Positions 1 to 64,000 of a stretch of DNA of 64,000 bases are shown here, piece after piece. The translations under genes were made by a program, and so were the position numbers. The notes under the pieces were generated by a model that worked only from the letters and a program-made list of their open reading frames with translations, did not search any database and had not been told where the DNA came from. Numbering within the stretch: position 1 is the first letter of the stretch; each line of letters begins with the position of its first letter. The stretch is taken from positions 1 through 64,000 of the IMG/VR virus record IMGVR_UViG_3300005965_000002. The stretch is one strand, 5' to 3'.

Positions 1-147
1 TTTCTCTTTAACAATCTTTTCAATATCGCTTAACTTAGCTTTAGGATTTTCCTTAAATCTATTATACGAAAATCTAATTACATTATTAAATTGCCTAATG
101 TAATCTTCGTTAATGTTTATTTGTATTTTAAATTTATAGGTTACCAT
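1..147 (-). CDS. N-terminus (runs off window) of a possible TnpB/IS607-OrfB-like protein
   Basis: MVTYKFKIQ...EDYIRQFNNVIRFSYNRFKE resembles the N-terminal helix of TnpB-like proteins; only 49 codons visible. Confidence 0.4.
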   Translation of the reverse strand, partial: MVTYKFKIQININEDYIRQFNNVIRFSYNRFKENPKAKLSDIEKIVKEK

Positions 148-351
148 AAAATATCTTTAAATGTTAAGATTTTATTATTATTTATACAATTATATTTTTA
201 CATAAAATTACAAATAAATTAAAATTATTTATCACCAGTTATAACACTTAATAGAATAGTACTGAATCTCAAACTTGTCAATTGGAATAATTAGAGTATC
301 CCAGAATTCAAAAGTATCGTTTTCGAATCCGTGATAGGCAGTTTCAGACAT

Positions 352-984
352 TTAGTCCATACCTCTTTCGGTATGTATTAATTTGATTAAATCCATTTGA
401 TTGCAGAGCATTACTTTAGCGTTCATGTATATTGATTCTTGCTGTATAAATAAGCGCCTTGCTTTTTTAATGCTTGGAAGTATAAAATTTTCAGTTTCCT
501 CTATATACCATTTTTGCCCTTTTTCCGTAAAGACATTAACCATTGTTTGGATATTATTAATCCTATCCCAGGGTTTTGTTAGGGATGCTATAGGGTCCTG
601 TGATATCTCATGGTGATACTGCTTTATATCCTTTTTTACATTTTCATACTTTTTTGTCATAGCCATTACAGATAACTGAATTCTTTCACCAAATTCATTT
701 TTTATATAACTGGAGGTTATGTCACAATCTTCTAGCACATCATGTAGAAAAATCACAGCTAAAGTTTCTTCGGAGTAGAGCAGCGTGGGCTCAAAAGCTT
801 TAGCATAGTTAGCTATTGAAAGCTGGTGCTGAAATTCAGGAGTAACACTATCTTTTCTTTTTCCGGAATGACATTTTAGCCCTAGCTCCATAGCCTTAAG
901 GGCTGTGTTGTAATTTCTCCCGAGGAGCCAGTAGCGCATCGCTATTTTTGATTTTTTGAAGAATCCCTTCGTCGTATATTCCAT
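352..984 (-). CDS. HD-domain small alarmone ((p)ppGpp) hydrolase-like protein
   Basis: H-x-G-x-RKD..P...H, LHDVLED and K..DR..N motifs of SpoT/Mesh1-type HD hydrolases. Confidence 0.8.
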   Translation of the reverse strand: MEYTTKGFFKKSKIAMRYWLLGRNYNTALKAMELGLKCHSGKRKDSVTPEFQHQLSIANYAKAFEPTLLYSEETLAVIFLHDVLEDCDITSSYIKNEFGERIQLSVMAMTKKYENVKKDIKQYHHEISQDPIASLTKPWDRINNIQTMVNVFTEKGQKWYIEETENFILPSIKKARRLFIQQESIYMNAKVMLCNQMDLIKLIHTERGMD

Positions 985-1217
985 ATTTCTTGAAACCTTC
1001 CTCTAGATAAGTACAGGTCGTATACTGTGCTAGGTATGTTTTTTTGAGTATACCCGCAATCGCTGCAAAAAAGTTCTAAAATTTCATCTTTAATCCTGGG
1101 TTCTAACTTCTTATGCTTGCTTTTAATGCAGGTCATTGGGTGTAAGAATTCCTGCTCCTGCCACCATCTTATAGCTTTGGTCTTCTCATCATTTGATAAG
1201 TTCCTTTTTTCTCTCAT
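942..1217 (-). CDS. hypothetical protein with Cys/His cluster
   Basis: ORF track; HPMTC...H...CSDC. Confidence 0.55.
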   Translation of the reverse strand: MREKRNLSNDEKTKAIRWWQEQEFLHPMTCIKSKHKKLEPRIKDEILELFCSDCGYTQKNIPSTVYDLYLSRGRFQEIWNIRRRDSSKNQK

Positions 1218-1890
1218 AAATTGTCAATCCATTGTTATTGGAATAATGCTTTTTTAACTCCCAATGGTCGTTTTCTTTCATAAACTCATCTATGGCGTCT
1301 AATATACCTCTATTATTAAACTCTCCTCTTTTACCCCATGTTTCTGTATCATGAAAAACTATATATTTTCTTGCTTTATTACCATGGCGTAAAAGTTCAT
1401 TTTTTACTTGATCGTATACGTGAAGAGAATCTACGAAAAGAAGATCCGTTTCCTCTATATTAGCTTCAAGGGTGCTTTCTATGTGGTAATGCATATCGAT
1501 GTTCATGCATAAGGCTAGTGCTTCAATTTGCTTAGCTCTTGGATGTTCGTTAATATCATATGTGTGTAATATGAAAGGTCGAGCTCTTACAAAAGCTATG
1601 GTTGAGTTCCCTCGGTGGGTGCCTAGCTCAGTGATATGTTCGCATTCTCTAGCCAGGTTATACAGGGTTTTTAAATGATCACTACAGTCGTAATTACCCT
1701 CAGTGGATTCCTTGTAATATTCTTCAATCATATCCGGTGCAGAACAAATAGATTTGAAGATGTTGATCAAAACATTATTATTCTGCAGGATGGTGCTGTT
1801 CGCAGATAGGGATCCTGAATTATGTAATTCATTTAGCTCATTTTGCGTTTCCCCTAATATGCGAAAAGCGTCTGAGAAAAGAGGGTTCAT
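1189..1890 (-). CDS. class I SAM-dependent methyltransferase (Methyltransf_24-like)
   Basis: ELGTHRGNST, DLLFVDSLH, IVFHD motifs. Confidence 0.75.
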   Translation of the reverse strand: MNPLFSDAFRILGETQNELNELHNSGSLSANSTILQNNNVLINIFKSICSAPDMIEEYYKESTEGNYDCSDHLKTLYNLARECEHITELGTHRGNSTIAFVRARPFILHTYDINEHPRAKQIEALALCMNIDMHYHIESTLEANIEETDLLFVDSLHVYDQVKNELLRHGNKARKYIVFHDTETWGKRGEFNNRGILDAIDEFMKENDHWELKKHYSNNNGLTIYERKKELIK

Positions 1891-2055
1891 TTAGTATCCT
1901 CCAATTTTTTCTTAAAATCCTTCAAGATTTCTATTAGTTCTTCTATTAGAATACCTGCATCTTCTTTAGAGAGAAGACTTACAGCATTATTCATGACCTG
2001 AGTAATTCTTTTTCTATAAAAATTAACGTTAGGCATTTGTCTATCCTTTTAAGAA

Positions 2056-2140
2056 TGGCGGAGGCGGAGAGATTTGAACTCCCAAGGCCCGAAGGCCGAA
2101 TCCTTTCCAGGGATTTCGCTTACCGTTAGCATACGCCTCC
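2056..2140 (-). tRNA. tRNA-Ser(GGA)
   Basis: Cloverleaf with long variable arm; AATCC-CTGGAAA-GGATT; CCA encoded. Confidence 0.93.
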
Positions 2141-2172
2141 AGTATCTTAATGTATTTTTATAAATCTTTTTT

Positions 2173-2610
2173 TTAAAGCTGTTTTTCCCACTTTTCTACG
2201 GGTCCAGGAATTACTTTGAAAAAAGGATTCACCTCTGGGTTATCTATGTTTTGGTACTTACTATATTTTTCAGGAGATCTTTTTCTAAGTTTATTCTGCA
2301 TTAAATGATTGAACTCATAAAACAGTTGCCCGTGAGTTACCGGAATTTTATCTATAATTTCACTGAAAGGTAGGATCTTAGAGGAGTCGTAATTGTACCC
2401 TCTTCTTGCAGCTTCTTCGTGAATTGAGGTAAGATAGCAGGAAATGTAGGAAAGAGGATCAGGCATAGATTGGAAGCGGATGAGCTGCGAGTGGTTTTTA
2501 TAACCTATCGTTTTACCTTGTAAAACTTTTTGGGCTAGGAGCGCTTCTCGCCAGCAACCTCCTAAACCTTTTTGATCAAGATAGGAAGGATGTATAGACC
2601 AAAGTCTCAT
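2173..2610 (-). CDS. pyrimidine-dimer DNA glycosylase (DenV/endonuclease V-like)
   Basis: MRLWSIHPSYLD..GL..CWREALLAQKVL signature. Confidence 0.85.
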   Translation of the reverse strand: MRLWSIHPSYLDQKGLGGCWREALLAQKVLQGKTIGYKNHSQLIRFQSMPDPLSYISCYLTSIHEEAARRGYNYDSSKILPFSEIIDKIPVTHGQLFYEFNHLMQNKLRKRSPEKYSKYQNIDNPEVNPFFKVIPGPVEKWEKQL

Positions 2611-2924
2611 TTATATCTTACCGTGCTTGTTTTCCCATTCTTCCCGGAACCTTCTAGCGTACTTATTGACCCATTCTTCACAAGCTTCTTCATCTAGGTC
2701 TCTTCCTTCTTGTTCACTTCTGATCCATTTATACTTCTCGATTTCTTCTATTTCATCCTTCATAAACTTGAAATATTTGCTGTCAGGATTAATAGGAGAA
2801 GGAGGGAAGCTGTCGTCCTTACAGCATATACCAGTAGATCCCTTTAAACACGGCATCGATACTCCCCTGTATATTGGTGCCTGAGGGGGGACTTGAACCC
2901 CCACACCTTTCGGCACTAGATCCT

Positions 2925-3716
2925 CTTACTACTCCTAGTTTCCCAGGCCCTCTCGGTTGTAGTCTGGACTATATCTTCACCCTCAGTTTTACCTGTAGGG
3001 GCCTGACGTATAGTCTCTGAGGGGTCACTAAGACTTCCCTGCGGATTGCCGATTATTATCCATACAGATTTTTACTAATAATCTGCTAATAAGTTGGCAG
3101 ACTCATAGTACTGTAGGCTTTACGGGTTTCCCGCATATAGTCAGGTTTCACGCTCCCAATTACTTGAAAGGTGCTCAGGATATGAAGAACATTTCAAAAG
3201 AACTTCTTAAAAAATACTATCTACAGCAAAAACTTACACCCTATAAAATAGGAGAACTCTTTGGAGTTAACCACAAAACTGTAAGGAGCTACTTAAAAAA
3301 ATACCAAATACCCATGCGTACTGCCTCAGAATATAATTTTTTAGCCCGTAAGAGTCATACAAGACCCGACAAAAAAAAGTTACAAAGTAAATTATCCATT
3401 GCCGGGCATTCTGCTTTTCTTTGTGAAGGTTGGCATACAGAAAAAACAAATGCTTTTTATTTCTGTAATACAGATCCCGCCCTCATTCTTTTGGTCCTTA
3501 ATACGCTAAAAAGGATTTATCAAGTTAAAAGAATCGCTATACAAATAATAGCTAAAGAAAAAACAGGAACTAAAAAATTATTTGATATCTTTCCAGAAGC
3601 CTCCTTTATTGTTGAAAAAGATAGAAAAACTCCTATAGTTCGCCTTAGGTGTGGGGGTAAAAATCTTGCTAGAGAAGTAATAGAAAATTCTTACAGAATA
3701 GTTACTTCACTTTACT
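2925..3716 (-). ncRNA. group I intron (792 nt) in anticodon of tRNA-Leu(TAG)
   Basis: Inserted after U34, ends in G; core elements TCAGAGACTA and AAGATATAGTCC present. Confidence 0.9.
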
Positions 3717-3718
3717 AA
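3182..3718 (+). CDS. HTH + LAGLIDADG-like homing endonuclease encoded antisense inside the intron
   Basis: N-terminal HTH (LTPYKIGELFGVNHKTVRSYL), then AFLCEG...F.NTDP.LI motif; ATG at 3182 preferred over TTG at 3164. Confidence 0.65.
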   Translation: MKNISKELLKKYYLQQKLTPYKIGELFGVNHKTVRSYLKKYQIPMRTASEYNFLARKSHTRPDKKKLQSKLSIAGHSAFLCEGWHTEKTNAFYFCNTDPALILLVLNTLKRIYQVKRIAIQIIAKEKTGTKKLFDIFPEASFIVEKDRKTPIVRLRCGGKNLAREVIENSYRIVTSLY

Positions 3719-3802
3719 GTCTAGCGTGTCTGCCGTTCCACCACTCAGGCATGTAAACCTCGTTAACAATATACTTATCTGTTTTTACTATTTAAACTAC
3801 AG

Positions 3803-4072
3803 CTAGCAATATTTGAAATTTTGAATAAGATATGCTATGTCTTTTGCTGCATGGACTTCGTCGGGTCCTTCCGCTCGAACTATGATAACTTCGCCTTGTA
3901 AGAAAGCAGCGGTAAGTATGTAGAGGATATTATTAGTTGGGAATATGTGAGGGTTTGTTTTTCTTCGAAGTGTTACTGTAGATTTGTAATTGCGGCAGGA
4001 AACAACGATATCACGGGAAGGCCTTGCGTGGATCCCTTTATCGTTGTTGATTCGTGCCTCAACCTCAAACAT
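3803..4072 (-). CDS. ptsH: HPr-family phosphocarrier protein
   Basis: GIHARP active-site motif; AEGPDE..A C-terminal motif. Confidence 0.85.
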   Translation of the reverse strand: MFEVEARINNDKGIHARPSRDIVVSCRNYKSTVTLRRKTNPHIFPTNNILYILTAAFLQGEVIIVRAEGPDEVHAAKDIAYLIQNFKYC

Positions 4073-4094
4073 AGAAGTCCTATTTTATTAGTAG

Positions 4095-4167
4095 TGGAGC
4101 TGCGGGGGTTCAAACCCCGGACCTCAACGCTGCCAGCGTCGCGCTCTCCCAACTGAGCTACCGCCCC
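4095..4167 (-). tRNA. tRNA-Ala(GGC)
   Basis: G3:U70 pair; loop CTGGCAG; tail CTA rather than CCA. Confidence 0.88.
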
Positions 4168-4205
4168 GGAATTTATAGTAGGCACAATTATGAATGAATT
4201 ATTAA

Positions 4206-4278
4206 AGCCGGTGGAGGGATTCGAACCCCCGACCAGAGGTTTACAAAACCCCTGCTCTGGCCACTGAGCTACACCGGC
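4206..4278 (-). tRNA. tRNA-Thr(TGT)
   Basis: Cloverleaf; loop TTTGTAA; no CCA. Confidence 0.92.
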
Positions 4279-4328
4279 ATTAAAAATATTCTATTATGGA
4301 AAACACTAAGGAAGGAATCAAGCCTATT

Positions 4329-4550
4329 TTATTTTTTGGACTTTGGCTTAATCAGTCCTTCTTCCATCTTTTTCTGCATTTCTAATTTTCTTTTGGCCGA
4401 TTCTCTTTGTACACGTTTTACAATACACGGCTTTTCGAATCTTCTTCTTTTCTTCATTTCAGAAAGAATGCCGCCATTATCAATTACTTTGGAAAAGCGC
4501 CTGATAGCTTTTTCAATATTTTCGTTATCTCTTATTCTGATGCCATTCAT
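4329..4550 (-). CDS. rpsU: ribosomal protein bS21
   Basis: ENIEKAIRRF...GILSEMKKRRRFEKP signature. Confidence 0.9.
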   Translation of the reverse strand: MNGIRIRDNENIEKAIRRFSKVIDNGGILSEMKKRRRFEKPCIVKRVQRESAKRKLEMQKKMEEGLIKPKSKK

Positions 4551-4575
4551 TTCGTTATTTGCTCCTAATAAAAAA

Positions 4576-4797
4576 AGCGGGGGGTGGGATTCGAACCCAC
4601 AGCGATTATCCCTAACCGGATTATTTTTCAGACGCTAGGGTTTCCGTTATTACGGTTCCTCATCATTGTTCGGGCTATAGCTAGCTCTGTTCAGGCCCGA
4701 ACCCAGGTAGAGGCGTGCAACCGGTCTCGCTTAACCCGGTCAGTTTGTTTTCTCCCGAACCTGGATGGGAGGCGTCTACCAATTCCGCCACCCCCGC
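4576..4797 (-). ncRNA. 222-nt tRNA-like RNA with ~140-nt structured insertion
   Basis: Acceptor GCGGGGG/CCCCCGC, Leu-type D arm, canonical T arm; several hairpins between anticodon-like arm and T arm. Confidence 0.75.
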
Positions 4798-4854
4798 TTA
4801 TTACTATAATATACCAATTCTATGGATGTTTTTAAAAAAATTATTAACAAATAA

Positions 4855-5715
4855 TTAGAATTCTACTAATTGGGTTTTCATTTTTCTTACAGTAGCATGG
4901 TGAAAAAGCTTTCTAATAGCTCTTTCTTTTATCTGTCTTACTCTTTCTCTTGTAAGATTAAGCTTATCTCCAATTTCTTGGAGATTATAGCAATGTCGGT
5001 CATATAGGCCAAAATGAAGCCTACATATCTCTTTTTCTCTTTCAGAGAGTACCTGCAACAACTCAGTTACTAATTTTTGAGTTGTCTCCGCGTGAAGAAA
5101 TTCGTTTGCAGTAATCGTATCTTGATCCTCCAGTGTATCTTTAACGGTTGCGTTTCCTTCCCCGATAGGAGAATCTATTGAGATATAAGGAGTATACATA
5201 GAATGAAGCCATTGGTACTCACTATAGCTATCGATATTAAGCTCAGCCATTATCTCCGAGGGTTCCGGTTCTCTCCTAAGCTCCTGCTGTAGCTTAATAA
5301 TGGCTTTCTTATACTGATCAAAAATAGGCACTCTGTTAATAGGTATCCGAGCAATCCTACTTTGGTTTGCTAACGCTTCTAAAACCTGCTGCCTAATCCA
5401 CCAGACAGCATAAGATATAAATTTATACCCTTTTTTATAATCAAACTTTTTAGCTGCCTTAATAAGTCCGATGTTTCCGATGTTAATCAGATCTTCTAAA
5501 GGCAACCCTTGATGCTGGTAAACACTTACTACATTTATCACAAAACGGAGGTTACCAAGAATTAGTTCTTCCTCGGCCTTTTTATCCCCTTTTGCTATAC
5601 GAATTGCCAGGTTTTTCTCTTGTTCATAGCTAAAATTTTTATATTTACTTATATCACAAAAGTAGATATCTAAAAGAGAATTACCGGTATCTGGTTTACT
5701 TTTTGTATTTTTCAT
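4855..5715 (-). CDS. sigma-70 (RpoD/RpoS-like) factor lacking region 1.1
   Basis: NLRFV, GNIGLIKAAKKFD, FISYAVWWIRQ, TRERVRQI; start moved to ATG 5715 because the upstream part of the track ORF is a tRNA. Confidence 0.92.
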   Translation of the reverse strand: MKNTKSKPDTGNSLLDIYFCDISKYKNFSYEQEKNLAIRIAKGDKKAEEELILGNLRFVINVVSVYQHQGLPLEDLINIGNIGLIKAAKKFDYKKGYKFISYAVWWIRQQVLEALANQSRIARIPINRVPIFDQYKKAIIKLQQELRREPEPSEIMAELNIDSYSEYQWLHSMYTPYISIDSPIGEGNATVKDTLEDQDTITANEFLHAETTQKLVTELLQVLSEREKEICRLHFGLYDRHCYNLQEIGDKLNLTRERVRQIKERAIRKLFHHATVRKMKTQLVEF

Positions 5716-5726
5716 AGTATAAAAAA

Positions 5727-5817
5727 TGGCGGAGGGTGAGGGACTCGAACCCCCAACACCCGAAGGTGACCGGTTTTCAAGACCGGAGCGGTCAACCAAA
5801 TTACGCTTTAACCCTCC
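5727..5817 (-). tRNA. tRNA-Ser(TGA)
   Basis: CCGGT-CTTGAAA-ACCGG, long variable arm, CCA. Confidence 0.92.
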
Positions 5818-6188
5818 TACTGTTTAGTCAAGATTCTCCAATGTTCGAATTTACCAAAAATATTGTTATTAAGGTATGTAGGTAGATTCTTTCTATCGCA
5901 TATAAATAGCAATTGGTATAGATCTTCCGTAAATGCTACTGTAGTTTCAGCGATGCCCTCTATAAAACAAATACCTTTATAGTTTGCTGTTGCCCCACTA
6001 TTAACGTCATACTTTCTTAAAAAATTCAAAAAACCTTCTAAGACTTCATGGTGGAAGCCCTCTTTCTCAAAAAGATAAACAAAAGGGTTTTTCTCCTTTA
6101 ACCTCTTTTCTTCATCTTTAAAGATTTCATAAAGGTCCCTTATATCTTCTTCCGTGTAATAGATAGGCTTAGTTATTGGCTTTTTCAT
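5817..6188 (-). CDS. hypothetical protein
   Basis: ORF track, RBS-like GAGG upstream. Confidence 0.55.
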   Translation of the reverse strand: MKKPITKPIYYTEEDIRDLYEIFKDEEKRLKEKNPFVYLFEKEGFHHEVLEGFLNFLRKYDVNSGATANYKGICFIEGIAETTVAFTEDLYQLLFICDRKNLPTYLNNNIFGKFEHWRILTKQ

Positions 6189-6532
6189 GCCTCGGTTTTA
6201 CCTCGTTATTTATTAGTATAACCTTTGGGTTCGTAACTCCTTGTGATAAATAAGAATAAAACCTTAAGCAGCTGTTGCATTCATACGTGTTAGCTCTTTT
6301 TTAGGCTCTTTTGTAGGAAAAGATCCTATACGAAAAACGTATTTTCCACACCGTGCACAATTTTTATTGACTCTTAGTGGCGTAGTCATGTTTTATCCTT
6401 TCTCTATATCATAATATACTAATTGGGTAAGATTATTTAAATTAGAATATTAGGCAGATATTAGTAATAATCTTCTAATCTTTTCCACTTTATTACTTGT
6501 AATGCTTATATAAATTTTATTGGGGTGAAACA

Positions 6533-7360
6533 ATGTTCGAATATTTACAAGGCTTACATCCTTTGCTTTCCTATTCTTTATCCACTCTCCTTGTAATAGC
6601 TGCGGTAATTATTTCTCTTTTTGCTAAAATAAAATGGGATAAACAATCTTTATCAATAGGCGGTACAGATGACGGAGATAAAAAGAATAATATTAAAGAA
6701 GCTAATCAAAAATCGAGTACCGTTAAGGTTCAGGAAAGAAATTGTATTGACTGCGTTTTTTATGTACTAGCATTAAGAGAGAAGTTTGAAATAGAATACG
6801 TGGCCGTAAAAGATAGCGTGTTAAAGGATCAGATGAATTTTGCTGAACAGAAGTTAAGCGAAGTCAAGACCACTGCTACCACTGAGTTTACTAAAAAATT
6901 GAAAGATCTAGAGCTTAATAAAAACGGAGATATTAGCATAGAAGAGCAATTTTTCAGGGAGACTACTCGTTACGAACTCTTCTGTAGTGTACTAAGAGAA
7001 GTAATGCATATTATTAAAGATGAAATAAGAAGATCCTTTAAGGAAAACGGTTATTTCGATTTTCAAGAAGGTGAGTTTTCTAACTACTTACGTAATAAAA
7101 TGGACTACTTAGAAAGTTTAGCTCTCAACCATTTTTCATCTCGTTATCCTTCATATAATAAAATTTTACCTCTTAGTGAGATCAAAGAAATTTACTTGGA
7201 TAACCGAAAAGAGCTAGAATCGACTTTAAGAGAAGTTTTTACAATTAGTAGAAGTATTAAGACTAAAGCGGATACAGAGGTTAAGAATAAAAAAGAAGAA
7301 TTCAAGAAAAGAATTGATAGCTTTATAAATAAAAGAAATAAAGCCCAGGATGAGGATTGA
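6533..7360 (+). CDS. hypothetical membrane-anchored helical protein
   Basis: N-terminal hydrophobic segment; preceded by the TAATAATCnnnTAAT motif. Confidence 0.65.
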   Translation: MFEYLQGLHPLLSYSLSTLLVIAAVIISLFAKIKWDKQSLSIGGTDDGDKKNNIKEANQKSSTVKVQERNCIDCVFYVLALREKFEIEYVAVKDSVLKDQMNFAEQKLSEVKTTATTEFTKKLKDLELNKNGDISIEEQFFRETTRYELFCSVLREVMHIIKDEIRRSFKENGYFDFQEGEFSNYLRNKMDYLESLALNHFSSRYPSYNKILPLSEIKEIYLDNRKELESTLREVFTISRSIKTKADTEVKNKKEEFKKRIDSFINKRNKAQDED

Positions 7361-7413
7361 ACTCACGACCCCTACCTTACCAAGGTAGTACTCTACCACT
7401 GAGCTACCTGGGC
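7342..7413 (-). tRNA. tRNA-Thr(GGT)
   Basis: Loop TTGGTAA; no CCA. Confidence 0.92.
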
Positions 7414-7417
7414 GTAA

Positions 7418-7495
7418 TGGGGTGACCGAGGGGAATTAAACCCCCAACCACCAGAGCCACAATCTGGTGCTCTACCCGGTTGAGCTACGGCCACC
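7418..7495 (-). tRNA. tRNA-His(GTG)
   Basis: Loop TTGTGGC; G-1:C73; CCA. Confidence 0.92.
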
Positions 7496-7836
7496 ATAAA
7501 TTCATTTATGCAGATTTTAAAATATTTGACAGATAGGAAATAATGTCTGTGCTCTCGTCAGCTCTGTTGCGGGGTAGCTTATGCAGTTTACTTAAAGCTT
7601 TCTCAACCGTCTCCCGGTCAATATCCATCGGCAGCTCATTTATCTTCTCAGGAGATAGTATTTTTACCTTGTAGTGTCCGTTTCCATTTGATGCGAATAA
7701 TACCTTTATGAGCTTACCCTGGTTGTAAAAAAATTCCTGGTAATTAGGTTTTGACATTCTTCGTCTCCGTTTGTATGATAGACGATAATAGAATGCCTAT
7801 TAAGAGATTATTAGTTGTGAACAAAATAACGAAAAA

Positions 7837-7912
7837 TGGCAGACCCGAAGGGACTCGAACCCCCAACCACTGGTTTTGGAGACCAGGACTCTACCAATTG
7901 AGCTACGGGCCT
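7837..7912 (-). tRNA. tRNA-Trp(CCA)
   Basis: CTGGT-CTCCAAA-ACCAG; CCA. Confidence 0.93.
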
Positions 7913-7914
7913 GT

Positions 7915-8811
7915 TTAATATCCTATTAATTTTCTCATTAAGTGTTTTCTATATCTGTTCATGATTTTGTGCCTACCCGCAGTTCTCCCTACGACTGTAT
8001 CTTCCGGTGCCCTCTCGTGGAGAAAGTGCTTAATGTATGTGTTTGTTATCAGCCTACACTCAACACCAGCAAACATAGAATCTACCCCAAAGGCCACGTC
8101 CTCATGGCCCCAGGATTTGAATTCAGTGTCATCGAAGTAGAATAGATCATCGTTTATTCTTCTTATTGCTTTTAAGCCTGGAACGTCTATTGCAAAGTTA
8201 CATGACCAAGTAATTCTACCTGTAAGGATAAGATCCATCTTCTCGTTAAATGAAGTCATTTTATTATACAGATCTACTATTCCTGAGATATCCCGATAAT
8301 CTTTATAATCGAGCTCGCGCTCAAAATAAAGGTTATCGTAAAGATTGTCGCTGTTCGAGTTCAAAAAAGAAGAGGGCATCTTATCTACTGGCATATAGCA
8401 ACAGGACTCATCGTCTTTTAAGAACTCTTCAAAATCTTCAGGCCGTTGTATATGCTCTCTCATTCCGTAGAAGCCCACACACTCACTACCATACTCTGAG
8501 AAAGCTTTCTCATAATTTTCTATAAAGTGTTTATTCGCTGGGAAAGAATCTCCGTCGAAGAATACCAGATAATTATTACCCATGGTGAGTGCTTTGTTGA
8601 TACCTATGTTTCTCCCCCGGGCTCTTCCTACTGATTTTTCATTACGGATCACTGTCACAAGGGTATCCACAATTGGGTAGAAAGGTTCTATGGAACCATC
8701 ATCTACGACAATGATGTTTCGAGGTAGTACTGTTTGCTCACAGAGTTTTGCTATTGCATAATTAACAAAATTTTGCTGATCTCGGCAAAGTATAATTACT
8801 GATGTGCTCAT
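7915..8811 (-). CDS. glycosyltransferase family 2
   Basis: SVIIL, IIVVDDGS, RNIG, FFDGD, WGHED motifs. Confidence 0.85.
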   Translation of the reverse strand: MSTSVIILCRDQQNFVNYAIAKLCEQTVLPRNIIVVDDGSIEPFYPIVDTLVTVIRNEKSVGRARGRNIGINKALTMGNNYLVFFDGDSFPANKHFIENYEKAFSEYGSECVGFYGMREHIQRPEDFEEFLKDDESCCYMPVDKMPSSFLNSNSDNLYDNLYFERELDYKDYRDISGIVDLYNKMTSFNEKMDLILTGRITWSCNFAIDVPGLKAIRRINDDLFYFDDTEFKSWGHEDVAFGVDSMFAGVECRLITNTYIKHFLHERAPEDTVVGRTAGRHKIMNRYRKHLMRKLIGY

Positions 8812-9010
8812 TATTTTACCAATTTAGCTTCTTTTCTAAGTACCTTTTTTCCATTATCATAGTCGTACTTAATTATATAGTCTTCATCGTTAGCTGGGCA
8901 GCTTACAAGTATATGATCACCAAAATCTCCTAAGATAGTATCTTCCTCAGTGAAGATATAACCAGTGTCTGGATCCTGTGGATATTTGGAATAGTCTAGT
9001 TTAAAACAAT

Positions 9011-11026
9011 TCATTTTTTCTTCCCATATGTTTTTCTTTTAAATTCAATAGGATTACATTCCATATCAAACATTCTCTTACATGCTGGAAAACCTGAGCA
9101 CCCTCCAAATTCTTTACCTGTCTTTGTAGACTTGCGGATAGCAACGGGCTTTCCGCACTTATCACATTTAAAAGGTTTTCCCGAGGAGTCCTTTAAGTAG
9201 TTAACTTTTTTAACGACGGGGGAGCCGTCATCACCTATTTGAAAGGTGGCTTTGCATTTAGCCTTGCCTTTTTCCATAAATCCGGCACATCCGTAGAACT
9301 CCCCATAGCGACTTTTTCGTATTACTAACTTATGAGTTTTACATATAGGACAGACAATATCTGTCTCTTCTGCTTTCTTCATACTTTTTGCTGTTTTTGC
9401 TGCGCCGATTCTTTTTTGTAATTCGCTGTAAAAATCATCTACAGTTTCATACCATACTAACGTACCCGCAGCTATCTCATCAAGTTTATCTTCGATACGG
9501 GCGGTATATTTTGTGTCCATTAATTCGGGGAATGCCCCCTTAAGAAAGTCGCTTACTGTTGTCCCGAGTTCTGTAGCTATAAACTTTTTGCCTTGTCTTT
9601 CAACATATGCTCGTTTTATTAAAGTGTCGATAATGGAAGCATACGTGGAAGGTCTACCCACACCGTTTTCTTCTAATGTCTTCACCAGGGAGGCATCATT
9701 GTAGTGTGGCGGCGGTTGGGTAAAATGCTGAGAAGGATCCACTACTAAAAGATTCGAATCCTCTCCCTTATTTATTTCAGGCAAGATCTGATCTTTAGAA
9801 GAGCCGAAGGACCAAACTTTTAAGAATCCGTCGAATTTTAACTTCTGACCGCTTGTCTGGAACTCATGCTTTTTCGACCCGCTTTCGACGGTAATCTTCA
9901 TCGTGTCGAAGATTGCGCTCTCCATTTGACTAGCTACAAATCTTTGGTAAATACCTTTATATAGTTTTATCTCGTCCGGAGAGTTAGCATTCACTACATT
10001 TAAGTCAGTAGGTCTAATGCCCTCATGAGCTTCCTGAGCAGATTTGGATTTAGTTTTAAATAAGCGAGGTTTAGAAGGTAGATATTTATTACCATAGGAC
10101 CCCTTTATATGGTCTCTCACAGCGACCATAGCTTCTTTACTAATATTTAGTGAGTCGGTCCTCATGTATGTGATTAGTCCGCTTTCATACAACTTCTGAG
10201 CTACGCTCATCGTTTTTTTACCAGGCCAGCCGTAAACAGCGGAAGCAAATTGTTGTAAAGATGAGGTGTTAAAGACAGGATAGGGGCTACGGGTTTTCTC
10301 AGATTCCTTTACATCTTTAATTTTCCAGGAATCCTCAGCCTTTATAGAATCGACAACTTCTGTAGCTTCTTTTTCGTTTTTAATCTTTTCTTTTTTTACA
10401 TAAGAAGCCTTAAAGCTATCCTTACGAGGAGTAGCAAAAGTCCCCTCAATTTCCCAATACTCCTCGGGTTTAAAGGCGTCTATCTCTTTTTGTCTCTCTG
10501 CTATGAGCATCAACCCAATAGATTGTACCCTACCGGCGCTCGTACCCTTACATACTTTTCTCCACAATACAGGAGAAACACCATATCCTACTAGCCGGTC
10601 CAGTACAGCACGGGCTTGCTGTGAGTGATACATTTCTTCATTCAGATCGCCTGGATTGGCAAAGGCTTTATGTATAGCTGATTTTGTGATCTCATGAAAT
10701 GTGGTGCGTTTGATAGGGCAAGCGTTTTTAATAGCAAATTTAGCTAGATGCCAGCCAATTGCTTCTCCCTCTCTATCAGGGTCAGAAGCTATGTAGCAGA
10801 GACTGCTTTTCTTAGCCGCCTCTTTGATCTCTTTTATTACCTTACTCTTTTTTTCAGCTATTACATATTTAGGCGCGTACTGGTTATCAACATCAATCGA
10901 AAGCCCTTTAGGATCTATTTGGTAACAGTGCCCAAAGGAAGCTTTAACCACGTACCCGGATCCCAGGTAGCTTTGTATTTTTTTAATCTTCGCAGGACTC
11001 TCAACAATAACTAAGATCTTTCCCAT
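9011..11026 (-). CDS. topA: DNA topoisomerase I (type IA) with C-terminal zinc ribbons
   Basis: IVESPAK, DPDREGE, SAGRVQS, ITYMRTDS, GRPST motifs. Confidence 0.97.
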   Translation of the reverse strand: MGKILVIVESPAKIKKIQSYLGSGYVVKASFGHCYQIDPKGLSIDVDNQYAPKYVIAEKKSKVIKEIKEAAKKSSLCYIASDPDREGEAIGWHLAKFAIKNACPIKRTTFHEITKSAIHKAFANPGDLNEEMYHSQQARAVLDRLVGYGVSPVLWRKVCKGTSAGRVQSIGLMLIAERQKEIDAFKPEEYWEIEGTFATPRKDSFKASYVKKEKIKNEKEATEVVDSIKAEDSWKIKDVKESEKTRSPYPVFNTSSLQQFASAVYGWPGKKTMSVAQKLYESGLITYMRTDSLNISKEAMVAVRDHIKGSYGNKYLPSKPRLFKTKSKSAQEAHEGIRPTDLNVVNANSPDEIKLYKGIYQRFVASQMESAIFDTMKITVESGSKKHEFQTSGQKLKFDGFLKVWSFGSSKDQILPEINKGEDSNLLVVDPSQHFTQPPPHYNDASLVKTLEENGVGRPSTYASIIDTLIKRAYVERQGKKFIATELGTTVSDFLKGAFPELMDTKYTARIEDKLDEIAAGTLVWYETVDDFYSELQKRIGAAKTAKSMKKAEETDIVCPICKTHKLVIRKSRYGEFYGCAGFMEKGKAKCKATFQIGDDGSPVVKKVNYLKDSSGKPFKCDKCGKPVAIRKSTKTGKEFGGCSGFPACKRMFDMECNPIEFKRKTYGKKK

Positions 11027-11285
11027 TTATACCTCATATGATTTGTCGTATCAATTCATTAAGTTCTGGCTCACCATACCAAAAAAAATATTGGTAATTT
11101 TCATAACTGATGTATATTATTCCTACTTCTTTTTTTATGTGTTTTCTCAAATGATCTATTACAGAGGGAGTACACATAGATACTCTTAAAGAGGCTATAA
11201 TGTGGCTCGGGAATTCTTTTATAGCATCCCGGACTCTCCTGTATATTTTTTCTTTTTCTGTAATATATCGATTCATAAGAAATAA

Positions 11286-11361
11286 TGGTGGAGCCGGTCG
11301 GGATCGAACCGACGACCGCTAGCTTGCAAAGCTAGTGCTCTCCCAATTGAGCTACGGCCCC
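11286..11361 (-). tRNA. tRNA-Ala(TGC)
   Basis: Loop TTTGCAA; G3:U70; CCA. Confidence 0.94.
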
Positions 11362-11645
11362 TTATTCAGAAAAATTGGCAGAATTCTTTATATGTTTTTT
11401 AGTTTCTATTCTATTGACTAATATCCCAATGAGGTTTGTAAAAGAATTTACCTCAGTAGCTTCAACGTAATAGCAGCCCCCGCCGAGAGCCGGTTCAATG
11501 TTGAAAAGGATACCCATCCATAAGCCGGTTACAGGGTCCTGGGCAATCTCTCTAACGAGCCATCCTTTAGGTATAAGGCTAAGGACGCTTTCTTCTTGAT
11601 TTTTGGGTTTGCTTTTAAAAAATGAAAACATAGGCATTTAATTGT

Positions 11646-11731
11646 TGGTGCTCCGGGGGAGACTCGAACTCCCAAGGGCAGTGCCCGCCAGATTTTGAAT
11701 CTGGTGCGTTTACCAATTCCACCACCGGAGC
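11646..11731 (-). tRNA. tRNA-Leu(CAA)
   Basis: CCAGA-TTCAAAA-TCTGG; CCA. Confidence 0.93.
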
Positions 11732-12406
11732 TAAAGAATGATTGTTTTGCTTTCTCTACAAGTTTCTTCCAAACGGTTGTACTCAGTTTTGGGTACTGTC
11801 TGTGTGCGGTACTGATGATATGAGGCGATACCCATTCCAAGAAGAAGGATGCTGAGGAGAGCAGCACTTATGAATAAGCCATCACCTGACGTGGCTGCTA
11901 AAGCTACTGAAAGAATGACAATAAAAAAGAGGAAAGAGATAACTATTACTAAAAAAATAGGTAGCATACTAGTCCTTTTTTGAGGCGTCGCGCTTATAGA
12001 TATCACATTTAGATATACCACATTTGCTGATGCCCTCTAGTGTTCTTTGTTCCAGGTCAGAATAGTCTTCCCACGGAATAATCGGGGTAAATGATTCTTT
12101 GGCTTTCTTCCCCATCTCAGTACGGCTTTGAATATTTTCTATGTTAGGCTTATCCAATGTTATTCCTTTACTTCTCCTGAAAATATGTGATTGTCGCATT
12201 TAACTACATCATCTTGACAGGTATCTTTTAGTACCGGATGATGCCCTCTAAATTCAGGATTGCTCATGCATTTAGGCCATTTATCAGTATGGTCACACAT
12301 AATGCATAAATTAGGTAATGTAGCTAATTCATTCATAAATACTTCCTGAAAAAATGGTACTCGGGACGAGATTCGAACTCGTACGGGGTTACCCCCAATG
12401 GATTTT

Positions 12407-13174
12407 CTTACTACTCTTGCTTTCACAAGCCGCTATAACGTTGTAGTCTGGACTATATCATCTCCTTAGTAAAACCTTAGGAGGGACGTGCATAGTCTCT
12501 GAACCTTCCCCATTTTAAAGGGGCTCGGCTGCTGATTACCCAATCTCTGATAGTTTTTTAACTTTCACACCCGCTGTTTTCAGCCATGTTGTAGTCATCT
12601 GAGCTATAAGGGCTTTCCAGCAATTCTCGTCCTGCTCACCTATTGATTTCTCAATAAGGGCTCTTTGATCCCTTATAAAAAAGTGAAGCCTGCCATGCTG
12701 CATCCTACTAATAATTATCATGTTACTTAAAGAGTTGTCTTTTATATCACCGTTAATATGATGAATAACTTCGTTATAAGAAAGTTTTCTCTTCAAAACT
12801 TGTTCAGCTATTACCCGGTGTATATCTTTAGAACTTCCTTTAAGTTTATTGTAATTACCAGTAGCATTGTTACCTATTTTTGAGACTTTTCTATAGCATT
12901 CTAAACAGTACTTTTGGTCTTTGTGGTTTAGCTTAATTTTTTTAGTGCATAAAACACAAAATCCCCAACCGTATCTATTTTTGTAAGCCGCTCCTCCTTT
13001 TTGAAGATAAAAATATTTACGTCTTTCTAGGTAACAAGGATTACAGTATCGTCTTCCTTTTGTTGGCGGGATCTTTTTACATTTAACACAAAGCCTCTCC
13101 ATAATAACTCCTTTTATTGGAAGGACCAATATTAGGAGATTATGGTGGACACAACGTGTCAAGTGTAAAAAACA
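12407..13174 (-). ncRNA. group I intron (768 nt) in anticodon of tRNA-Leu(TAA)
   Basis: After U34, ends ...AGTAGTAAG; TCAGAGACTA and GATATAGTCC core elements. Confidence 0.9.
12536..13102 (-). CDS. intron-encoded HNH homing endonuclease with zinc fingers
   Basis: HRVIAE..L.R.L...EVIHHING...DN...N motif; CxxC pairs; start at ATG 13102 with RBS GGAG. Confidence 0.85.
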   Translation of the reverse strand: MERLCVKCKKIPPTKGRRYCNPCYLERRKYFYLQKGGAAYKNRYGWGFCVLCTKKIKLNHKDQKYCLECYRKVSKIGNNATGNYNKLKGSSKDIHRVIAEQVLKRKLSYNEVIHHINGDIKDNSLSNMIIISRMQHGRLHFFIRDQRALIEKSIGEQDENCWKALIAQMTTTWLKTAGVKVKKLSEIG

Positions 13175-13268
13175 AAGTCCACAGTGTCTACCATTCCACC
13201 ACCCGAGCATGTCAAAGATCATCTCATATGAATATACTCCTTTGATTATTCTAATTAAAGTAAAAAAG

Positions 13269-13352
13269 TGCGGAGAAAGGGACTCGAACCCTTAATCTCA
13301 TTTAGAGAATTAGCTCCTCGGGCTAACGTGTATACCATTCCACCATCTCCGC
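13269..13352 (-). tRNA. tRNA-Leu(GAG), with C33
   Basis: TTAGC-CCGAGGA-GCTAA; no CCA. Confidence 0.88.
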
Positions 13353-13393
13353 AATTATCTTTTGATATCCTTTTGTAGAAAAAGGAGATATGT

Positions 13394-13825
13394 ATGATAA
13401 TCAAAAAACTGGAAAAATATGCTTCTATCTTAGAAGATAGAGGTATGAAAAAGCAGGCTTTTGAAATAGATTTAATTTGCAATAGCATAGAAAAAGCAGC
13501 TTTTAAGTTTCCATGGACTAAGAAAAAAGAGCAAGACAAAGCTGAACTTGAGCAACTTATAGGTGACCGGGTAAAGAGCGATAATAAGTTTCTGGCTAAT
13601 AAGATTGAGATCTATGATCGTCAAAAAAACTTTTCTTCTGAGGGCCGCGTAAGGACCAAAAACCCTCCTAAAGAATTTAAGAACAAGTTTGTTGAGGGTC
13701 CAGATGGGTATTGGTACCTTCAGGATGATAGAGCGATGAGCGTACAGAAGTTTCCAGATAAAATGGTTCTATACGATGACTCTAAAGACCTTGGCGTACC
13801 GGTCCAAGGGTTAGAGATAATGTAA
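13394..13825 (+). CDS. hypothetical protein carrying the recurring LExKGxxKxAxxxD motif
   Basis: RBS AAGGAG; N-terminal motif shared with ORFs 24393, 27907 and 57509. Confidence 0.7.
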   Translation: MIIKKLEKYASILEDRGMKKQAFEIDLICNSIEKAAFKFPWTKKKEQDKAELEQLIGDRVKSDNKFLANKIEIYDRQKNFSSEGRVRTKNPPKEFKNKFVEGPDGYWYLQDDRAMSVQKFPDKMVLYDDSKDLGVPVQGLEIM

Positions 13826-13931
13826 AGACCGACCTCAGCTTCATAGGTTTAGCGTTGTTTCGCCTGCCACGCCTCAGCAGAGGGCCCGGGGTTCTGCGGG
13901 CCCAGGCGCACTTCCTGGTTTCTGGTCTTTA
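13823..13931 (-). ncRNA. putative structured small RNA within the tRNA array
   Basis: GC-rich island closed by TAAAGACC/GGTCTTTA; internal GGGCCC hairpin whose loop GCAGA matches downstream TCTGC. Confidence 0.55.
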
Positions 13932-13940
13932 ATGTAAAAA

Positions 13941-14025
13941 TGGGAGCACTAGGACTCGAACCTAGGAAGGCCGCTACAGCCGCCGGAGCTACAATCCGGT
14001 GCATTCGCCGCTATGCTATACTCCC
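13941..14025 (-). tRNA. tRNA-Tyr(GTA)
   Basis: CCGGA-TTGTAGC-TCCGG, long variable arm; no CCA. Confidence 0.9.
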
Positions 14026-14041
14026 TTAATCGGTAGTTAAA

Positions 14042-14124
14042 TGCTGACGGAGAGACTCGAACTCTCATGAGCATAAGCCCACCAGGTCCTGAACCTGGCG
14101 TGTCTACCATTCCACCACATCAGC
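14042..14124 (-). tRNA. tRNA-Leu(CAG)
   Basis: CCAGG-TTCAGGA-CCTGG; no CCA. Confidence 0.92.
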
Positions 14125-14130
14125 GAAAAA

Positions 14131-14204
14131 TGGAGACGGGATCGGGATTCGAACCCGAGATGGGAGTTTTGCAGACTCCTGCCTTACCGCTTGGCTATCC
14201 CGTC
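14131..14204 (-). tRNA. tRNA-Cys(GCA)
   Basis: GGAGT-CTGCAAA-ACTCC; U73; CCA. Confidence 0.93.
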
Positions 14205-14290
14205 TTAAAAGGAAGACTCTATGAAACAGAGTCTTCCCTCTATATAAAAAGGACAATTTCCTAACTAATGTGCCTATCAATGCGTCAAAA

Positions 14291-14302
14291 TGTCAAAGAG
14301 CA
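14291..14302 (-). promoter_or_regulatory. boxA-like antitermination element TGCTCTTTGACA
   Basis: One mismatch to rrn boxA TGCTCTTTAACA; lies upstream of a hairpin+T4 (14207-14237) and the tRNA block. Confidence 0.7.
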
Positions 14303-14308
14303 ATCTAA

Positions 14309-14458
14309 CTATCGAGTTTTGATGATCTTCACTCGATCTATTCTTTTTCTAACTTCTTCTTCAGGCATCATAGCTACCATACGCCGAGCTTGAGCCTTGC
14401 TTACACAAATTCTTTTTTCAATCAATCCGTCAATGAGTTCGTTTTTCTTATCTTCCAT
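14309..14458 (-). CDS. 49-aa protein with S4-like motif (not in ORF track)
   Basis: RBS AGGAGG; MEDKKNELIDGLIEKRICVSKAQARRMV... Confidence 0.55.
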   Translation of the reverse strand: MEDKKNELIDGLIEKRICVSKAQARRMVAMMPEEEVRKRIDRVKIIKTR

Positions 14459-14474
14459 ATCTCCTCCTAAACGC

Positions 14475-14715
14475 AAAAAACCCCTCCCAGGTTTGCTGGA
14501 AGGGGTTTTTCTAACTATCGGTATCTTTTGCTTATTTCGTTAGAAGTTCCTCCCAGCTACTATTGTATTCGCACAGAGATATGAATACAATAAGGTCCAT
14601 GCGGCTGATGTCAGCACGGTATGCAAGGACTGTAGTGTGGAGGATGTCGATTTCATTTCTTTTTTCCCTTAAACAAGTTCATTCCTAATATACCTTTTTT
14701 TCGCTGGATATTCAA
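14475..14715 (-). promoter_or_regulatory. attenuator 1: promoter TTGAAT-N17-TATATT, leader ORF 14656-14540, antiterminator, terminator 14510-14475
   Basis: Leader MKSTSSTLQSLHTVLTSAAWTLLYSYLCANTIVAGRNF; GCTGGGAG..TTCTAAC pairs with GTTAGAA..CTTCCAGC of the terminator 5' arm. Confidence 0.85.
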
Positions 14716-14926
14716 AGAATTTTTTCCAGCTTTTCTTTTTGGTATGGAACCGAATAGATTCGCTTCCTTCAAATTATATTCTTCTCTAATCTTAATCAGC
14801 ATCTCTTCAGGGATAGAATCCGGGACACATAGACTTAGTAAGTCTATGAAATTAAAGGTAGTACGCAACTGCTCTCTTGAGGTACATCCCTTTATCATCC
14901 TAATACATTTCGAGTAGACGGCGTCT

Positions 14927-15334
14927 TTATTTAATGACGCCTTTGGCTCGGTCTCTTTCACACGTATCGCAGGTACAAGCCGGGGCATGAGCTTTTCCCT
15001 CCGTTTGATAGTTCACTCCGCAATCCTTCAGAAGCTCTTTAAGTTGAGAATCTGTGTGGTCATACCAGTTATCGCGGATAAATAGTTTTTCTTTTTTATT
15101 AAACAGCTTTCCTTCAGTTTCCTTATAGACAGTCATCTTGCATGAGCGGCCATTCACATAATCCAGGCTGAGCTTTATGGACGGGTCTTTTTTGTGTACA
15201 CTAATTAGACCTTTTGCCTGCTCGTCAGTAAGGGGGTCAGGGGTGAATTGTAGAAAACCCATTCCCAGAGGCCGTGATAGTTCATACACCTTCTTAACAA
15301 ACTTTACCAAGTCTATGCCGGTAACTTCAATCAT
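14927..15334 (-). CDS. hypothetical phage protein
   Basis: ORF track; PLGMGFLQ...DYVNGR motif; RBS AGGAG. Confidence 0.65.
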   Translation of the reverse strand: MIEVTGIDLVKFVKKVYELSRPLGMGFLQFTPDPLTDEQAKGLISVHKKDPSIKLSLDYVNGRSCKMTVYKETEGKLFNKKEKLFIRDNWYDHTDSQLKELLKDCGVNYQTEGKAHAPACTCDTCERDRAKGVIK

Positions 15335-15343
15335 CAGTAGCTC

Positions 15344-15961
15344 CTATTGCTTATGCTTTAAAGTAAAATTGATTGTGTCATTCAGTACTGATCTATCAAG
15401 GATCATAAATCTTCCGAAACCTGTTTTACTGATTGTAGAAGAAAAACTTATTCTATCGTTAAGAGAAAATCTATTTAGTTGACCAAGCCAGTAGTCCAAC
15501 ATTTTTTGCATAGGTTTACTGTGCGTTTTTCTTATGATCACAGAGCTATCTATCATGAGGTATTGATCGCTTGCGCTAAGAAAAAGTTCTTTTTGTTCCT
15601 TTAAAACTTCCTGGGAGGATTCTGGGCTATGTTTAATTAGGTAATCTATTTTTTCAATAAAGGATTCTTCGTCACTACTGCTAAAGAAAAGAGCATCTAA
15701 ATCAGGATCAAGAGTTACTTTTTCAATTAGACTCTTTAAATGTTCAAAATTAGTAATATGTCGATTCCCGTCCAAGTAGACATTTATTTTGTATTCATTT
15801 AAGCAAAAATGAGGTTGCAGTTTGTAGTATTTGTTACTGTAAAGACCACTATTCTCTGCACTGAACTTAGGGAAGACTTTTACGTTCCAACCCGGAGCAT
15901 AAATATTAGGGGAATCCGTGATCAGAACAAAATCAAAGCCTGAATTACTAAAACGGCTCAC
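15344..15961 (-). CDS. DUF616-like glycosyltransferase-fold protein
   Basis: LITD, KYYKLQPH, VYLDGN, DRISF; an upstream VIYTAIFGDYD segment suggests an earlier start. Confidence 0.6.
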   Translation of the reverse strand: MSRFSNSGFDFVLITDSPNIYAPGWNVKVFPKFSAENSGLYSNKYYKLQPHFCLNEYKINVYLDGNRHITNFEHLKSLIEKVTLDPDLDALFFSSSDEESFIEKIDYLIKHSPESSQEVLKEQKELFLSASDQYLMIDSSVIIRKTHSKPMQKMLDYWLGQLNRFSLNDRISFSSTISKTGFGRFMILDRSVLNDTINFTLKHKQ

Positions 15962-16276
15962 ATTCTGAGGCGCGTCATAATCCCCAAATATAGCAGTATA
16001 GATAACAGTGCGAATAGTTCAATATACTTTTTTGAAAAGGTTATTTAAATCTAAATTTCCACCAGGGGTCACATCCCTTCCCATAAAACCGATAATCAGA
16101 AATATTCCAGGAGCAGTAGTACTTTTTATACCCTCCCCCATCCGGAACAGATTCTGATCTTCTTATCTTCCGGTTTGCCTGGTTTTTGTAGTACGCCCTG
16201 GATTTACCTTCGCTGGTTATCCAGAGGTTTTTGCGGTAAGAACGAGACATGTAAAACTCCTTGAAAAAGTTGAGTC

Positions 16277-17830
16277 TTACATTTTGTCCCTCCTTTTTTT
16301 CCATCTTTTCATAAGTTCTTTCTCCATATATTCTTTGGAAGGTTTCTTACCTTCTTTTTCAACGTATTCGTCCTCGATATCATTAACTATTCCAATAGCT
16401 ACTCCAACCTCAGGTCCAGCTTTTATATCGAGCAGTTCTTTTATCTCATTGCCGTTTAGGGGCGGCTTCTTCGATACAGGTACTTTTCTAGCTTGTTCTA
16501 TTTTTTCCCTTAGCATAGGAATTGAGTTACTAGGAGGTATTTTACCTAATTGATCTGCTTCAGCTAAATCGAGTAGAGAATCTACCAATTCGTCCCCAAT
16601 GCTTCTAATGAAACGACGTAATGCCTTTTCTGTAAGCTTTCCTTCTTCTAGATCTTTCGCCAAGGCATGGGGACGCATATGGTTTCTAACCATCTTTTTA
16701 ACCTTGTCGATATCTTTGACCTTAAAGTTCAGCCTCCTCATTATGCCCTCGGCTATTTCAGAGGCGGCAGCTTCATGGCCGTGGTGCTTTATTTCACCCT
16801 CCATCATAGATCTTGTTGCGGGCTTTCCAATGTCGTGCAGCAGAGCTGCCATCTGATTATTAAGACCAGGCTTTGCATTATCAAGCACCATAAGAGTGTG
16901 CGTCAATACATCACCTTCCTGGTGATGCCTCTCTGATTGCGTTTCCTCTTGTAGTGCTTTTACCTCGGGCAGTATGTGCTCAAGAAGACCGGTATCTCTC
17001 ATAAATTTAATCATAGAGGATAGTTTACCGTAATCAGCTATTTTTTCCATTTCCTCTTGGATACGCTCACTCGAAATGATATTAATTCGGTCTGCATTTC
17101 TTTTTACGGAGTCTATCATGTACTGTGGGATCTTCCAGTTGTATTTAGCTTTGAATCTCACAAGTCTGAGCATTCTCAATGGATCGCTCGTAAACATTTC
17201 ATCCAGGTTTACTTTCGGATGACCAGTAAGGTTTCCTTCTTCTATATCCTTCCGGCTACGCCCGGTAAGATCTTTTATCTCACCGGTAGATAAATCTTTT
17301 AAGAGCATGTTGACCGTAAAGTCACGCCTCATTATATCTTCCTCTACGGTGCCCGGCTCGGTTACTCTTTGCCTGGATTTAGGATCGGGAAAGGATTCCT
17401 TCTGGGAGTCAGCAAATTCTATTACTGCGCCCTGAGTCTGGTAGAGGTCACCTTTATAGTTAATGTTTTCCTTAAAGGTAATCTGCCATATCGGGTAAGA
17501 TTTTCCCATTTGATAAGGAGTCGATACAGATCCTGGATTCTCTTTGTTTAACGTAGTATTGATATATTTGGTCAGCTCTTCTGCGCCACCCCCCTTAGGG
17601 CTATCTACCATTATATCCAGGTCTTTGGCTTTTATTGAAGGATCTTTTTTTATTTTACTCAGATACTCATCGCGGACGTAACCGCCGACAGCATAAGCCT
17701 TACCTTTCCAAGGAGTGGTTGGTAGCCAATCTTTAAAAAGTCTTTCTACTTCTTTTTCTGCATCCGCAGCTACCTTTTTTAAAAGGTGGTTAGCTGCTTC
17801 TCTCAGTTTCGCTGCTGTCTTGAGTTCCAT
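16277..17830 (-). CDS. cca: CCA-adding tRNA nucleotidyltransferase with HD domain
   Basis: AVGGYVRD, DLD, RRDFTVN, DPLRMLR, SERI, LLHDIGKP motifs. Confidence 0.92.
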   Translation of the reverse strand: MELKTAAKLREAANHLLKKVAADAEKEVERLFKDWLPTTPWKGKAYAVGGYVRDEYLSKIKKDPSIKAKDLDIMVDSPKGGGAEELTKYINTTLNKENPGSVSTPYQMGKSYPIWQITFKENINYKGDLYQTQGAVIEFADSQKESFPDPKSRQRVTEPGTVEEDIMRRDFTVNMLLKDLSTGEIKDLTGRSRKDIEEGNLTGHPKVNLDEMFTSDPLRMLRLVRFKAKYNWKIPQYMIDSVKRNADRINIISSERIQEEMEKIADYGKLSSMIKFMRDTGLLEHILPEVKALQEETQSERHHQEGDVLTHTLMVLDNAKPGLNNQMAALLHDIGKPATRSMMEGEIKHHGHEAAASEIAEGIMRRLNFKVKDIDKVKKMVRNHMRPHALAKDLEEGKLTEKALRRFIRSIGDELVDSLLDLAEADQLGKIPPSNSIPMLREKIEQARKVPVSKKPPLNGNEIKELLDIKAGPEVGVAIGIVNDIEDEYVEKEGKKPSKEYMEKELMKRWKKRRDKM

Positions 17831-18441
17831 CGATTAATTCCCAAAAATGATCGTTAACAGCTTGAGCTATATCCGGGTCTAGATCTTTTTGGCCCGATAT
17901 TAACTTTTCATGAAATCCTTTAAGGATGTTTTCTTTTTCAGCTTCTTCCATATTCACCATGTTATACAGATTGGTCCTAAGTAAAAACCCTTGCATACTT
18001 TCATTAAATGCTGAGAATTACGAGGGTCGTTCCTAGTAACCAAAAGGCGTGTGAGTCTCCAATCGAACGGGGTAAACTGGATACCAAAGTCTTCTATTTT
18101 CATATGGATTTTTACCCACCACTTTTTATCTCTTTCCTTCTGCTCTTCTTTAAATTTTTCGTAATCTTCGTCCGGGACGTAATCTGTCGGCTCAGCTTTT
18201 TTCATTTGCTCTATTACTTTTAATATGTCATCGGTTTGCTCATCTGGAAAATCGAAGCAGAGTCCTACGCCTTCATCTTCATCGTCATCAGAATCTTTTA
18301 ATAGCTGCCAGATGGCGCACCCAACCCCATCCTTATATCGAATCTTCTCACCTCTTATTTTACCACTCTTAAACCTTATAGTGTCATCCATCTTTTTATC
18401 CTTGTTATTGTTACTTTTTACACGAAGATATTATTAAAGGA

Positions 18442-18927
18442 TTATTTTAGGGAATCTCGGACTTTTGTAAGGGTCTCTCCCAACCAATTTTTTCCCTTCC
18501 AATCCTTGGGATTGTTACATCGGGGATCGTCCCATTTCAGACCTATACCCCAAATCCTATCATATGGGCTACCTTCCACAAGAATGAGGGGTGCTGTCTC
18601 AATCAGTTTTTCTTTGAGCCCGGGGTTTTGGCTGTACTTAGCGTAGTTCCCTTCAAAGACAATATCTTTAGCCTTAGCATTCCATAATTCTTCGTTAAAA
18701 CCTTTAACTTTACGACCTAAAGCTTTTTGTTCTTTGGGGTTGTTTGTCGCCATTATTGATTCGAAGGTATGAAAGTCATTAAATATCCGAGCCTTCTCAG
18801 CCATCATAAACTGCTCAGCACAGCAATACACCCGACCTGCTACTGAAAAATCGGACATGTACCATTGAGACAGAAAGCCGTGCCAAAAGAACAGATACTT
18901 ATCAGTTTTTCTCATTTTCCGCCTCAT
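18442..18927 (-). CDS. NADAR family protein (YbiA-like)
   Basis: LSQWY, AEQFMMAEKA, KALGRKV, EGSPYDRIWGIG, GKNWLG. Confidence 0.92.
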   Translation of the reverse strand: MRRKMRKTDKYLFFWHGFLSQWYMSDFSVAGRVYCCAEQFMMAEKARIFNDFHTFESIMATNNPKEQKALGRKVKGFNEELWNAKAKDIVFEGNYAKYSQNPGLKEKLIETAPLILVEGSPYDRIWGIGLKWDDPRCNNPKDWKGKNWLGETLTKVRDSLK

Positions 18928-19717
18928 CCTTATAATCGAATTTGATAGAATGTAATAAGCTTGAATAATTTCGATTGAATGGTTTGGGTGTAGTTGTTTG
19001 AGTTATTTGGCCCCAGGTAGCAGGCTCGACAAATCTACGTCTTATTTTATAGCCGTCATAAGCTCTGTAATGGGGCAGCATCAATTCATTTATTTCTTTT
19101 TCCCCTACGAGGTTTTTTAGGTTTCTTTTCTTCTTCATTATTATCTGTTTTCTTAAAGCTGTTAATGTATCTTTTTTTCATTTCCTCAGTTTCATAGTAA
19201 GGACACTTACAAGAATCCGGTTCTATGACTTTTAAAACTGTCGGTATAATGATATCACATTTACCATTTTCTTGATTTAAACAGCTTTTTAAATTGCATT
19301 CATTCGTCTTTTTCTTGGTTATCTTCTCGCTCTTTTTGCCAGACAATTTTTACATCCCTCTCTAAATTGTATATCCTGTCATCTAATAATTCCCGGAAGC
19401 TTACGCCCATTGGTACCTTTCCAAGGGATTTTATTGAAAGATAATAGGTACCGCCCATCTGGACATTAGTCTTACGAAGAAGCTGCCCTTCAATGTAGTC
19501 CAACCTCCGAGTATCGTTGATAGAGATGGCTTGTTCCGGTTTTTGATTCCATTGAGTCCTGCAATTTGGCTCATTACACTGGCAGGTTAACCGTGTGCCG
19601 TCATTACTGAAATAGGCATTGATTTTAGCGCTCTTACAGTTAGGGCAGCAGGGCAATAGTAATCGGTTGCTGTACATAATAATCCTTTAATATAGTTCTA
19701 TTAAGAGAGGTATATCT

Positions 19718-20053
19718 ATGTCTAAAGATATTTCTGATAAAGTATCCCAGCGCATACAAGCTGGAGACCGTGGCGAATTTGTTAAATTACGCTATTCCTG
19801 CGATTATGGGCACGGTTTTTTGGGGTTGTTTGCTGCTCTCTTTAAAGGTAATATCGAGGAAGTCATTGATGACCCAGGCCCTCCTTACGTTGATAAAGCT
19901 CATATGCCTATGATTGTCAGGAACCTCTATTTCCTTTATAATGAGGGCAACGGAAATGAGCACCTAAAAGATATCCCCAAAAAATACCACAAATACATAT
20001 GTGATATTTCGGAACTTAACAAGCCTTCCTCAGACTGCCTCTTTGAGTCCTGA
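19718..20053 (+). CDS. hypothetical protein
   Basis: RBS GAGG; preceded by the TAATAATCCTTTAAT motif. Confidence 0.6.
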   Translation: MSKDISDKVSQRIQAGDRGEFVKLRYSCDYGHGFLGLFAALFKGNIEEVIDDPGPPYVDKAHMPMIVRNLYFLYNEGNGNEHLKDIPKKYHKYICDISELNKPSSDCLFES

Positions 20054-20387
20054 TAGAATATACTAATTAAAATAACTATTTTAAATCACTTTTTATCGAG
20101 CATATCTAGCTTGTATAAAAGTCCTGCTGTTTTGTGATCCACCAGATGTCCGTGGAAGGTATTTGCTGAGGATCCAGGAGGGGTGTAAGGAGCATACCAT
20201 TTGGTCTTTTTCTCAACCTCTGATAGCTCCCGGGGCTCGTCGTAGGCTCCGATTTCAGTAGCATTACAGTGCTCACAGTGGTAGGGCCCACACTGTACGT
20301 ACCCTACTTCTACATCAACCCAATCTGCTTCGCATTCTGCTCCACAGTACGGGCATTTTTTCTTCGGCCTCTCGTACGCCGATCTCA

Positions 20388-21443
20388 TTAAAAATCCTCT
20401 TTAGAGTTTTTTCTTAGTATCTCATAGATTTTTCGGCCCTGCTCTATGTTTTCCTTGGGCTCTTTTTTGCCTTCATTTTCTATCATTGATTCAATAAAGG
20501 CCTTTGTTTGTTCTTCATTGAGAGGAGGAGTACAGCGTATTCGTAGCCGTGGCTCGTCATCATATTCCAGAGTACCATAAATATCCTCATACTCCTTTAA
20601 AGCTTGCCGCTCAGCTTCATCAACAATCAAAGAAATGTTGCAATCATACAGTCCGGCACAGGAGAACGAACCTATCTCTAACAATCTCATTTCCCCTTCG
20701 GCAGTTTCACAGATGTCTATGACATACATAGGATCCGGATTGTAGCCCTCATTAGCTATTTCCTGTGCCTTTTTTAATGCAGCTTTATCTTTTGGGAAGT
20801 TAACGATATCGATTTCTCGGTATTTACCAGAGCTTATAGGTCCTATTCTTTCTTTGTACAAGCTGCCTGTAACTACTTTTTTATCTGATATAATAAATCG
20901 CCATTCCCTGATAATAACTTTAGGGGAGCTGATAATGACCAAAGAATGTGGCTCTGTGAATTCCTCTACCCAGTCCCAGTCGCTTTCAAAATGCTTCTCA
21001 TGGAAAACTTTTCCAGTAAAAGTTTTGTGCCCGGAACTCGGGCGCATAAAGAGAGCGTTTTCCTCACTACCAAAGGTCTTTTTAAGAAAACCCATTTGGC
21101 GAGGGACTTCTGCTCGGGGAAGCATTACGTAGTCGGAATTAAGATGGTGATGCCCTAAAGATGCATAATAACGAGAGCACTCGTACGCGATGCTGTTTAG
21201 CCAGGGACCTGGTACCCAGTAGTCCTCTTTTTGTAATTGTCTACAAAGATTAATAGATCCTTGCACAACAACGCAATCATGTCCTTTAAAAAAATGACTA
21301 TACTTCCCGCTTTTAAATGGGCGATATTTTACTACCTCGGTCTGTAGCCCCCGTCTACGGGTTTCTTCAGCTAATTTGTCAAACTTGTTATCCGCTTCGA
21401 AATCTTCTATTAACCATCTTGGTCTTACTTTAGCTATAGCCAT
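20388..21443 (-). CDS. ATP-grasp domain protein (DUF4343/R2K-like)
   Basis: FMRPSSGHKTFTG, EWRF, YVIDIC, EIGSFSCAGLY. Confidence 0.75.
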   Translation of the reverse strand: MAIAKVRPRWLIEDFEADNKFDKLAEETRRRGLQTEVVKYRPFKSGKYSHFFKGHDCVVVQGSINLCRQLQKEDYWVPGPWLNSIAYECSRYYASLGHHHLNSDYVMLPRAEVPRQMGFLKKTFGSEENALFMRPSSGHKTFTGKVFHEKHFESDWDWVEEFTEPHSLVIISSPKVIIREWRFIISDKKVVTGSLYKERIGPISSGKYREIDIVNFPKDKAALKKAQEIANEGYNPDPMYVIDICETAEGEMRLLEIGSFSCAGLYDCNISLIVDEAERQALKEYEDIYGTLEYDDEPRLRIRCTPPLNEEQTKAFIESMIENEGKKEPKENIEQGRKIYEILRKNSKEDF

Positions 21444-21612
21444 TTTTCAATTAAACCTTATAGTTATCACTTATTGAGTTTTTGTAGTTCTTGTTTTACT
21501 TCAGAAATATTTGTGTCAATACTTTCCAGCTTATCACATATGATAAGTAAAGAAAATAAAACTATGATTCCATATAGATATCGCATTATTAGGGTTCCTA
21601 ATTAAAATAAGA

Positions 21613-21699
21613 TGGCGGAGGGTGAGGGATTTGAACCCCCGTGCCCTTTCGGACGCTTGTTTAGCAAACAAGTGGTTTTACCGATTCACCCAACCCTCC
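21613..21699 (-). tRNA. tRNA-Ser(GCT)
   Basis: CTTGT-TTGCTAA-ACAAG; long variable arm; CCA. Confidence 0.93.
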
Positions 21700-21725
21700 G
21701 TTATCCTTGTACCGGAATGTATATA

Positions 21726-21996
21726 TTAGACCAAGCAAATGGATATGAATGTGCTTGGGGGTAGAACTTCTAACATTAATTTTCTTCCGCCCTGATTGAG
21801 GGAATGGACATAAACTTCTGGCGGACATCTATCTAAATTCCTTGATAGCCATTCTGCTACCTCGTATCCGGTACCCTCTCCGGAAGGGACATAGACTTTA
21901 CCGTCTAAGTCGTGATCAAGATATAAAAGATCCCACAAATTTGCGACGAAATAGCTTCATCCTATCCAAATCATCTTCGAGTATTAAAACATTCAT
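21726..21996 (-). pseudogene. cyclic-phosphate-processing receiver-like domain, frameshifted or internally deleted
   Basis: MNVLILEDD..R in one frame; LDHDL..GTGYEVA.WL..HSLN in another. Confidence 0.6.
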
Positions 21997-22502
21997 GAGC
22001 ATGCTTTCATAATTAAATAGCTATCAATTTTTCTTTTAATGTTGTCTATATGTTTGTCCAGACTCCAAGAAATATCTTCACCTAATTCTGGGTGGATAAG
22101 ATTTAGCTGAATAAACACATCTTTTTCTCTTTTATACCCGGGTTCTACGCCGACTGCAATCTCATGTAGATAGTCAGCTTTGTATTGTCTAAGGGCTACC
22201 TGTCTGCCGAGTTCATACATGCAAATAGGCTGGTCGCTAGGGGCATCGCTAAACCACATTGAAAATATGTCACATTGGTTTAGTGCGTGGAATTCCCAAG
22301 TAATTTGTTCCTCAGAAGCGTTTGGGTCATCGATAGGAAAGTTTTCTCTCCGAGGATTTAAAATGATACAATCAGTACCTTCTAATCCTTTGATTACTTC
22401 ATCCTGCCAATTTGGGCAGTTTGTTATACCTCCGGCTAAAAACACGGAAGGTAATCCTTGTACCCCCAACGTAAACGGACGAGGAGCTGTGTACAGTATC
22501 AT
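21993..22502 (-). CDS. nucleoside 2-deoxyribosyltransferase-like protein
   Basis: VFLAGGI..CPNWQ, LNPRR, QITWE, ELG motifs. Confidence 0.8.
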   Translation of the reverse strand: MILYTAPRPFTLGVQGLPSVFLAGGITNCPNWQDEVIKGLEGTDCIILNPRRENFPIDDPNASEEQITWEFHALNQCDIFSMWFSDAPSDQPICMYELGRQVALRQYKADYLHEIAVGVEPGYKREKDVFIQLNLIHPELGEDISWSLDKHIDNIKRKIDSYLIMKACS

Positions 22503-23616
22503 TTTATCTCCTGGAAAATCCCATGGTTTTATTTTTATTTTTTATCTGATTTAGAGTGTACTTCAGCTTTATAATTGCATTTGCGTAAACAGAAAAAGCT
22601 GTAATCAGGTTAGCAGTCAGCATTAAAATATAGGCTGCTTTCGCAAATGCTTTTTTTGTTCTCATATTGAGCATTACTGTTGGACCTCAAACACCTCTTC
22701 ACAGAGATGGTAGCTGTCTCTTTTTTCTTTTGCGATGGCTCTACATTTATCGCATTCGCCATCAGGCTTCCTATGCACGCAAACTACATTCTCATAAAGA
22801 GGATCCCAGGTTACGTAAACCTTTTCTTTATCTTTATTGTGTGAGTAGGATTTCTGAGCCTCAAGTACCCAACCGATATTTAAATTAAAAAGATGCTCAA
22901 GAGAATCGTACTCTTTATCTGGTATATGTCCCTTTAGGGGTATTAACCGACCAACACAGCTAGTCCAGTATCTACCCTCCCCCAAGGATTGTAAATCATA
23001 ATAGTAGTCATCTTTATCCGTTTTGAAATCTATCAAACGTACTACCGTCGTTCCGTCTATCAGCAGATCACCTTTATGTTTTTCAACAAACTGGATTAAA
23101 TCAGTTTTAGAAGATTGAGGGAAGTATGAATCGCAATCTTTGAGGTTGGTTTCTTCCTCGGCGCATTCAGATTTGGGGAGAGGAGTTACTTCGCCGGTTA
23201 GATATTCAAACTTATATCTGCAGGATTCACAAGGACCCTTCATACGTCATTCCTTTTCCATCCGTAGTTAAAAATAAACCAGTCTGCAGCTTTTTTTAGT
23301 TCTGTTTTTCTTCTCGATGATGGGAAGCGAAGCATCTCAAGTCGAGCTTCTTTGGTTTTGTACCAATAATCTACAAGCCAGTCATGAAATGAGATCTCTT
23401 CTTTTTTATTCCATGTGTGTGAGCAGTACCATTGGGGGTCAAAGAAATCAACATCTTCATATTTGACATTTACTCTGCTACACATTTCTTTCAGTGCCGC
23501 TTTTACATGGGTTCCAAACTCTCTTTTTTGAGGTTTATCTTGAGTGTCCATAGATATCTCCTTTTCAAAGCACAGAATAATGTATTATTTGGAGATCCGT
23601 ATTTAAAGAAAATTAG

Positions 23617-23688
23617 AGAAGAAGGCAGGAATCGAACCCACGCCTTCTCCCGGACAGGGAGTGTTCAACCAGCTTAAACTACTTCTTC
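23617..23688 (-). ncRNA. atypical tRNA-Asp(GTC)-like RNA
   Basis: Acceptor GAAGAAG/CTTCTTC, normal T arm, anticodon arm CTCCC-TGTCC-GGGAG (5-nt loop). Confidence 0.6.
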
Positions 23689-23872
23689 TCTAACATAGAG
23701 GCGGCTAAGGCCTTCAGGTGGCTACAAGGTTTTTCCTTGTTATCCATATTTATCACGCAACCACAAACTGTGCAGATTACGTTTGATACCTTAAGTGTGT
23801 GGGTTTCTACTCGTTCGAAGGCTTTTTTAATTTCTTCTACATCAATAGTCATATTATATTCTCCTAAAAAAA

Positions 23873-23947
23873 TGGCGGGCCCACGGAGAATTGAACTCCG
23901 GTTACGAGATTGACAGTCTCGCGTCCTAGCCACTAGACGATGAGCCC
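23873..23947 (-). tRNA. tRNA-Asp(GTC)
   Basis: CGAGA-CTGTCAA-TCTCG; CCA. Confidence 0.93.
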
Positions 23948-23953
23948 TTAAAC

Positions 23954-24031
23954 TGGTAGGGACGCCCGGGATTGAACCGGGGACAACGCGGATTTTCAGT
24001 CCGCTGCTCTACCAAACTGAGCTAAGTGGCC
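23954..24031 (-). tRNA. tRNA-Phe(GAA) with mismatched (chimeric) acceptor stem
   Basis: GCGGA-CTGAAAA-TCCGC; 5' GGCCACT versus 3' CGTCCCT has 3 mismatches. Confidence 0.75.
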
Positions 24032-24081
24032 TTAAATTTATTTTAAAGCCACTAAAGTCAGAATCTCCCATCATTGCCTCC

Positions 24082-24304
24082 AAAAAGAGAAACCCCGCTG
24101 AACTTTCGCTCGGCGGGGTTTCTCTTGAATTCACTTTTATAAAAAGTTATCTTCGAGACCCCCGCCCGGGCATAATATCATCGCCACTATCAAAATCGAT
24201 AGCGCTCATGCTGATGATAAAAATGCTGGTTACGATAGTCATTGAAGATAAACTCCTATTCATTGGTTCGTTTCTAATATACCCTTTTGTTACAAGGAAT
24301 TCAA
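24082..24304 (-). promoter_or_regulatory. attenuator 2: promoter TTGAAT-N17-TATATT, leader ORF 24242-24147, antiterminator, terminator 24126-24082
   Basis: Leader MTIVTSIFIISMSAIDFDSGDDIMPGRGSRR (RBS AGGAG); GGCGGGGGTCTC pairs with GAGAAACCCCGCC. Confidence 0.85.
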
Positions 24305-24392
24305 ATACTTTTTTCAGAAAGTTTAGGAACCCATTAATAATCTTATAATATTTTCTTGTTATAAGATATTTTCTGTAAAGAGGGGCTACATA

Positions 24393-26543
24393 ATGGATTG
24401 GGTAGGATTAAGTTTATTTGGATATAGAGAAGCTGCAAGAAAATTTAAAAAACCTGCAGATCTTCAGTCTATACTAAAGACCATCAATATCACCTCAGAA
24501 CAATTTGAAGAGATTCGAAAAGAGGTGGCTCAAAAAGATACAGCCGGGTTAAAAGTAACTGCTCAGACTTCTGGGGCTATTGAATTATATGATCCGATCA
24601 TCACCTACCTTACTTGGATAGTACTACACGACAAGTTTAAATCTAAAAAAGAAAAGCCTGAATATCCTACTCACCAAGAATATGATTTCTTTCATGATTT
24701 ATTAGTTGCTGGTAAATTTGATGATATAAGAAAAATCATATCTAATGATAATGTTCCTCGTAACCAGCTACAGCAATATATACAGAAATTTCAGTCTTCC
24801 AATAAGTCAGATAATAAGCTCACCAAAGAAGATTTGAAAGTTTTAAATAATAAAAAAGAAGTAGTTGATTTAGGGGGAGGGTGGTCTTGGATAACCCTAG
24901 TAGATGATCAAGGCAACATAAAAGGTGGTTCTACGGTACTTACTAAAATACTAGGTCACTGTGGTAACGGTGAAGGTTTACCTGGAGATAAAATGTATCT
25001 ATTAAGTAATAAAACCATGGGACTTATACCTACTATCAAAGCTACAGTTATTGTTGATGGTGAAGGAAAAATCAGGGAGTCTAAGGCTTCTTTCAATAGA
25101 AAGATAAACATTAATAAATATGGGGGTGCCTTCTTAAAACTTCTTGAGCAACCTTTCGTAAAAGGCCTAGACGATAGTGGTGCTTACATGGCTGATTCAA
25201 ATCTCCATATGAGTGACTTTTCTGGTACTCCTTTTGAAGAACAAGCCAAGGCTCTTATAGAGAAAAAACCTAATCTTATGAATAATGATTTTGATCAAGT
25301 TATTACTAAATATAAAGATGAAGTATCAAGTCTCTCCCCAGAAGATAAAAAAGACGAATTACGGAAATTATTAGAAGATGGTCATATAAATTTAGTACAA
25401 GCTCGCGCCTTGAATGGCGGAAAATTTCCCTTTACAGACGACGAGTTGGTCGGTATGATTGATGGGGGATTAGATATAGGAAAGATAATTTCTGCCGGTA
25501 ATAGCTTATTTAGCCTTAAAGTGCAGCAAGCTTTAGCAAAAAAAGATCCTTCAAAAAACATCTCTTACATGCTTTACATGGCAGCTACTTTAAATAACAG
25601 TCCTATAGATAAAAAAATTCTTATAGAGGGTCTTAATTCCGCAAAAAAATTTAAAATGAATAGCTTTGCAGGTGATGTAGGAGATGAGACAAAAAATAAA
25701 TTAACTTCTTACTTGAAAAAGAATACTGATTTATTGTCCGCTTATCTTAAGAAAGATCCCTCGGCTATAGATTATTTCCCTGAAGACCAGCGAATGCATA
25801 TATTTAATAAAATGCCCGAGGCGTTCGCCGAAGTGTTTAAAAAAGTTCCTTCGGCTATACGTTATTTCCCTGAAGATAAAAGGATGGATATCTTTAACCA
25901 AATGCCCGAGGCGTTCGCCGAAGGGTTTTATGAAGACCCCTCGTCTATTGGTTATTTCCCTGAAGATAAAAGGATGGATATCTTTAACCGAATGCCCGAG
26001 GTGTTCGCCGAAGGGTTTAAAGAAGTTCCTTGGTCTATAAGTTATTTCCCTGAAGATAAAAAGATGGATATCTTTAACCGAATGCCCGAGGCGTTCGCCG
26101 AAGGGTTTAAAAAAATTCCTTCGGCTATAGGTTATTTCCCTGAAGACCAACACGGTTATATAAAGGAAACTATAAGAAAAATAAATGAGAAGAATAGAAC
26201 AAAGGAAGCGGCTACTATGAACAAGATATCTACCCTGTTAGACACAATAGCCAACCGATTGGAAGCAAAAGGCCTAATTAAGGAAGCTTTCAGCTTAGAT
26301 ACAATAGCAAATACTCTTGAAAAATGTGCTGCTATAGATCCATATGCGGCTACCTTGATAGCCCATGCAAAAGGTAATATGAATCAAATTCAGCAAGCTG
26401 CTCAAGATGTTAAGCAACTAGGGAAGAAAGGTATAGAATCGGTAGGCCCTGTAGAAGAAGTATTAGAAAAGCATAACTTAACTTTAAAGTCCAAGGATGA
26501 GGCTGCTTTAGAAAATCTTTGTGCTAATCTTTTAAAGATCTAA
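24393..26543 (+). CDS. large hypothetical protein with 30-aa tandem repeats and the shared motif near the C-terminus
   Basis: 716-aa ORF; preceded by TAATAATCTTATAAT. Confidence 0.75.
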   Translation: MDWVGLSLFGYREAARKFKKPADLQSILKTINITSEQFEEIRKEVAQKDTAGLKVTAQTSGAIELYDPIITYLTWIVLHDKFKSKKEKPEYPTHQEYDFFHDLLVAGKFDDIRKIISNDNVPRNQLQQYIQKFQSSNKSDNKLTKEDLKVLNNKKEVVDLGGGWSWITLVDDQGNIKGGSTVLTKILGHCGNGEGLPGDKMYLLSNKTMGLIPTIKATVIVDGEGKIRESKASFNRKININKYGGAFLKLLEQPFVKGLDDSGAYMADSNLHMSDFSGTPFEEQAKALIEKKPNLMNNDFDQVITKYKDEVSSLSPEDKKDELRKLLEDGHINLVQARALNGGKFPFTDDELVGMIDGGLDIGKIISAGNSLFSLKVQQALAKKDPSKNISYMLYMAATLNNSPIDKKILIEGLNSAKKFKMNSFAGDVGDETKNKLTSYLKKNTDLLSAYLKKDPSAIDYFPEDQRMHIFNKMPEAFAEVFKKVPSAIRYFPEDKRMDIFNQMPEAFAEGFYEDPSSIGYFPEDKRMDIFNRMPEVFAEGFKEVPWSISYFPEDKKMDIFNRMPEAFAEGFKKIPSAIGYFPEDQHGYIKETIRKINEKNRTKEAATMNKISTLLDTIANRLEAKGLIKEAFSLDTIANTLEKCAAIDPYAATLIAHAKGNMNQIQQAAQDVKQLGKKGIESVGPVEEVLEKHNLTLKSKDEAALENLCANLLKI
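25758..26150 (+). repeat. 90-nt (30-aa) tandem repeat, 4 full copies plus 1 partial
   Basis: TATTTCCCTGAAGA recurs at 25773, 25863, 25953, 26043 and 26133. Confidence 0.95.
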
Positions 26544-26713
26544 AGAGTATCGGGTATTGATGCTTTTTCGGTTTCTTCTAATTCTTTTTGTAACGCCTTT
26601 ATATTTTCACGAGTTTCGTATATTATGCAGTGGTAGCTGTCATCAGTGTTATGTAGAAAATGCTCAAGCAATTTTATTGATTTTCTTAGCGTCTGTGCCT
26701 TCATTTTTATACC

Positions 26714-27334
26714 TCACAGAAAAACATGGTCTGCGTTTTTAACAAGAGCCTCGACGGCAGCACATTCTTTTGTGACAACTTTTTTTCTAAAGTTGTCTGT
26801 TTCGTTTTCTTTTTTCCTTTTCTTTCGGAAATCGTAGGTAGATTCTGGATCCGTCTTTCCTATGTGTACTTTAATATTAGAAGGAATATTAGAATGACAG
26901 CCATACAATCCTTCAAAAATTAATACATCACAGCTAGATTTATCTATGCTTGCATTAATTACTGCAGTGGAGAATTTTGACATTTGAAAGAACTGCACCC
27001 TATTGTAGAGTGGGTTATAAAAGGTCTCGTATGTCCAAGCCAGGCGTTTCCAGTCCATCTCTTTAGGTCCAATTACTTTGTTTTTCTTCCGTATATCATT
27101 ACGGGTGTGCCAGGGAGTCATGTAATAGTCATCCCCAGATATTATATGGCACTGCTTACCGGAACAGATGAGCATCTCGGCCAGTTTATGTGCTGTCTCC
27201 GATTTGCGCGTTCCTGAGATACCACCAATAGAGATGGTGAAGCGCTTTAATAAAAGCTTTTTATCTAGACCCTCAAAAATTTGTTTAGAATACTTTTCGC
27301 TAATAGCATCCCAAACCAAATAATCGCCGAACAT
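26714..27334 (-). CDS. uridine-kinase-like P-loop protein
   Basis: ISIGGISGTRKS, ISGDDYY, LIFEGLY. Confidence 0.7.
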   Translation of the reverse strand: MFGDYLVWDAISEKYSKQIFEGLDKKLLLKRFTISIGGISGTRKSETAHKLAEMLICSGKQCHIISGDDYYMTPWHTRNDIRKKNKVIGPKEMDWKRLAWTYETFYNPLYNRVQFFQMSKFSTAVINASIDKSSCDVLIFEGLYGCHSNIPSNIKVHIGKTDPESTYDFRKKRKKENETDNFRKKVVTKECAAVEALVKNADHVFL

Positions 27335-27371
27335 AATACACTCGCTATCAGTTATTGCTTAGACTGAACAT

Positions 27372-27410
27372 AAAAAAAAGGCCCCGTCAATAGATAATAT
27401 CAGCGGAACC
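27372..27410 (-). terminator. intrinsic terminator after the 81-aa ORF 27439-27684
   Basis: GGTTCCG...CGGGGCC followed by T8. Confidence 0.6.
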
Positions 27411-27906
27411 TAAACCTTAGACTTTTAAGCTAGGCCACTTACAGGTTATTAGCAATCCAGCTAGGAGCTCCTGCATACATCTTCAAGTAACCGCCTCCAG
27501 CCGATCCCTGTGTTTGGGTAGGCTTAACCTCAGTCTCAGTAGAGGGGGCACCATTTACCGGGTTGTTTCCGGCAGAATTATCCACAACGTCTCCACTAGG
27601 ATTACCCATGTTGGTATCTTTGGTCTCGAAAGTTGTGTTAATAGAGAATCCGCTCATTCCAGCATAAGAAGTATCTGTAGACATAATTTCCCCTTTATTG
27701 AGTTATTTTCAACGATTGTCTCAAAAGTATCGCTATGAACTATTAAATATTAAATGATTATTAATTTTTGTATGGAGGAGTTAAGTCACCATTTTTATCG
27801 ATAAATCCTTTTTTCTCAAGGAAAGCTCGTGCCGCTTTTTTACTCCTGCATATCTTTCTAGAGTATGCCCTTAGAGCTTTTATTTCTCTTTTTAGTTCTT
27901 TTTGTG

Positions 27907-28539
27907 TCATTTTATAAGGTTATGCTTATGAGCTATATCTAAAATGATTTTACATGTCCAGGCATCAACACCCGTAACCTCAGCAACTGAGTGCTCGGTG
28001 TCTGCTCCCTTATTAAAAGCTTGAATAACAAGATAGGCTTTTTCGGGGGGGATATCATTGTTCGCTATTTCATCGCTGAAACTAATTACGTTAATAGAAT
28101 CCCAGTTGGACTCGATGGTATTAGCTATAATATCCATTAAGTAAGATTCTTCGAAGGCTCCTTTTTCTTCTAAAGAATTTGCTATCTTTTCAATAGCCTG
28201 TATGGCGAGCTTAAGCGATAATTGCTCAGCTTCTTGCTTAGGTTCCTGCTTAGGTTTTTTCTCGGGCTTTTGCTTTTTTGCTCCTATCCTATCTATATCT
28301 AAATATTTTCTCCATTCCGAGAATGAAAAAGGATCCTTGCCCTTTTTTGGGCATACATAATCGACAAATTTAAAAAATTTTTGAAGTTTGTCGTAGCGGG
28401 TAGAGGATAAGGAGCGGGGCTCCCATTCCTTTAAAGGAATAGGAGTAACGGTATACTCTTTACCGTTATATAGAAAGGAAAACTGGCGTAAACCGGTATC
28501 GTGGTCTTTTGTCTCGCTTGTTACAATCGGATTCTGCAT
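27907..28539 (-). CDS. hypothetical protein with the shared IANxLExKG motif
   Basis: AIEKIANSLEEKGAFEESYLMDIIANTIE. Confidence 0.7.
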   Translation of the reverse strand: MQNPIVTSETKDHDTGLRQFSFLYNGKEYTVTPIPLKEWEPRSLSSTRYDKLQKFFKFVDYVCPKKGKDPFSFSEWRKYLDIDRIGAKKQKPEKKPKQEPKQEAEQLSLKLAIQAIEKIANSLEEKGAFEESYLMDIIANTIESNWDSINVISFSDEIANNDIPPEKAYLVIQAFNKGADTEHSVAEVTGVDAWTCKIILDIAHKHNLIK

Positions 28540-29563
28540 ATTTCCTCCTGCAACAATCGAGTTATAATGAATAGATAATTATAACGTAAGAATCTCTGTT
28601 TCACCAACGTCTTCAGGTAGTTCTTCGACTACCATCTTTGTGCTTTTATCCTTAGTGTTAAACCAGAAAAATATCTGATTATGATGGGTTGTAAAGGATT
28701 TTTCATCAAATTTGTCATTAGATGTGGTAGGGAATATCTCCTTATGTTCCTTTATAGCTCTTTCAATTAATCTTTTTCTTATGCTTTCCATGATTGTTTC
28801 CTTCTTTATTTTTTAACTGATTAAACAGTTTTTTTGTATTATTTATCATTGTTTTTAAGATATTAGGATCTTCTATATATTTTACGTTATCAGGGTTACT
28901 CTCGCTTACACAAATTAAATCAGATAGTATTGTGTCTGATATATCGTGAGACTCAACAATGTTGAAGAAAAAGTCGATCCCTTTTTCTGTAAATATTTTT
29001 TCCTTTAAATTAGCACAACACCGGGGCGTGCGGCTATTCTCATTATCTAAAAATTCCCTGGAGTTATCCAATAGAGTTGTGAATAAATCATACTCATAAA
29101 AATAGCTTTTTTGTCTCTGATATAACGTTTTAGTTCTTCATATGTAATTGATATTTTGTATGTTCTTTTAGACTGAATCTTCAAGGATCCATTATGCCTT
29201 GAAATATTAACCTTTGCTGGATCTGTTTTTTTATAGTTTTTTGACATCCATATAGGTTCATAATTATCGACTGAACGGTATCTATCTATATCTTCTTCTA
29301 CGTTATCGGAGTGGACATAGCCGGAGGAAGCCCACTCATCCAGATCATTATCATATATCGCTCTAGAAGCAACTTCCCAGGCTACTGAGTTACCACCTGT
29401 CTCCTTGCTTATAGTCTGATACAATACATAATACTTTTTCAGATCAAATTCTATGCCCATATGGTTTTCAACGGTATCGCCCACTTTATCTGTTTTAAGT
29501 ATAGCAATGAGCTCAACTTCTTTCAAGTCTTTAAAAGCTTCTAAGCATTTATCAATAAATACG

Positions 29564-30108
29564 TTATCTTGCATCATAGCTCCGTAAATCTGATTTTTTA
29601 GAGACACCCTCGTTTAGCTGGGTCTCCCAGAAATTTTGATAACACGCATTTAAGCCTGAGGTTTCCATAAGGGTGTTCAGAACAAACACATTTGGTAAGA
29701 CATTATTGTCTTTCCGAAAATTTTTTTCGTCCAACCCCAGAAATCTGTTAGCAAATAGGCCTACGGCTCCTGACCGGCTAATACCGGCATCGCAGTGGGC
29801 TACTAATGTATCTACCCGATCCTTGTTCCTATCAATAAACTCTATAATTCTAAGAGCGCATTCTTTCGAGAACAAAGTTATATCTTCATGCTTGGAAAGC
29901 CTGTTGTACTCCTCAAGGGTAACATCAGAAAATACACATTCCAGATAGTCTTTACAACCTTTTTTCTTCAGTTTATCTTTATCGACAATTGTCTCATCTT
30001 TTGTAGTGGTAATCGATATTAAAGACCAATTATCCCATATTTTTATGGAATCATCTAAAATCATGTCTTTAATAACCATTCTTGGTACTACTATTATTTT
30101 TTGAATCA
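29564..30108 (-). CDS. protein-tyrosine/dual-specificity phosphatase-like protein
   Basis: HCDAGISRS (CX5R) motif. Confidence 0.8.
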
Positions 30109-30807
30109 TACTATCTTCTTTATCGAATGATAGAGCATATGGAATCTTCCAGAATCCCATTCATCGTGCCAGTGTCCGCAATAATATTCAGCGTTTCTGC
30201 ACGTACGGAACACGTCATCTAGGTATAACCTTGTAGAATCCAGCTCCGTAAATCTGGAGCTTAGCCCTATAGTAGCAAAATACATGCGTATAAGAGTCTC
30301 CGGAGCGGTATGAGAGATTACGAAGTCTATTTGGTCTCCCATTTTTTCTAAAATCTTATAGCCTTTTTCTTTTTCCTCAGGTGACGGCACTTCCTGGGGC
30401 CACCAAGTTTTTCCCGGCTTACGCGAGTTCCGGTCGATGCTTTTTGCTCCACCCATAGTAAAAAAGAGTTTACCTTCGATATTATATACGTTACCTCTTT
30501 TTAGGTGAAAAACACTGTCAGAAGTCTTTCCAACAGAGCTGCCAAACATATCCACATCTTCGAACTCTTCAGCCAACCTTGCGTGATTCTCGTGGTTTCC
30601 GTCAACCCAGAGTGTTGTCCAGGGTTTATCATTCAACCACTTTAACCAGTATTCTTCAACGTTATCTTTTTTCGTCCATATCAGACCAAAATCCCCGGCG
30701 ATTATTAAATAATCTTTTTTAGTAAGCGTTTTCCCCTCAGGCCAATTTTTGGAAGAAAGATCGCCCATCCCTAATTCGCCGTGCTTATCTCCAGTAACAA
30801 AAATCAT
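30106..30807 (-). CDS. calcineurin-like metallophosphoesterase
   Basis: GDKHG, GDFG, GNHE, SHT, GHWH. Confidence 0.9.
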   Translation of the reverse strand: MIFVTGDKHGELGMGDLSSKNWPEGKTLTKKDYLIIAGDFGLIWTKKDNVEEYWLKWLNDKPWTTLWVDGNHENHARLAEEFEDVDMFGSSVGKTSDSVFHLKRGNVYNIEGKLFFTMGGAKSIDRNSRKPGKTWWPQEVPSPEEKEKGYKILEKMGDQIDFVISHTAPETLIRMYFATIGLSSRFTELDSTRLYLDDVFRTCRNAEYYCGHWHDEWDSGRFHMLYHSIKKIV

Positions 30808-30968
30808 TTTAATACTCTACTTTATCCGTCTCAAAGGATATACCAGTTTTTTTGACGATAACAGTTACCTGTATATGCTTTAAAGGGATTGGTAAAGGCG
30901 GTAAATAAATGTCTTTTCTATACGGATCATATCTTTTAATCGAAGGAACGAATGGTAACAGTTTTAAG

Positions 30969-31041
30969 CGCCCCCGAAAGGATTCGAACCTTTGACTGAC
31001 TGGTTTTAGGGACCACTCCTCTACCACTGAGGTACGGGGGC
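30969..31041 (-). tRNA. putative amber-suppressor tRNA (anticodon CTA), Trp-like anticodon arm
   Basis: TGGT-CCCTAAA-ACCA; perfect acceptor GCCCCCG/CGGGGGC; G73; C33. Confidence 0.7.
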
Positions 31042-31081
31042 TGATAGTCATTAATATACCTTTGTGATATATTTATTTTAA

Positions 31082-31393
31082 CTACTTTACGATATCAAGG
31101 CTTTTGAAGATACTTCCCAGATCGAAACAAGCTAGTGCTGTTTCTTGGTTGTCCAGGTCTGGCTCCCGAAAAACCGAAAAAATCTTCTCTTCTTTTTCTA
31201 GTTTTTCTTTCCAATACCTGAGGCCCCTCAAATGAGGGACCCCAAGATAAATGAGAGTGCCATTACCCCATGCCTTAAAAAGAGATTCATGTTCTAAGGC
31301 ATACTGTGAAAGCGCGTGGCCTCCTTGTACCAAACCGTAGACTTTGGAAAGATCAAGCCTCACTAGCACATACATCTTTGGCTGTGTAGGCAT
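31082..31393 (-). CDS. Pth2-like peptidyl-tRNA hydrolase
   Basis: KMYVLVRLDL....VQGGHA, FREPDLDNQETALA. Confidence 0.7.
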   Translation of the reverse strand: MPTQPKMYVLVRLDLSKVYGLVQGGHALSQYALEHESLFKAWGNGTLIYLGVPHLRGLRYWKEKLEKEEKIFSVFREPDLDNQETALACFDLGSIFKSLDIVK

Positions 31394-31661
31394 CTTTGAT
31401 CTCCTGAATAGTCTTCCAGTTAGGTTCGTTACCTTCTCTACAATGGTTCTCAATTTCTTCATATTTTCGTCCTCTAAGCAGGCAGTAGGCAATATGACTG
31501 TGGCGGTAGTCAGCCTTTAGAGAAAGAACCTCTGCTTGTTCTCTCCAAGCATTCCCGGTTCCTGACTCCCTTTGGATTGATCTAATCTTGTTTTTGAGTT
31601 CACGTAGACCTAAAGCCTTCTTCTTCAGCGTATTTTTCAGAATTGAATATGAGGTATGCAT
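31353..31661 (-). CDS. hypothetical protein upstream of the Pth2-like gene
   Basis: RHSHIAYCLLRGRKYEEIE; RBS lies inside a hairpin. Confidence 0.7.
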   Translation of the reverse strand: MHTSYSILKNTLKKKALGLRELKNKIRSIQRESGTGNAWREQAEVLSLKADYRHSHIAYCLLRGRKYEEIENHCREGNEPNWKTIQEIKDAYTAKDVCASEA

Positions 31662-31965
31662 TCCGCACTCCTTTAATTAAGTGAATAGTTAATAGATAGC
31701 ACTTAAAAAAGGAATGCTTTAAGGAGGCTTAAAAACTCGGAGGACCTATGTGAATCCGGAAACCTACACAGGTGAGAAAAAGTGGGTCATTTTATTTTCC
31801 TATTAAGATTTAATATTTAAATACCGATAATTTCATCATCGTAAAAATAGGTATCTTTTTCGTGACCACTCTTCATTTTATAGATGAAATAAGTAGCTAC
31901 TAATGCAAGAATACCCGATATAGCGATAATTTTTTTCATACTATGACTCTCAGATTAAAAGATTA

Positions 31966-32793
31966 TTAGATACCCAAGTAATGATGCCCATATTGCTGGA
32001 AGTTATATACTGGGTTTTCTACAATAATTCTTTTGTATTTTTCAATGTAAGCTAAAAACTTTTTTGATTCCTGCGCCCATGATTTTAGGGAATTGCAGGT
32101 AGGGACTGTTCTTACTTTAAGCTTATGCAATAAATCATGTTCCCATTTAAAATGATGAACAAAATTTTTGGAGAAACAGCTATCTACTTCCGGAAAATAT
32201 GTTTCTGTTCGGTAGCCGTTTACTTTTTCTCCGTTCTCCCGCAACAAAACATGATGACCTCCTCCGATGTCTCTCGATGCCTTCGCGGCCATTACCTTTT
32301 TATCCCAGGCACCTAACAGGTAGTGTGTAATAAACCCACCCAGTGAGAATATTTCTTCTAAAGAATATTCTTCTTTAAATAAAGGTAAGTCACCGCTGGA
32401 ATAGACTCTATCTAGTAACCTACCCTCGATTGAATCTAAGAAATGCTCTGAACAATAATTGATTTGATCACGTAAAGGAGGATCAAAGTAATGAAATTCA
32501 TCGCTATCCGCGTAAATCACCCAGTCCTGGTCGTCACAGACCTCATTTTTGGCTTTATTTTCGATCTCTATCTTTTTGTCCTCACTAAAATGTCCGTGCC
32601 AGGATCCATTTCCTTTTACATTATACCGGTTACAGACCTTACTAATACCCTGCAGTATATCGTATGAAAAATCTGGATAAGGCTGGTGGTTAGTAACTAT
32701 AAATTGATCGACACCAAGTCTCTGATAATAGCCAAAGAAACGATCCAGATACTTAATATCAGGACCTATCGTTGTGACTAAATAAATCTTCAT
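31966..32793 (-). CDS. glycosyltransferase family 2-like protein
   Basis: YYQRLGVD, WVIYADSDEF, GGGHH, HHFKW. Confidence 0.75.
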   Translation of the reverse strand: MKIYLVTTIGPDIKYLDRFFGYYQRLGVDQFIVTNHQPYPDFSYDILQGISKVCNRYNVKGNGSWHGHFSEDKKIEIENKAKNEVCDDQDWVIYADSDEFHYFDPPLRDQINYCSEHFLDSIEGRLLDRVYSSGDLPLFKEEYSLEEIFSLGGFITHYLLGAWDKKVMAAKASRDIGGGHHVLLRENGEKVNGYRTETYFPEVDSCFSKNFVHHFKWEHDLLHKLKVRTVPTCNSLKSWAQESKKFLAYIEKYKRIIVENPVYNFQQYGHHYLGI

Positions 32794-33690
32794 TTTTTAA
32801 CTTTTGGGATAAGGTAAATTTCAGAAGTATCGTAAGATCCATCATCATTCTTGTTTAAGCGCCCATGATAGATTGGAATGTGTGGGCCTATCTTCCTGGC
32901 GGTATCCCGCGCCTCATTCAATGCTGTGTAGGGGCCTTCATATTTTTTGCCTTTTTCTACTTCTACGAAAAATCCTTGCATTTGTCCTCACTTGTTATAC
33001 CATACCCAACCTACGAAAATTACCTGGTCACCGTTATCAAGATTTACCAAAAATCTTTTTAATTCGTTATCACCATCACAGGGAAGAGTGCAGGTAGTAT
33101 AGCCATGGCCTAAAGAAGCTCTTTCAATATGAGAGAGTACTCGTATACCATTTAGCACAAACGATGCATCAAACTTGTATTCAAACATAGCAGAATCAAA
33201 GTTTGGCTTTCTGTACTGATCTACATCGTTTTTTACGATAATAGCAGTAGGTATCATCCAGAAGTATCTGTTGCCTATGATATAGGGGCACTCATAAATT
33301 ACTTTATCTCTGATCTTTGATAGATCAACATTAAGTCGTTCCGCTTCATGCCAGGGGTCTGGTCTGATTAAAGATATTAAACCTATTTTTTCAGATTTAA
33401 TAGATTCTAATTTATCGAAGTCATAGGTGTGGGAAACATACTCTGACCCATACAAAATATCTCCGTAATCTTCACCCTGAAAAGTCTTAGCGACTACTGG
33501 CTTAATCATGATTCCTCCGTACTTATTTCGTCTATTTCCTTTTGTATTTCCTTTTGTATTTCTTTCTTAGCTTTTTGTCTTTCGGTCTTCTTATTAAGAC
33601 TATCTAACTCTGCCTCCCACCAATTGATGTATCCTTTGGGAGGATGGTTATCTTCGTAGTTATGACTTTTTGGTTTACGCCCGTAAGGTT

Positions 33691-34161
33691 TCATTTTTCA
33701 CAGACAAATTCTAGTTTTGTCCCACCATCGTAAGGTACAGCTAGACCGGCTGTAATTAGCATTTCAGCCAAATTCTGACCATCAATAAGAACATCAGCTA
33801 AAATCCTAAAATATTTACCTCTTTGTATATTGGTAAGCTCAATTTTTTTAGCATTTGAAAGCTTATCTATGACGAAGGCTTTAGCTTCTTTAGCTTTGGC
33901 TTTTTCACAGGGGCGGCTTCCCCTTATCTCCGGTGCGTCTATTCCTTTTACACGTATAGATACTGTGTCGCCGATGAGGGGGTGAACATTATTGATATTA
34001 GCGTGAAAAGTATCGCCATCATAAACTTTAACGATGTTTTTCACCTTCAGGGATCCGTACGTCTTATCAGCAGCGTGAAGAGAATTAACTACGCAGAAAA
34101 ATAAAATCAATAAAACAAACAAGTTTTTGAAAATTTGATTGTAAAGGTTCGATCCAAACAT
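33691..34161 (-). CDS. thermonuclease (SNase-like), probably secreted
   Basis: VYDGDT, IRVKGIDAPE, GKYFRILA, GLA motifs; hydrophobic signal-like segment; start uncertain. Confidence 0.85.
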   Translation of the reverse strand: MFGSNLYNQIFKNLFVLLILFFCVVNSLHAADKTYGSLKVKNIVKVYDGDTFHANINNVHPLIGDTVSIRVKGIDAPEIRGSRPCEKAKAKEAKAFVIDKLSNAKKIELTNIQRGKYFRILADVLIDGQNLAEMLITAGLAVPYDGGTKLEFVCEK

Positions 34162-34938
34162 TGGGTGGTATCCTGTGTTAGAGCTATCCGTCCCAACCTC
34201 TATATCTTTGGGTGTAGACTCCATTTTACGCAGCTTTGGCGAATGTTTTGTACTGTTGCCAAGCATCCTCCCACCTCTGGGATTTGACAAGCGTACGGAA
34301 TGTCAGGATGTTCTGACCACCTTCACAGGACCAACGCATGCCGCTTCGCTGAGATTGCTGGTCATCTTCTCTACAAGCTCGGCGTTGAGCTGCGAAAAGT
34401 TGAAGTCGTGGCATAAATCTACCATTTTTTGTTTAAATGTACTGACAAAGCGATCGACTATTCGGCCAATAGATATCATCGGATCCTCCTGAATTTCCCT
34501 TTAACTTGTTGTTCAATAAGCAGTTAGGGAATACGATGGGGGATCCTTTTTTCCTGAATACATGCGTAAAAACGAGTCTACACCCAAATCTTTCCAAAGA
34601 TCTTTCGGCATTGTGACACTAAACTTTTCCATTAATTTGTTTAATTCAGTATACGGTGTAGATTTTATTTTGTATGGATCGTATGCTCTAAATGCTGTCC
34701 GGTTGGTAGTTGTAGCTGTTGTACGGCCTATAACAGACCCGTTTACAGCTAAATCGTTTTCATGGGAATTATATACTCCATGAGGTTTACCTACAGGTTT
34801 ACCAAGCCAGCACTCGTCAGTGCGTCCTATAGATAATTCTGAAGCTTTGAATATGTCATTATTTCTATTTGGTGGTAACATAGGCATATTATAATATACT
34901 CCACAGATAAAAGTATTTAAAGGAGAGAAATAAGAAAA

Positions 34939-35013
34939 TCGAGGTGCCCGGATTTGAACCGAGGACCCCCGCCTCCCAAAGACGGTGCTCTAGCCAAGCT
35001 GAGCTACACCTCG
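34939..35013 (-). tRNA. tRNA-Pro(TGG)
   Basis: Loop TTTGGGA; no CCA. Confidence 0.92.
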
Positions 35014-35255
35014 TTAGATTATGATTTTTAGAGCACTCACAACATTTTGGATGCGGTTGATGACAGTTGTCGTACTACTCCCGGCAAAAAGAAGACCTAC
35101 GGCGTTATTTTGACCGTTAAATACCACTGACCCACTATCGCCTCCTTGGCTCATAGGTCCTGCAATAAGCTGGTCAGTAAAAACAGCCACTTTATTGGCT
35201 CCGTAGCTTACTTGTACTGTAGCATCTATCTGCTGAATAGTACCTTCTGTGTACC
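35014..35255 (-). pseudogene. C-terminal fragment of a trypsin-like serine protease
   Basis: TGYTEG..., SQGGDSGS, VGLLFAG; N-terminus replaced by IS DNA. Confidence 0.75.
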
Positions 35256-35830
35256 CGGTAGACATCCCACAGAAGAGAGCTGTCGGTGGGATAGTGGATG
35301 TTCGACTCACACACCGTGCTGTCCACCCGCAGCCTCTCGGCGGTGATCTTGCCGCTGCGCTGAGCAGCATCCAGGACAATCGCATTGATCTTTTGCCATG
35401 TCGAAGCCTGGATATGCTTGAATGCCGTACACAGCTGGTTAAAGCTCATCACCTTGCCCATGCCGATGCGGGTGAAATTGAGCAAAAAATCGCTATCTGC
35501 GATACGAATCACCGTCTCGCGGTAAGGAAGGTCTTCTATAATCATAACAATACTCATCCGCAATACCTGTTCGCTGCTATAACTGGCTCCACGCCCCTTG
35601 CTCGAGCCACATCGGCGCAGGTCTTTATGAACGACATTCAGAATCTCTGGATGCTCGTCCAGGAAGCGGTCAATCGAATCGTATTTGGCTCGGTACTCAC
35701 GAATCACCTTCTGTTCACTGAATACATTGAAGGGAAAACATGGCTGTGCGTGAACTATTTTTCTCACTGGGATGCCCTCCGTTTTCTGTAAAACCCTTTT
35801 GGTTTTTTGATCAACAGAAAAATAGGATAA
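35255..35830 (-). mobile_element. truncated IS transposase (ISNCY/IS5-like), 5' part only
   Basis: Higher GC; GR....EQVLR...YRE, RVDSTVCESNIHYPTDSSLLWD; fused out of frame to the protease fragment. Confidence 0.8.
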
Positions 35831-35844
35831 GGCATCCCTTTTTG

Positions 35845-36852
35845 TTAACCCTTAGTGCTTTCTGAACAGAAACTAACTAATACTCTTTTGTTTTTTACTA
35901 TGATTCTGAAATACGGGCATTTTCCATTTATCGACAAATCTTTTCCATCATTACCTTTTCTAAATTTAACAATCTCAAATTGGTCAGGATTGAATTTGTG
36001 TAGGAACGTTATGGGGACACCCATATATCCATTATAATCGATTGGTATATCCTGTGTTTTATTGACATTTATCCCATCATAATTATCATACTTTGGATAT
36101 TCAGCTTCATTACCAAGATATTTCCTTTTTAGTTCAATGTCTTCATGACGTTTAAAAGTGTCCAAATTAGTTAGCCATAGACAATTATTTGGCGAAACTA
36201 TTCTATTTCCAGCATCATCTATGCGTGCTTCTGTTCCATAGAGATCATAGTGGTCAGGTACAATAAAACCAGAAACGCCTCTACCAAGACCTATTCCTAG
36301 CCAAGCATTGTTTTCCTTAATTAACTTAAAAATTTCCTTATACGTTATGGCATTAACATTCCCAATTATCAAAAATTGTTTATCATAGTTTACCAATTGA
36401 GCGACATACTCTCTGAATAGCGAAAAAGGAGGATTAGTAACAATAATATCTGATTGTTTCAAGAGTTCAATGCTTTCAGCACTTCTAAAGTCTCCATCTC
36501 CTTTGAAATAAACTATATCCGTTGTATCTGGTATCTTTTTCTCGCCCTCAGTTCCTGTATATGCATAGAAAAAACCATTTTCATCTTCTTGCGTATTAAA
36601 TAAATCTCTTGTTTGTTCCTTATAACATGACGCGATTACTTTTTTAAGGCCAAGTTCCTCAAAGTTTGAAGTAAAATAACGGAAGAAGTTGCTGATACGA
36701 GGGTCATCACAATTACAATAAACAACTTTATTCTTAAAATGACTCTTATAATGTTGTAATTCACTTTCTATATCCGCAAGCTGGGTGTAAAATTCATCAC
36801 TTTTCGATTTTTTTGCCTTTTGAAGTAATTTATTTGTTGCATTTCGTGCCAT
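35845..36852 (-). CDS. EcoRI-family adenine DNA methyltransferase
   Basis: AKKSKSDEFYT, VYCNCDDP, GDGDFRS.E, VTNPPFSLFREY, GVPITF. Confidence 0.9.
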   Translation of the reverse strand: MARNATNKLLQKAKKSKSDEFYTQLADIESELQHYKSHFKNKVVYCNCDDPRISNFFRYFTSNFEELGLKKVIASCYKEQTRDLFNTQEDENGFFYAYTGTEGEKKIPDTTDIVYFKGDGDFRSAESIELLKQSDIIVTNPPFSLFREYVAQLVNYDKQFLIIGNVNAITYKEIFKLIKENNAWLGIGLGRGVSGFIVPDHYDLYGTEARIDDAGNRIVSPNNCLWLTNLDTFKRHEDIELKRKYLGNEAEYPKYDNYDGINVNKTQDIPIDYNGYMGVPITFLHKFNPDQFEIVKFRKGNDGKDLSINGKCPYFRIIVKNKRVLVSFCSESTKG

Positions 36853-36861
36853 TAATTCACC

Positions 36862-37488
36862 TTAGTTGTTATTTGTTAATTGATTGAATATGTCGCTTCC
36901 CAATACTTTGAGCGAGGTCTTCGAAATTTCAATCATAACATCAAACATATCCTTAGTATCCCACCTTTCTCCGTTCCCCTGTGTATAAATAGATGTTGCT
37001 TGAAGCATAATTGTTTTATCAATATGCTTAACAAACTTATTCATACATAAATTGGTGTTGATGGGCATACCATAATTTGCTGATGTCAACCTATCTAGTC
37101 TATTTAGCATTCCTGAGTTATATTCAAGAGTTACAACTCTTCCGTCTGGCCTTTGAATTGAAATAGTTTCTGTTAAGAAATTTGAGCCTTCCAAAAACAG
37201 TACGTAAGGGAAATGAGATTCAGCTAGCATAAAGTTAGCTATTTCTGATATGTTTTTATGAGACCTTTCAATCGCATTTCCAGCGGCCATCAAGTCTTGG
37301 TTATTACCAGTGCCAACTAATTGACCATTTCTAATGTTTTCAATGTCTTTTCCCTGATGTTTGGCTTCTGAAACCAAAACTACTCTCCAATTGCCGTTGT
37401 CGTCTTTTACTTCAATAATTCCGCCATCAGGTTTAATACTAGAATTACCTAAATCTTTTCTCATTACTATGACTTGTTTGTAATTCAT
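36862..37488 (-). CDS. N-truncated EcoRI-like restriction endonuclease fused to a Pth2-like N-terminus
   Basis: KPDGG..EAKHQG..MAAGNAIERSHKN closely match EcoRI; first 14 aa MNYKQVIVMRKDLG are Pth2-like. Confidence 0.85.
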   Translation of the reverse strand: MNYKQVIVMRKDLGNSSIKPDGGIIEVKDDNGNWRVVLVSEAKHQGKDIENIRNGQLVGTGNNQDLMAAGNAIERSHKNISEIANFMLAESHFPYVLFLEGSNFLTETISIQRPDGRVVTLEYNSGMLNRLDRLTSANYGMPINTNLCMNKFVKHIDKTIMLQATSIYTQGNGERWDTKDMFDVMIEISKTSLKVLGSDIFNQLTNNN

Positions 37489-37743
37489 GCGTCTTCCATT
37501 TCCTGCTTTACCCGTTTATTCTTTTTCTTTACCTGTTTGCGGCACCCTTCAATAAACTCTTTGCTTACTTTTTTACTGGGCACTTTAACTAATTTAATTG
37601 TAAAAACGCCTTCACACTTAGGACAGTACATTGCTTTTGAAAACCAGCCGTTTGAGACCTCTTCAAGACCTGTCCCGCATTTGTTGCAGACTGCATTGGT
37701 AATAAAAGGACTTGCGTGTATTTCGAAGTTATCAAATTTCATA

Positions 37744-38310
37744 TCAACTCCTAAGTTCTCTTTCGCCTGAGCGGGATAAATAGTTTTTATCTGCTGGTGA
37801 ATCGTAAAACCAGCAGGGCCAGTGCTTTTTAAAGCTTTCAATTACTGCTTGGTTACAAGTAATCACTAAACTCCAAGGACGAAAGAGTACCATATCAAAC
37901 ATTACCCAGCCGGGCTGGAGGGTCACCGCGTGGAAATTGTATTGGCTCTGTTCGCTGTCGTGGGAGACAATGATATCTGTGTTTTTCTGTAGTCGGTCTA
38001 AGAGTTGCCATCTTAACTCGACATCATTGTCTACGAAAATCATATCCCACTTACCGGATAAGCGGGATGCATAATTTAAGACCTGATCGTGATCGGGTAA
38101 GTATAGCGAGTTAGGGTTGATTTTTTGAGAAGAATCAAACCATTGTTCATTCTGGGTTTCTATAGAGGTAAGTACGCAACCTCTCTCTACAAAATATCTC
38201 GTGCTAAAGTCTCCGGTACCGAACTCAAGTACTTCCTTTGGATTCACCGTATTGAACACACGATCCAAAACTGGTATATGACTCATAATCCCATCAAATT
38301 TAAATATCAT
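37744..38310 (-). CDS. methyltransferase-like protein
   Basis: VLEFGTGDFST, DMIFVD, VSHD. Confidence 0.65.
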   Translation of the reverse strand: MIFKFDGIMSHIPVLDRVFNTVNPKEVLEFGTGDFSTRYFVERGCVLTSIETQNEQWFDSSQKINPNSLYLPDHDQVLNYASRLSGKWDMIFVDNDVELRWQLLDRLQKNTDIIVSHDSEQSQYNFHAVTLQPGWVMFDMVLFRPWSLVITCNQAVIESFKKHWPCWFYDSPADKNYLSRSGERELRS

Positions 38311-38326
38311 ATTATCTCTCCAAAAA

Positions 38327-38404
38327 TGGTCGGGACGCCCGGATTTGAACCGGGGACCCCAAGTCCCCCAGACTTGTGCGCTGACCAGGCTGCGCCACGT
38401 CCCG
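38327..38404 (-). tRNA. tRNA-Pro(GGG)
   Basis: Loop CTGGGGG; CCA. Confidence 0.92.
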
Positions 38405-38418
38405 AAAAAAACTAGTAA

Positions 38419-38937
38419 TCAATTTTTAACGTTTCCTTTTTTAAACTCTACGTGATAGTTTGTAAACTGCTGCTCTGATCTGTTTTCCAAATTACTTAAT
38501 TCAGGGTGCTCGGATTTTCTATATTTACATTTTTTTATGTTTATAAATCCTAGAATCTTAGCTATATACTCTAATTCTTCAAAGGCAGGAAAATGAATGT
38601 GTCCGAATCTTTTTACATTGATTTCCTCTAAAATGCAAAATTCTCTATAACCATACCCTATATAAAGGAGCGTATCTATGGGTGGGAATGATGCCCGAAA
38701 AACACCGTTGGGTTTTAATATTCTATAGATCTCTGAAAGAAACTTCATCACGTCTATTTGCGATAAGTGCTACAATACATCTTGGCAGTATACGAAGGAA
38801 GCGGTACTATCTTTAAAGGGGTGTTGCTTTGTTATATCTGCTATAAGCTGCGTGTCCGGGTTGTCTGCGTCAAAGCGTAGGTCAACGTTTAGCCTCCCCT
38901 CTTTGTAATCGTTACCACTGCCGTAATGGATCTTCAT
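38419..38937 (-). pseudogene. type 11 methyltransferase with in-frame TAG at 38772-38770 (pseudogene or read-through)
   Basis: MKIHYGSG...NVD...DIT..PF.D...QDVL*HL...EIYRILKPNG. Confidence 0.75.
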
Positions 38938-40155
38938 AGTGAATTCTTTAATATTTATGGTACGCCTAATTTTTTATTTCCACTACTCTACCGCTGTCAT
39001 ACACGAGATCTTTTTTATCGAAAAGGCTTGCGTTCATCACACAGGAGGCATCCCACCCCTTAGAAGTGTCTTCTGCTTCTCCATATAGGTCTGAGGATGT
39101 TTTCCCGCAACAAACACAAACCCAAATTTTACCTTCCGGGGCTATCTTATTTTTGCTCACGAGACTGCTCCCATTCTTTTATAAATGCTATAGCTGTATA
39201 GTTGGTATCACATTTACGCATTAGTATACACTGCCCATTTTTTAATGTCACATTAAATGCGTTATTCTCATCGGATAGTGTAGATATAATATCAACGGCC
39301 ACTACCTGATTAAGCATAAAAGCACCTTTGGGATGTTTGATAATTTTTTCAGAGTTCATCAGTCTTCCCTGACTATGTCAAATCGTTCTATTTTGCTGAA
39401 ATCTTCCACAATGTCTTTTGAAAAAATAAGTCTCCAGGAACCATCCGGGAGTCCATCAAGATGCAGCATCTCAAGATCTGATTTTATAGAGGTAGCTTTA
39501 GATAGCTCCAATTCCTTATAAGACCCATCTTTCATAACAATTCGGATAGCACGCCTAATACTCATGCTACAGATCCTCTCGTGGTTGAAACTGCTTCATA
39601 AAGTGGACAACGTTTTTGTATTCCTCAGGTTTATCGCAGGAGACGTAGCCGCTGGTTTCCCTTTGTTTCGTTCCACTACACTCCGCATACAGCAAAGGTA
39701 TACCCGATTTTACTCGCACCCGCCGCTGTTTTTAGGATGTGCTTTACCCGTTAAGCTACAGCCACCATAAACTCTTGGTAAATTTTTTATTTGGGTATAG
39801 ATACTCATTGCTTTCCAGTAACTTTTTCCTTCATCGTCTTTATAACACTTAATAAGCTGAATCTTCTTATCAAGTAATTCTGAAAAGACTAAAGCCATTC
39901 CCAAATCAAAATGAGATCCTTTTGAATCTACATCCCAGAACACATGTATCTCATCAGCATCCTTCATCCCTATGTAATGGCCCATGACGATACTGTAGCC
40001 AGTATCGTCATTTTGATTCACTTTTTTGTAGGAATGAACATCATGTCCTTGGCTTTCAAGGTTAGAGATATACTCGTCTAATTCCTCTTTTTGCTCATCT
40101 GTCATTTTTCTTACGGGACAGAGAATGTAGATGTTCATTTTGTCTCCTTAAAAAA

Positions 40156-40235
40156 TGGAAGGGGTGCCCGGATTCGAACCGGGGAAAAATAACGGGACCA
40201 AAACCCGTCGTGTTAAGCCGCTTCACCACACCCCT
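40156..40235 (-). tRNA. tRNA-Gln(TTG)
   Basis: ACGGG-TTTTGGT-CCCGT; CCA. Confidence 0.88.
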
Positions 40236-40434
40236 CTAATTACCGAAACTAATACCTGATCGCTTGTACGGTTTCGTTATTGCCCAGTATATAAAGATAA
40301 ATCTTCTTTCGAACCAAAGAGTATACGGCCCATACATAGTACCGCCCTCTTCCGGATCGTACCGGGCAAAGGATTCTCCTTTGGTGTAGAATAGATTTAA
40401 ACCGAGTTTACCTATCCAAATAAACATGATAAAT

Positions 40435-40511
40435 TGGCTGGCGCGGCAGGGCTCGAACCTGCGACCTGGTGGTTAACAGCCACCCGCTACTGCCAACTGA
40501 GCTACGCGCCA
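40435..40511 (-). tRNA. tRNA-Asn(GTT)
   Basis: GGTGG-CTGTTAA-CCACC; CCA. Confidence 0.93.
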
Positions 40512-40596
40512 GTACTTGGTATTGAGTTTTTCAGAATTTCAAGAATACGCTTATCTTCATCGCGTACTATATCATTCATAGCTTTTATGGTATATG

Positions 40597-40648
40597 CTGA
40601 CGTACTCCCACGACTGAAGTCGTGGGCTTTCCCGCTCACTCTCGTAAA
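40597..40648 (-). mobile_element. 52-nt palindromic IS200/IS605-end-like element, copy 1
   Basis: Identical to 53619-53670; hairpin CCCACGAC-TTCA-GTCGTGGG. Confidence 0.75.
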
Positions 40649-40925
40649 TCCTGCCAGTGCTCAAGAGCCCAACGAGGAAGATACTTAGCGTAATTTTTTC
40701 TAAATTTTTTATTCAATCTTTTGTTGTTTAACCAACGCTTAGGTCTACGAACTTTTGCGTACCGTGCCATTTCCGGTAGAGTAATACTCGTAGGGATTTC
40801 TACAGCACCTTTTAGATCAAAAGACGCCTTAATCGTAAATTTTTTAGAGTTTTTTAAAATGCCTTTAACAGCCTTATCATTCATACAAGAATATACTCAT
40901 TAGAATAAGCATTTTAAAGTAAAAG

Positions 40926-41001
40926 TGGCTGGGGTGCCAGGATTTGAACCCGGGATCTTCTGGGCCAGAACCAGACGTTCTACCAACTGAACTACACCCC
41001 A
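40926..41001 (-). tRNA. tRNA-Gln(CTG)
   Basis: TCTGG-TTCTGGC-CCAGA; CCA. Confidence 0.92.
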
Positions 41002-41008
41002 GTAAAAA

Positions 41009-41081
41009 CTGGCAGGGTCGGGATCGAACCGACAGTCACCTGGGTAACAACCAGGCCGCTTGCCAATTTGCGTACCTGCCA
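41009..41081 (-). tRNA. tRNA-Asn(GTT), divergent second copy
   Basis: CCTGG-TTGTTAC-CCAGG; no CCA. Confidence 0.85.
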
Positions 41082-41106
41082 ATGAAATGTACTACCACCA
41101 AATAGA

Positions 41107-41312
41107 TATCAAAGAACAAATAAAAAACCCCGGAGAACTCTTGGTTCGCCGGGGTTTTTGATTCTCTTATTGAGCTTTAATCTAGGCCAAAAGAATCCCT
41201 CCCAACGAACCTTCTGTTCGCGGTTGTTGTGGATTAGGATTATTCTGGTTCATGATAAACATAATTTTTCCTCGTCAGTACTAATATACCCTTTTGCAGT
41301 AAAAAATACAAA
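41107..41312 (-). promoter_or_regulatory. attenuator 3: promoter TTGTAT-N17-TATATT, leader ORF 41262-41182, terminator 41159-41122, boxA-like 41118-41107
   Basis: Leader MFIMNQNNPNPQQPRTEGSLGGILLA; GGTTCGTTGGG pairs with CCCGGCGAACC. Confidence 0.88.
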
Positions 41313-41319
41313 TACTTTT

Positions 41320-42057
41320 TTAGTAGGGTAGAATTACTTCAAGCTCTACCTGTTGATCGATTCTAATATCAGTGCCGTCGATAAGCTCTCTAATATCGCT
41401 ACTCGGGAATTTCCAGGTACCACAATCTTGCACGGATCCGAAAAATAGGATAGCTTTACCGACTCCTGACTGGAAGTTTATTCTTAAAAAGGAGTCTAAT
41501 GTATTAGTCGTAACAGGTATATTATTGGATTTATTATATCCAGCAACGACTCCTGACTTATCCGGCTTTAGAAGTTCTACCGTAAGTTCAGCAGCAGCGC
41601 AAATACGAGACCAATCGCTATTATCGACAGCCGGTTCCGATGTTGTTGAGTTGGCAACTACGCACTGCCAGATAGCTCCATTGTGGTAGACATAATCATT
41701 CTGTGAGTAAGTTTCCGCAGTCCAAATACTGATGTTTTCGATCTCTAAATCAGAAGGTGCGTTAGCTTTAATACCAATATCACTACAGCTAAATCTTAAC
41801 CATTGTTTGGCGAATTCAATTGAGAAATCTAGGCCGGTGATTTGACCATCGGTCCATACTAGTGTGTAGTCACTATCGATAGATATTCTATCTTCTTCCT
41901 CCTGGGTGGTCTGGTAATAAGCGATATCGGTGACATCACCACCTGTGTAGTTGGTTGCTAGTGCATCTAAAAATCCTTGAGCGGGATCTGAAGATAATCT
42001 TCTTTTTTCCAGCTCCTGCTGTGTTGAAATTTGACCGAAAATGTAGAGGCTTGACAT
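41320..42057 (-). CDS. hypothetical protein with CBM5/12-like module
   Basis: W.AETYSQNDYVYHNGAIWQC...P.....W. Confidence 0.6.
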   Translation of the reverse strand: MSSLYIFGQISTQQELEKRRLSSDPAQGFLDALATNYTGGDVTDIAYYQTTQEEEDRISIDSDYTLVWTDGQITGLDFSIEFAKQWLRFSCSDIGIKANAPSDLEIENISIWTAETYSQNDYVYHNGAIWQCVVANSTTSEPAVDNSDWSRICAAAELTVELLKPDKSGVVAGYNKSNNIPVTTNTLDSFLRINFQSGVGKAILFFGSVQDCGTWKFPSSDIRELIDGTDIRIDQQVELEVILPY

Positions 42058-43008
42058 TTTCTAACCTTTCTTTAATTGTTCTTTGTATTCACCCTTTGTG
42101 ATTCTTTCATAGTATATCAATGTGTATCTTATGTTAGGGTTTTTCTTCTGTTGCTTTAATATCCAGTCTTTAGGGTCTTCTCTTTTATCTTTTGATTTCA
42201 ATATTTTGGTGTGATATAATGGTGCAGATAAACTCTTCGTGTTCTGGGTAGTATACGTGACATAGTAATAAAACTCTCTACCCCAGTAAATCTTTATTTT
42301 CATTTATTTCTCCTTATTTAATTAAGTTAAATAAGTATGCGTATATAAGGAGATAATTACACTTTTTTGCTCCTTAAGATGAATTTAACAATAAACCTGA
42401 TAAAGGATTTACCAGGCTTTATAGATAATATGTAGGAACGGTTAAAAGAGGCTTTTGCGGTATTTGACTACTTTAAATCTACCGTCGCGGACATGGATAG
42501 TGTCTATATCGACAATCTTCTTTTCTTCTACCCAGATAGGGTCGGTTAAGGTAAAATGGGCAGTCTTTATAGTACAGCTTACCGTGAGTAGGAAAAACAA
42601 AATTATACCTAATTTCATTTGGTGCGATACCTTTCCTTTAAACTATCCATGTAAGCGACCTCAGACTTAGGGACTACTGTAGGATCGCTATCGACCAGAT
42701 TTCCAACATAAATGGTTATAGCTTTGTCTATCCAGGGGGCGGTTAGTCTTAATTCTCGTGTCTTTTTATTTTCCCAGATTACCATAGCATAAGCAATGTG
42801 TTTACCGCCGAGTTCGTTTGTATACTCGACTTTCAATGCGTGAGAAGTGTCATTCGGGGTTATATAGTATTTAAGTTCCCAAGGACTAGAAGATCCTACC
42901 AGAGTTGTGTCCGGGTTCCAAGGAGCTCTAGTTTTTGGTTCAGGAAGTTTATTGTTTCTTTGACAGCTATATATACTTAGAAGCAATAAGATAAGGAATA
43001 GAATAGTT

Positions 43009-43707
43009 TTAATCATCTTTTTCCTCTTTTATTTTTGCTAACTTTTCTTGTATCAATTCTTCGGCTTCTTGGACACCTTTACCTACGAGGTGCTCGTTTT
43101 CAGGATCTATTCTAGCTAAGAGTTCCTCGAATTCTCCAACGTGTTCCTTCTCTTCATTAGCTACATCCTGCATTATCTTTCTAACCGCTGCATCCGGTGT
43201 GGAATCAGCGATAAGCTCATATAGGTGCACAGCATCGTGCTCGGCTGTAATAGCTAATCTGATAGCTCTAGCGAGCTCTCGTACAGTCATAAACCGATTA
43301 GGGTTAAGAGTGGGCTCTATAGATGTGAACTCTACGGCTGTCTTTTGCTGGAGAGAGGGGTCATCGCTAAAGATAGGCTTAACAATATATCGGATAGATC
43401 CGTGTTGTTGATTCATTTTCTCAGCTTGAGTTCTAGCCCTATTTTTGTGGTACTCACTTTTTGGAGGAGGGTAAGAGCCGCCTACTTGCTGTTTTGTTTG
43501 TTTATCGTAAATTCTGTATTCAGCGATTTCTCTGGGGTTATTTTTATCCACTAACCCCCCTGGAATGGTATCCTGTGCTTGAATAAACATATAGGCTACT
43601 CTCTGAGCAGCCTCTTTAATTTTGTTTGCAGATTCCATTTGTTTTACCACCTTTTTTGCCCAGGAATATCCGGGATCACCACCCCAACACTTTTCAGGCT
43701 TAGCCAT
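43009..43707 (-). CDS. protein with C-terminal ferritin-like domain
   Basis: AIRLAITAEHDAVHLYE...DVANEEKEHVGEF. Confidence 0.75.
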   Translation of the reverse strand: MAKPEKCWGGDPGYSWAKKVVKQMESANKIKEAAQRVAYMFIQAQDTIPGGLVDKNNPREIAEYRIYDKQTKQQVGGSYPPPKSEYHKNRARTQAEKMNQQHGSIRYIVKPIFSDDPSLQQKTAVEFTSIEPTLNPNRFMTVRELARAIRLAITAEHDAVHLYELIADSTPDAAVRKIMQDVANEEKEHVGEFEELLARIDPENEHLVGKGVQEAEELIQEKLAKIKEEKDD

Positions 43708-43763
43708 ATAAAATCCTCCTAAACTATTAATATAAGTTAAAAGGATTTTATATTAGTTGATTA

Positions 43764-44063
43764 TTATCCAGCCTGAATTTCGGTGCAGAGGCGCAAAGGC
43801 GGGCCCGCTAGTCTGCTTTCGACCATTTCGCAGGTTTCCAAATTTCCCTGGTACGCTATAGCTTTACCATTATTGTGGGCTTCTATAGTAATAGAGTAAG
43901 CTTTGTTTAAATCGCATTTGACTGATCTTTGTACATGGATCACCACTTCTTCGAAAGAATGGTGCTCATCGTTAAAAAGCACTACCTTATGCGGCTTACC
44001 TAAAAGCGTGCTTATATCTGTTGTGGTCTTTAGATCGGGAGTTTGAATACTACCGCTATTCAT
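43764..44063 (-). CDS. clpS: ClpS-like N-degron adaptor
   Basis: KVVLFNDEHHSFEEV...AHNNGKA. Confidence 0.85.
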   Translation of the reverse strand: MNSGSIQTPDLKTTTDISTLLGKPHKVVLFNDEHHSFEEVVIHVQRSVKCDLNKAYSITIEAHNNGKAIAYQGNLETCEMVESRLAGPPLRLCTEIQAG

Positions 44064-44173
44064 TAGTATACTCCGGGAGGCTATATTTGTTAAGAATGTA
44101 GAAATAACTTATTGTAATAGCGCTTACAATAAATAAAGCAAGACCTAAGAATAACCGTTTAAACATTTTCATT

Positions 44174-45184
44174 TTAATGCCTATCGAAGATTTCGGACAT
44201 TGAGTTTTGGAAGTAGACACAAAGAATAGCATCAGAAAACATATCAGCCATTGAGATATATTCAAAAGTTTCCTGGATATTACTATCATTGGATATTTCA
44301 TTATCGATTGATTCCCTATAGACCGTATCGGTAAGATAAACTTTTTGAATACAAGACTCAGCTATCTTCTTAGGCGCTCCCTCGGTAAGCACGCCATGGA
44401 CGGCAAACACTTCTATGCTGTTGGCTCCAAGTTCCTTTAGTTTTTCAGCAGCTTTTATTACTGAGTTACCCGAGGCTATTTCATCATCCATTATAAGGCA
44501 GTTCTTGCCTTTTACATTCCCGGCTACATTAGTAATGGTGGGAGATTCGCTGTCATCGACTCTGATTTTATTCATATACGCCACAGGCGTACCAAAATAC
44601 TCAGCGTATCCAGCTACCATTTTACTACTCCCGGTGTCGGGAGCTACAAGTACAACATTATCCTTTAGCTTATCCTTCATGTATTTCCGAATAGTTATAG
44701 CAGGCAATAGATGATCTACTGGTATCCGAAAAAACCCTTGTACCTGAGGGGAATGAAGATTCATCGTAATTACCCGGTCAGCTCCTGCTGTTTCCAGCAT
44801 GTCAGCTACGAGTCTGGCTGTTATAGATATTCTGGCTTCATCCTTCTTATCTGATCGGCTATAGGGAAAATAGGGCAAAACAGTTGTTATACGCCCTGCG
44901 CTTGCATGCTTTAGGGCATCTATTAATATCAGAAGTTCTACCAACCGTTCATTTTGGTTGGGATAATTAGGCTGAATGATAAAGATATCATCGCCTCTTA
45001 CACATTTTTCTATTTTTACTTTTATGTTGTCGTTCGAAAATTTTACACAACTTACAGGTACTATAGGCTGTTCGCCCTGATAAGCTTCTTGGATATTTTT
45101 TGCAACAAGATCATAAAGGGGATAATAAGAGGATCCAGTAATAATCCCTAAACTTTTTGTCATAATATTTAACTGATAATTCAT
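44174..45184 (-). CDS. prs: ribose-phosphate pyrophosphokinase family protein
   Basis: PYFPYSRSDKK, LHSPQVQGFF, APDTG, MDDEIASG. Confidence 0.9.
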   Translation of the reverse strand: MNYQLNIMTKSLGIITGSSYYPLYDLVAKNIQEAYQGEQPIVPVSCVKFSNDNIKVKIEKCVRGDDIFIIQPNYPNQNERLVELLILIDALKHASAGRITTVLPYFPYSRSDKKDEARISITARLVADMLETAGADRVITMNLHSPQVQGFFRIPVDHLLPAITIRKYMKDKLKDNVVLVAPDTGSSKMVAGYAEYFGTPVAYMNKIRVDDSESPTITNVAGNVKGKNCLIMDDEIASGNSVIKAAEKLKELGANSIEVFAVHGVLTEGAPKKIAESCIQKVYLTDTVYRESIDNEISNDSNIQETFEYISMADMFSDAILCVYFQNSMSEIFDRH

Positions 45185-45563
45185 AGTATATCCTTAAGCG
45201 TCTGTTTAAAAATTATTAATAGAGGCACGCTCCCCAAGATTTCACACTGAGTAGCCCTTAGAAGAATATACTTATTTGAGACAAGATATTAAATCAGCTA
45301 TGGTATTTCATTGAGAGGGAGCAGGCACCTGCCACAATATAATAGAAAAAGCTCATGGGATGCTTTGTCGTGTCGGGTAGCTTGAAGAGCTTGTAGAGTG
45401 TATGTTCTACTTCTCGGTGGGATAATAATAGAGGGATATGAATGGATCTGTTTTCACATTTCAGAGAGGGCATGTAACCCGCATTTTTCTCTCTGAAGAT
45501 AACTTTGCAGCTTCCTTCTAAGATATCGAACTGATCTTCTATTAAATTGTTCATGTTGTCCAT

Positions 45564-45637
45564 TACGCCCGGTAGGATTCGAACCTACGACTACCGGCTT
45601 CGGAAGCCGGGACTCTATTCCGCTGAGTTACGGGCGC
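45564..45637 (-). tRNA. tRNA-Arg(CCG)
   Basis: CCGGC-TTCCGAA-GCCGG; no CCA. Confidence 0.92.
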
Positions 45638-45942
45638 TTGCCTAATATGGAAATTCTTTGGCAGACTTTAGCCAGGTTGAGCCCCTCCACATCGGATACG
45701 TCAACCCCGTAGATTTCTTCTATTTTTTTAAAGTCTTCTCTTCTGTCTCTTTGAATTCCATCTTCTGTGAGCTCAAAGTTAAAATCATCTAACGAAGATT
45801 CGTCTGTAATAAAAGATTGCTTTATTCCATAGACCCTAAATAAAAGGTCATGTGCGATATCTTTGTAAGATTCGATTTCTATTTGAGGAGCAAAGTAAAA
45901 CTTTAGTTCGGGTTTTTCTTTCTTCATAATAACCTTTATAAA

Positions 45943-45982
45943 TGGTGGGCACAGTAGGATTCGAACCTACGACCCCCTGCTT
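45943..45982 (-). pseudogene. orphan 3' half of a tRNA (Val-like)
   Basis: AAGCAGG-GGGTC-GTAGGTTCGAATCCTAC-TGTGCCC-ACCA; no matching 5' half seen. Confidence 0.7.
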
Positions 45983-46051
45983 ACTAAGAACTATATAATA
46001 ATCTTTTAATATAATATACTTTTTTGTACCACTAAAATACAAAGGAATATT

Positions 46052-46843
46052 ATGAAAAATTGTTTATTGTGCGGAGACCTTATTCCAAATTGGATTAAAA
46101 TAGACGGGAAAAGGAAAAATATATCCAGTCGAAAATACTGTTTAAAATGTTCGCCTTATAAAAAACACAACACAAAAAAGTTACACTTAAATAGTAACTC
46201 CGAAAAATTTAAAAAATGTAAAAGCTGCGGTAAAAAACAATCTATTGATAAATTCAGAAAAAGAACAGATAGAGAAAATTTAAGGGTGCCTTATTGTAAA
46301 AAGTGCCAAAATAAAGAGATGCTGATTAGATATAAAAAAAGACACTATAAATTAAAACTCAAAGCTGTTAAATACCTGGGCGGGAAATGTCATGTTTGTG
46401 GTTATAGTAAAAACATACATGTTTTAGACTTTCACCATAAGAACCCAAAAATTAAAAAAGGAGAATTTATAAAATTTAAAAGCGAAGCACGCATTGAGAA
46501 AGAACTAGATAGGTGCGTGTTACTTTGCTCTAACTGCCATAGGGAGCTCCACTATAATGTAAAGAGTTCTAAAATAATTAAAAAAGACACAATAAGAATA
46601 AAAAAGCTGTTGCTTAGTCTAAAGCAAAAAGCTGTTACATACCTGGGAGGGAAATGTTCTGCCTGCGGCTATAAAAAATGTATAGCCGCGCTTGAGTTTC
46701 ACCATATTTCAAAGAGCAAAGAATTTAATATATCAAAGCCTAAATCAATAGTATTTGAAAAAATAAAAACCGAATTAGATAAGTGCTCCCTATTATGCTC
46801 TAACTGTCACAGGGAAACACATCATAATAGTTGCAAAAAATAG
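46052..46843 (+). CDS. free-standing endonuclease with two HNH domains
   Basis: Two copies of GGKC..CGY....L.FHH...C.LLCSNCHRE.H. Confidence 0.88.
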   Translation: MKNCLLCGDLIPNWIKIDGKRKNISSRKYCLKCSPYKKHNTKKLHLNSNSEKFKKCKSCGKKQSIDKFRKRTDRENLRVPYCKKCQNKEMLIRYKKRHYKLKLKAVKYLGGKCHVCGYSKNIHVLDFHHKNPKIKKGEFIKFKSEARIEKELDRCVLLCSNCHRELHYNVKSSKIIKKDTIRIKKLLLSLKQKAVTYLGGKCSACGYKKCIAALEFHHISKSKEFNISKPKSIVFEKIKTELDKCSLLCSNCHRETHHNSCKK

Positions 46844-46914
46844 GCGATCAGGGATTTGAACCCTGGATCTTTTGAATGTAACTCAAACGCTTTTACCAAC
46901 TAAGCTAATCGCCT
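46841..46914 (-). tRNA. tRNA-Val(TAC)
   Basis: TTTGA-GTTACAT-TCAAA; no CCA. Confidence 0.88.
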
Positions 46915-47109
46915 ATGTAAACTCTGTGGGCTATTTAGCAAACTTTATGAAATCTCAATATGGTGCTCTTTCCACATTTCTTTACTTACCAATCTTTTTG
47001 CGCCTACCAAGATGATTAATCTCCATCCATACAGATAAGCTAATTCTTCTCTACGTTCTTTAATAGCATCTTTTTCATTATGTCTCTGTATAAAAGTGAT
47101 GACCAGTAA

Positions 47110-47184
47110 CACCCCCGCCAGGATTCGAACCTGGAACTAACCGGCGTTCGTAGCGCCGTGCTCTATCCATTGAGCTACGGGGGC
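47110..47184 (-). tRNA. tRNA-Arg(ACG)
   Basis: CGGCG-CTACGAA-CGCCG; no CCA. Confidence 0.9.
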
Positions 47185-47187
47185 GTA

Positions 47188-47273
47188 AAGCAGATAGACA
47201 AATCGGTAGCTGGTCTCACATGATTGTCTCAAAGCCCTGGCTTTCAGTTTTCACGTCACTGCCCTCTCTGCTT
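47188..47273 (-). ncRNA. putative structured small RNA between tRNA-Lys and tRNA-Arg
   Basis: Closing stem AAGCAGAGAGGGCA/TGTCTATCTGCTT; interior rich in TGAAA/TGAGA. Confidence 0.55.
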
Positions 47274-47278
47274 ATAAA

Positions 47279-47353
47279 TGGTACGCCCGGCTGGGCTTGA
47301 ACCAGAAACTCTCGCCTTAAGAGGGCGATACTCTACCATTGAGTTACGGGCGC
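47279..47353 (-). tRNA. tRNA-Lys(CTT)
   Basis: TCGCC-CTCTTAA-GGCGA; CCA. Confidence 0.92.
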
Positions 47354-47443
47354 ATATCATCAAAGAACATGGGCTTGCCCAGAATATAACCGGAGGCTCA
47401 ATGCCAAAGAGGCATTTTAACCATCTGAGCTATAAAGGCATAC

Positions 47444-47977
47444 CTATAAAAATTTTTTTATGTTTATTAGCTTTCCGTGTACTTCCGCGTGGCAACTCCT
47501 GCACAAGCATATGCATTTGTTTAGTTCTTTTTTTACTTTATCTAAATTTAACAGTTTGGATTTTGATATTATATAATCTTTTTTAGAAGGTTCTAAATGA
47601 TGAAATTCCAATGCTCCATAATACTTATTATATCCACAGATTAAACACTTACCGCCTAAATACTCTACCGCTTCTTTTTTTAATTTTATTTGCCTATCTT
47701 TAGTGCTGTTGCTACAACATAATTTACAGTAAGAGCTATACCCTCCGCTCTCCCTTTTATAAAACTCATTTAACTTCTTTTTTTTGTTGCATTTTGGGCA
47801 TAGCTTTTCTGACTTAATATCGATTCCTAATTCATCCGGTACGTGTAGCTTTTTTGTGTTATGCTTTTTATAGGGAGAACACCTTAAACAATATTTTCTA
47901 GAAAATAGATACTTCCATTCACCGTTTATTTTTTGATATCCCTTAAACTCTTTATTACATTTTTTACATATTGGCAT
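47444..47977 (-). CDS. HNH endonuclease, paralog of 46052-46843
   Basis: SRKYCL.CSPYKKHNTKKLH shared; GGKCLICGY..LEFHH..CRSCHAEVH. Confidence 0.88.
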   Translation of the reverse strand: MPICKKCNKEFKGYQKINGEWKYLFSRKYCLRCSPYKKHNTKKLHVPDELGIDIKSEKLCPKCNKKKKLNEFYKRESGGYSSYCKLCCSNSTKDRQIKLKKEAVEYLGGKCLICGYNKYYGALEFHHLEPSKKDYIISKSKLLNLDKVKKELNKCICLCRSCHAEVHGKLINIKKFL

Positions 47978-48051
47978 AATAACCTACACTATTTAATTGC
48001 TAAACCTTTGTGTTTAACAACTATAAATTAGTAGATTAGTACATATAATAG

Positions 48052-48125
48052 TGGGTTAGGAGGGACTCGAACCCTCGACTCCGATATTAAAAGTATCGTA
48101 CTCTAGCCATCTGAGTTACTAACCC
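48052..48125 (-). tRNA. tRNA-Lys(TTT)
   Basis: CGATA-CTTTTAA-TATCG; CTA tail. Confidence 0.92.
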
Positions 48126-48429
48126 ATTTTCCTTCCTTCAGCAGCGATGTCCCGACTTTCCTCTGCTAAATTCCCAGGTCTCCCAAGGCGTAGGGTCAGA
48201 GTATTCTATCTCTTTATCTTAGCACTAGGAGGATCCGGTGGAGCCGGAGGAGCATTTGAGTTATCAAACTGTCTCATAGCTCCTTGCTTCTTACCTTCTG
48301 TTAGTCGAATACTCCTATTATGATTTCTATCATCTTCAGCTCTATGAAAATTGACCATAGGGTCAGACTTCATATCAGCTTCGCTCTTTTTAAATATATA
48401 AGGTTTCTTTTTCATATTATCCCAGAAAT

Positions 48430-48637
48430 AAAAAAGCCCTCCGGATTCCTCCAGAGGGCTTTGTATCTTAAAAATGCTTTCGCTTTTAGATAAAAAGCCT
48501 AAATTCCCCCCTGTGGCTACCTTTACGGCGCTTTACTACGACTTTTACCTTTTTCACGATCATCAGCATAATTCCACCTAATTTCTTCAGTTTTCTTCTC
48601 GTACTTATAATATACCACTTAGAACTCCTTATTTCAA
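48430..48637 (-). promoter_or_regulatory. attenuator 4: promoter TTGAAA-N17-TATATT, leader ORF 48569-48486, terminator 48462-48430
   Basis: Leader MLMIVKKVKVVVKRRKGSHRGEFRLFI; GGCTTTTTATCT pairs with AGATACAAAGCC, and CAGGGGG with CCCTCTG. Confidence 0.88.
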
Positions 48638-49512
48638 ACACTTCCTAAATATTTTTTTACTAAGTCTTTGTATACGGATAGGTACTTTAGGTATATCTCA
48701 TTAAAATACACTGCGTTAGGATAGGCCCAGTCCCACGATAAAAATTTATCACTATCTGGAGCGTTAGGTCCTGTAAAATGTACAATGCGTGCTGATTGGG
48801 GAGGAGACCCGACGTCACGCAGGGAGCCGAATGATACCTGATAATTATACAGATAGCTTTGGCTAATTGGTATGTTTAAGACGTTACACCATAGTGTTAT
48901 AATACTTTGATCGGCATACGCACAATACTTAATAAAATCCTTTGAGAGGTCACATAATAGATTATAATAAAAAGGTGTCCTGTACTTTTTGGGAATCATA
49001 AAGACACCAGCGTTTGCCATGCTATTAGGACCGTCTGGGTATTTAATACCGTATCTATTAAGTTTTCTTTGTAGTTTCTTATCGTGCCTTTTATCCTGGC
49101 CAAAGACCCTGACTATTGTATAGGGCTCGTGATTAGAAACTATAAAGAAATCGTGTTCTTCAAAAATATAGTCCAAATTTCTTTGTACAATAGTATCGCA
49201 ATCTAAATAAAGCACATTATCGTATTCATCAAAATCTGATGTCCATAGGTTGTACTTAAGGTAGACCCCTGGATGATTCACAGGCCCTAAACTCTTTTTT
49301 TGAGCCCTAAAATTTTCCCTGTAGAACATATCCTTTAACTCTACGTTTACTAGAGTTCTTAAAAGATTTCTAATCTCTGTGTTTTGTCCTTCGTAATAGA
49401 CTAAAATTTTTGGGTGTGATGGGTAGTTAGTTACTATACTACCCACCAGCGCCCTGGCATAATTCAAGTATCTATCATCGAAGTAAAAAGCTATTGCGTT
49501 TTTCTTAGACAT
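48634..49512 (-). CDS. glycosyltransferase family 8
   Basis: VLYLDCD, NAGV, ADQS, YNYQ, IVHFTG. Confidence 0.85.
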   Translation of the reverse strand: MSKKNAIAFYFDDRYLNYARALVGSIVTNYPSHPKILVYYEGQNTEIRNLLRTLVNVELKDMFYRENFRAQKKSLGPVNHPGVYLKYNLWTSDFDEYDNVLYLDCDTIVQRNLDYIFEEHDFFIVSNHEPYTIVRVFGQDKRHDKKLQRKLNRYGIKYPDGPNSMANAGVFMIPKKYRTPFYYNLLCDLSKDFIKYCAYADQSIITLWCNVLNIPISQSYLYNYQVSFGSLRDVGSPPQSARIVHFTGPNAPDSDKFLSWDWAYPNAVYFNEIYLKYLSVYKDLVKKYLGSV

Positions 49513-50071
49513 AATCCTCTGGAAAGTTTAACCGGCTAACGTCTTTAGTTCTTTTATAAACAGCTTGATCATATGCTGCGGCAGCATCTGTTTCTTCACT
49601 AAAGAAACCAAGTTCCATTCTTTTACCAGCTATGCAAGCTCTGGCTCTCCATTTACTGTACGACTCAGCCCAGCTCACTCCTCGAAAGGCGCTACTTTTC
49701 CCTCTTGGAGATACTCTATTAGCTTTTCTTTTATTTAGTTTCTTAGCTTTTCTGTTAGTAGACTTTAGATGAGGGGTTCTGCGCCTATCTACTAAAGTCT
49801 TTTTTTCTACTAGGTTCATCGGACCATCTATACCTTCAGATTCGATGGCTATATTCGAACTTTGCGGGAGGCTCTTTGTACCCCTGTCGGACATTGTTGT
49901 ATCATTTAAGCACTCCGAGAGCCAATCTTCTTCCTCAATAGTAATCTCAGGAAACTCTGCCTCAATAAAATTCTTAATCTCAAGGATTTCATTGAAGAGA
50001 GTTTTGATTTTTTCTTTCGCTGTCACTATCATTGTGCCTTTAAGTGCCGGGGGAATCGAGCTGGTGCTCAT
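49505..50071 (-). CDS. AP2-domain DNA-binding protein
   Basis: SAFRGVSW...KWRAR....LGFF.EE.DAAAAYD....LNFP. Confidence 0.8.
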   Translation of the reverse strand: MSTSSIPPALKGTMIVTAKEKIKTLFNEILEIKNFIEAEFPEITIEEEDWLSECLNDTTMSDRGTKSLPQSSNIAIESEGIDGPMNLVEKKTLVDRRRTPHLKSTNRKAKKLNKRKANRVSPRGKSSAFRGVSWAESYSKWRARACIAGKRMELGFFSEETDAAAAYDQAVYKRTKDVSRLNFPEDYV

Positions 50072-50080
50072 TACTACCTC

Positions 50081-50620
50081 CTAGTTTGAATTATAGAATT
50101 TATCCCATGCTGATTTAATAGCTTTTATGTGTAGACTTACTGTTTGATCAGTAACACATAATTTTTTTGCTATCTCTTTACGTGTTCTCTTTATGATTAA
50201 TTCCTCGAAAATTTTTCTTCTTATAGGCGACACCTTTGGATCTTCGTAGTATAAAGAAACAAAAAGATTCCAATCTGATTTTAAATCCATTTCCTTTGCT
50301 AAATCAGAATCCTCCGAGTGTAGAGACTCATCGTATTCAACTTTTACAATATTAGCACCACGTTTTACGCTTTTTTCTTTGTTGGCCTCTTTTTGCGCGA
50401 ACCTTAACAGACATGTAGTGATGTAGGTGTTATACTTAGCAATCTTTTCATTGAACTTCTCCAATATTTCATTTTCTATCATATGAAGCACAAACTTGGA
50501 TATTAACTCATCGACTAAATCCGGATCCCTGACTCTGGTCTTCCAGATAAACATCTTCCTGAGGTCATCCAGGTTTTTTCTATAGAAGGTATCGTATGAT
50601 TTAGTTTCAATCATTTGCAA
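50081..50620 (-). CDS. ECF/sigma-like transcription factor
   Basis: Region-2-like KFNEKIAKYNTYI and C-terminal HTH RKEIAKKLCVTDQTVS. Confidence 0.65.
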   Translation of the reverse strand: MQMIETKSYDTFYRKNLDDLRKMFIWKTRVRDPDLVDELISKFVLHMIENEILEKFNEKIAKYNTYITTCLLRFAQKEANKEKSVKRGANIVKVEYDESLHSEDSDLAKEMDLKSDWNLFVSLYYEDPKVSPIRRKIFEELIIKRTRKEIAKKLCVTDQTVSLHIKAIKSAWDKFYNSN

Positions 50621-50647
50621 TTATTGGGTTTAAATTAAACTTCATAG

Positions 50648-51229
50648 TCAATTATGTACAAACAGTGCTTTGCTGATATACTCTGCTCTTTGGTTCATTG
50701 CTTTCTTATAATCTTCCAGAAAAAAACCATCGGCACAATAATGAGTGGAATTAAATCCTACTTCTTTAGCTTTTTTTGTCCTGGTGACAAATGCTCCCAT
50801 GTCTATTTTACTAATTTCTGGATAGCTCTTATAATAATTGTAATCCTGGTGGCTATGTACAAAATCATAGTATAGCAGATCCACATCATCTTTAAAGTTA
50901 GAAAGAACTGTGTCTACATATGTAGGTACATAGTAATTATCAAAATTGGTTATTAAAAGCAGCTCCCCGTCGTTTGGGTCTATTTTCGAAAGCATGGTTG
51001 ATCTATTTATATGACCCCAGACACCGGTTGGGGGATCAACTCCTAAAATTCTAACGTCACAAAAGTTTCTGTAATGATTTATTAAGTCTGTGACGGGAAG
51101 GGTCACTATTCCATCATGTATAAAATGTATCACATAGTTTTGGTTAGTTTGTAATAGAAAACTATTAATAAATACGTTGAAGTTAAAAATCTGGTTTTGG
51201 TAACAAGCCGCTATAATCTGTAATCTCAC
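50648..51229 (-). CDS. glycosyltransferase family 2-like protein
   Basis: IHDG, WGH.NR, TNFDNYY, IDMG, ADG. Confidence 0.7.
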   Translation of the reverse strand: MRLQIIAACYQNQIFNFNVFINSFLLQTNQNYVIHFIHDGIVTLPVTDLINHYRNFCDVRILGVDPPTGVWGHINRSTMLSKIDPNDGELLLITNFDNYYVPTYVDTVLSNFKDDVDLLYYDFVHSHQDYNYYKSYPEISKIDMGAFVTRTKKAKEVGFNSTHYCADGFFLEDYKKAMNQRAEYISKALFVHN

Positions 51230-52258
51230 TTATCCCTCCAGGACCTTCTGAATCATTTTCACATAGGCTACTCCTATAGTGTGTATGCCATACTTCTGAA
51301 AGGATGATGCTTTAGCGTTTATACCTATATATTGGCGCAGTTTTGGGTCTTTAAGCATCGTAAGGTATTTTACCCAGTCTTCTTTTGTCTCAGCTATAAA
51401 TCCATTCCTACCGTGCTCTATAGCTTCTATATACGAGGTAAGTGGGCAGGCTATAACAGGCATCCCCAGAGACATAGCGGTGGATGCCTTAACGTTACTT
51501 TTTGCCGGGAACTTATTTATGTCATGATAGCACAAGGCAACGTCACAGCTTGTTAAATCTCCAATCCAAGAATAGGGAGTATACTCCAGACATTCGAATC
51601 GTTTATCAAAATTGGTCTTGTATATCGATGTAAATTTGTAACCTGCTTCATCACATATTTCAAGTAAAAAGTCACTGTAAGGCTGGATATTAGCCCCGAG
51701 TAAACAAGATTTGTTACTTTGGTCATAAGTAGGAAGCTTACTGTACTTGGTCCCAGTATCGACAGGGTCGTATATCGTGAAAACAGGTACCTGCCAGGAA
51801 TTTATAGCAGCAAGATGGCCGTCAGTATATTGAGAAAGTAATGAGCTACAACATGAGATCCCGGCAGCATTCCTCATTATATCATCTTCGTTAGGTAAGG
51901 AAAAAATAGACTCACTATGATCAAAAATGCATTTTGTTTTGCTCCCAGCTAGTCCTATAAAGATGTCTTTATCCTCAACTTCTAAGTCGAAGATGACTAC
52001 TATATCGTATCTTTTTAGGTACTCTATAAAGTTCTCTGTATCATCGCAATGGTATCCTGTGCCGTTGTAATTTTTGTGTCCACCAACTATAACTGTTGAT
52101 TCACTTACCAGGTATTTAAGATTCTCTAAATACCTATGAATTAGATACCTTCTGAGCCTGAACGCAGGATCCGAGATAATATTCATCGAGGGAAAAAGCC
52201 ATGCTATAGAAAAGGGCTTTAGCTCTTTGACTTTATACTGGTCAATACCAATGATCAT
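51230..52258 (-). CDS. GT-B fold glycosyltransferase (GT4-like)
   Basis: KSNVK...AMSLGMPVIA...Y.EAIEHGRNGF. Confidence 0.8.
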   Translation of the reverse strand: MIIGIDQYKVKELKPFSIAWLFPSMNIISDPAFRLRRYLIHRYLENLKYLVSESTVIVGGHKNYNGTGYHCDDTENFIEYLKRYDIVVIFDLEVEDKDIFIGLAGSKTKCIFDHSESIFSLPNEDDIMRNAAGISCCSSLLSQYTDGHLAAINSWQVPVFTIYDPVDTGTKYSKLPTYDQSNKSCLLGANIQPYSDFLLEICDEAGYKFTSIYKTNFDKRFECLEYTPYSWIGDLTSCDVALCYHDINKFPAKSNVKASTAMSLGMPVIACPLTSYIEAIEHGRNGFIAETKEDWVKYLTMLKDPKLRQYIGINAKASSFQKYGIHTIGVAYVKMIQKVLEG

Positions 52259-52731
52259 ATAGGATAACCTACAAAAATCGCTTTATAAACTGTTTTTAGA
52301 TCCGAAAAAGAGTTGCTTATTGGAAGACCCTGATTCTTGAGAGATTTGATAACATCAACTCCCATTGCTTCCGGGCAGGAAGTGTGTGCCACCCCACGCT
52401 TTGTTTTTACAAATTCTATGGCTTTTTCTTTTAAGGATTTATTGACTCGGGATTGCCAGTAGAGAACACAGCGGCATTGAAGCTCCGTCCAGTCCGGGTG
52501 CCTGGACTTCATTTTCTTTTTATGAGACTCTAAATCAAAGGTAGTATATATAAACCAATGAGGCTTTGTTAGGTCAAATACGTCCTGTAAAAAAGGTACT
52601 TTGGGAGGACAGGTGTCTTTCTTCCCGTAGTTAGGGCAACCACGGGGGTGGTTAGGGTATGGTAGCTTACACCATTCCCTGGCTCTAGGATTAAGCACAA
52701 GATTGCCGGTTACTTCAACGACACCGTTCAT
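52255..52731 (-). CDS. DUF2284-like metal-binding protein
   Basis: C..GCPNYGK..TCPP, PEAMGVDV. Confidence 0.75.
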   Translation of the reverse strand: MNGVVEVTGNLVLNPRAREWCKLPYPNHPRGCPNYGKKDTCPPKVPFLQDVFDLTKPHWFIYTTFDLESHKKKMKSRHPDWTELQCRCVLYWQSRVNKSLKEKAIEFVKTKRGVAHTSCPEAMGVDVIKSLKNQGLPISNSFSDLKTVYKAIFVGYPI

Positions 52732-52752
52732 ATTATCTTATTTATTAAAAAA

Positions 52753-52828
52753 TGGCACGCCCGCCAGGACTCGAACCTGGAACCCTGGGATTAGAAATCC
52801 CATGCTATCTCCATTTAGCTACGGGCGC
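52753..52828 (-). tRNA. tRNA-Arg(TCT)
   Basis: TGGGA-TTTCTAA-TCCCA; CCA. Confidence 0.92.
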
Positions 52829-53618
52829 ATTAATACCTCTTCAATATACCCACGAATTACTTTAGGAGTAATCCGTATCTGTTTTTTACGATTTGCTTCC
52901 TCGAATTCTTCTTTCGACATTTCTACGAATTCCCAGATTTTCATCATATAGAAGTCTTGTTCTGGGGAAAGAAATTTAATGTTTTTCTTTTGTATCTCCC
53001 ATCTCCAGCAGTGCTCATTTACCATTATTTTTCGAGCTAATGCTACCGATCTTCTTTTTTTCGGAGATGTTTTTGATTTCATGTATTTTTGTACATTATA
53101 CGGCTTCCGACTTGTTCTATGGGTTTTACACATAAAGTGCAAACTCCCTGGTATTCAACATACTAACCACCTGAAGCTGTGATGAATACCTCCCGGTCAT
53201 AATCTTCAGAACATTCAGTTGAACAGACGTATTCAAATTCTGCGGTTTTCATAAATTTTAGCGGAAGATTAATTACCGGGTGAGGTATGGGTTTTCCGCA
53301 ATGAATACATCTGGAAGCGTATTTCTTTAAACGCTTCAGTGGTGGTTTTCTTATGAATAAATTATTAAACCATTTCATCCAAGAGCCCTCGGTTTTTCAG
53401 CTCTTCATTAATCATGTCAACAATAGAATCAAGAACATGCTCAGGGGTTCCATATAATTCATCAAGATTGTCACTCTCTGACTGTTCTATTAATTTAGAG
53501 CGTACATCAGAGATCACGCTTTTATATTTGTCGCCATTAAGAGCATCTTTGAATGCTTGTTCTTCGGCATACATATCAAATTTTAATATCAGCTTAGGCA
53601 TACTAACTCCAAGGGCTT

Positions 53619-53670
53619 CTGACGTACTCCCACGACTGAAGTCGTGGGCTTTCCCGCTCACTCTCGTAAA
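53619..53670 (-). mobile_element. 52-nt palindromic IS200/IS605-end-like element, copy 2
   Basis: Identical to 40597-40648. Confidence 0.75.
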
Positions 53671-53868
53671 AGGCGAGCAATACATAGCTGCCTTTTGGAT
53701 ACCACTGTAACTAAGGATTTCAGAGATTTTAATTGCTGTAATTTCGGCCTGATTTTTTCCTGCTTCTGTAAGCTCAATCTTGTAATCCGGGACTGTAAGA
53801 TACACGTCTTTATCAACATTCCCTGTTGATTGGCCGTGACGTACTAAAAAAATTTTACGGGGTTTCAT
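53665..53868 (-). pseudogene. histidine phosphatase (phosphoglycerate-mutase family), truncated at the palindromic element
   Basis: IFLVRHGQS..N, LT..G..QA, YCSPFTR, then element-derived sequence. Confidence 0.75.
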
Positions 53869-53931
53869 CTGATACCTTTATGCTTCGCGTAGGGCCTATT
53901 ACAATATACTTATCAGAAGCTATTTTTTAAA

Positions 53932-54543
53932 TCAATAAACGAATTCTTCCCAAGGAGTTTGGGAATAGATTTTCCAGATAAAAGAGTCTAATTCAGCTGG
54001 GGTCATTTTCCTTTTATGGGACTCCAGGGCAAATTCTTTTTCTTTTTCGAGATAATCTTTCGAATTTTTAGGAGGATCCCACAGCATATATTTGATTATA
54101 TGGGTATCTATTATGGCTAATTCTATAGCTCCAAGATTTCTAAGGAAATGGCTGGATGTTTTCATACCGAAGCCGTTAACGTTTTTACAAAGCCACTCCC
54201 TTACTTCTACCCAAGGCCTTTCGCTTCTAATCAAGTCATAGATTTGGTTAAATTGAGATTTGGCCAGCAGGAGCCTGTTAGCTTTAACCTTATGGAATCG
54301 GGTAGTCCAAATCAATGAATCCACCTGCTTGAGGCTCAGGGTATTGCAATAAAAACCACTCGAAATGATGTTACTAATAGCAATACAATTACTCTTGTAG
54401 GTAGTTTGGGGTGTCATGAGACAAAAGCACATATCATAGAAGATCTGTTCTTTTGACTTCAATATTCTGAAGGAATTTATGACTTTTTTTAAGAATTTTC
54501 TATCAGCATCTGGAATCGAGTAGCGAGAATTCTTAGTATACAC
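53932..54543 (-). CDS. 8-oxoguanine DNA glycosylase/AP lyase (Ogg-like)
   Basis: FCL.TPQ, RF..VKA, REWL..V.G.G.K.SSHFLRN.G, AIIDTHI. Confidence 0.88.
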   Translation of the reverse strand: MYTKNSRYSIPDADRKFLKKVINSFRILKSKEQIFYDMCFCLMTPQTTYKSNCIAISNIISSGFYCNTLSLKQVDSLIWTTRFHKVKANRLLLAKSQFNQIYDLIRSERPWVEVREWLCKNVNGFGMKTSSHFLRNLGAIELAIIDTHIIKYMLWDPPKNSKDYLEKEKEFALESHKRKMTPAELDSFIWKIYSQTPWEEFVY

Positions 54544-54593
54544 TCTAATCTCCGGTTTATACCTAAATACTATTTTGAAAAAGTTATTTAAAA

Positions 54594-54666
54594 TAGCCCA
54601 GCAGGGACTCGAACCCCGAGACCAGGATTAGGAATCCTGTGCTTTGTCCTGTTAAGCGACTGGGCC
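54594..54666 (-). tRNA. tRNA-Arg(CCT)
   Basis: CAGGA-TTCCTAA-TCCTG; no CCA. Confidence 0.88.
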
Positions 54667-55482
54667 TTTTTTCTTTTTCAGTATAAACCCGATTATCCAG
54701 GTCATTACTCCGCTACTAATTATAAACCCGATAATGGTTTTCCAGTTGTTTTCCCAAAATCTGCCAGCTATAAAAGTAGGATTTACAGCCACTTTTATAG
54801 TGTCCGTATATGTTACGATATCATAGGTTTCATCCGAGAATCCTTCTCTTTTCAAGATGCATACTATTTTCATTTTTAATATATTTGTGCCACCGCTTAC
54901 AGGAGTAATCCCCCATTTCCATACGGTAGGCTTATCAAATTTTCGTAACTGAGTGGATGAGCTATAAGTGGTATCAATGCGGAACCCGTCACCAGATAAT
55001 TCAGCTTTCATTGTCTGGCTTACATCGATAATTTTTAGAGTATATTTTTCTCCTAAACCTTCAGTTAGTGCCTCAGAAATTTTATTATCGATTCTGAGCT
55101 TAACTTGATACTCTTTTCCCATTTTAATTGTATCTGGTACCTCGTAAGCTATTGCTCCAGAGGTAAGTTGAGACTGAAGGACCCAGGCGGCATCTCTATG
55201 AGAAAAATCCTCTCCGGCTGCTGCTGGAGAGGATCCTTCAATCTGTATAGTTCTTAAATTGATACGATCTAATTGTTTGGTTTCTTCTTCCCAGCTTGAA
55301 GGAGCTGGGGGAGGCATCCCAGCCCAATAGTCTTCTTCGTACTCATAGGTATCGGGGGAGGGTGTCATCTCTTGATAATCTGGTGAGATTACCGGAGGGG
55401 GTGCTGATGTATCATCTTTAAAAGTTTTTTTACCTCCACAAGAAACAATAGTAGCCAATAAGATTAAAAACATCCACTTCAT
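54652..55482 (-). CDS. putative lipoprotein with C-terminal transmembrane segment
   Basis: Lipobox-like IVSC; hydrophobic C-terminus followed by KKKK. Confidence 0.65.
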   Translation of the reverse strand: MKWMFLILLATIVSCGGKKTFKDDTSAPPPVISPDYQEMTPSPDTYEYEEDYWAGMPPPAPSSWEEETKQLDRINLRTIQIEGSSPAAAGEDFSHRDAAWVLQSQLTSGAIAYEVPDTIKMGKEYQVKLRIDNKISEALTEGLGEKYTLKIIDVSQTMKAELSGDGFRIDTTYSSSTQLRKFDKPTVWKWGITPVSGGTNILKMKIVCILKREGFSDETYDIVTYTDTIKVAVNPTFIAGRFWENNWKTIIGFIISSGVMTWIIGFILKKKKGPVA

Positions 55483-55496
55483 AATTACTCCTTTAA

Positions 55497-55568
55497 AGCC
55501 GGTGAAGGGACTCGGACCCCCAACCTACGCATTACGGGTGCGTTGCTCTACCGTTGAGCTACACCGGC
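55497..55568 (-). tRNA. tRNA-Thr(CGT), with C33
   Basis: ACGCA-CCCGTAA-TGCGT; no CCA. Confidence 0.85.
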
Positions 55569-56269
55569 TAGTATCCTAATTCAGATGCTGCTTGAACAAT
55601 TGGATCTGGCATCTTGATCTGCGTATAGGATGTCTTATTTTTATATACCTGGAGTTTCTCTATTTTCTCCCCCACAAAATCAGAGATTCTTTTTAATTCG
55701 TGATCCTGGTTTTCTATAAAATCTTCCATTTTTACCACTATCGATCTTTCTGGGTAAGGAACAGATTTTATAATGTCGTATTGAAGCTTCCAGCTCCATA
55801 AGCTTATATTTGCGTTTTTTAATCCACCAAACGCTCCAAAATGATTTAACAGCTTATCGCTATAGTGAGGGGCATTTCTCATTGGATTGCGAAACCAGAG
55901 TACATAGTAAAACTCAGGATATAGCCTAGTAAGCCAGGGATAGATAAAAGTTGTTTCTGGAAGCTTCCACCCTTTTTTTGGAGATTTATCGAGTAGAATG
56001 TCATGCAGATACCGGCGAATATCCTCGGCATCTTTAGCAGTGCAGCCTTCTATTGCTGGTTGTAGATTATAGTGATTGCCATCAAATTTAATTTGACTGA
56101 TAAACCTTTTGGCAATATCATACATTAAAGCATAGGGTTCCTTATCATAGCTTACATTCCTAAACTGAGGGGAACCCATAAAAAATCCGCTACTAGAAAA
56201 AGTTTTTGCTATTAATCTAGAAGCAGAAGATCCACGACCAATGATTGTTACAATCTTAGGACTCATCAC
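55568..56269 (-). CDS. sulfotransferase-family protein
   Basis: IIGRGSSASR, GWKLPET, FRNP, VKMEDF. Confidence 0.7.
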   Translation of the reverse strand: MMSPKIVTIIGRGSSASRLIAKTFSSSGFFMGSPQFRNVSYDKEPYALMYDIAKRFISQIKFDGNHYNLQPAIEGCTAKDAEDIRRYLHDILLDKSPKKGWKLPETTFIYPWLTRLYPEFYYVLWFRNPMRNAPHYSDKLLNHFGAFGGLKNANISLWSWKLQYDIIKSVPYPERSIVVKMEDFIENQDHELKRISDFVGEKIEKLQVYKNKTSYTQIKMPDPIVQAASELGY

Positions 56270-56489
56270 CTTCCTCTACTTCGTTACAGGCTATGCTTGC
56301 GTTTGCCCACATGATCGCTTCGCGTAGCTTTTCTATCGCTTTGTTAGTTTCCTCGCCTTCGGGGCAAAGCTTGACAATCTTTTTCGCTAGTCTTTTTCCT
56401 GCAGTCCTGAGAGTTTCATAACGATCGGGTTGGTCTCCACCCGGTCTGTGGTAGCTAAAAATGTTTTCGATTTGGTCTTTTGTAATCAT
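56256..56489 (-). CDS. Acb2/Tad1-like small helical protein
   Basis: FSYH.P..Q..RY..LR...CP...AIEKLREAIMWANASIA; start at ATG 56489. Confidence 0.65.
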   Translation of the reverse strand: MITKDQIENIFSYHRPGGDQPDRYETLRTAGKRLAKKIVKLCPEGEETNKAIEKLREAIMWANASIACNEVEEGDES

Positions 56490-56509
56490 CTTATCTTCTC
56501 CATAAAAAT

Positions 56510-56584
56510 TGGAGCAGGAGACGAGACTCGAACTCGCAACAATCACCTTGGAAGGGTGGGGCTCTACCATTGAGCTACTCCTGC
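56510..56584 (-). tRNA. tRNA-Gly(TCC)
   Basis: Loop CTTCCAA; U73; CCA. Confidence 0.92.
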
Positions 56585-57508
56585 ATATATTTAAATGTTT
56601 TTGGTTTTCTCTATATTTTCACTAATAAATTGCCTGACTTTTTTCCTAGATTTTTTCTTTTCCTTTATTTTCTACAAACTCTTCGCCTCTTTCCCAGGCT
56701 GCTATCTTAGCGTCTGCCTCTGATTCATGCATAATTATAAGAGACCCGTCCTTGCAGTCGAAACCAACAGGACCTGAAATAGAAACTTCTTTGAAATCGT
56801 AAATCACCAGATATTGCTTAGAATCCTCTGTTATCAATATCGCTGGTGTCTCGTCTAATCTTAACTTTCCTTTATAGCCTTTTTCCAGTAAATGACCAAC
56901 GGCTTTAGAAAGTATCTTCAGTTTTTTTGGAGAGGCTAGTCCCTCATAACTGAGGCGCAGAAACTCCTTAAAATTTTCCTTCGTTAGTAGTCCTGACTCA
57001 AGAGCTTCAAAAATAGCATCCGATGCATTTTCTACTGTGAGCTCAGGATCCAAATCCGGGCTATCCTCAAAGTTTATCATTCTCAGCTCAACTCTTTAAA
57101 CAAACTTATATAATTGTCTGCGATTTCCCTGTCTGACTTCTTCTCTTCTTCGCTGAGATTTTCATACTCGGAAAGCATTTGCCTTACCCAGCGGGCGACC
57201 TTTTCCTCGGGGATCAAAATAGCACCAAAAGAAGTAGGCTCACATTGCTTAAAAAGGTACTTCATTTAGTGAGACCATACATCATGGCAGTGCCTAGCGA
57301 TCTCTTCCTTAGGATCCTTATCTTTTTTAGAAAAAGGATTAATTTTCTCAGGGTTTACTGGTAATTCCCCAGCTTCGGCATTTTCTCTAATCTGGCGTAA
57401 GCTCCAGGGTTCGCTGTCTCTCATAATATGTTTTACCAATATTTTGATATTAAAGAATTATTTCACTGATTAACTACTAATATTCTGCAATTTAAAAAGG
57501 AGTATCCT

Positions 57509-57922
57509 ATGCATAGAATATCAGAATATTTAGACTCTCTTTCTAATATATTAGAGAGCAAAGGATTTTTAAAGCAGGCTGAGCATATTGATATGCTTAC
57601 TAACACAGTAGATGGGTTATGGCTCTGCTCATGCTGTCAGAAGCCCACGGTAAATAGTATAGAAGATCGTTACATGGTAAACGATGATATATGGAGAGAG
57701 CTGGGTTTCCCGGGCCAAGTAGATGGCATTCCTGATGACTACTTTTTATGTTGGAGCTGTCTTATTATGGCAGTTTCGAAAAAGTTAGGTAGAGGGCTTT
57801 CATCTGCCGATTTTGCTCAATATATGCAGTACCCTATAAACGTAAATAATCCGAATATAATTGATCTTATGAGGGGAGAAATGGACCAGGTAGGACTCGA
57901 ACCTACGACTGCTCGATTATGA
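57509..57922 (+). CDS. hypothetical protein with the shared N-terminal motif
   Basis: RBS AAGGAG; LDSLSNILESKGFLKQAEHIDML. Confidence 0.7.
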   Translation: MHRISEYLDSLSNILESKGFLKQAEHIDMLTNTVDGLWLCSCCQKPTVNSIEDRYMVNDDIWRELGFPGQVDGIPDDYFLCWSCLIMAVSKKLGRGLSSADFAQYMQYPINVNNPNIIDLMRGEMDQVGLEPTTARL

Positions 57923-57955
57923 GTCGAGAACTCTAACCAACTGAGTTACTGGTCC
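57882..57955 (-). tRNA. tRNA with CAT anticodon (Ile2 likely, Met possible)
   Basis: CTCGA-CTCATAA-TCGAG; no CCA; its leader contains ATA twice. Confidence 0.88.
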
Positions 57956-58145
57956 TAAAAATTCTCAAAATTTTCTGCAAAGTGTATTCTTTCATTTTGA
58001 CGGCATTCTCCCAATCTTAAAGAGACTGATTTGCCAAATTCTTTTCTTTTCTTTTAATATAATAGCACTTGTCTGTGTCAGGGCAATATATGCACATTAC
58101 ATCTGTAGTACTCATTATAACCTCTTTGAGCTACTTGATAAATAG

Positions 58146-58270
58146 AGCCCCGGGTTGGATTCGAACCAACGATGGAGGTCTTCAGTCACCCAGCAAACAG
58201 CCTCTCAACTGGTCGCGAGTTCAATTTAACCACTGGGTATTGTCGCCGTGTGCCTTCTCGGCTCCAGGGC
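58146..58270 (-). ncRNA. 125-nt tRNA-like RNA (acceptor and T arm, long helix replacing anticodon arm)
   Basis: GCCCTGG/CCGGGGC-U; GTTGG-TTCGAAT-CCAAC; ACCCAGT/GCTGGGT helix. Confidence 0.65.
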
Positions 58271-58569
58271 ATTCTGTGTCTATTTTAACATACTTTTTAG
58301 TATCTTAGTTTTAAAACGTATCTTTTCTTTTACTAAGTTTTTTCAAGCACTTCTTTGCTGTTTTTTCGAGCTCTGTAATAACAAGAACACAATCGTTGAC
58401 TTCGCCCTCGTAATAAAAATGAACAAACCCACCCTCTTTGTCATCACTTAGTTTAGAGGCTATAAGTTTCATTTTATGGTCTAAATAGGTGTTTTCCATG
58501 TTTCTCCTTTCTCTTACCATAAAAATATAGTAAAAGATAAGGAGATAATTAATGAGGATTGTGTTAGAA

Positions 58570-58644
58570 TGGAGCAGGGGACGGGAGTCGAACCCGCAAC
58601 AACCACCTTGGCAAGGTGGAGCTCTACCGTTGAGCTACCCCTGC
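58570..58644 (-). tRNA. tRNA-Gly(GCC)
   Basis: CCACC-TTGCCAA-GGTGG; CCA. Confidence 0.93.
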
Positions 58645-58645
58645 T

Positions 58646-59104
58646 TTATCTGAGATTATAGAAGTAAAGTAGACCAGCCCACCCCGAGGGTAAACACCTA
58701 GGTGCTTCTTCTAACTCTTCTCCATATTTTACCGCCATTTCAAGGAAGTACTTAGCATGGAAAAAGGCCTCTACCATAGGTCTCGTGTGTTTAAGCCAAT
58801 TTTTGTTATGCTTGTCTTGGAAGGTTTTGCCTGAAGCACCTTCCTTAAGTATCTCTTCTAAAAAACAGTTAGGCTTTACTCCCTCAGGTGCTAAGCTGTT
58901 AAGCTTTTCAATAATCTCTTTGGTAATCCCTTGGATGTAATAAACCTTAAAAGATTGGTGGTAGAACCGGTATATATGGTCTTCATAAAACCAATGACCG
59001 TTTATCTTCTCTAACAGTTCTTTAAGCTCCTTGTGATTACGCTTTATATTTTCTAAAAGCGCGTTAGCTTGCTTATGCATGTTCTCAAAATAATTATGAT
59101 CCAT
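58646..59104 (-). CDS. conserved hypothetical protein
   Basis: YRFYHQSFKVY...EAFFHAKYFL...LPSGWA. Confidence 0.7.
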   Translation of the reverse strand: MDHNYFENMHKQANALLENIKRNHKELKELLEKINGHWFYEDHIYRFYHQSFKVYYIQGITKEIIEKLNSLAPEGVKPNCFLEEILKEGASGKTFQDKHNKNWLKHTRPMVEAFFHAKYFLEMAVKYGEELEEAPRCLPSGWAGLLYFYNLR

Positions 59105-59162
59105 AAAAACCCTCCTTCTTTAATATAACTATTTACAGAAAGGTTTTTTGAAAATAATAAAA

Positions 59163-59234
59163 TAGCCCGTACCGGAGTCGAACCGATGCGTCCTGGCTGA
59201 GAACCAGGTATCCTGACCACTAGATGAACGGGCC
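59163..59234 (-). tRNA. tRNA-Glu(CTC)
   Basis: CCTGG-TTCTCAG-CCAGG; no CCA. Confidence 0.9.
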
Positions 59235-59239
59235 ATTAA

Positions 59240-59313
59240 TAGAGGTAGGGGGATTCGAACCCCCGATCTACGCCGTGAAAGGGCGTTGAGTTTGACCACT
59301 ACTCTATACCTCC
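59240..59313 (-). tRNA. tRNA-Glu(TTC)
   Basis: ACGCC-CTTTCAC-GGCGT; no CCA. Confidence 0.9.
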
Positions 59314-59318
59314 ATATA

Positions 59319-59400
59319 TGGAGCTGGGAGAGGGTGTTTCACCCACACAGAGCTCATTCCCCTGAGCAAGGGGTCCGCTGCCTATTTCTGGAGTCCCAGC
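59319..59400 (-). ncRNA. 82-nt tRNA-like RNA ending UCCA
   Basis: GCTGGGA/TCCCAGC-TCCA; non-canonical T loop TGAAACA; CCCCT-TGCTC-AGGGG arm. Confidence 0.65.
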
Positions 59401-59592
59401 ATAGTAACTAATCTAAGGTGCGTTCTTATGCTTATTCCTGTCAAAGAGCTTCGGCTTCCACTGAGTGCAGTGATCTGCGCACCTAACGTAGATAGCCTGT
59501 TTTTTGGCCGTGCACACACGATAGCCCTGTCTTATGGATCTACACCCATTAGCACAGTTGTAACAGCTTTCGTCATGTATTTTAGTGGCCAT

Positions 59593-59784
59593 AAAAAAAA
59601 CCCTGTCAGTTTTAGTCCTGACAGGGTTTTATTCGACTTATGCAATAGATACCCCATCAGGACATTATAGTACCCTCGCCTTCTCCTTCTCTTCCTTCTA
59701 TCCTGATGGTAGTCGTAGCAATCATAATTTTTCCTTAAATTGGTTCGTTATCTTTAATATACCAATTAACGACCGAAAATTCAA
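59593..59784 (-). promoter_or_regulatory. attenuator 5: promoter TTGAAT-N17-TATATT, leader ORF 59725-59657, terminator 59630-59593 (boxA-like at 59450-59439)
   Basis: Leader MIATTTIRIEGREGEGEGTIMS; GTCCTGATGGGGT pairs over 13 bp with ACCCTGTCAGGAC. Confidence 0.9.
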
Positions 59785-59787
59785 ATA

Positions 59788-60210
59788 CTAAATTACAACT
59801 CTACCATTTTCCCAATAACCAAGTTTTCCCACGACATCAAAAGGCTCTATTTGGGAAAAATTTAAATGCTTAGTATCGACAGCTTTACCCCCGGCCCCTA
59901 AAGACATAGTTATATGAGGAGTAGCCGGGTTTCTATAGAGATCCTTTAATGATATTTTCTCACCACCAGCTACAAGTATTATGTTTGGTATTTTTACCTC
60001 AAACCCGTGATTTTTATCGTTACTACCCTCACCAACAACTTTTATAGGAATTTCTTTTCCTATTAGTTCTTTCGGTAGCTTATCTTCTTTATTGGGGTTG
60101 AAGTTAAAAGTTACATGCAAATCCTCTATAGGTTTATCAAGGGATGTGCTTACTTTATCCCGTAGCAGGTCGTCAAAAGGACCTTCGAAAAATACGCCTG
60201 AGTAGTACAT
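59788..60210 (-). CDS. 2H phosphoesterase-like protein
   Basis: Two HxT motifs (LHVT, PHIT). Confidence 0.65.
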   Translation of the reverse strand: MYYSGVFFEGPFDDLLRDKVSTSLDKPIEDLHVTFNFNPNKEDKLPKELIGKEIPIKVVGEGSNDKNHGFEVKIPNIILVAGGEKISLKDLYRNPATPHITMSLGAGGKAVDTKHLNFSQIEPFDVVGKLGYWENGRVVI

Positions 60211-60212
60211 GC

Positions 60213-61124
60213 TTATCCTTTAATAAAAGAGTAATCTACTTGTTTTGAAAGTTCTTCACCTATTTGTTGGTATTCGGACAAGTATCTAATCTTATCCATT
60301 CCATCGAATTTCTTTTCTTTACCGCTAAACGTATATTGCAGTCGCTGGAAAGAAAAGTTTTCAGAGGTTTCTGTTAGCTGCTGCAGCCAGCACACCTGAG
60401 TGTCGGCAGCAACCACCCGGGCGAGCCCGCCATTTTTTGGATTTAAGTAATAGCTTACTTGTCGAATATTTTTGTAATTTTTAGCTTTATTAAATGGTAT
60501 GCTGTAATCGGTTTTTCCGCATCCTAATGAAATAACGTGCGCGGGTGTGTCTCCCGTCCACCCTTGCCTCAAGATTTCAACATAGCTTTCAACAAGAGGG
60601 CAATTATTATTGCTCGTACCCCCATCCAGCCATACAGCACTATTATCTTTATCCACTATAGAGCCAAAATATAAAGGGGCTGCAAAAGATCGAGCTACTG
60701 TATCCAGGGCAGGAAGACTGCCGTCTGCTTGCTCCCAGGATTTGAAGAAGTGCGTCCTCCCCGTTACCATGTCTACTGATGTGAACATAAATTTAGATTT
60801 AGCATCAGCCAGAAACTTCCCACCTAAGTAAGGGGCCAATTTCTTCTTCGCAGTTCTCATGCTATATTTAGGCTGAATAATAGGTATTCGGATTCTGGGT
60901 TTGAAAATGACTTTTACATCTTCAAGAAACTCTTCTAAGGCCTGTTCTGCTGATTTATCCCCTATCAAGATAGAGGATCCTATAATACTACCTACTGAGG
61001 TACTAACTACTAAATCAGCCCATTCATGGAGAGGCTTACCTATTTCTTTTTCCATGTTCTTTAGGATCGTAAGAGGGATTACGCCTTTAGCTCCTCCACC
61101 ATCTATCTCAATGACGACTCTCAT
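60213..61124 (-). CDS. patatin-like phospholipase
   Basis: IDGGGAKG, STSVG, SFAAPLYF, LDGG..NN.P. Confidence 0.88.
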   Translation of the reverse strand: MRVVIEIDGGGAKGVIPLTILKNMEKEIGKPLHEWADLVVSTSVGSIIGSSILIGDKSAEQALEEFLEDVKVIFKPRIRIPIIQPKYSMRTAKKKLAPYLGGKFLADAKSKFMFTSVDMVTGRTHFFKSWEQADGSLPALDTVARSFAAPLYFGSIVDKDNSAVWLDGGTSNNNCPLVESYVEILRQGWTGDTPAHVISLGCGKTDYSIPFNKAKNYKNIRQVSYYLNPKNGGLARVVAADTQVCWLQQLTETSENFSFQRLQYTFSGKEKKFDGMDKIRYLSEYQQIGEELSKQVDYSFIKG

Positions 61125-61522
61125 ATTAAACTCCTCTTTATTCTAATTAATCTATATCCCAGTTTTCGTCACTTCCACATTTTGGGCATGACGCGCATTT
61201 GGCATTATAATCTTTTTTAAAGCTTTTTTGTGTCCACCATTTTTGAGTAAATAGTCTGACAAAATGTCTTCTTATTTCCCACCACATTATACGCCAAGAA
61301 AATATATGGTTACTCTTAAAACCGTTTTCTTTCGCCCACTGAGAATCATACTTAATAAACCGAGGGCGTGCGTATTCAGCTATATCTTCTAGGACTAATG
61401 ATAGGGGATTGTGCCCTAAGGGCCTCCGCGACCACTGCCAAAAACGTAGTAGTCCTTGCCATTTCCATGACCAAAAATCGTCTTGACTCCAAGAACATTT
61501 ATGGCAATGTAGATATGACATA

Positions 61523-61972
61523 TCAATTCCCCTCAATTCGGATATTAAATGTTTTTTCTATCTTTTCAGTAAGATCTTTAAAGAAAGCATCTCCAGGAAC
61601 AAAATGTACAAAAGGAGTAGTAAAATGCTCTAGGTATTTCATTGAATCATCAATATGCAGATCTATATTTTCTTTGTCACAGTAGTGGCCCTTTGTTTTA
61701 TTCCACGTACCTTCATCCATCCAGGGCGTTCCCTTTTCATCGTACCATATGTTTGTGCCCTGTTTTGTGTGGTGGTCCACTATTGAAAAAAAATGAGTAT
61801 AGCCTTTTAATAGGCCACACTCATAATTAAGTTTATAATAAATCTCTTCAGAATACTTAGCACCGGTTATAATATGTACCTGGTGACCAGCATTAATCAA
61901 AGTTTTTGTTATGGGCTGAAAAAATTTAGGGTATGCTTCAACAACACCGTGAAAATCTAATCCAAGCTTCAT
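61523..61972 (-). CDS. HAD-superfamily-like protein
   Basis: LGLDFHGV, IITG, HIDDS. Confidence 0.65.
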   Translation of the reverse strand: MKLGLDFHGVVEAYPKFFQPITKTLINAGHQVHIITGAKYSEEIYYKLNYECGLLKGYTHFFSIVDHHTKQGTNIWYDEKGTPWMDEGTWNKTKGHYCDKENIDLHIDDSMKYLEHFTTPFVHFVPGDAFFKDLTEKIEKTFNIRIEGN

Positions 61973-61975
61973 CTT

Positions 61976-64000
61976 TTAACCTTGCCATTTTTGAACTATA
62001 GGTATCCTTCGACCGATACCGAAAGCTTTTTCGTGTATCTTTAAGGTTATAGGTGCCTGATTTCTTTTAAATTCGTTTCTTCTAACCATACGACCAATCT
62101 GGTGGTAGTCGCTTGCACTCATTTGATTTTGTACCCGCAGTATCTCTGCCCAGTCTTCCCTATATGCTTCTCTTCCTTCAATAAATACCTTTAGTCTCGC
62201 ATCTAGAAGAGGATAAGGGGGCAAATTATCAGTATCCTCCTGTCCGGGAGCTAGCTCAGCGGAAGGAGCCTTATTAATGATAGACTCCGGTATTAATTCT
62301 TTATTATGAAATTCATTATAGTACCTGGCAAGCTCATAGACTTCCATCTTATAAAGATCACTTAAAGGGGCCAGGCCCCCATTCATGTCCCCGTATATTG
62401 TGCAATTATGCGTTTTTACGCCATTTACTGTGTATTCATGGTCTTTTTCTACTGTGAAATCGAACATTTCAACTTCTGTTTCCACAGTTTCTAATTTTTT
62501 AATAGCGGCGTAGTATGTCTTACTCTTAATTCTATCTTCCAAAGCAACCGTGATATCACTTTTATTTTTAATTGTATCAAGAAATTTTTTAAGAATACTT
62601 CTTCCAATCCACTTACTATTTTTATTTAAGTGCCTTCGAATAGTCCCATTTACCTTCCAATGTGTGTTGTCCTTGATGTGTGATAATTCACAGTGTGTTA
62701 TAGGAACAACATCATAGCTGGTTTTTATTTTTTTTGTGTTTTTTGTGTTATTATATAGTCTATTAGCTATACTTTTCTTCAGGATTTTAAAATTTAACAA
62801 TTTTTCTGATTCTATTGCCGGTATATACACTTCGTGTAAGTTTTTCCTGGACCTAATATAGGAAACTACCCCCAAATTCAACAAAATTAGATGTAACTTT
62901 TCTACTAATTTATAGCTAACACTATGGTATAGGATTTCTGACGTATTTTTGTTACCGTTGCTAGTACTATCTAAAAAAACACCTTCAATGAAAGGTTTTA
63001 CAAGATTTAGCGGGGCTCTCATAATGCACGCCGGTACATCTTTATTATGGGAACCATGTTCAATTCCTAAATGTCTTAAAAAACTGTTAAACTGAACACT
63101 ACATATTTCTATAAAAAAGCAACCTCTTTGGTCTTTTTTTGTAACTTTATACGAGCTTTCTTTTAGCCTTATGCTCTTAAAAAACATTACACAGAAATCA
63201 GAAACATACTTTTTAGAAGTACGTATTCTATAGATACTATCATTTATCCCGGAATAAGAGCCGTCAGCAACACAGATACCTATAAATTTAGATAGATTTT
63301 CATTCAAGTGAGATGGAAAATTAATATCTTGGGATATATAGTCAAATTCTTTTTTTTTGTAAGAAAACGTTATGTCGGTACTTCTGCCCCATATGTTTTC
63401 ACCAAAACTTACTATAGACATGTCTCCTACTTTTAGATTTTTAGCCTCTATAAATTCTTCTTTTCCATTTTTGTGTATCTTTATTTTGTGGTCTTCCGAT
63501 ATCTTTATTATATCCCCAAGTATGTTAGTAATTTTGATAAATCTATTTTTAACATTCCTAAATGAGTGCGTAACAGGCATGTCCTTGATAGAATAGGAAT
63601 TTTTTTCGTCAAAAACGCTACGAGCGCTAATTATGCCATTATCCGTAAATATGTAACTATCTCCATGGACACAATAACCCACGGACATCTCACTTTTGTT
63701 TCCTGTGGAAACTAGTAGATACCCAAATTGGTTAGAAAAAGCCATCAAAAGGAGCCCTCTTATACGGGCTTGCATGTTTTGCCTAGTCAAATCTGCGTCT
63801 GGAAGGTCGCCGACAGCGAAAAGAAAATCAGTGAAAACTTTTTCAAATATCCCTTTGATAGGTAGATTCTTTAGCTCTACTCCCAAGTTACTGCATAGCT
63901 TCTCAGAGTCCGTCACACTTCCTATACTAGAATACTCTGATGGCATTGTTACCGCAAAAACTTTGTCCGGACCAATAGCATCAGCGGCCATAGCTATTGC
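61976..64000 (-). CDS. nadE: NAD+ synthetase (5' end outside window) containing an intein
   Basis: MPS.YS, NMQARIRG, TGNKSE..VGY|CTIYGD, DLYK, KAPSAEL..GQ.D, EFKR.QAP. Confidence 0.92.
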   Translation of the reverse strand, partial: AIAMAADAIGPDKVFAVTMPSEYSSIGSVTDSEKLCSNLGVELKNLPIKGIFEKVFTDFLFAVGDLPDADLTRQNMQARIRGLLLMAFSNQFGYLLVSTGNKSEMSVGYCVHGDSYIFTDNGIISARSVFDEKNSYSIKDMPVTHSFRNVKNRFIKITNILGDIIKISEDHKIKIHKNGKEEFIEAKNLKVGDMSIVSFGENIWGRSTDITFSYKKKEFDYISQDINFPSHLNENLSKFIGICVADGSYSGINDSIYRIRTSKKYVSDFCVMFFKSIRLKESSYKVTKKDQRGCFFIEICSVQFNSFLRHLGIEHGSHNKDVPACIMRAPLNLVKPFIEGVFLDSTSNGNKNTSEILYHSVSYKLVEKLHLILLNLGVVSYIRSRKNLHEVYIPAIESEKLLNFKILKKSIANRLYNNTKNTKKIKTSYDVVPITHCELSHIKDNTHWKVNGTIRRHLNKNSKWIGRSILKKFLDTIKNKSDITVALEDRIKSKTYYAAIKKLETVETEVEMFDFTVEKDHEYTVNGVKTHNCTIYGDMNGGLAPLSDLYKMEVYELARYYNEFHNKELIPESIINKAPSAELAPGQEDTDNLPPYPLLDARLKVFIEGREAYREDWAEILRVQNQMSASDYHQIGRMVRRNEFKRNQAPITLKIHEKAFGIGRRIPIVQKWQG
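62405..63673 (-). mobile_element. 423-aa intein with LAGLIDADG endonuclease in NadE
   Basis: Starts CVHGDS, ends FDFTV..DHEY.VNG..THN followed by Cys; IGICVADG and FIEGVFLDS blocks. Confidence 0.93.

What the first reader, a model, noticed from the sequence alone, without database searches (positions are those of the whole stretch)
30969..31041. Putative amber suppressor tRNA in a genome that still uses TAG as stop
The 7-nt loop CCCTAAA centres on CTA, and the arm and G73 resemble tRNA-Trp. C33 is unusual, but Leu-GAG and Thr-CGT here also have it. TAG ends many ORFs (e.g. 942, 3803, 5817), so this is not full recoding; conditional read-through is possible.
Basis: partly seen in the sequence, partly recalled or inferred. 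Interest (0 to 1): 0.6.

Follow-up and report, generated by a model that had tools for sequence, protein, structure and literature searches.

The report
Conserved amber suppressor tRNA in megaphage
A genuine, evolutionarily conserved tRNA gene whose anticodon reads the UAG stop codon sits in the 37-tRNA array of a giant bacteriophage that nevertheless uses UAG as an ordinary stop. This habit is already known in tRNA-rich giant phages, and its purpose is still unexplained.

Summary
Window 30969-31041 (- strand) is a well-formed tRNA gene (Rfam 57.6 bits) with anticodon CUA, C33 in place of the usual U33, G73 and no encoded CCA.

The window is the first 64 kb of a 258.6-kb contig of a giant phage from a hypersaline lake, estimated about 55% complete. 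The contig uses the standard code. Coding density is 92% and does not rise if TAG is read as sense. TAG ends about 18% of crude gene calls. Portal, sheath, baseplate and fibre genes are intact.

The tRNA is not decaying. Orthologues sit at the same place in the array in relatives whose proteins are only 44-75% identical, including a 98%-complete 467-kb genome that is also standard-code with 25% TAG stops. The anticodon is invariant, and 13 of 20 stem pairs show compensatory changes.

The lineage also keeps an unpaired 27:43, giving a 4-bp anticodon stem. The literature links this feature to stronger stop read-through.

The Trp resemblance is limited to the anticodon arm. Which amino acid is inserted is unknown, and no phage aaRS or release factor was found in this contig.

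Suppressor tRNAs in standard-code jumbo phages are already recorded (for example RsoM2USA) and were found in 6 of 12 further large phage records here. Verdict: real, a known kind, moderately interesting.

The parts
30969..31041 (-). tRNA gene with anticodon CUA (amber-suppressor type). It has C33, a G27.G43 mismatch (4-bp anticodon stem), G73 and no encoded CCA.
   Evidence: ARAGORN. Rfam 57.6 bits. Orthologues and compensatory changes.
31053..31081 (-). Sigma-70-like promoter candidate TTAAAA-17 nt-TATATT. Its -10 element ends 11 bases before tRNA position 1. It belongs to a recurrent motif GTATATTA on the coding strand.
   Evidence: Promoter scan. The motif occurs 14 times against 4.2 expected, 11 of them on the - strand, mostly with TTKAAW 17-18 nt upstream. 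The -10 is kept in L064 and L053. Inferred, not shown.
31082..31393 (-). 103-codon ORF with a peptidyl-tRNA hydrolase 2 (PTH2) fold, directly upstream of the tRNA. In this phage it ends in TAG (31082-31084).
   Evidence: AlphaFold2 pLDDT 94.5. The top Foldseek PDB hits (E<=0.001) are all but one Pth2/Bit1-family entries, TM 0.71-0.82. Weak profile hit to 2zv3, E=0.045. No Pfam hit. The adjacency to the CUA tRNA is kept in L053, L055 and G005.
16277..17830 (-). Phage CCA-adding enzyme (tRNA nucleotidyltransferase with HD domain). The suppressor would need such an enzyme because it has no encoded CCA.
   Evidence: PHROG tRNA nucleotidyltransferase 1.7e-54; Pfam PolyA_pol, PolyA_pol_RNAbd and HD. 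The link to this tRNA is inferred.
13268..13352 (-). tRNA-Leu(GAG), the second tRNA of the array with C33 (loop CCGAGGA).
55496..55569 (-). tRNA-Thr(CGU), the third tRNA with C33 (loop CCCGUAA). Its T loop is UCCGAGU.

Best explanation
This is a functional, phage-encoded UAG-reading (amber suppressor) tRNA. It is an old, vertically inherited member of the large tRNA array of a clade of roughly 470-kb phages that use the standard genetic code.

Inferred mechanism:
- It is transcribed from its own sigma-70-like promoter.
- It is trimmed by host RNase P and 3' nucleases.
- It receives CCA from the phage's CCA-adding enzyme.
- It is charged by a host aminoacyl-tRNA synthetase that leans on U35. 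By E. coli precedent for CUA suppressors (recalled, not tested here), that is Gln or Lys rather than Trp.
- It competes with host RF1 at UAG codons.

The conserved unpaired 27:43 (4-bp anticodon stem) and the A36-A37-A38 arm look like tuning for stop-codon decoding. C33, present only in this sub-lineage, may weaken or otherwise modify it.

The phage keeps many TAG stops, so the outcome would be partial read-through of UAG on phage and host messages, not a changed code.

The selective benefit is not established. The leading candidates are control of a few programmed UAG sites, or interference with host termination.
For: Shown:
- A canonical cloverleaf at 57.6 bits.
- A CUA tRNA at the same place in the array (Pro(UGG)-CUA-Phe-Asp in the direction of transcription) in near-identical strains (L048-L052), in a ~92% nucleotide relative (L064), in L053/L054, L055/L056 and L057/L058, and in the 98%-complete 466,729-bp genome G005.
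- L064 has 1 change in the 73 nt of the tRNA. The same relative's contig in run X4 shows 131 changes over the 1,547 bases that include the tRNA.
- RNAalifold gives a cloverleaf in which 13 of 20 pairs have compensatory double changes. The anticodon and A37-A38 are invariant.
- The own and G005 CUA tRNAs are each other's best cross-genome match among CUA tRNAs, and the own one's top match in G005 is the CUA tRNA.
- 27:43 is G.G, A.G, A.G and A.A in four divergent lineages. In G005 this is the only such mismatch among 49 tRNAs.
- Published work reports that unpairing 27-43 raises UAG read-through by a CUA tRNA (PMC13092985).

Standard code:
- This contig.
- The whole of G005: coding 0.921 against 0.925 with TAG as sense; TAG ends 135 of 550 genes.

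Other support:
- No RF, GlnRS/GluRS, TrpRS/TyrRS or LysRS-class gene in the 258 kb, so charging must be by the host.
- Promoter candidate.
- CCA-adding enzyme.
- Precedent: standard-code jumbo phage RsoM2USA carries a CUA tRNA (PMC8504454). A standard-code relative of recoded phages has acquired a suppressor tRNA (a TGA suppressor; bioRxiv 10.1101/2021.08.26.457843).
Against: - There is no expression, maturation, charging or suppression data. No RNA run holds this phage.
- C33 replaces the near-universal U33, and 27:43 is unpaired. Either could mean low activity.
- TAG stops show no sign of adapting to a suppressor. They are not depleted (18% here, 25% in G005). They are not followed more closely by back-up stops (38% within 5 codons, against 46% for TAA and 55% for TGA). 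They are not conserved between orthologues (1 of 15).
- No in-frame TAG or conserved read-through extension was found in this contig, so no beneficiary gene is known here.
- The inserted amino acid cannot be told from sequence. The discriminator varies (G or A), and no paralogue is clearly closest.
Confidence: 0.7

Rival explanations
1. Dedicated decoder of a few programmed UAG sites. The tRNA exists to read specific in-frame UAG codons, for example the one in a phage RF1-like release-factor gene. This would form a feedback loop that sets how efficiently UAG terminates during infection.
For: - G005 carries the orthologous CUA tRNA. It also encodes a compact RF1-like protein (PCRF plus RF-1 domains, GGHRWQRIPPTE, GGQ) inside the tRNA array, with an in-frame TAG at codon 38.
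- Its closest homologues (L129-L132) have TGA at the same codon.
- More distant homologues have a prfB-like CTT-TGA-C or CTT-TAG +1 frameshift cassette at the same site. The site is therefore a conserved recoding site, not a recent nonsense mutation.
Against: - This phage has no RF homologue in its 258 kb. The two tRNA-Glu genes that flank the RF gene in G005 are adjacent here.
- Across 11 further RF1-like-bearing records, a CUA tRNA is present in 2 of the 5 TAG-type contigs examined (3 of 5 lineages once G005 is added and the near-identical G009/G010 are counted once) and in 3 of 6 with TGA at the site. There is no association.
- In G005 an ATG directly follows the TAG, so termination and re-initiation is an alternative.
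Confidence: 0.12
2. Weapon or counter-measure aimed at the host rather than at phage genes. Global read-through of host UAG-terminated genes would disturb the host proteome or blunt a host defence. Alternatively, the tRNA is an altered-loop, nuclease-resistant member of a replacement tRNA set.
For: - The phage carries a near-complete replacement tRNA set (37 genes), a CCA-adding enzyme and a PTH2-fold protein.
- Phage tRNAs with anticodon-loop changes are reported to evade host anticodon nucleases (PMC10264068; PMC11555353).
- C33 occurs in three tRNAs of this phage only.
- Phage TAG stops look indifferent to the suppressor.
Against: - A CUA tRNA replaces no host sense-codon reader, so the nuclease-evasion logic does not apply to it directly.
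- The host is unknown, and no defence or target gene was identified.
- This is pure inference.
Confidence: 0.1
3. First step towards, or remnant of, a TAG-recoded (code 15) genome, with the recoded block lying in the missing 45% of the genome.
For: - Recoding in phages is often confined to late genes, and incomplete contigs can miss it (bioRxiv 10.1101/2021.08.26.457843).
- The contig is estimated 55% complete.
Against: - Portal, sheath, baseplate and fibre genes are in the contig and intact.
- The 98%-complete relative G005 has the same tRNA, is standard-code throughout, and has 25% TAG stops, including in its structural block.
- TAG is not depleted, contrary to the proposed pre-recoding state.
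Confidence: 0.04
4. Non-functional or neutral leftover: a duplicated tRNA whose anticodon drifted to CUA, disabled by C33 and the 27:43 mismatch.
For: C33, the G27.G43 mismatch and the lack of any visible target gene in this contig.
Against: - The anticodon is invariant.
- 13 of 20 pairs show compensatory changes.
- The position in the array is conserved across relatives whose median protein identity is 44%.
- There is 1 change in 73 nt, against about 8% divergence in the flanks.
- Relatives have U33.
- The 27:43 mismatch is itself conserved.
Confidence: 0.04

Closest known systems
CUA suppressor tRNA of standard-code jumbo phages (e.g. Ralstonia phage RsoM2USA, 343.8 kb, 44 tRNAs; PMC8504454)
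   Same: A single CUA tRNA inside a near-complete phage tRNA set, in a genome where UAG is abundant as a stop. The function is unexplained.
   Different: This phage belongs to a different lineage. Its portal is nearest to an uncultured 485-kb phage, Tunturiibacter phage Tunturi_5 and Bacillus phage G. Here conservation across a clade, a 4-bp anticodon stem and C33 are documented. The RsoM2USA tRNA itself was not compared.
Suppressor tRNA(CUA) of TAG-recoded (code 15) phages: crAss-like, Lak and others (bioRxiv 10.1101/2021.08.26.457843; PMC9523058)
   Same: A phage-encoded CUA tRNA with the loop CUCUAAA. It is proposed to compete with host RF1.
   Different: Those genomes carry many in-frame TAGs in late genes and are depleted in TAG stops. 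This one has none, and 18% of its genes end in TAG. Eleven CUA tRNAs fetched by the arm pattern all have a paired C27-G43, whereas this lineage has 27:43 unpaired.
tRNAs with a 4-bp ('unpinned' 27-43) anticodon stem that promote stop read-through: Blastocrithidia-type tRNA-Trp(CCA), E. coli tRNA-Thr2(CUA) with G27.A43, and su7 27-43 mutants (PMC13092985 and the references it cites)
   Same: The top pair of the anticodon stem is unpaired. In this lineage it is a conserved purine-purine mismatch on a stop-reading tRNA.
   Different: Those cases are near-cognate tRNA-Trp or laboratory constructs. Here the feature sits on a natural, fully cognate CUA tRNA of a phage. Its effect was not measured.
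tRNA-Pyl (ARAGORN's label for any CUA tRNA)
   Same: Anticodon CUA.
   Different: This tRNA has an ordinary cloverleaf, with G18-G19, T-loop UUCGAAU, two bases between the acceptor and D stems, and a 5-6 nt variable loop. tRNA-Pyl has a compact D loop, a 3-nt variable loop and a 6-bp anticodon stem (features recalled from the literature).

Membership tests
Canonical elongator tRNA (Rfam RF00005) | Cloverleaf with 7-bp acceptor, D arm with G18-G19, 7-nt anticodon loop, T arm with UUCGAAU | tested here: met
   Full-length model match 1-71, 57.6 bits. Parse.
Canonical elongator tRNA (Rfam RF00005) | U33 (U-turn nucleotide) | tested here: not met
   C33 in this phage, L064 and L053. U33 in the orthologues of L055, L057 and G005.
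Canonical elongator tRNA (Rfam RF00005) | Five standard pairs in the anticodon stem | tested here: not met
   27:43 is G.G. It is A.G, A.G and A.A in orthologues and G.U in L057.
Amber suppressor tRNA | Anticodon CUA in a functional, selected tRNA body | tested here: met
   The anticodon is invariant in six distinct orthologues. 13 of 20 pairs show compensatory changes.
Amber suppressor tRNA | Inserts an amino acid at UAG in vivo | not testable with these tools
   No RNA or protein data. No RNA run holds the phage.
tRNA-Trp-derived suppressor (su7-like) | Bacterial Trp acceptor features: A1-U72 and G73 | tested here: not met
   G1-C72 in all orthologues. N73 is G in three and A in three. The phage's own tRNA-Trp has A1-U72 and G73.
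tRNA-Trp-derived suppressor (su7-like) | Overall sequence nearest to tRNA-Trp | tested here: inconclusive
   The arm is 14/17 identical to the phage's own Trp. Overall, Arg(ACG) 57/73 exceeds Trp 53/73. Among cultured phages, Trp matches 81% of the core and Thr 75% of the full length.
TAG-recoded (code 15) phage system | In-frame TAG in conserved genes, and a gain in coding density when TAG is sense | tested here: not met
   Coding density 0.925 against 0.924. No in-frame TAG inside conserved alignments. TAG junctions do not split domains. The same holds for the complete relative G005.
TAG-recoded (code 15) phage system | Accessory factors (phage RF2 or aaRS), present in some members | tested here: not met
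   No PCRF, tRNA-synt_1c, tRNA-synt_1b or tRNA-synt_2 match in the 258 kb. G005 has an RF1-like gene, not an RF2-like one.
tRNA-Pyl | Atypical compact structure (short D loop without G18-G19, 3-nt variable loop, long anticodon stem) | tested here: not met
   Standard D and T loops and a 5-6 nt variable loop. The defining features are recalled from the literature.

The most novel reading that the evidence does not exclude
This clade of standard-code megaphages maintains a deliberately 'unpinned' (4-bp anticodon stem) amber suppressor as one arm of a phage-run control of UAG termination. The suppressor is opposed by a phage RF1-like factor whose own gene carries the sensor stop codon: an in-frame UAG at the conserved recoding site in G005. 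Read-through of UAG on host and phage messages would then be set by the phage during infection, without any change of code.
Probability: 0.1. Interest if true: 0.75.

Novelty: new member of a known kind. Interest (0 to 1): 0.4.

Why it matters
Suppressor tRNAs in phages are usually read as the machinery of stop-codon recoding, or as its first evolutionary step.

Here an amber-suppressor-type tRNA is kept under purifying selection across a deep clade of giant phages. These phages are fully standard-code and keep 18-25% TAG stops, so it is neither a transitional state nor part of a recoded block.

That sharpens an open question: what does a virus gain from partial UAG read-through?

It also supplies natural variants for testing how tRNA structure tunes stop-codon decoding. 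These are C33 against U33, and a conserved unpaired 27:43.

In passing, the work exposed a family of compact phage RF1-like genes with prfB-like recoding sites. They may be the other half of the same control.

Tried and rejected
1. Recoding. ORF statistics with TAG, TGA or TAA taken out of the stop set gave no gain for TAG. Rejected.

2. Programmed read-through at the five TAG junctions with long in-frame ORFs on both sides (15346, 42063, 50083, 92938, 246118).
   - The flanking ORFs hit unrelated or complete domains.
   - Each downstream ORF has its own ATG and a Shine-Dalgarno-like sequence.
   - The PolA junction is out of frame in G005.
   Rejected.

3. Back-up stops after TAG, the +4 base, and conservation of TAG stops.
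   - There is no protective pattern.
   - TAG followed by G is enriched. This is probably overlap with the next gene's Shine-Dalgarno sequence, not termination tuning.

4. Identity by paralogy within this phage and within G005. No clear parent tRNA emerged.

5. Exact-pattern scans of IMG/VR.
   - The D arm found nothing.
   - The anticodon arm found only unrelated CUA tRNAs.
   - The CCA-enzyme relatives G001 and G002 carry no tRNAs in their fragments.

6. Megablast of 29000-33000 against cultured phages: no match.

7. Expression. No RNA run is available.

8. Association between the stop type at the RF1-like recoding site and possession of a CUA tRNA: none, 3 of 5 against 3 of 6.

9. Pfam on the ORF upstream of the tRNA gave nothing. 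Only the fold search identified the PTH2 fold. The catalytic Lys of the Pth2 'GKGK' motif (recalled from the literature) is not conserved, so activity is uncertain.

10. A search of G003 and G004 with the portal protein was uninformative.

No alternative genetic code was named in any translation tool.

Full report
WHAT IS THERE

The window is the first 64 kb of a 258,580-bp IMG/VR virus record, which CheckV estimates to be 55% complete. Its DNA is held by hypersaline-lake metagenomes.

- All 37 tRNA genes of the contig lie in the window, all on the - strand, spread among small ORFs.
- The window also holds a CCA-adding enzyme, a type IA topoisomerase, PRPP synthase and an intein-bearing NAD synthase.
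- The rest of the contig carries portal, tail sheath, baseplate wedge and collagen-like fibre genes, a RecD2-like helicase and PolA.
- By portal protein, the nearest records are an uncultured 485-kb phage, Tunturiibacter phage Tunturi_5 and Bacillus phage G.

THE tRNA

At 30969-31041(-), ARAGORN and Rfam agree on a full-length tRNA at 57.6 bits.

- The loop is CCCUAAA, so the anticodon is CUA with C33, A37 and A38.
- The discriminator is G. CCA is not encoded.
- The first pair of the anticodon stem, 27:43, is G.G.
- C33 also occurs in Leu(GAG) and Thr(CGU), and in no other well-formed tRNA of the array.

THE GENETIC CODE

With the three standard stops, a crude non-overlapping ORF set covers 92.5% of the contig. 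Removing TAG from the stop set gives 92.4%.

- TAG ends 45 of 247 calls.
- TAG junctions with long frames on both sides are no commoner than for TAA or TGA.
- The five TAG junctions that exist separate unrelated or complete domains. Each downstream ORF has its own ATG and ribosome-binding site.
- tblastn of each genome's proteins against the other (103 reciprocal best hits, median identity 44%) found no TAG inside a conserved alignment.

The genome is standard-code, late genes included.

CONSERVATION

Contigs were fetched through the neighbouring metallophosphoesterase gene. They show the same CUA tRNA in the following places:

- near-identical strains;
- a ~92% nucleotide relative (L064), with 1 change in 73 nt, while the same relative's contig in run X4 shows 131 changes over the 1,547 bases that include the tRNA;
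- L053/L054, where the neighbouring protein is 71% identical;
- L055/L056 (52% identical) and L057/L058 (53% identical).

The sheath protein led to G005. It is a 466,729-bp record, 98% complete, with 49% GC against 39% here. It has 49 tRNAs in the same order and a CUA tRNA in the same slot, between Pro and Phe-Asp in the direction of transcription.

RNAalifold on five orthologues gives a cloverleaf in which 13 of 20 pairs carry compensatory double changes. My explicit parse of six orthologues confirms this. It also shows:

- an invariant C34-U35-A36-A37-A38;
- G1-C72 and C2-G71 throughout;
- a variable discriminator (G three times, A three times);
- C33 only in the sub-lineage of this phage.

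G005 is also standard-code over its whole length: coding 0.921 against 0.925 with TAG as sense. TAG ends 135 of 550 calls, including in the structural block.

So the suppressor-type tRNA and abundant TAG stops have coexisted stably. This is not the TAG-depleted pre-recoding state proposed for relatives of recoded phages.

A CONSERVED PECULIARITY

The 27:43 pair is a purine-purine mismatch in four divergent lineages: G.G, A.G, A.G and A.A. It is G.U in a fifth. In G005 the CUA tRNA is the only one of 49 with such a mismatch.

A 2026 study summarises the evidence that unpairing 27-43 (a 4-bp anticodon stem) promotes stop-codon read-through (PMC13092985). It reports three cases:

- near-cognate tRNA-Trp;
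- E. coli tRNA-Thr2 given a CUA anticodon, where the natural G27.A43 mismatch outperformed the repaired stem;
- CUA derivatives of tRNA-Trp, which then also read UAA.

Eleven CUA tRNAs fetched by the arm pattern all have a paired C27-G43. Two further phage CUA tRNAs, in G007 and L160, are unpaired. I read the mismatch as tuning of decoding. This is inference.

WHICH AMINO ACID

This is undetermined.

- The Trp likeness is confined to the anticodon arm (14/17). The identical arm sits on many unrelated phage CUA tRNA bodies, which points to convergence on an arm suited to U-starting codons.
- The acceptor stem is not Trp-like.
- No aaRS or release factor is encoded in the contig.
- By E. coli precedent (recalled, not tested here), CUA tRNAs without strong acceptor identity are charged mainly by GlnRS or LysRS through U35.

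SURROUNDINGS

- A sigma-70-like TTAAAA-17-TATATT lies just upstream of the tRNA; its -10 element ends 11 bases before tRNA position 1. It belongs to a motif that is over-represented on the coding strand, 14 occurrences against 4.2 expected.
- Directly upstream is a 103-codon ORF with a confident PTH2 (peptidyl-tRNA hydrolase 2) fold. Its adjacency to the CUA tRNA is kept in L053, L055 and G005. The whole array is syntenic, however, so the adjacency alone proves no functional link.

WHAT IT IS FOR

In this contig I found no beneficiary.

- There is no in-frame TAG and no conserved extension.
- TAG stops are not conserved between orthologues (1 of 15).
- TAG stops are not backed up by nearby stops.

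One lead came from G005. Inside its tRNA array it encodes a compact RF1-like protein (GGHRWQRIPPTE, GGQ, no domain 1) with an in-frame TAG at codon 38.

- Its closest homologues have TGA at the same codon.
- Among 44 homologous loci, 22 have a prfB-like GGAGG...CTT-TGA-C +1 frameshift cassette at that site, and 5 have CTT-TAG there.
- It is therefore a conserved recoding site. In G005 the CUA tRNA is the obvious decoder.

Two points weigh against this as the general purpose of the tRNA.

- This phage has no RF homologue in its 258 kb.
- Across 11 further RF1-like-bearing records, possession of a CUA tRNA does not track whether the site uses TAG or TGA: 3 of 5 against 3 of 6.

The same survey showed CUA tRNAs in 6 of 12 further tRNA-rich phage records. 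In five of the six, coding density changes little when TAG is read as sense; in G017 it rises from 0.764 to 0.830 (0.868 with TGA as sense), so its code is less certain. The feature is therefore common in this kind of phage.

COMPARISON AND VERDICT

A CUA tRNA in a standard-code jumbo phage is on record for RsoM2USA. Suppressor tRNAs in standard-code relatives of recoded phages are noted by Borges et al.. This is a new member of that known kind.

What is added here:

- proof of long-term purifying selection across a clade that is demonstrably standard-code;
- the conserved 4-bp anticodon stem;
- the lineage-specific C33;
- a possible link to phage RF1-like genes that carry recoding sites.

Function in vivo remains unshown.

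Noticed in passing
G005 (IMGVR_UViG_3300037067_027616) 209383-210063(-) = L128:1090-1770(-); homologues L129-L173: A family of compact phage RF1-like release factors (GGHRWQRIPPTE, GGQ, no domain 1) with a conserved recoding site near codon 38. Of the homologous loci, 22 have a prfB-like GGAGG..CTT-TGA-C +1 frameshift cassette and 5 have CTT-TAG. The G005 subclade has an in-frame stop in frame 0 (TGA in L129-L132, TAG in G005). One locus (L157) has no stop.
   Followed up: partly
window 4583-4796 (-): A tRNA-like gene (acceptor GCGGGGG/CCCCCGC, normal D arm, T arm GTGGGTTCGAATCCCAC) interrupted by about 150 nt where the anticodon arm should be. It has a GTATATTA promoter motif 12 nt upstream and a T-run after it. 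Neither ARAGORN nor Rfam calls it.
   Followed up: no
window 2944-3239 (-) and 12433-12677 (-): Two group I introns (Rfam 79 and 67 bits). The first is followed by what looks like the 3' half of a long-variable-arm tRNA (…GGGGGTTCAAGTC). It is probably an intron-split tRNA-Leu, which would fill a gap in the array.
   Followed up: no
window 5727-5817 (-): ARAGORN's 91-nt 'tRNA-Ala(cgc)' is a mis-parse. The sequence closely resembles tRNA-Ser(GCU) of the array and has the arm CCGGU CUUGAAA ACCGG, so it is a Ser(UGA)-type tRNA. Rfam scores it at only 31 bits.
   Followed up: partly
window 13268-13352 and 55496-55569 (-): C33 also occurs in tRNA-Leu(GAG) and tRNA-Thr(CGU). The G005 Thr(CGU) has U33, so C33 is specific to this sub-lineage. 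Thr(CGU) also has the unusual T loop UCCGAGU. Evasion of an anticodon nuclease is one possible reason. This was not tested.
   Followed up: partly
window 30808-31050 (-): Gene callers on other assemblies of this phage call an 80-codon ORF that starts 9 nt before the tRNA and reads through the whole tRNA gene. Only its C-terminal ~45 codons are conserved: L053 has a separate 51-codon ORF there with its own ATG. In this phage the conserved part has no canonical start codon of its own.
   Followed up: partly
window, 11 sites on the - strand (e.g. 24275, 41282, 48608, 59755): A recurrent promoter-like element, TTKAAW-17/18 nt-(R)GTATATTA, in intergenic DNA on the coding strand. The GTATATTA core occurs 14 times against 4.2 expected.
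   Followed up: partly
window 61976-63991 (-); contig 89102-92920 (-); contig 246121-250020 (+): Inteins with LAGLIDADG or homing-endonuclease domains interrupt NAD synthase, the RecD2-like helicase (two Hint regions) and DNA polymerase A. Together with the group I introns, they show a heavy load of mobile elements.
   Followed up: no
window 35845-37488 (-): An EcoRI-like restriction-modification pair: EcoRI methylase (Pfam 1.9e-132) next to a gene carrying a precomputed EcoRI endonuclease domain.
   Followed up: no
G005 195861-195937 (-) = L113:15861-15937: The G005 orthologue of the suppressor has D loop AGCGUGUA and T loop UUAAAAU. This looks like a U19-A56 replacement of the usual G19-C56 tertiary pair.
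   Followed up: no
G005 and this contig, all TAG stops: TAG stops are followed by G far more often than TAA or TGA stops. In G005 the figures are 43 of 113 against 17-19% (chi-square p=1e-4), and this contig shows the same trend. The likely cause is that TAG overlaps the next gene's Shine-Dalgarno sequence (TAGGAG).
   Followed up: partly

Follow-up and report, generated by a model that had tools for sequence, protein, structure and literature searches.

On the minus strand of one phage genome, we identified a short upstream open reading frame (uORF) that is interrupted by two in-frame amber codons and followed by a hairpin, which pairs with the Shine-Dalgarno (SD) sequence of a 102-residue gene (gene B). 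The same plan was observed in 68 of 74 distinct leaders of this gene family, and the internal stop matches the anticodon of the neighboring suppressor tRNA, with one odd case. These comparisons support the idea that gene B, and probably the overlapping gene with a predicted peptidyl-tRNA hydrolase 2 (Pth2) fold, are translated only when the suppressor tRNA works. As the evidence comes from sequence comparison, we regard this as the most likely explanation, with a probability of about 0.75.

Structure of the leader and the downstream genes

The window analyzed here (64,000 nt) is the first 64 kb of one 258,580-bp contig (Ga0081527_100007) from a hypersaline-lake metagenome, which is 38.6% in G+C and looks like a jumbo phage. 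The contig has 37 tRNA genes, all on the minus strand and all inside the window, and a plus-strand block from about 95 kb to the end that is almost fully covered by ORFs in the standard code. In the 155-nt intergenic leader, the uORF (31790-31719, minus strand) starts with ATG 31790-31788 and reads MTHFFSPV-TAG-VSGFT-TAG-VLRVFKPP-TAA. The first TAG is located at 31766-31764 and is followed by G; the second TAG is located at 31748-31746 and is preceded by Gly-Phe-Thr codons; the Lys-Pro-Pro-stop (AAG CCT CCT TAA) occupies 31730-31719, with the TAA at 31721-31719. One SD-like AGGA (31801-31798) lies 7 nt before the ATG. The uORF reads as given in the preliminary description.

The hairpin (31717-31665) starts one base after the TAA. 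Its 5′ arm (31717-31700) and 3′ arm (31683-31665) are separated by a 16-nt loop (31699-31684); GCATTCCTTT (31717-31708) pairs with AAAGGAGTGC (31674-31665), and TTAAGTG (31706-31700) pairs with CACTTAA (31683-31677). The SD of gene B, AAGGAG (31673-31668), lies inside the 3′ arm, 6 nt before ATG 31661. The same hairpin was reproduced by RNAfold.

Gene B (31661-31353, minus strand) encodes one basic, helical protein, which contains the motif RHxHIAYCLLRGRxYEEIE. Neither Pfam nor PHROG gave any hit, no PDB sequence hit was found and no Foldseek hit was found at E<=0.001. The predicted structure (pLDDT 88) is one helical hairpin plus one C-terminal helix, and the Atlas search returned only uninformative helical look-alikes. 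Gene B is overlapped by 41 nt by the Pth2-like gene (31393-31082, minus strand), whose real start is probably ATG 31393 (103 aa, with its own AGGAG). Although Pfam PF01981 was not hit at E<=0.01, a profile of 34 homologues hits the archaeal Pth2 structures 2zv3, 1rzw and 1xty (E 1e-4 to 0.5). The AlphaFold (AF2) model has a pLDDT of 94.6, and its top 14 Foldseek hits are all Pth2 structures or structural-genomics homologues of the same fold (TM 0.69-0.83). Residues Q17, H20, E71 and T79 are invariant in the alignment.

One tRNA gene with anticodon CTA (30968-31041, minus strand) lies 40 nt after the Pth2-like gene. It is most like the tRNA-Arg(ACG) (77%) and tRNA-Trp (72%) of the phage itself; however, the boundaries given by ARAGORN varied among the tRNAs of the relatives, and the amino-acid identity could not be resolved.

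The leader is conserved as a translated sequence

From one sequence alone, a chance uORF plus an ordinary intergenic hairpin, such as a terminator or processing site for the upstream 40-aa gene, could not be excluded; the fold z-score of the whole leader is modest (-2.4). Searches with gene B of the window alone found nothing in the phage collection (blastn and tblastn) or in IMG/VR, and a second tblastn search of the phage collection with P0013 also found nothing. Relatives came only through a larger protein search, which gave 56 metagenomic homologues, and a family alignment. Three sets of loci (numbered with L below) were fetched: syntenic contigs of the closest homologues (L001-L007), 15 IMG/VR loci and 76 metagenome loci. 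The distinct leaders came from metagenomes, IMG/VR and the cultured Stenotrophomonas phages DLP5, DLP3 and Summit.

In the closest set, the leader is better conserved than the flanking genes. Each relative has an in-frame ATG, a variable N-terminal stretch and then stop-V[SA]GFT-stop-V(L)RV[FL]KPP-stop; the frame is conserved, with synonymous changes, in L001, L003, L005 and L006. The window and L003, whose gene B is 70% identical, differ by nine synonymous changes across the part behind the first TAG. That is the signature of a translated sequence, and it can only be translated if the TAGs are read. The preliminary description had proposed, as an alternative route, a -1 slip at C-TTT-TTC. This is not conserved: L001, which is 93% identical, reads CAC TGT TTC at this place, and more distant relatives have unrelated N-terminal codons. 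One upstream hairpin that carries both TAGs in its arms (about 31771-31742) loses pairs in L005 and is not claimed here.

Among the 74 distinct leaders, 68 share one plan: an ATG, preceded by an SD-like motif in 46 of the 68, 0-13 codons, one (35 leaders) or two (33 leaders) in-frame stops, 2-13 more codons, [K/R/I/G]-Pro-Pro, and then a hairpin and the start of gene B, usually 59-78 nt after the first Pro codon. Pro-Pro is followed at once by a stop in 54 of the 68; in the other 14 it is not, and it may be embedded as RGPP or RAPP. The in-frame internal stops are TAG 101 times, TAA once and TGA never, whereas TAG is only 22 of 122 (18%) off-frame stop triplets in the same stretches. In one fixed 60-nt window before Pro-Pro, chosen without regard to frame, TAG falls in frames 0/1/2 as 105/15/17 and ATG as 72/10/9.

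The wobble bases of the two Pro codons use all four letters (T41/A17/G6/C4 and T35/A17/C9/G7), and Lys is AAA 22 times and AAG 13 times. As estimated from base composition, CCNCCN at this place is expected by chance in about 4 of the 74 leaders, but it was found in 68. Gly-Phe-Thr precedes the second TAG in 18 leaders and is coded GGN TTY ACN. A purine follows the internal stop in 101 of 102 cases, a context that probably favors amber suppression (Bossi 1983; Miller and Albertini 1983); the genuine TAG stops of the genome show no avoidance of a following purine. The leader analyzed here is the only such leader in the 258.6-kb genome.

The start codons and Pro-Pro were picked heuristically, and the leaders are related by descent, so that the counts overstate their independence; however, gene B identity falls to 26-40%, and the leader nucleotide sequences are largely unalignable. 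Six of the 74 leaders do not fit as scored: L013/L072, L015, L020 and L078 (both end RGP-stop), and L071, which has no ATG and whose frame runs on from upstream. Taken together, these comparisons effectively refute the chance explanation; in addition, no U-tract follows the hairpin in the window.

The internal stop matches the neighboring suppressor tRNA

A suppressor-type tRNA was found by ARAGORN within about 0.5-1.6 kb of gene B in 47 of the 68 loci; most of the other 21 are too short to tell. It usually lies 500-900 nt after the start of gene B, right behind the Pth2-like gene, but just upstream in one subfamily. Of the 47 loci, 45 pair a TAG leader with a CTA tRNA. L091 reads MKKR-TAA-IAHTDRGPP-TAA, and its tRNA has anticodon TTA. 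L078, which is outside this count because its leader has no Pro-Pro, reads MKSHI-TGA-LVFIRGP-TAA; its tRNA has anticodon TCA. In the Lak megaphages, a tRNA(TTA) is followed by MKLQHW-TAA-VT...RG(S)P, a gene-B-like ORF and the Pth2-like gene, with Arg coded AGA in Lak-A2 and CGT in Lak-B7. L063 does not fit; it has TAG in the leader, but the only suppressor-like tRNA seen on its 1.5-kb contig is TCA.

The same leader could sense release-factor activity, because suppression is a competition between tRNA and release factor; read-through rises when RF1 (or RF2 for TGA) is scarce, prfB uses an in-frame UGA in this way, and the leader data are equally compatible. However, without a cognate suppressor, near-cognate read-through of UAG is very low, and two UAGs in series would make the output negligible. 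The match between stop and anticodon, including TAA with TTA, where both release factors act, points to the tRNA as the matched partner. We consider the release-factor explanation unlikely.

It is also unlikely that TAG is simply an ordinary sense codon in recoded phages and the uORF a constitutive arrest or coupling peptide that happens to contain it. In-frame TAG is present inside the Pth2-like gene of 12 relatives, and in-frame TGA in that of L078. Many carriers are thus probably recoded, and TAG decoding there is also simply normal late translation. But a sense codon used by chance would not sit at a fixed place in 68 leaders, often twice, directly after a 1-4 codon start, nor would it be the only in-frame stop type. 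DLP5, DLP3 and Summit are annotated in the standard code and still keep the TAG. We found no sign of TAG recoding in the window's own genome: code 11 ORFs cover 96-100% of most 10-kb bins of the plus-strand block from 100 kb to the contig end, TAG ends about 16% of the long ORFs, and only six same-frame ORF pairs are separated by a TAG. In the three pairs inside the window, no PHROG or Pfam domain spans the TAG.

Direct pairing of the UAG triplets with the CUA anticodon, like in a T-box, would also explain the match and the following purine, a feature that T-box specifiers appear to share. It is very unlikely, since TAG, ATG, Pro-Pro and the final stop are all in one frame, the wobble variation shows selection on the peptide, and an SD precedes the ATG in most leaders. 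An Rfam scan of 30800-32100 at E<=1 returned only the tRNA, and no T-box-like distal acceptor-binding element was seen.

The hairpin sequesters the SD of gene B next to the Pro-Pro site

In the MFE folds from the Pro codons to the start, at least part of the SD of gene B is paired in 68 of 68 leaders; at least 75% of the SD is paired in 51 and all of it in 39. For 102 other SD-bearing genes of this genome, the corresponding values are 39% and 19%. The strand that pairs with the SD is either the CCUCC of the Pro codons themselves or a stretch 2-14 nt after them; it lies -6 to +14 nt from the end of the Pro-Pro codons in all but two leaders, and in the window it starts 2 nt after the TAA. In both cases, it is inside the footprint of a ribosome whose P site is on the last Pro codon. 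Although these structures are MFE predictions, compensatory changes were observed: among the four closest distinct sequences, 3 of 11 stem pairs change on both sides and stay paired. A few relatives (L036, L040, L049 and L053) have a U-run after the hairpin, like a terminator. Different from these, no U-tract follows the hairpin in the window, and a terminator scan found none there. A promoter scan found nothing convincing in the leader, only a weak match before the tRNA.

Proposed mechanism

The preliminary description had inferred that only a ribosome passing both ambers could reach and melt the hairpin, and the comparative data support this inference. Without suppression, ribosomes that start at ATG 31790 would be released at the first UAG, 45 nt before the hairpin, which stays closed and hides the SD; a released ribosome might, however, still affect downstream folding or reinitiate. 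With suppression at both UAGs, the ribosome reaches Lys-Pro-Pro-UAA, and the output should scale roughly with the square of the suppression efficiency. We propose that slow Pro-Pro bond formation and slow release from peptidyl-Pro-tRNA hold it there. With CCU in the P site it covers about 12-15 nt downstream, GCAUUCCUU, the partner of the SD; the SD is freed and gene B is initiated. A stalled ribosome, not a merely passing one, thus probably holds the hairpin open.

The pause and the opening of the hairpin are inferred. RGPP (present in the relatives L035, L044, L050, L052, L056, L066, L067, L069, L074 and L091) and RAPP (L068 and L030) are proven arrest motifs that need little N-terminal context and are not rescued by EF-P (PMC12992588; PMC10951233). 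The window carries VFKPP-stop instead, whose strength as the proposed pause site probably depends on host EF-P and release factors.

Because the tRNA sits in the same apparent transcription unit, the leader would make the proteins depend on the mature, charged tRNA. This fits a feedback governor of suppression or a helper needed only when read-through is on; our best guess is that production of two accessory proteins is tied to the amount of working suppressor. Only tentatively, the leader, gene B, the Pth2-like gene and the suppressor tRNA may form one self-governing cassette, in which the two proteins act back on suppression, for instance by hydrolyzing (peptidyl- or aminoacyl-) suppressor tRNA, rescuing ribosomes that ran past stops or opposing a release factor. 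It would provide a set point for tolerable read-through in standard-code phages or a sharp commitment switch in recoded ones, and would be the portable unit with which phages, from 96-kb siphoviruses to Lak megaphages, acquire and tame stop-codon reassignment.

Comparison with known systems

Leader peptides that read tRNA charging and arrest peptides that unmask an SD are well known, whereas no natural leader whose input is nonsense suppression was found described in the papers we could search. Like ermCL-ermC, SecM-secA, MifM-yidC2 and ApdA/ApdP, the uORF ends in a Pro-rich motif and the footprint of the presumed stalled ribosome overlaps the arm of an SD-holding hairpin. However, the input is not an antibiotic, a pulling force or a small molecule, but whether the ribosome can get through one or two stop codons; the peptides are far shorter (10-25 residues), leaving no room for a targeting signal or TM segment. 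Like in trpL, hisL and pheL, the leader codons match the tRNA being read and ribosome position would decide between alternative folds, but the diagnostic codon is a stop codon, success in decoding would turn the genes on, and control in the window is on SD access.

In PepNL-pepN of Escherichia coli (PMC11890864), read-through of its own UGA by near-cognate Trp-tRNA relieves an arrest at that stop; here, read-through by a dedicated suppressor is needed to reach a later, inferred arrest site. Like the leader, prfB (RF2) uses an early in-frame stop as a sensor of termination capacity, but it escapes by +1 frameshifting at CUU UGA, helped by an internal SD, and makes the sensed factor itself; no such slippery site or internal SD is conserved here. 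Synthetic switches with TAG in the tna leader (reviewed in PMC6412442, citing Liu et al. 2011) follow the same logic, but they are engineered and act through Rho or transcription. The 'code change module' of recoded phages (suppressor tRNA, aaRS and RF; Borges et al., 10.1101/2021.08.26.457843) is likewise built around a suppressor tRNA and found in recoded and standard-code phages, but it has no described leader, gene B or Pth2-like gene; the words leader, uORF, readthrough and hydrolase do not occur in that paper.

If it works as proposed, the leader gives a direct handle on how phages that carry suppressor tRNAs time and limit read-through, ties gene B and the Pth2-like gene to suppressor-tRNA biology, and offers one compact natural part (about 130 nt) for reporting or gating on amber, ochre or opal suppression.

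Organization of the cassette among phages

The cassette of leader, gene B, Pth2-like gene and suppressor tRNA is syntenic across loci. The Pth2-like gene follows gene B in 72 of 98 loci, but it is absent in the Stenotrophomonas phages, where the tRNA follows gene B by 7 nt. The core is therefore the leader, gene B and the suppressor tRNA. DLP5, DLP3 and Summit carry AGGAG-N6-ATG AAG TAG GTC TAC AAG CCG CC(C/G) TAA, then a hairpin holding GGAG, then gene B and tRNA-Sup(CTA).

Variation of the leader and hairpin among the relatives

In one subfamily of the leaders located upstream of gene B (loci L035, L044, L050, L052, L056 and L074 of the relatives), the uORF reads ..GFT-TAG-x(2-3)-RGPPY.., and no stop follows PP. 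The sequence is RGPPYYIVL in five of these leaders and RGPPYILGL in L056. Different from the other arrangement, the CTA tRNA of this subfamily lies upstream instead of downstream. One near-consensus TTGACA-N16/17-TATAAT is present inside the hairpin loop; a second, uORF-free transcript may start inside the leader. In the leaders of four other relatives, L036, L040, L049 and L053, the hairpin is closed by CCUCC/GGAGG or CCUCCUU/AAGGAGU and is followed by a run of 6-7 U just before the start codon. In these leaders, the same stall could also prevent intrinsic termination.

Besides the hairpin that follows the uORF, a second hairpin (ACCUGUGU / ACAUAGGU) was predicted on the minus strand of the window (31742-31771), which places the two TAG codons in its two arms. 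Although this hairpin is kept in the relative L003, it loses pairs in L005, and its reality is therefore doubtful.

Internal stops and suppressor tRNAs of the relatives

In 13 relatives, the Pth2-like gene contains one in-frame stop, which is of the same kind as that of their leader and tRNA but is located at varying positions. The stop is TAG in L081, L034, L036, L043, L039, L049, L063, L044, L087, L070, L082 and L061, whereas it is TGA in L078. These carriers are probably recoded phages, or the gene is gated a second time. The one mismatch to the stop-anticodon rule is L063, a contig of 1471 bp. Its leader (about 535-646) has TAG, however, the only suppressor-like tRNA on the contig (330-402) is called TCA and lies upstream; no CTA tRNA was found after the Pth2-like gene.

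Lak megaphages carry tRNA(TTA), one TAA-interrupted leader, one divergent gene-B-like ORF (128 aa in Lak-A2) and the Pth2-like gene, as observed at 734-1797 of the Lak-A2 locus (L100) and 541-800 of the Lak-B7 locus (L103). The Prevotella hosts of these phages do not rely on SD, so the output mechanism may differ. In the record of Stenotrophomonas phage DLP3 (MT110073.1; locus L105, 998-1071), the tRNA is annotated as tRNA-Glu; however, ARAGORN reads its anticodon as CTA, as in the DLP5 and Summit records, in which it is annotated as a suppressor. The Pth2-like domain also occurs outside the cassette. In ORF364 of Xanthomonas phage XacN1 (locus L099, 961-1800), it forms the C-terminal part of one 279-residue protein, and neither tRNA nor gene B was seen nearby.

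Genomic surroundings of the cassette

All 37 tRNA genes of the 258.6-kb genome sit at 2056-59314 of the 64-kb window, on the minus strand and interspersed with small ORFs; the rest of the genome has none. Directly upstream of the leader, one 40-residue ORF with a hydrophobic N-terminus (MKKIIAISGILALVATYFIY...) is present on the minus strand (31817-31939), and it is syntenic in the relatives L001-L006, where it is 39-43 residues in size. On the other side of the cassette, just after the tRNA, the minus strand (29564-30807) carries a metallophosphoesterase (phrog_1649, 30106-30807) and one weak dual-specificity-phosphatase-like ORF (29564-30160), both of which are syntenic in L003 and L004. Outside the window, the genome contains three more same-frame ORF pairs that are separated only by a TAG, at 245533-250053 (+), 148683-150308 (+) and 89102-93256 (-).

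Follow-up and report, generated by a model that had tools for sequence, protein, structure and literature searches.

Putative leader-peptide attenuators in front of the tRNA operons of a huge phage

Ribosome-mediated attenuation has been described for amino-acid operons (thr, ilvGMEDA, ilvBN, his, leu, trp, pheA) and for pheST in Proteobacteria, all described members controlling amino-acid biosynthesis or aminoacyl-tRNA synthetase genes. In these systems a promoter and a Shine-Dalgarno site precede a short ORF with a run of regulatory codons, followed by mutually exclusive antiterminator and terminator hairpins and a U tract, and several amino acids are sensed by one leader in the case of thr and ilv. 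T-box riboswitches also read the state of a specific tRNA and control translation-related genes by transcription attenuation, but they bind the uncharged tRNA directly, through a specifier codon and the T-box sequence, without a ribosome. In contrast, bacterial and phage tRNA genes are generally regarded as controlled at the promoter (growth-rate and stringent control) and by processing. Phage-encoded tRNAs are known to replace depleted or cleaved host tRNAs, for example when viral tRNAs rescue infection from PARIS (bioRxiv 10.1101/2024.01.02.573894; see also the AriB study, PMC12409363). As far as their titles and abstracts indicate, these studies concern tRNA content and sequence, and do not describe a supply-sensing control of tRNA gene transcription.

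The locus analysed here has the anatomy of a leader-peptide attenuator, yet the genes following it are tRNA genes and phage ORFs. It lies in a 64,000-nucleotide stretch (hereafter the window), which is the first 64 kb of a 258,580-base IMG/VR virus record (IMGVR_UViG_3300005965_000002) rated 55% complete by CheckV. The contig encodes a large terminase, a portal and a prohead protease, and near-identical DNA occurs in hypersaline-lake and microbial-mat metagenomes. ARAGORN finds 37 tRNA genes, all on the minus strand between 2 and 59.3 kb, and none elsewhere on the contig. Allowing introns adds tRNA-Leu-TAA and tRNA-Leu-TAG, each split by a group I intron that is also detected by Rfam. The island encodes in addition a CCA-adding enzyme, PRPP synthetase and many small ORFs. 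In a greedy, non-overlapping pick of open frames of at least 70 codons, 82 of 92 lie on the minus strand.

The Asn/Gln/Pro leader and its predicted RNA folds

A sequence-only reading had proposed an attenuator whose leader holds ten consecutive codons read by six downstream tRNAs (Asn x2, Gln x2, Pro x2), with an 11-bp antiterminator and a boxA-like site directly after the T tract. All these elements are confirmed on the minus strand (Table 1, cassette C3), and the interpretation is supported, although entirely by computation. A sigma-70-like promoter and a Shine-Dalgarno site, six nucleotides before the ATG, precede the 26-codon ORF, and by standard wobble rules the six tRNAs read all ten codons. 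The corresponding 8-codon set has a background frequency of about 0.12, and this 12-codon window is the single best for that set in all six frames of the contig. In a blind scan of the 400 nt upstream of every tRNA, it gives P = 4e-10, or 2e-6 after correction for 5491 windows. The extent of the regulated transcript is inferred only; the two Pro tRNAs lie 2.8 and 6.2 kb downstream, beyond several ORFs. More generally, the presumed operons are long, hold many ORFs and may have internal promoters.

Table 1. Positions of the cassette features in the window (all on the minus strand; each full leader peptide is followed by a stop codon)
Cassette	Feature	Position	Sequence or content
C3	Promoter-like site	41311-41283	-35 TTGTAT (41311-41306), 17-nt spacer, -10 TATATT (41288-41283) inside GGTATATTA; A-tract upstream (to 41321)
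C3	Shine-Dalgarno	41273-41269	GAGGA
C3	Leader ORF	41262-41182	MFIMNQNNPNPQQPRTEGSLGGILLA
C3	Regulatory codons 5-14 (segment 1)	41250-41221	AAC CAG AAT AAT CCT AAT CCA CAA CAA CCG (Asn x4, Gln x3, Pro x3)
C3	Segment 2	41211-41187	
C3	Antiterminator, 5' strand (first 11 nt of segment 2)	41211-41201	GGUUCGUUGGG
C3	Intrinsic terminator (segments 3 and 4)	41159-41122	AAAAACCCCGG-C-GAAC / GTTC-T-CCGGGGTTTTTT; T tract 41127-41122
C3	Antiterminator, 3' strand (shared with the terminator)	41153-41143	CCCGGCGAACC
C3	boxA-like site	41118-41104	TGTTCTTTGATATCT
C3	Presumed regulated unit	41082-34939	tRNA-Asn-GTT 41082-41008, Gln-CTG 41001-40926, Asn-GTT 40511-40435, Gln-TTG 40235-40156, Pro-GGG 38404-38327, Pro-TGG 35013-34939, with interspersed ORFs
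C1	Whole cassette	59785-59593	Downstream tRNAs: Glu-TTC, Glu-CTC, Gly-GCC, Met, Gly-TCC, Thr-CGT, Arg-CCT, Arg-TCT
C1	Promoter	59785-59755	
C1	Leader	59725-59657	MIATTTIRIEGREGEGEGTIMS
C1	Terminator	59630-59593	
C2	Whole cassette	48638-48430	Downstream tRNAs: Lys-TTT, Lys-CTT, Arg-ACG, Val-TAC, Arg-CCG
C2	Promoter	48638-48608	
C2	Leader	48569-48486	MLMIVKKVKVVVKRRKGSHRGEFRLFI
C2	Terminator	48462-48430	
C4	Whole cassette	24305-24082	Downstream tRNAs: Phe, Asp, Asp, Ser-GCT
C4	Promoter	24305-24275	
C4	Leader	24242-24147	MTIVTSIFIISMSAIDFDSGDDIMPGRGSRR
C4	Terminator	24124-24082	
C5	Whole cassette	14716-14475	Downstream tRNAs: Cys, Leu x5, Tyr, Ala x3, Trp, His, Thr x2, Ser-GGA
C5	Promoter	14716-14686	
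C5	Leader	14656-14540	MKSTSSTLQSLHTVLTSAAWTLLYSYLCANTIVAGRNF
C5	Terminator	14510-14475	
	Amber-suppressor-type tRNA	31041-30968	Same -10 motif directly upstream, no leader

The 143-nt leader transcript folds far better than shuffles (-48.7 kcal/mol, z = -5.9). In this full-length fold the regulatory codons pair with segment 2 (1:2) and the terminator, of about -17 to -24 kcal/mol, is formed (3:4). If the 3' arm of the terminator is withheld and a ribosome is placed on the regulatory codons, the antiterminator forms instead, with 11 bp including two G-U pairs. It closes a nested hairpin and reaches -27.4 kcal/mol, against -15.7 +/- 2.8 for 300 dinucleotide shuffles, none of which is as stable. 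With the ribosome at the stop codon nothing stable remains. The regulatory run ends 10 nt before segment 2, which fits the classical scheme. Of note, the antiterminator 5' strand of C3 and C2 lies 17-26 nt upstream of the stop codon and would not be covered directly by a ribosome parked there, so that the switch in these two cassettes has to rest on kinetics, the ribosome passing over this strand while the terminator is being made. In C1, C4 and C5, the stop codon lies within or next to segment 2. Without a ribosome, the truncated transcript still prefers the antiterminator in most cassettes, and a trp-like 1:2 protector is seen clearly only in full-length folds.

The boxA-like site follows the T tract directly. 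Its core TGTTCTTTGA resembles the bacterial boxA consensus, which is probably TGCTCTTTAACAA in E. coli and TGTTCTTTGAAAA-like in many other bacteria, and it sits, as in rRNA operons, at the start of an untranslated, structured-RNA transcription unit. The exact motif occurs only in tRNA spacers, in the window at 41118 and 47369, and in two relatives presented below (L011 and L018). It is conserved at the same position, after the terminator, in the first cassette of L018, whose CCA-adding enzyme is only 56% identical, and a GATCTTTGAAAA variant lies after the terminator of another huge phage (G009). A Nus-type site would suit an untranslated unit, but no boxB or boxC was seen, and the same letters could serve as the -35 element (TTGATA or TTGACA) of a secondary promoter.

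Taken together, these features are most likely those of a ribosome-mediated transcription attenuator (probability of about 0.8), in the absence of transcript, 3'-end or ribosome data. In the proposed mechanism, the host RNA polymerase starts at the TTGTAT/TATATT promoter, and a ribosome translates the leader close behind it. When aminoacyl-tRNAs for the Asn, Gln and Pro codons are plentiful, the ribosome would run through segment 2 to the stop codon, the antiterminator could not form, and transcription would end at about 41122. When any of them is scarce, the ribosome would stall within the ten-codon run, leaving segment 2 free to pair with the 5' arm of the terminator, and the polymerase would read on into the tRNA genes. 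Since the output is tRNA, this would amount to a negative feedback on decoding capacity, with OR logic over all codons in the run. The scarcity could arise from a mismatch between host tRNA pool and phage codon usage, from host shut-off, or from tRNA-targeting defence, the phage-tRNA literature making the last attractive (bioRxiv 10.1101/2024.01.02.573894; PMC12409363).

The locus would work like the multivalent thr and ilv leaders, but it differs from them in the nature of the presumed regulated genes, in the number of amino acids sensed in one leader (up to nine), in a codon choice resolved to the isoacceptor level, and in the partition of a phage tRNA island by five to six cassettes. The best Rfam hit on the cassette is the His operon leader over its full length (His_leader, 25 bits, E = 0.028), below the gathering threshold of 49. 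No leader family reaches its threshold in the window, and no T-box was found by the Rfam scan of the window, the sensor being here a putatively translated ORF. E. coli pheV has no leader, its upstream region holding only promoter-like sequence. No report of leader-peptide control of tRNA genes was found by full-text literature searches, and a broad survey of attenuation lists no tRNA genes (PMC2965389).

Five cassettes in one tRNA island

Interestingly, the same design recurs four more times in the window (Table 1). The motif TTTG(A/T)A-N16-GGTATATTA is shared by all five cassettes, and each short ORF is followed by a strong terminator. Strong hairpins at 61793 and 55207 lie inside ORFs and are not cassettes. 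Each leader is written in codons of the tRNAs lying between it and the next cassette, as in C1 and in the stretches MLMIVKKVKVVVKRRK... of C2, MFIMNQNNPNPQQP... of C3, ...SIFIISMSAIDFDSGDD... of C4 and MKSTSSTLQSLHTVLTSAAWTLLYSYLCA... of C5. The matching codons amount to 12/21 in C1, 11/26 in C2, 10/25 in C3, 10/30 in C4 and 24/37 in C5, a share of 0.33-0.65, against 0-0.29 for the other operons. Each leader is individually significant against the codon usage of the phage (binomial P from 5e-3 to 2e-5), the best 12-codon windows giving 7e-4 to 2e-8. The true leader-operon pairing is the first of 120 permutations (2.38, against 1.84 for the next best and a mean of 0.86), and leaders C1, C2 and C3 are the single best windows for their own codon sets in six frames of the 258.6-kb contig. 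Leaders nevertheless contain unmatched codons. Ile codons are common, yet no tRNA-Ile lies on this 55%-complete contig.

The match also holds at the isoacceptor level. Within the regulatory runs, AGR codons are used in leaders before Arg-TCT/CCT operons (4 of 4, in C1 and in the second L018 cassette), and CGN codons before Arg-ACG/CCG operons (9 of 9, two in C2 and seven in the third L018 cassette). Three Arg codons outside the runs break this rule, namely CGT at codon 2 of the second L018 leader and two AGG in the 3' antiterminator part of C2. Serine behaves likewise, with AGY before Ser-GCT in C4 and TCN before Ser-GGA in C5. The C5 leader uses CTA, TTG, CTG, TTA and CTC, one codon for each of its five Leu tRNAs.

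It could be argued that the short ORFs encode functional micropeptides, or match by chance, the terminators merely ending upstream operons. Nothing specific supports this view, apart from the abundance of short ORFs in AT-rich DNA, and it is very unlikely given the permutation, genome-wide and blind-scan statistics. Moreover, each cassette has its own promoter immediately upstream, and the peptide sequences diverge freely between related phages while their composition stays within the amino-acid set of the operon.

Antiterminators were found in all five cassettes, using the 5' arm of the terminator and a strand inside, or overlapping the end of, the leader ORF. In the ten cassettes of the window and its relatives that were folded systematically, they reach -18 to -31 kcal/mol and engage 8-11 nt of the terminator 5' arm (z = -1.6 to -6.1 against shuffles), and in eight of the ten at most 2 of 300 shuffles are as stable. 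C4, not included in this series, shows one in a separate fold. These antiterminators vanish when a ribosome is placed at the stop codon.

Covariation of leaders and tRNA content in other huge phages

Most anchors used to search for relatives gave little. The 245-aa ORF upstream of C3 has no relative among the viral contigs searched and only itself in the protein collection, and none was found with PRPP synthetase. The large terminase retrieved one 21-kb contig without tRNAs, and topoisomerase IA one 40%-identical contig without tRNAs, while GenBank phages gave only tRNA-level matches. The CCA-adding enzyme proved more useful, with hundreds of relatives at 50-60% identity, some on contigs of several hundred kb, although most of its loci (L013-L016 and nearly all of L023-L079) have no tRNAs nearby.

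An 87% relative, L010, carries C4 and C5. The promoter, UTR, 3' end of the leader and terminator are nearly identical to those of the window, while the regulatory codon stretch is rewritten with indels. Its tRNA block reads Phe, Met, Met, Ile, Asp, Asp, Ser-GCT, and its leader ...SFIEGDSIDFDRFMDDIM, which also explains the orphan Ile and Met codons of the C4 leader in the window. The Phe gene of the window, the first tRNA after C4, looks like a deletion chimera whose 3' half equals the tRNA-Ile of L010. A change in the terminator 5' arm (GCCGAG to GCTGAG) is matched by CTCAGCGGGG in the antiterminator strand. In C5, the substitutions stay within the amino acids of the operon (YSYLC becomes YSCLY).

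More distant phages show the same architecture. L011, a 56% relative on a 314-kb contig, has the leader MIRTFNNQPNNPQPGDNLLG, with NNQPNNPQP, and a terminator, before Asn x2, Gln x2 and Pro x3 within 900 nt. L012/L018, also a 56% relative, has three cassettes with different groupings, namely NNAATEANGTEG before Asn, Glu, Thr, Ala and Gly, RSMHLRSSH..LSLSLCSYFIMLS before Phe, Leu, Ser, Cys, His, Met, Tyr, Ile and Arg-AGR, and VRRVKRDRIDRWVKRDR before Lys, Arg-CGN, Val, Asp, Trp and Met. In that phage Asp and Trp sit in the Lys/Arg/Val operon, and D and W codons appear in its leader. Among the huge phages reached through IMG/VR, G009 has LYSYFSCSSLWSLS (MNKLYSYFSCSSLWSLS...) with a classical terminator. 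The G006 leader LLSVSLFNVSCYSNSNY, in (M)KQLLSVSLFNVSCYSNSNYW..., is only suggestive (0.13 after correction for the windows tested).

The same hardware might have evolved to read the amino-acid or translation state of the host, as in the trp, his and ilv leaders, rather than tRNA abundance, and the cassettes would then gate whole early or middle gene blocks. A stalled ribosome senses aminoacyl-tRNA and cannot tell a lack of tRNA from a lack of amino acid, the units hold many protein genes besides tRNAs, and raising tRNA output would not help if the stall were caused by amino-acid starvation. This alternative looks unlikely, however, because leader composition tracks the tRNA content of each block down to isoacceptor codons and changes when tRNAs move between blocks in other phages, and nothing in the blocks makes the corresponding amino acids. 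It appears more likely than not that a clade of huge phages runs its tRNA supply on demand, each operon carrying a translated barcode of the codons its tRNAs decode, and only the operons whose tRNAs are short being switched on. This would be the first case of tRNA genes under leader-peptide attenuation, and a built-in sensor of tRNA depletion, including that caused by anticodon nucleases and other tRNA-targeting defences. It would explain how a phage with about 40 tRNA genes avoids making those it does not need, and why tRNA genes are grouped by amino acid in these phages. Such cassettes would be compact, codon-specific sensors of tRNA supply for almost every amino acid, useful for synthetic biology and for measuring translation stress, and the concordance test used here gives a simple rule for finding such leaders in metagenomic phage genomes.

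G005, a complete 412-kb genome, is a different case. It has three strongly matched leaders (QQRQQREQERERRQQRR; 17 of 18 codons in MYQQRQQREQERERRQQRR), which have no U-tract terminator and end only 15-48 nt before the first tRNA. The output step is thus not uniform across phages, and the leaders could be translated but act otherwise than by hairpin competition, for example by blocking Rho loading, by altering RNase P or RNase E processing of the adjacent tRNA, or by stabilising the transcript, the terminators being then constitutive partial stops. A second D/F/S-rich mini-ORF, which runs into tRNA-Phe after the C4 terminator and is conserved in L010, is in line with this idea. It remains unlikely as a general explanation, since in the window, L010, L011, L018, G009 and G006 every cassette has a strong terminator, together with an antiterminator overlapping the end of the ORF, in most cases far better than shuffles.

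The blind scan found nothing significant in the huge phages G002, G003, G008 and G010, nor in three unrelated tRNA-rich phages, Aeromonas avDM6, Agrobacterium OLIVR5 and Rhodobacter RcXuper. The scan therefore does not fire on just any tRNA array, and among the phages examined the trait is lineage-restricted. Metagenomic DNA reads from two runs showed a roughly 92%-identical relative, with a well-supported change in the C3 cassette (41300 T>C). Recoding of TAG by the CTA tRNA was also considered and not retained, TAG still ending 28 of 189 long frames.

Further tRNA genes

Two of the leucine tRNA genes, tRNA-Leu-TAA and tRNA-Leu-TAG, are each interrupted in the anticodon loop by a group I intron of about 770–790 nt (Rfam RF00028), and both were missed by ARAGORN with default settings. 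An amber-suppressor-type tRNA (anticodon CTA, called Pyl by ARAGORN) has its own GGTATATTA promoter and no leader. Since TAG still ends 28 of 189 long open frames, there is no clear sign of stop-codon recoding. A 224-nt tRNA-like gene of unknown identity, with a matching acceptor stem and T arm, also has its own GGTATATTA promoter. It is called Trp-CCA with a 147-nt intron by ARAGORN, which is doubtful.

Coordinates of the additional features (window unless another locus is named)
Feature	Position	Strand
tRNA-Leu-TAA; group I intron match (RF00028)	12355-13208; 12433-12677	-
tRNA-Leu-TAG; group I intron match (RF00028)	2875-3750; 2944-3239	-
Amber-suppressor-type tRNA with its promoter	30968-31062	-
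tRNA-like gene, 224 nt, with its promoter	4575-4820	-
tRNA-Phe; corresponding place in L010	23954-24033; L010 1958-2299	-; 
Second mini-ORF after the C4 terminator; counterpart in L010	24074-24009; L010 from about 1922	-; 
Orphan tRNA 3' half and two HNH-like endonuclease ORFs	about 45935-45975, 46052-46843, 47444-47977	-, +, -
GC-rich stretch with transposase-like open frames	35014-35791	both
G005 leaders	L084 15033-15116; L085 803-922 and 3556-3615	
GTTCTTTGA-type motifs, window	47369-47360, 14302, 13221	-
GTTCTTTGA-type motifs, relatives	L011 8025; L018 7743 and 9123	

Possible rearrangements and insertions in the tRNA island

The tRNA-Phe gene following leader C4 scores low (42.6 bits), and its 3' half is identical to the 3' half of tRNA-Ile in L010, an 87% relative, which has Phe, Met, Met, Ile at this place. 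The gene looks like a deletion chimera, which would explain the Ile and Met codons left in leader C4, and no tRNA-Ile is found on the contig. Of note, a second mini-ORF with a GGAGG site lies right after the C4 terminator. It reads MMGDSDFSGFKINLRP..., is rich in Asp, Phe and Ser codons, and runs into the tRNA-Phe gene; its DSDFSGF stretch is conserved in the relative. This mini-ORF is unexplained.

Inside the Lys/Arg/Val tRNA block, an orphan tRNA 3' half (T arm, acceptor strand and CCA) lies beside two HNH-like endonuclease ORFs, which suggests homing-endonuclease traffic in the array. The GC-rich stretch lies next to tRNA-Pro-TGG and its composition is unlike the rest of the island, so that it may be an insertion inside the presumed C3 unit.

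Leaders of G005 and spacer motifs

In G005, a complete 412-kb phage, three leaders (in loci L084 and L085) match their tRNA blocks very strongly, with up to 17 of 18 codons, and share a TTGACA-N17-(C/T)A(G/A)(A/T)CT promoter. These leaders end 15–48 nt before the first tRNA with no U-tract terminator, and represent a variant whose output step is unknown.

Interestingly, GTTCTTTGA-type motifs recur in spacers directly before or after tRNA genes, in the window as well as in L011 and L018, two 56% relatives. One of them lies only 6 nt before tRNA-Lys-CTT, where a promoter makes little sense, which argues for an RNA-level role (boxA or a processing signal).

Follow-up and report, generated by a model that had tools for sequence, protein, structure and literature searches.

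The leader-peptide attenuators of enterobacterial amino-acid biosynthesis operons (trpL, hisL, leuL, thrL, ilvL and pheL) combine a promoter-proximal short open reading frame (ORF) carrying clustered regulatory codons with an intrinsic terminator and an antiterminator. The 5' strand of the antiterminator is covered by a ribosome at the leader's stop codon and freed by a ribosome stalled at the regulatory codons, and the regulatory codons can themselves pair with region 2 in a 1:2 element (for example, PMC3082878). In Escherichia coli, the pheM leader attenuator of the pheST (phenylalanyl-tRNA synthetase) operon controls a component of the translation apparatus itself in response to the supply of charged tRNA. 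In T-box riboswitches, antitermination is decided by the state of a specific tRNA and the specificity is written as a codon in the leader RNA; T-boxes bind uncharged tRNA directly, need no translation, have conserved Stem I, specifier and T-box sequences, and control synthetase and amino-acid genes. Phage-encoded tRNAs can replace host tRNAs lost during infection, and T5 tRNA-Lys neutralizing PARIS and phage tRNAs with altered anticodon loops evading anticodon nucleases are documented (PMC11464382 and PMC10264068). Why large phages carry tRNA genes has been debated for decades, and the candidate reasons are codon compensation, replacement of a decaying host pool and escape from tRNA-cleaving defences.

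We analysed a window of 64,000 nt (positions 1 to 64,000 of IMG/VR record IMGVR_UViG_3300005965_000002) from the 258.6-kb genome of an uncultured jumbo phage from a salt lake. An earlier note, made from the sequence alone, had described a leader with twelve consecutive Val/Lys/Arg codons in front of Lys, Arg and Val tRNAs and proposed that it acts as a counter-defence sensor. We found that the described arrangement is real, that the reading as a leader-peptide attenuator is supported, and that the narrower reading as a sensor of nuclease attack on tRNA-Lys is not established; the note's interpretation is thus supported only in part.

A leader ORF, a terminator and a tRNA block

To define the locus, we annotated promoters, ORFs, terminators and tRNAs. 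The elements of the module lie on the minus strand, and the neighbouring and sister features are listed with them.

48609-48637 (-), promoter-like site of sigma-70 type: -35 TTGAAA (48637-48632), 17-nt spacer, extended -10 TGgTATATT (48617-48609); 10 of 12 matches, with TG. The -35 overlaps the stop codon of the upstream glycosyltransferase gene (48634-49512).
48574-48579 (-), Shine-Dalgarno (SD)-like AGGTGG, 4 nt upstream of the leader ATG.
48486-48569 (-), leader ORF of 27 codons plus TAA, MLMIVKKVKVVVKRRKGSHRGEFRLFI*.
48522-48557 (-), regulatory run, codons 5-16: GTG AAA AAG GTA AAA GTC GTA GTA AAG CGC CGT AAA.
48492-48516 (-), region 2, the 5' strand of the antiterminator (CCACAGGGGGG...GGCUUUUU), within the last codons of the leader and ending 3 nt before its stop codon; it includes a 9-nt in-frame insertion (GAAUUUAGG) that relatives lack.
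48425-48462 (-), intrinsic terminator, AAAGCCCUCUGGAGG-AAUC-CGGAGGGCUUU (-22.8 kcal/mol), followed by UUUUUUAUUU.
48206-48415 (-), 69-aa ORF of unknown function, the first gene after the terminator; no Pfam family matches.
48051-48125 (-), tRNA-Lys(UUU).
47444-47977 (-), HNH endonuclease ORF (177 aa; PF01844) inserted between the two Lys tRNAs.
47354-47445 (-), degenerate 5' fragment of a tRNA, resembling the Lys(CUU) tRNA that follows the terminator in relatives L003 and L004.
47279-47353 (-), tRNA-Lys(CUU).
47109-47185 (-), tRNA-Arg(ACG); with inosine at position 34 it would read the CGC and CGT codons of the leader.
46840-46915 (-), tRNA-Val(UAC), probably the last tRNA of the attenuated unit.
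46052-46843 (+), HNH endonuclease ORF (263 aa) on the opposite strand, separating Val(UAC) from the half-tRNA and Arg(CCG).
46013-46042 (-), promoter-like site TTGTAT-N18-TATATT, upstream of the half-tRNA and Arg(CCG).
45941-45982 (-), approximately, orphan tRNA 3' half (variable region, T-arm GTAGGTTCGAATCCTAC, acceptor strand and CCA).
45564-45637 (-), tRNA-Arg(CCG).
59599-59784 (-), sister module L1: promoter 59784-59756, leader MIATTTIRIEGREGEGEGTIMS* (59725-59657), terminator 59628-59599; precedes Glu-UUC, Glu-CUC, Gly-GCC, CAU (Met or Ile2), Gly-UCC, Thr-CGU, Arg-CCU and Arg-UCU.
41126-41311 (-), sister module L3: promoter 41311-41283, leader MFIMNQNNPNPQQPRTEGSLGGILLA (41262-41182, ending in TAG), terminator about 41156-41126; precedes Asn, Gln, Asn, Gln, Pro-GGG, Pro-UGG and the CUA suppressor tRNA.
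24085-24304 (-), sister module L4: promoter 24304-24276, leader MTIVTSIFIISMSAIDFDSGDDIMPGRGSRR* (24242-24147), terminator about 24126-24085; precedes Phe, Asp, Asp and Ser-GCU.
14479-14715 (-), sister module L5: promoter 14715-14687, leader MKSTSSTLQSLHTVLTSAAWTLLYSYLCANTIVAGRNF* (14656-14540), terminator 14507-14479; precedes Cys, five Leu (two of them split by introns), Tyr, three Ala, Trp, His, two Thr and Ser-GGA.

A short ORF with a start codon and an SD thus lies close behind a promoter-like site and upstream of the tRNA genes. The terminator-like site, the strongest in 44-54 kb, has a 13-bp stem with 7 G-C pairs (48462-48433) followed by a T-tract. All five leader modules carry the same promoter motif, and the pattern GTATATT-N(10-40)-RRAWWTATG occurs three times in the window against 0.04 expected, always at a leader. 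A 51-codon GTG-start ORF (48641-48486) was considered as the real gene and rejected, as the promoter lies inside it and the SD-ATG at 48569 is the conserved start.

The downstream tRNAs are those listed in the earlier note. Its label of 'Val-like' for the half-tRNA was not confirmed, as this fragment has no anticodon and its best matches are spread over Asn, Val and Arg tRNAs. The note was also correct that CGG, the codon read by tRNA-Arg(CCG), is absent from the leader, which it regarded as an exception to the rule. We infer a plausible structural explanation: this tRNA lies beyond the HNH gene on the opposite strand and behind its own phage-type promoter-like site, and may therefore not belong to the attenuated unit. 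No TATATT-type promoter lies between 48609 and 46147 on the minus strand, although weaker sigma-70-like sites occur between the terminator and the tRNAs (48003-47976, 47597-47568 and 47105-47077) and could bypass the attenuator.

Alternative structures and codon match in five modules

We next asked whether the terminator has a mutually exclusive competitor. With a ribosome footprint on codons 5-12, the segment upstream of the stop codon pairs with 13 nt of the terminator's 5' arm at -19.7 to -22.4 kcal/mol, and 3-22 of 300 shuffled sequences do as well. In relatives L003 and L004 the pairing is a clean 11-bp helix of -26 to -32 kcal/mol that 0 of 300 shuffles match. With the ribosome on the stop codon, only -1.5 kcal/mol of structure competes with the terminator. 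The minimum free-energy fold also pairs the regulatory codons with region 2, giving a 1:2 element. The window's own copy is weakened by the 9-nt insertion, which splits the antiterminator helix; with the ribosome on the last regulatory codons the pairing is no better than shuffled sequence by duplex energy, and this copy may respond weakly. All five modules show the same geometry, with antiterminators better than shuffled controls and terminators of 13-19-bp G+C-rich stems followed by 6-8 U.

To test whether the codon run could arise by chance, we examined the whole genome. A run of 12 codons drawn from three or fewer amino acids is not rare by itself, as about 34 such runs occur in the six frames. 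This window is nevertheless the genome-wide best 10-codon match to {K,R,V}, and the best windows for {K,R,V}, {E,G,M,T,R} and {N,Q} are exactly the three leaders in front of those blocks. The run is also the best hit of an unbiased scan for codon windows matching the tRNAs that follow them (binomial p = 1.9e-7 among 10,578 windows). Eleven of its 12 codons are cognate by strict wobble to the four tRNAs that follow; the exception is GTC, which is not cognate to Val-UAC. Of the 26 leader codons after the ATG, eleven are cognate to the module's own tRNA block. Across the five modules the true leader-to-block assignment scores 67, the unique maximum of 120 permutations, and the next best scores 52. 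A cognate codon is present in the module's own leader for 38 of the window's 39 tRNAs, Arg(CCG) being the only exception, whereas random ORF windows give 19.6 +/- 3.1 with a maximum of 33 in 20,000. The match extends to isoacceptor anticodons: AAA/AAG with UUU/CUU, five Leu codons with five Leu tRNAs, and AGC/AGT with Ser-GCU only.

Conservation in relatives and recurrence in other phages

We compared the locus with three relatives (L002, L003 and L004) in which the flanking glycosyltransferase is only 71-75% identical in amino acids. The relatives encode the leaders MLMIVKKVKVVVKRRKGSHRGLFI (L002 and L003) and MLLFVKKVKVVVKRRKGSHRGLFI (L004). The -35, the extended -10, codons 5-20 and 21-24 (in the relatives' numbering) and both terminator arms are invariant, and the nucleotides of the 12-codon run are identical in all three. 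The 5' UTR and codons 2-4 vary, and within the terminator substitutions fall only in the loop. This conservation pattern is that of a functional element. The 69-aa ORF is present in L004 but absent in L002 and L003, where tRNA-Lys begins about 10 nt after the T-tract, so that the regulated product is a tRNA.

Comparison with sequencing runs returned only DNA contigs, which gave sequence variants but say nothing about transcripts. Only DNA runs contain this sequence and there are no expression data of any kind, and translation of the leader, termination and read-through are therefore unobserved. A variant without the 9-nt insertion was seen in runs X4 and X6. In a related population the HNH gene between the Lys tRNAs is replaced by other sequence (joint 47355->48130 in run X6). 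The orthologue of tRNA-Lys(CUU) carries anticodon UUU in L004 and in runs X4, X6 and X8 (47321 G>A). The pair of isoacceptors {Lys-UUU, Lys-CUU}, which matches the AAA and AAG codons of the leader, is kept across relatives even though different tRNA scaffolds carry the two anticodons.

In more distant phages the principle is conserved while the sequence diverges. The loci L006 and L100 have leaders FNNQPNNPQP and NNNQPNNPQP, each followed by a different terminator whose mimic spans the stop codon, before Asn/Gln/Pro tRNAs (p = 3e-7 and 4.5e-9). Genome G004 has the leader FALLPVLPVFDAAAYEW with terminator and antiterminator before Tyr/Ala/Val/Glu/Leu/Phe/Asp/Trp/Pro tRNAs. Genome G006 has three leaders matching Leu/Ser, Glu/Gln/Arg and Trp/Cys/Gly/Val/Ala/Thr blocks, although these end 10-80 nt before the first tRNA and lack a hairpin-plus-U-tract terminator. 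In L005, an L4-type leader tracks a block that also holds Ile and Met tRNAs. No diverged Lys/Arg/Val-type leader was found in the distant phages examined; Lys blocks in G002, G003 and G004 have hairpins but no matching ORF, and the 314-kb record behind L006 was not searched for one. G003, L098, L049, L051, L055, L068 and L078 gave no convincing leaders, and at least G003, L098, L049 and L051 are related jumbo phages. Megablast of the region against GenBank phages returned no match, and a degenerate back-translated pattern of the V/K/R run gave no hit in IMG/VR. A search for related loci with the PRPP synthetase found nothing; with the glycosyltransferase it found one distant locus with no tRNAs nearby. 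Most IMG/VR loci around CCA-enzyme homologues have no tRNAs within 10 kb. A database-wide scan of all phage and bacterial tRNA clusters for an upstream short ORF whose codons match the downstream anticodons was not run.

A proposed tRNA supply circuit and its relation to known systems

The best explanation, in which we have fairly high confidence, is that this is a ribosome-mediated transcription attenuator that gates a block of phage tRNA genes by sensing how fast the codons read by those same tRNAs are decoded. In this model, host RNA polymerase starts at the sigma-70-type promoter, or reads in from the glycosyltransferase gene, and a ribosome loads on the leader. If Lys-, Arg- and Val-tRNAs for AAA, AAG, CGY and GUR are plentiful, the ribosome would run to the UAA stop and cover region 2 (CAGGGGG..GGCUUU), the terminator hairpin would form and transcription would end about 175 nt from the start. 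If any of these aminoacyl-tRNAs is scarce, because the host pool does not meet phage demand, because it decays or because tRNAs are cleaved, the ribosome would stall in codons 5-16, and region 2 would stay free and pair with the terminator's 5' arm. The polymerase would then read on into tRNA-Lys(UUU), tRNA-Lys(CUU), tRNA-Arg(ACG) and tRNA-Val(UAC), and the new tRNAs would relieve the stall, closing a negative feedback loop. The four sister modules would do the same for the other blocks, each leader acting as a codon-level table of contents. Sequence analysis shows the elements, the alternative pairings, the correspondence between leaders and tRNAs, and the conservation, whereas we infer that the leader is translated, that termination is conditional and what the physiological trigger is. 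The SD lies only 4 nt from the ATG, which weighs against the model, as does the fact that an attenuator senses charged tRNA and would also fire on amino-acid starvation, when making more tRNA would not help. The split antiterminator helix of the window's own copy, the weaker promoter-like sites behind the terminator, the non-cognate GTC codon, the absence of Arg-CCG from the leader, the lack of such leaders in some related jumbo phages and the lack of canonical terminators in G006 also count against it.

The reading proposed in the earlier note is that of a counter-defence sensor; in this view the attenuator was selected mainly to detect cleavage of host tRNA-Lys and other tRNAs by anticodon nucleases such as PrrC or PARIS AriB and to answer with replacement tRNAs. 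This is possible but in our view unlikely, and a sensor of attack on tRNA-Lys does not explain the other four modules. In its favour, Lys codons make up 5 of the 12 regulatory codons, Lys tRNAs come first in the block, the genome carries a CCA-adding enzyme, and relatives carry RtcB-, RlaP-, Acb2/Tad1- and Apyc1-like genes near the tRNA region, a tRNA-repair and anti-defence neighbourhood. However, the five modules cover tRNAs for 19 amino acids plus an amber suppressor, far broader than any known anticodon-nuclease target set, which argues for a general gauge of decoding capacity rather than a Lys-specific alarm. The anticodon loop of the phage Lys-UUU tRNA looks canonical (CUUUUAA), and nothing in the sequence separates nuclease attack, one of several conditions that would trip the device, from ordinary imbalance of supply and demand. 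Neither the host nor any defence system is known, and induction by an activated nuclease was not measured.

We consider the remaining alternatives less likely still. The attenuator could regulate the downstream protein genes (the 69-aa ORF and the HNH endonuclease) or report amino-acid starvation, with the tRNAs merely co-located and made from their own promoters; the 69-aa ORF comes first in the window and in L004, weak promoter-like sites precede some of the tRNAs, and classical attenuators respond to amino-acid supply. Against this very doubtful reading stand the absence of the 69-aa ORF from L002 and L003, the HNH gene being an insertion that relatives lack, and the isoacceptor-level codon match, which sensing of amino acids does not explain. 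About as improbable is that the leader controls Rho access, RNase processing or folding and maturation of the first tRNA, with the hairpin as a processing or stability element. The G006 leaders, and a strong hairpin before tRNA-Lys in G004 without any ORF, would fit this view, but all five modules in the window have textbook terminators, each with an antiterminator mimic at the leader's stop codon, exactly as conditional intrinsic termination predicts. Chance, a basic short ORF in an A+T-rich genome that happens to sit before the ordinary terminator of the upstream operon, is the most remote possibility: K- and R-rich frames are easy to obtain in DNA of 38.6% G+C, low-diversity runs are common and the glycosyltransferase gene has no other terminator, yet the codon statistics, the five parallel modules with shared promoter, SD and geometry, the invariant leader core amid diverged flanks and the independent recurrences in distant phages all speak against it.

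A bolder reading, which we consider more likely than not, is that a clade of jumbo phages runs a self-addressed tRNA supply circuit, in which the leader codons enumerate, isoacceptor by isoacceptor, the anticodons encoded downstream, including an amber stop codon for an amber-suppressor tRNA. The phage would thus measure the cell's decoding capacity codon by codon and top up only the tRNAs that are limiting. This would be the first case of leader-peptide attenuation controlling tRNA genes and a direct, built-in read-out of why phages carry tRNAs. Such a device would show that the phage treats its tRNAs as a demand-driven resource, and would turn the debate into an assay of which conditions trip a leader fused to a reporter. 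It also gives annotators a simple rule for finding such elements, and the leaders could serve as compact, programmable sensors of the supply of specific tRNAs.

Studies of phage tRNAs as counter-defence describe the tRNAs themselves, and full-text literature searches found no described cis-acting sensor that gates their transcription, nor an earlier description of this device. No T-box match was found at the gathering score or at E <= 1, and the specificity here lies in a translated ORF. The pheM attenuator controls a synthetase, for one amino acid, in a cellular genome. We also examined E. coli pheV as a tRNA gene with a possible attenuator, but in the K-12 sequence it has only a promoter and a leader of a few nucleotides, and no leader ORF. 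No curated Rfam leader family (His_leader, Phe_leader, Thr_leader, Leu_leader, Trp_leader, PyrG_leader and others) reaches its gathering score anywhere in the window; the best sub-threshold hits, PyrG_leader (31.4 bits against 65), Phe_leader (22.7 against 55) and His_leader (19 against 49), are all driven by the terminator. The proposed mechanism is that of the enterobacterial amino-acid operon leaders, without sequence similarity to them, and the finding extends trp-type attenuation to viruses, to multi-amino-acid, isoacceptor-specific leaders and to a new class of target, the tRNA genes themselves. The leaders mix 3 to 9 amino acids and appear to be chosen codon by codon to match the anticodons of the block, the modules come as a series of five along a phage tRNA region, and the regulated genes are tRNA genes rather than biosynthetic enzymes, so that the sensed molecule and the product are the same kind of molecule.

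A leader module upstream of Lys, Arg and Val tRNA genes

The window is the first 64 kb of a single-contig virus record of 258,580 bp with 38.6% G+C, and the sequence is present in DNA runs from hypersaline-lake metagenomes. The phage has no close cultured relative: a megablast search against GenBank phages found nothing, and the best protein match of its CCA-adding enzyme was 33% identity to an uncultured 735-kb phage. ARAGORN identified 37 tRNA genes, all on the minus strand, and Rfam confirmed these and added two group I introns. We examined the span 48637-48425 on the minus strand and found the following elements, in order.

Promoter-like site, TTGAAA-17 nt-TGgTATATT
Shine-Dalgarno sequence AGGTGG, 4 nt before an ATG at 48569
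27-codon ORF, MLMIVKKVKVVVKRRKGSHRGEFRLFI followed by a stop, ending at 48486
48462-48433, the strongest terminator-like hairpin of the neighbourhood, with 13 pairs and -22.8 kcal/mol, followed by UUUUUUAUUU

Codons 5-16 of the ORF are GTG AAA AAG GTA AAA GTC GTA GTA AAG CGC CGT AAA, exactly the twelve Val, Lys and Arg codons that an earlier note had reported. Downstream of the hairpin lie, in order:

69-aa ORF
tRNA-Lys(UUU)
47977-47444, minus strand, HNH endonuclease ORF
47445-47354, degenerate 5' fragment of a tRNA
tRNA-Lys(CUU)
tRNA-Arg(ACG)
tRNA-Val(UAC)
46052-46843, plus strand, second HNH ORF
45982-45941, orphan tRNA 3' half
tRNA-Arg(CCG)

The observation made in the note is therefore correct in every particular but one, in that the half-tRNA, which the note described as Val-like, cannot be given that label. 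HNH homing-endonuclease ORFs sit between tRNA genes and next to tRNA debris, and one HNH gene is replaced by other sequence in a related population. Two more tRNA-like 3' ends (a T-arm plus an acceptor strand), at 58170 and 4600 on the minus strand, are not called by ARAGORN or Rfam and may be pseudogenes or further split tRNAs. The tRNA-Ala(CGC) call at 5727-5817 is 91 nt long and barely passes Rfam (31 bits).

Codon correspondence and geometry of the five modules

To ask whether the module is more than chance, we first counted similar runs. A 12-codon run drawn from three amino acids is not rare in this A+T-rich genome, and about 34 such runs occur in the six frames. What is not chance is where this run sits and what surrounds it. 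When all six frames of the whole genome were scanned, the single best 10-codon window for {K,R,V} was this one; the best for {E,G,M,T,R} lies just upstream of the Glu-Glu-Gly-Met-Gly-Thr-Arg-Arg tRNA block and the best for {N,Q} just upstream of the Asn-Gln-Asn-Gln(-Pro-Pro) block. Inspection of these places showed five modules built alike, each with a TTGAAT-like -35, a (TG)gTATATT -10, an SD, a short ORF and a strong terminator. In addition to the module described here, these are, all on the minus strand:

59784-59599, leader module L1
41311-41126, leader module L3
24304-24085, leader module L4
14715-14479, leader module L5

We next compared leaders and tRNA blocks at the codon level. Each of the four further leaders is composed of codons cognate to the tRNA block that follows it. 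The leader-by-block matrix of cognate codons is strongly diagonal: the true assignment scores 67, the unique maximum of 120 permutations, and the next best scores 52. Two tRNA genes missed by ARAGORN, tRNA-Leu(UAA) and tRNA-Leu(UAG), at about 13207-12360 and about 3750-2870 on the minus strand, are split by ORF-containing group I introns of about 770 nt inserted between U34 and A35, the classic cyanobacterial and plastid tRNA-Leu intron site. With them, the Leu codons of the L5 leader (CTA, TTG, CTG, TTA and CTC) correspond to five different Leu tRNAs, and 38 of the window's 39 tRNAs have at least one cognate codon in the leader that precedes their block. Random ORF windows of the same lengths gave 19.6 +/- 3.1, and never more than 33 in 20,000 trials. 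An unbiased scan of every codon window 40-900 nt upstream of a tRNA ranked the V/K/R run first, at p = 1.9e-7 among 10,578 windows. L3 is the only one of the five leaders that ends in TAG (41184-41182), and its block is the one that contains the amber-suppressor tRNA (anticodon CTA, 31041-30968). This could be coincidence (about a 1 in 3 chance) or part of the sensing; after the TAG the frame continues for 4 codons to a TAA, so suppression would carry the ribosome closer to the terminator.

To study the geometry of the switch, we folded the modules with ribosome footprints imposed and observed the same logic in all five. With the ribosome stalled at the regulatory codons, and the terminator's 3' arm not yet made, a segment at the end of the leader ORF pairs with the terminator's 5' arm, with energies of -11 to -21 kcal/mol for the last regulatory codon and -22 to -44 for the first. 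In the V/K/R module this segment ends 3 nt before the stop codon. With the ribosome on the stop codon, the segment is covered and nothing competes with the terminator (-0.3 to -2.5 kcal/mol). In each case the segment is a near-copy of the terminator's 3' arm, and the unconstrained MFE additionally pairs the regulatory codons with it, giving a 1:2 element.

Relatives show the design of the V/K/R module most clearly. There, CAGGGGGCUUU (codons 18-22) forms an 11-bp helix with AAAGCCCUCUG of the terminator, at -26 to -32 kcal/mol, which 0 of 300 shuffles reach. The window's copy carries a 9-nt in-frame insertion (GAAUUUAGG) that splits the helix, giving -19.7 to -22.4 kcal/mol, which 3-22 of 300 shuffles reach. 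When the footprint sits on the last Arg and Lys codons, the remaining pairing is no better than shuffled sequence by duplex energy, and this copy may therefore be a weaker switch. The insertion is polymorphic in nature.

Comparative evidence from related phages

Homologues of the upstream glycosyltransferase (71-75% amino-acid identity) led us to three contigs, L002, L003 and L004, that carry the same module. Their alignment showed invariant -35 and extended -10 elements, a variable 5' UTR and variable codons 2-4, followed by a stretch from GTG AAA AAG through both terminator arms that is identical in nucleotides apart from the 9-nt indel, with substitutions confined to the terminator loop and the inner spacer hairpin. 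This is the signature of a cis-acting RNA element with constrained codon identity, not of a protein gene. In L002 and L003 the 69-aa ORF is absent and tRNA-Lys(CUU) starts about 10 nt after the T-tract, so the constant cargo is the tRNA. The Lys pair is maintained in an instructive way. The tRNA scaffold that carries CUU in the window carries UUU in L004 and in three other runs (47321 G>A), and the scaffold that supplies CUU there survives in the window only as the fragment beside the inserted HNH gene, so that the UUU/CUU pair is kept. Both AAA and AAG occur in the leader.

To reach more distant genomes, we used homologues of the phage's CCA-adding enzyme (16277-17830, minus strand; PolyA_pol head, RNA-binding and HD domains), which is encoded inside the tRNA region, 1.6 kb upstream of leader L5. 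Thousands of homologues exist in metagenomes, many of them on contigs of more than 200 kb. In the close relative L005 (87% identity), an L4-type leader, ...SFIEGDSIDFDRFMDDIM..., precedes Phe, Met, Met, Ile, Asp, Asp and Ser-GCU tRNAs, the homologous block (L005:1736-2464) holding two CAT tRNAs and Ile-GAT between Phe and Asp. This explains the otherwise unmatched Ile (ATC, ATT) and Met codons in which the window's L4 leader (24242-24147) is rich; its block has no Ile or Met tRNA and appears to have lost tRNAs that its leader still 'asks for'. Loci L006 and L100 (56-58% identity) have the leaders MIRTFNNQPNNPQPGDNLLG and MIRKNNNQPNNPQPGDILLG, respectively, both ending in a stop codon. Each is followed by a different terminator whose 3'-arm mimic (GGGGTAAAGGCTT) spans the stop codon, and then by Asn, Gln and Pro tRNAs (p = 3e-7 and 4.5e-9).

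In the 253-kb phage G004 (loci L089 and L090), MNKFALLPVLPVFDAAAYEWLTAGRELCG and its stop codon, with a terminator and an antiterminator, precede Tyr, Ala, Val, Glu, Leu, Phe, Asp, Trp and Pro tRNAs. A repeated motif, GGTCTTTGACAATCGA, which contains TTGACA, lies just upstream of tRNA blocks in this phage (merged coordinates about 2340 and about 19960), in one case between the attenuator's terminator and the first tRNA, which would give the block a second, unattenuated promoter. In the 411-kb phage G006 (IMG/VR record 3300033489_000001; loci L093 and L094; about 231440-231660, 247200-247440 and 249950-250130), three promoter-proximal leaders match their blocks: SLLLSLSLLL before Leu/Ser, YQQRQQREQE before Glu/Gln/Arg, and TTTLTVTTATRCTVVVCAAAA before Trp/Cys/Gly/Val/Ala/Thr (p = 7e-8 to 3e-6). 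These leaders end 10-80 nt before the first tRNA with no hairpin-plus-U-tract terminator, and the same coding principle may work there through another mechanism, such as processing, Rho, or folding of the first tRNA. Other jumbo phages that we examined showed nothing convincing (G003, L098 and the L049, L051 and L068 group). We found no diverged Lys-type leader, so for this particular module the comparative support comes only from near relatives. At L002:1095-1328, L098:12710-13483, and L006:12117-13262 and 20501-21572, relatives carry an Acb2/Tad1-like sponge gene, an anti-Pycsar Apyc1-like gene, and RlaP- and RtcB-like genes close to the tRNA and CCA-enzyme region, a neighbourhood that therefore mixes tRNA supply, tRNA repair and anti-defence functions.

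Proposed mechanism and comparison with known attenuators

The best-supported model is classical ribosome-mediated attenuation applied to tRNA genes. In this view, fast decoding of the V/K/R run takes the ribosome to the stop codon, the segment at the end of the leader (region 2) is masked, and the terminator forms. Slow decoding of AAA/AAG (Lys-UUU and Lys-CUU), CGC/CGU (Arg-ACG) or GUA/GUG (Val-UAC) would stall the ribosome, region 2 would then pair with the terminator's 5' arm, and RNA polymerase would read into the tRNA genes. Their products would relieve the stall, giving negative feedback on the supply of exactly those tRNAs. Our analysis demonstrates the sequence elements, the pairings, the correspondence between leaders and blocks, and the conservation; that the leader is translated, that termination is conditional and what the natural trigger is are inferences, made in the complete absence of expression data, which is the main weakness of the model, the weakened antiterminator of this particular copy being a lesser one. 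The attenuator interpretation is nevertheless strongly supported in silico.

The interpretation offered in the note was supported in part, as its call of an attenuator agrees with our data, whereas its reading of the cassette as a counter-defence sensor is unproven. That reading is compatible with the model, because a nuclease that removes tRNA-Lys would trip the switch, and phage tRNA-Lys is known to neutralise PARIS (PMC11464382). However, five modules spanning nearly the whole genetic code point to a general gauge of decoding capacity. The note had also listed the absence from the leader of CGG, the codon read by Arg(CCG), as an exception to the rule, and this is plausibly a matter of operon structure: Arg(CCG) lies behind a convergent HNH gene and its own TATATT-type promoter-like site at 46042-46013, and no such site lies between the attenuator and Val(UAC).

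Full-text literature searches found no description of leader-peptide control of tRNA genes, in phages or in cells, although few subscription journals were covered and prior description cannot be excluded. We also examined E. coli pheV as a possible precedent, and it has no leader ORF. The module is not a member of any curated leader family or of the T-box class. Its architecture is that of the trp, his, leu, thr and pheA attenuators (mechanism as in PMC3082878), from which it differs in its target (tRNA genes), its multi-amino-acid and isoacceptor-specific leaders, its serial arrangement and its viral setting.
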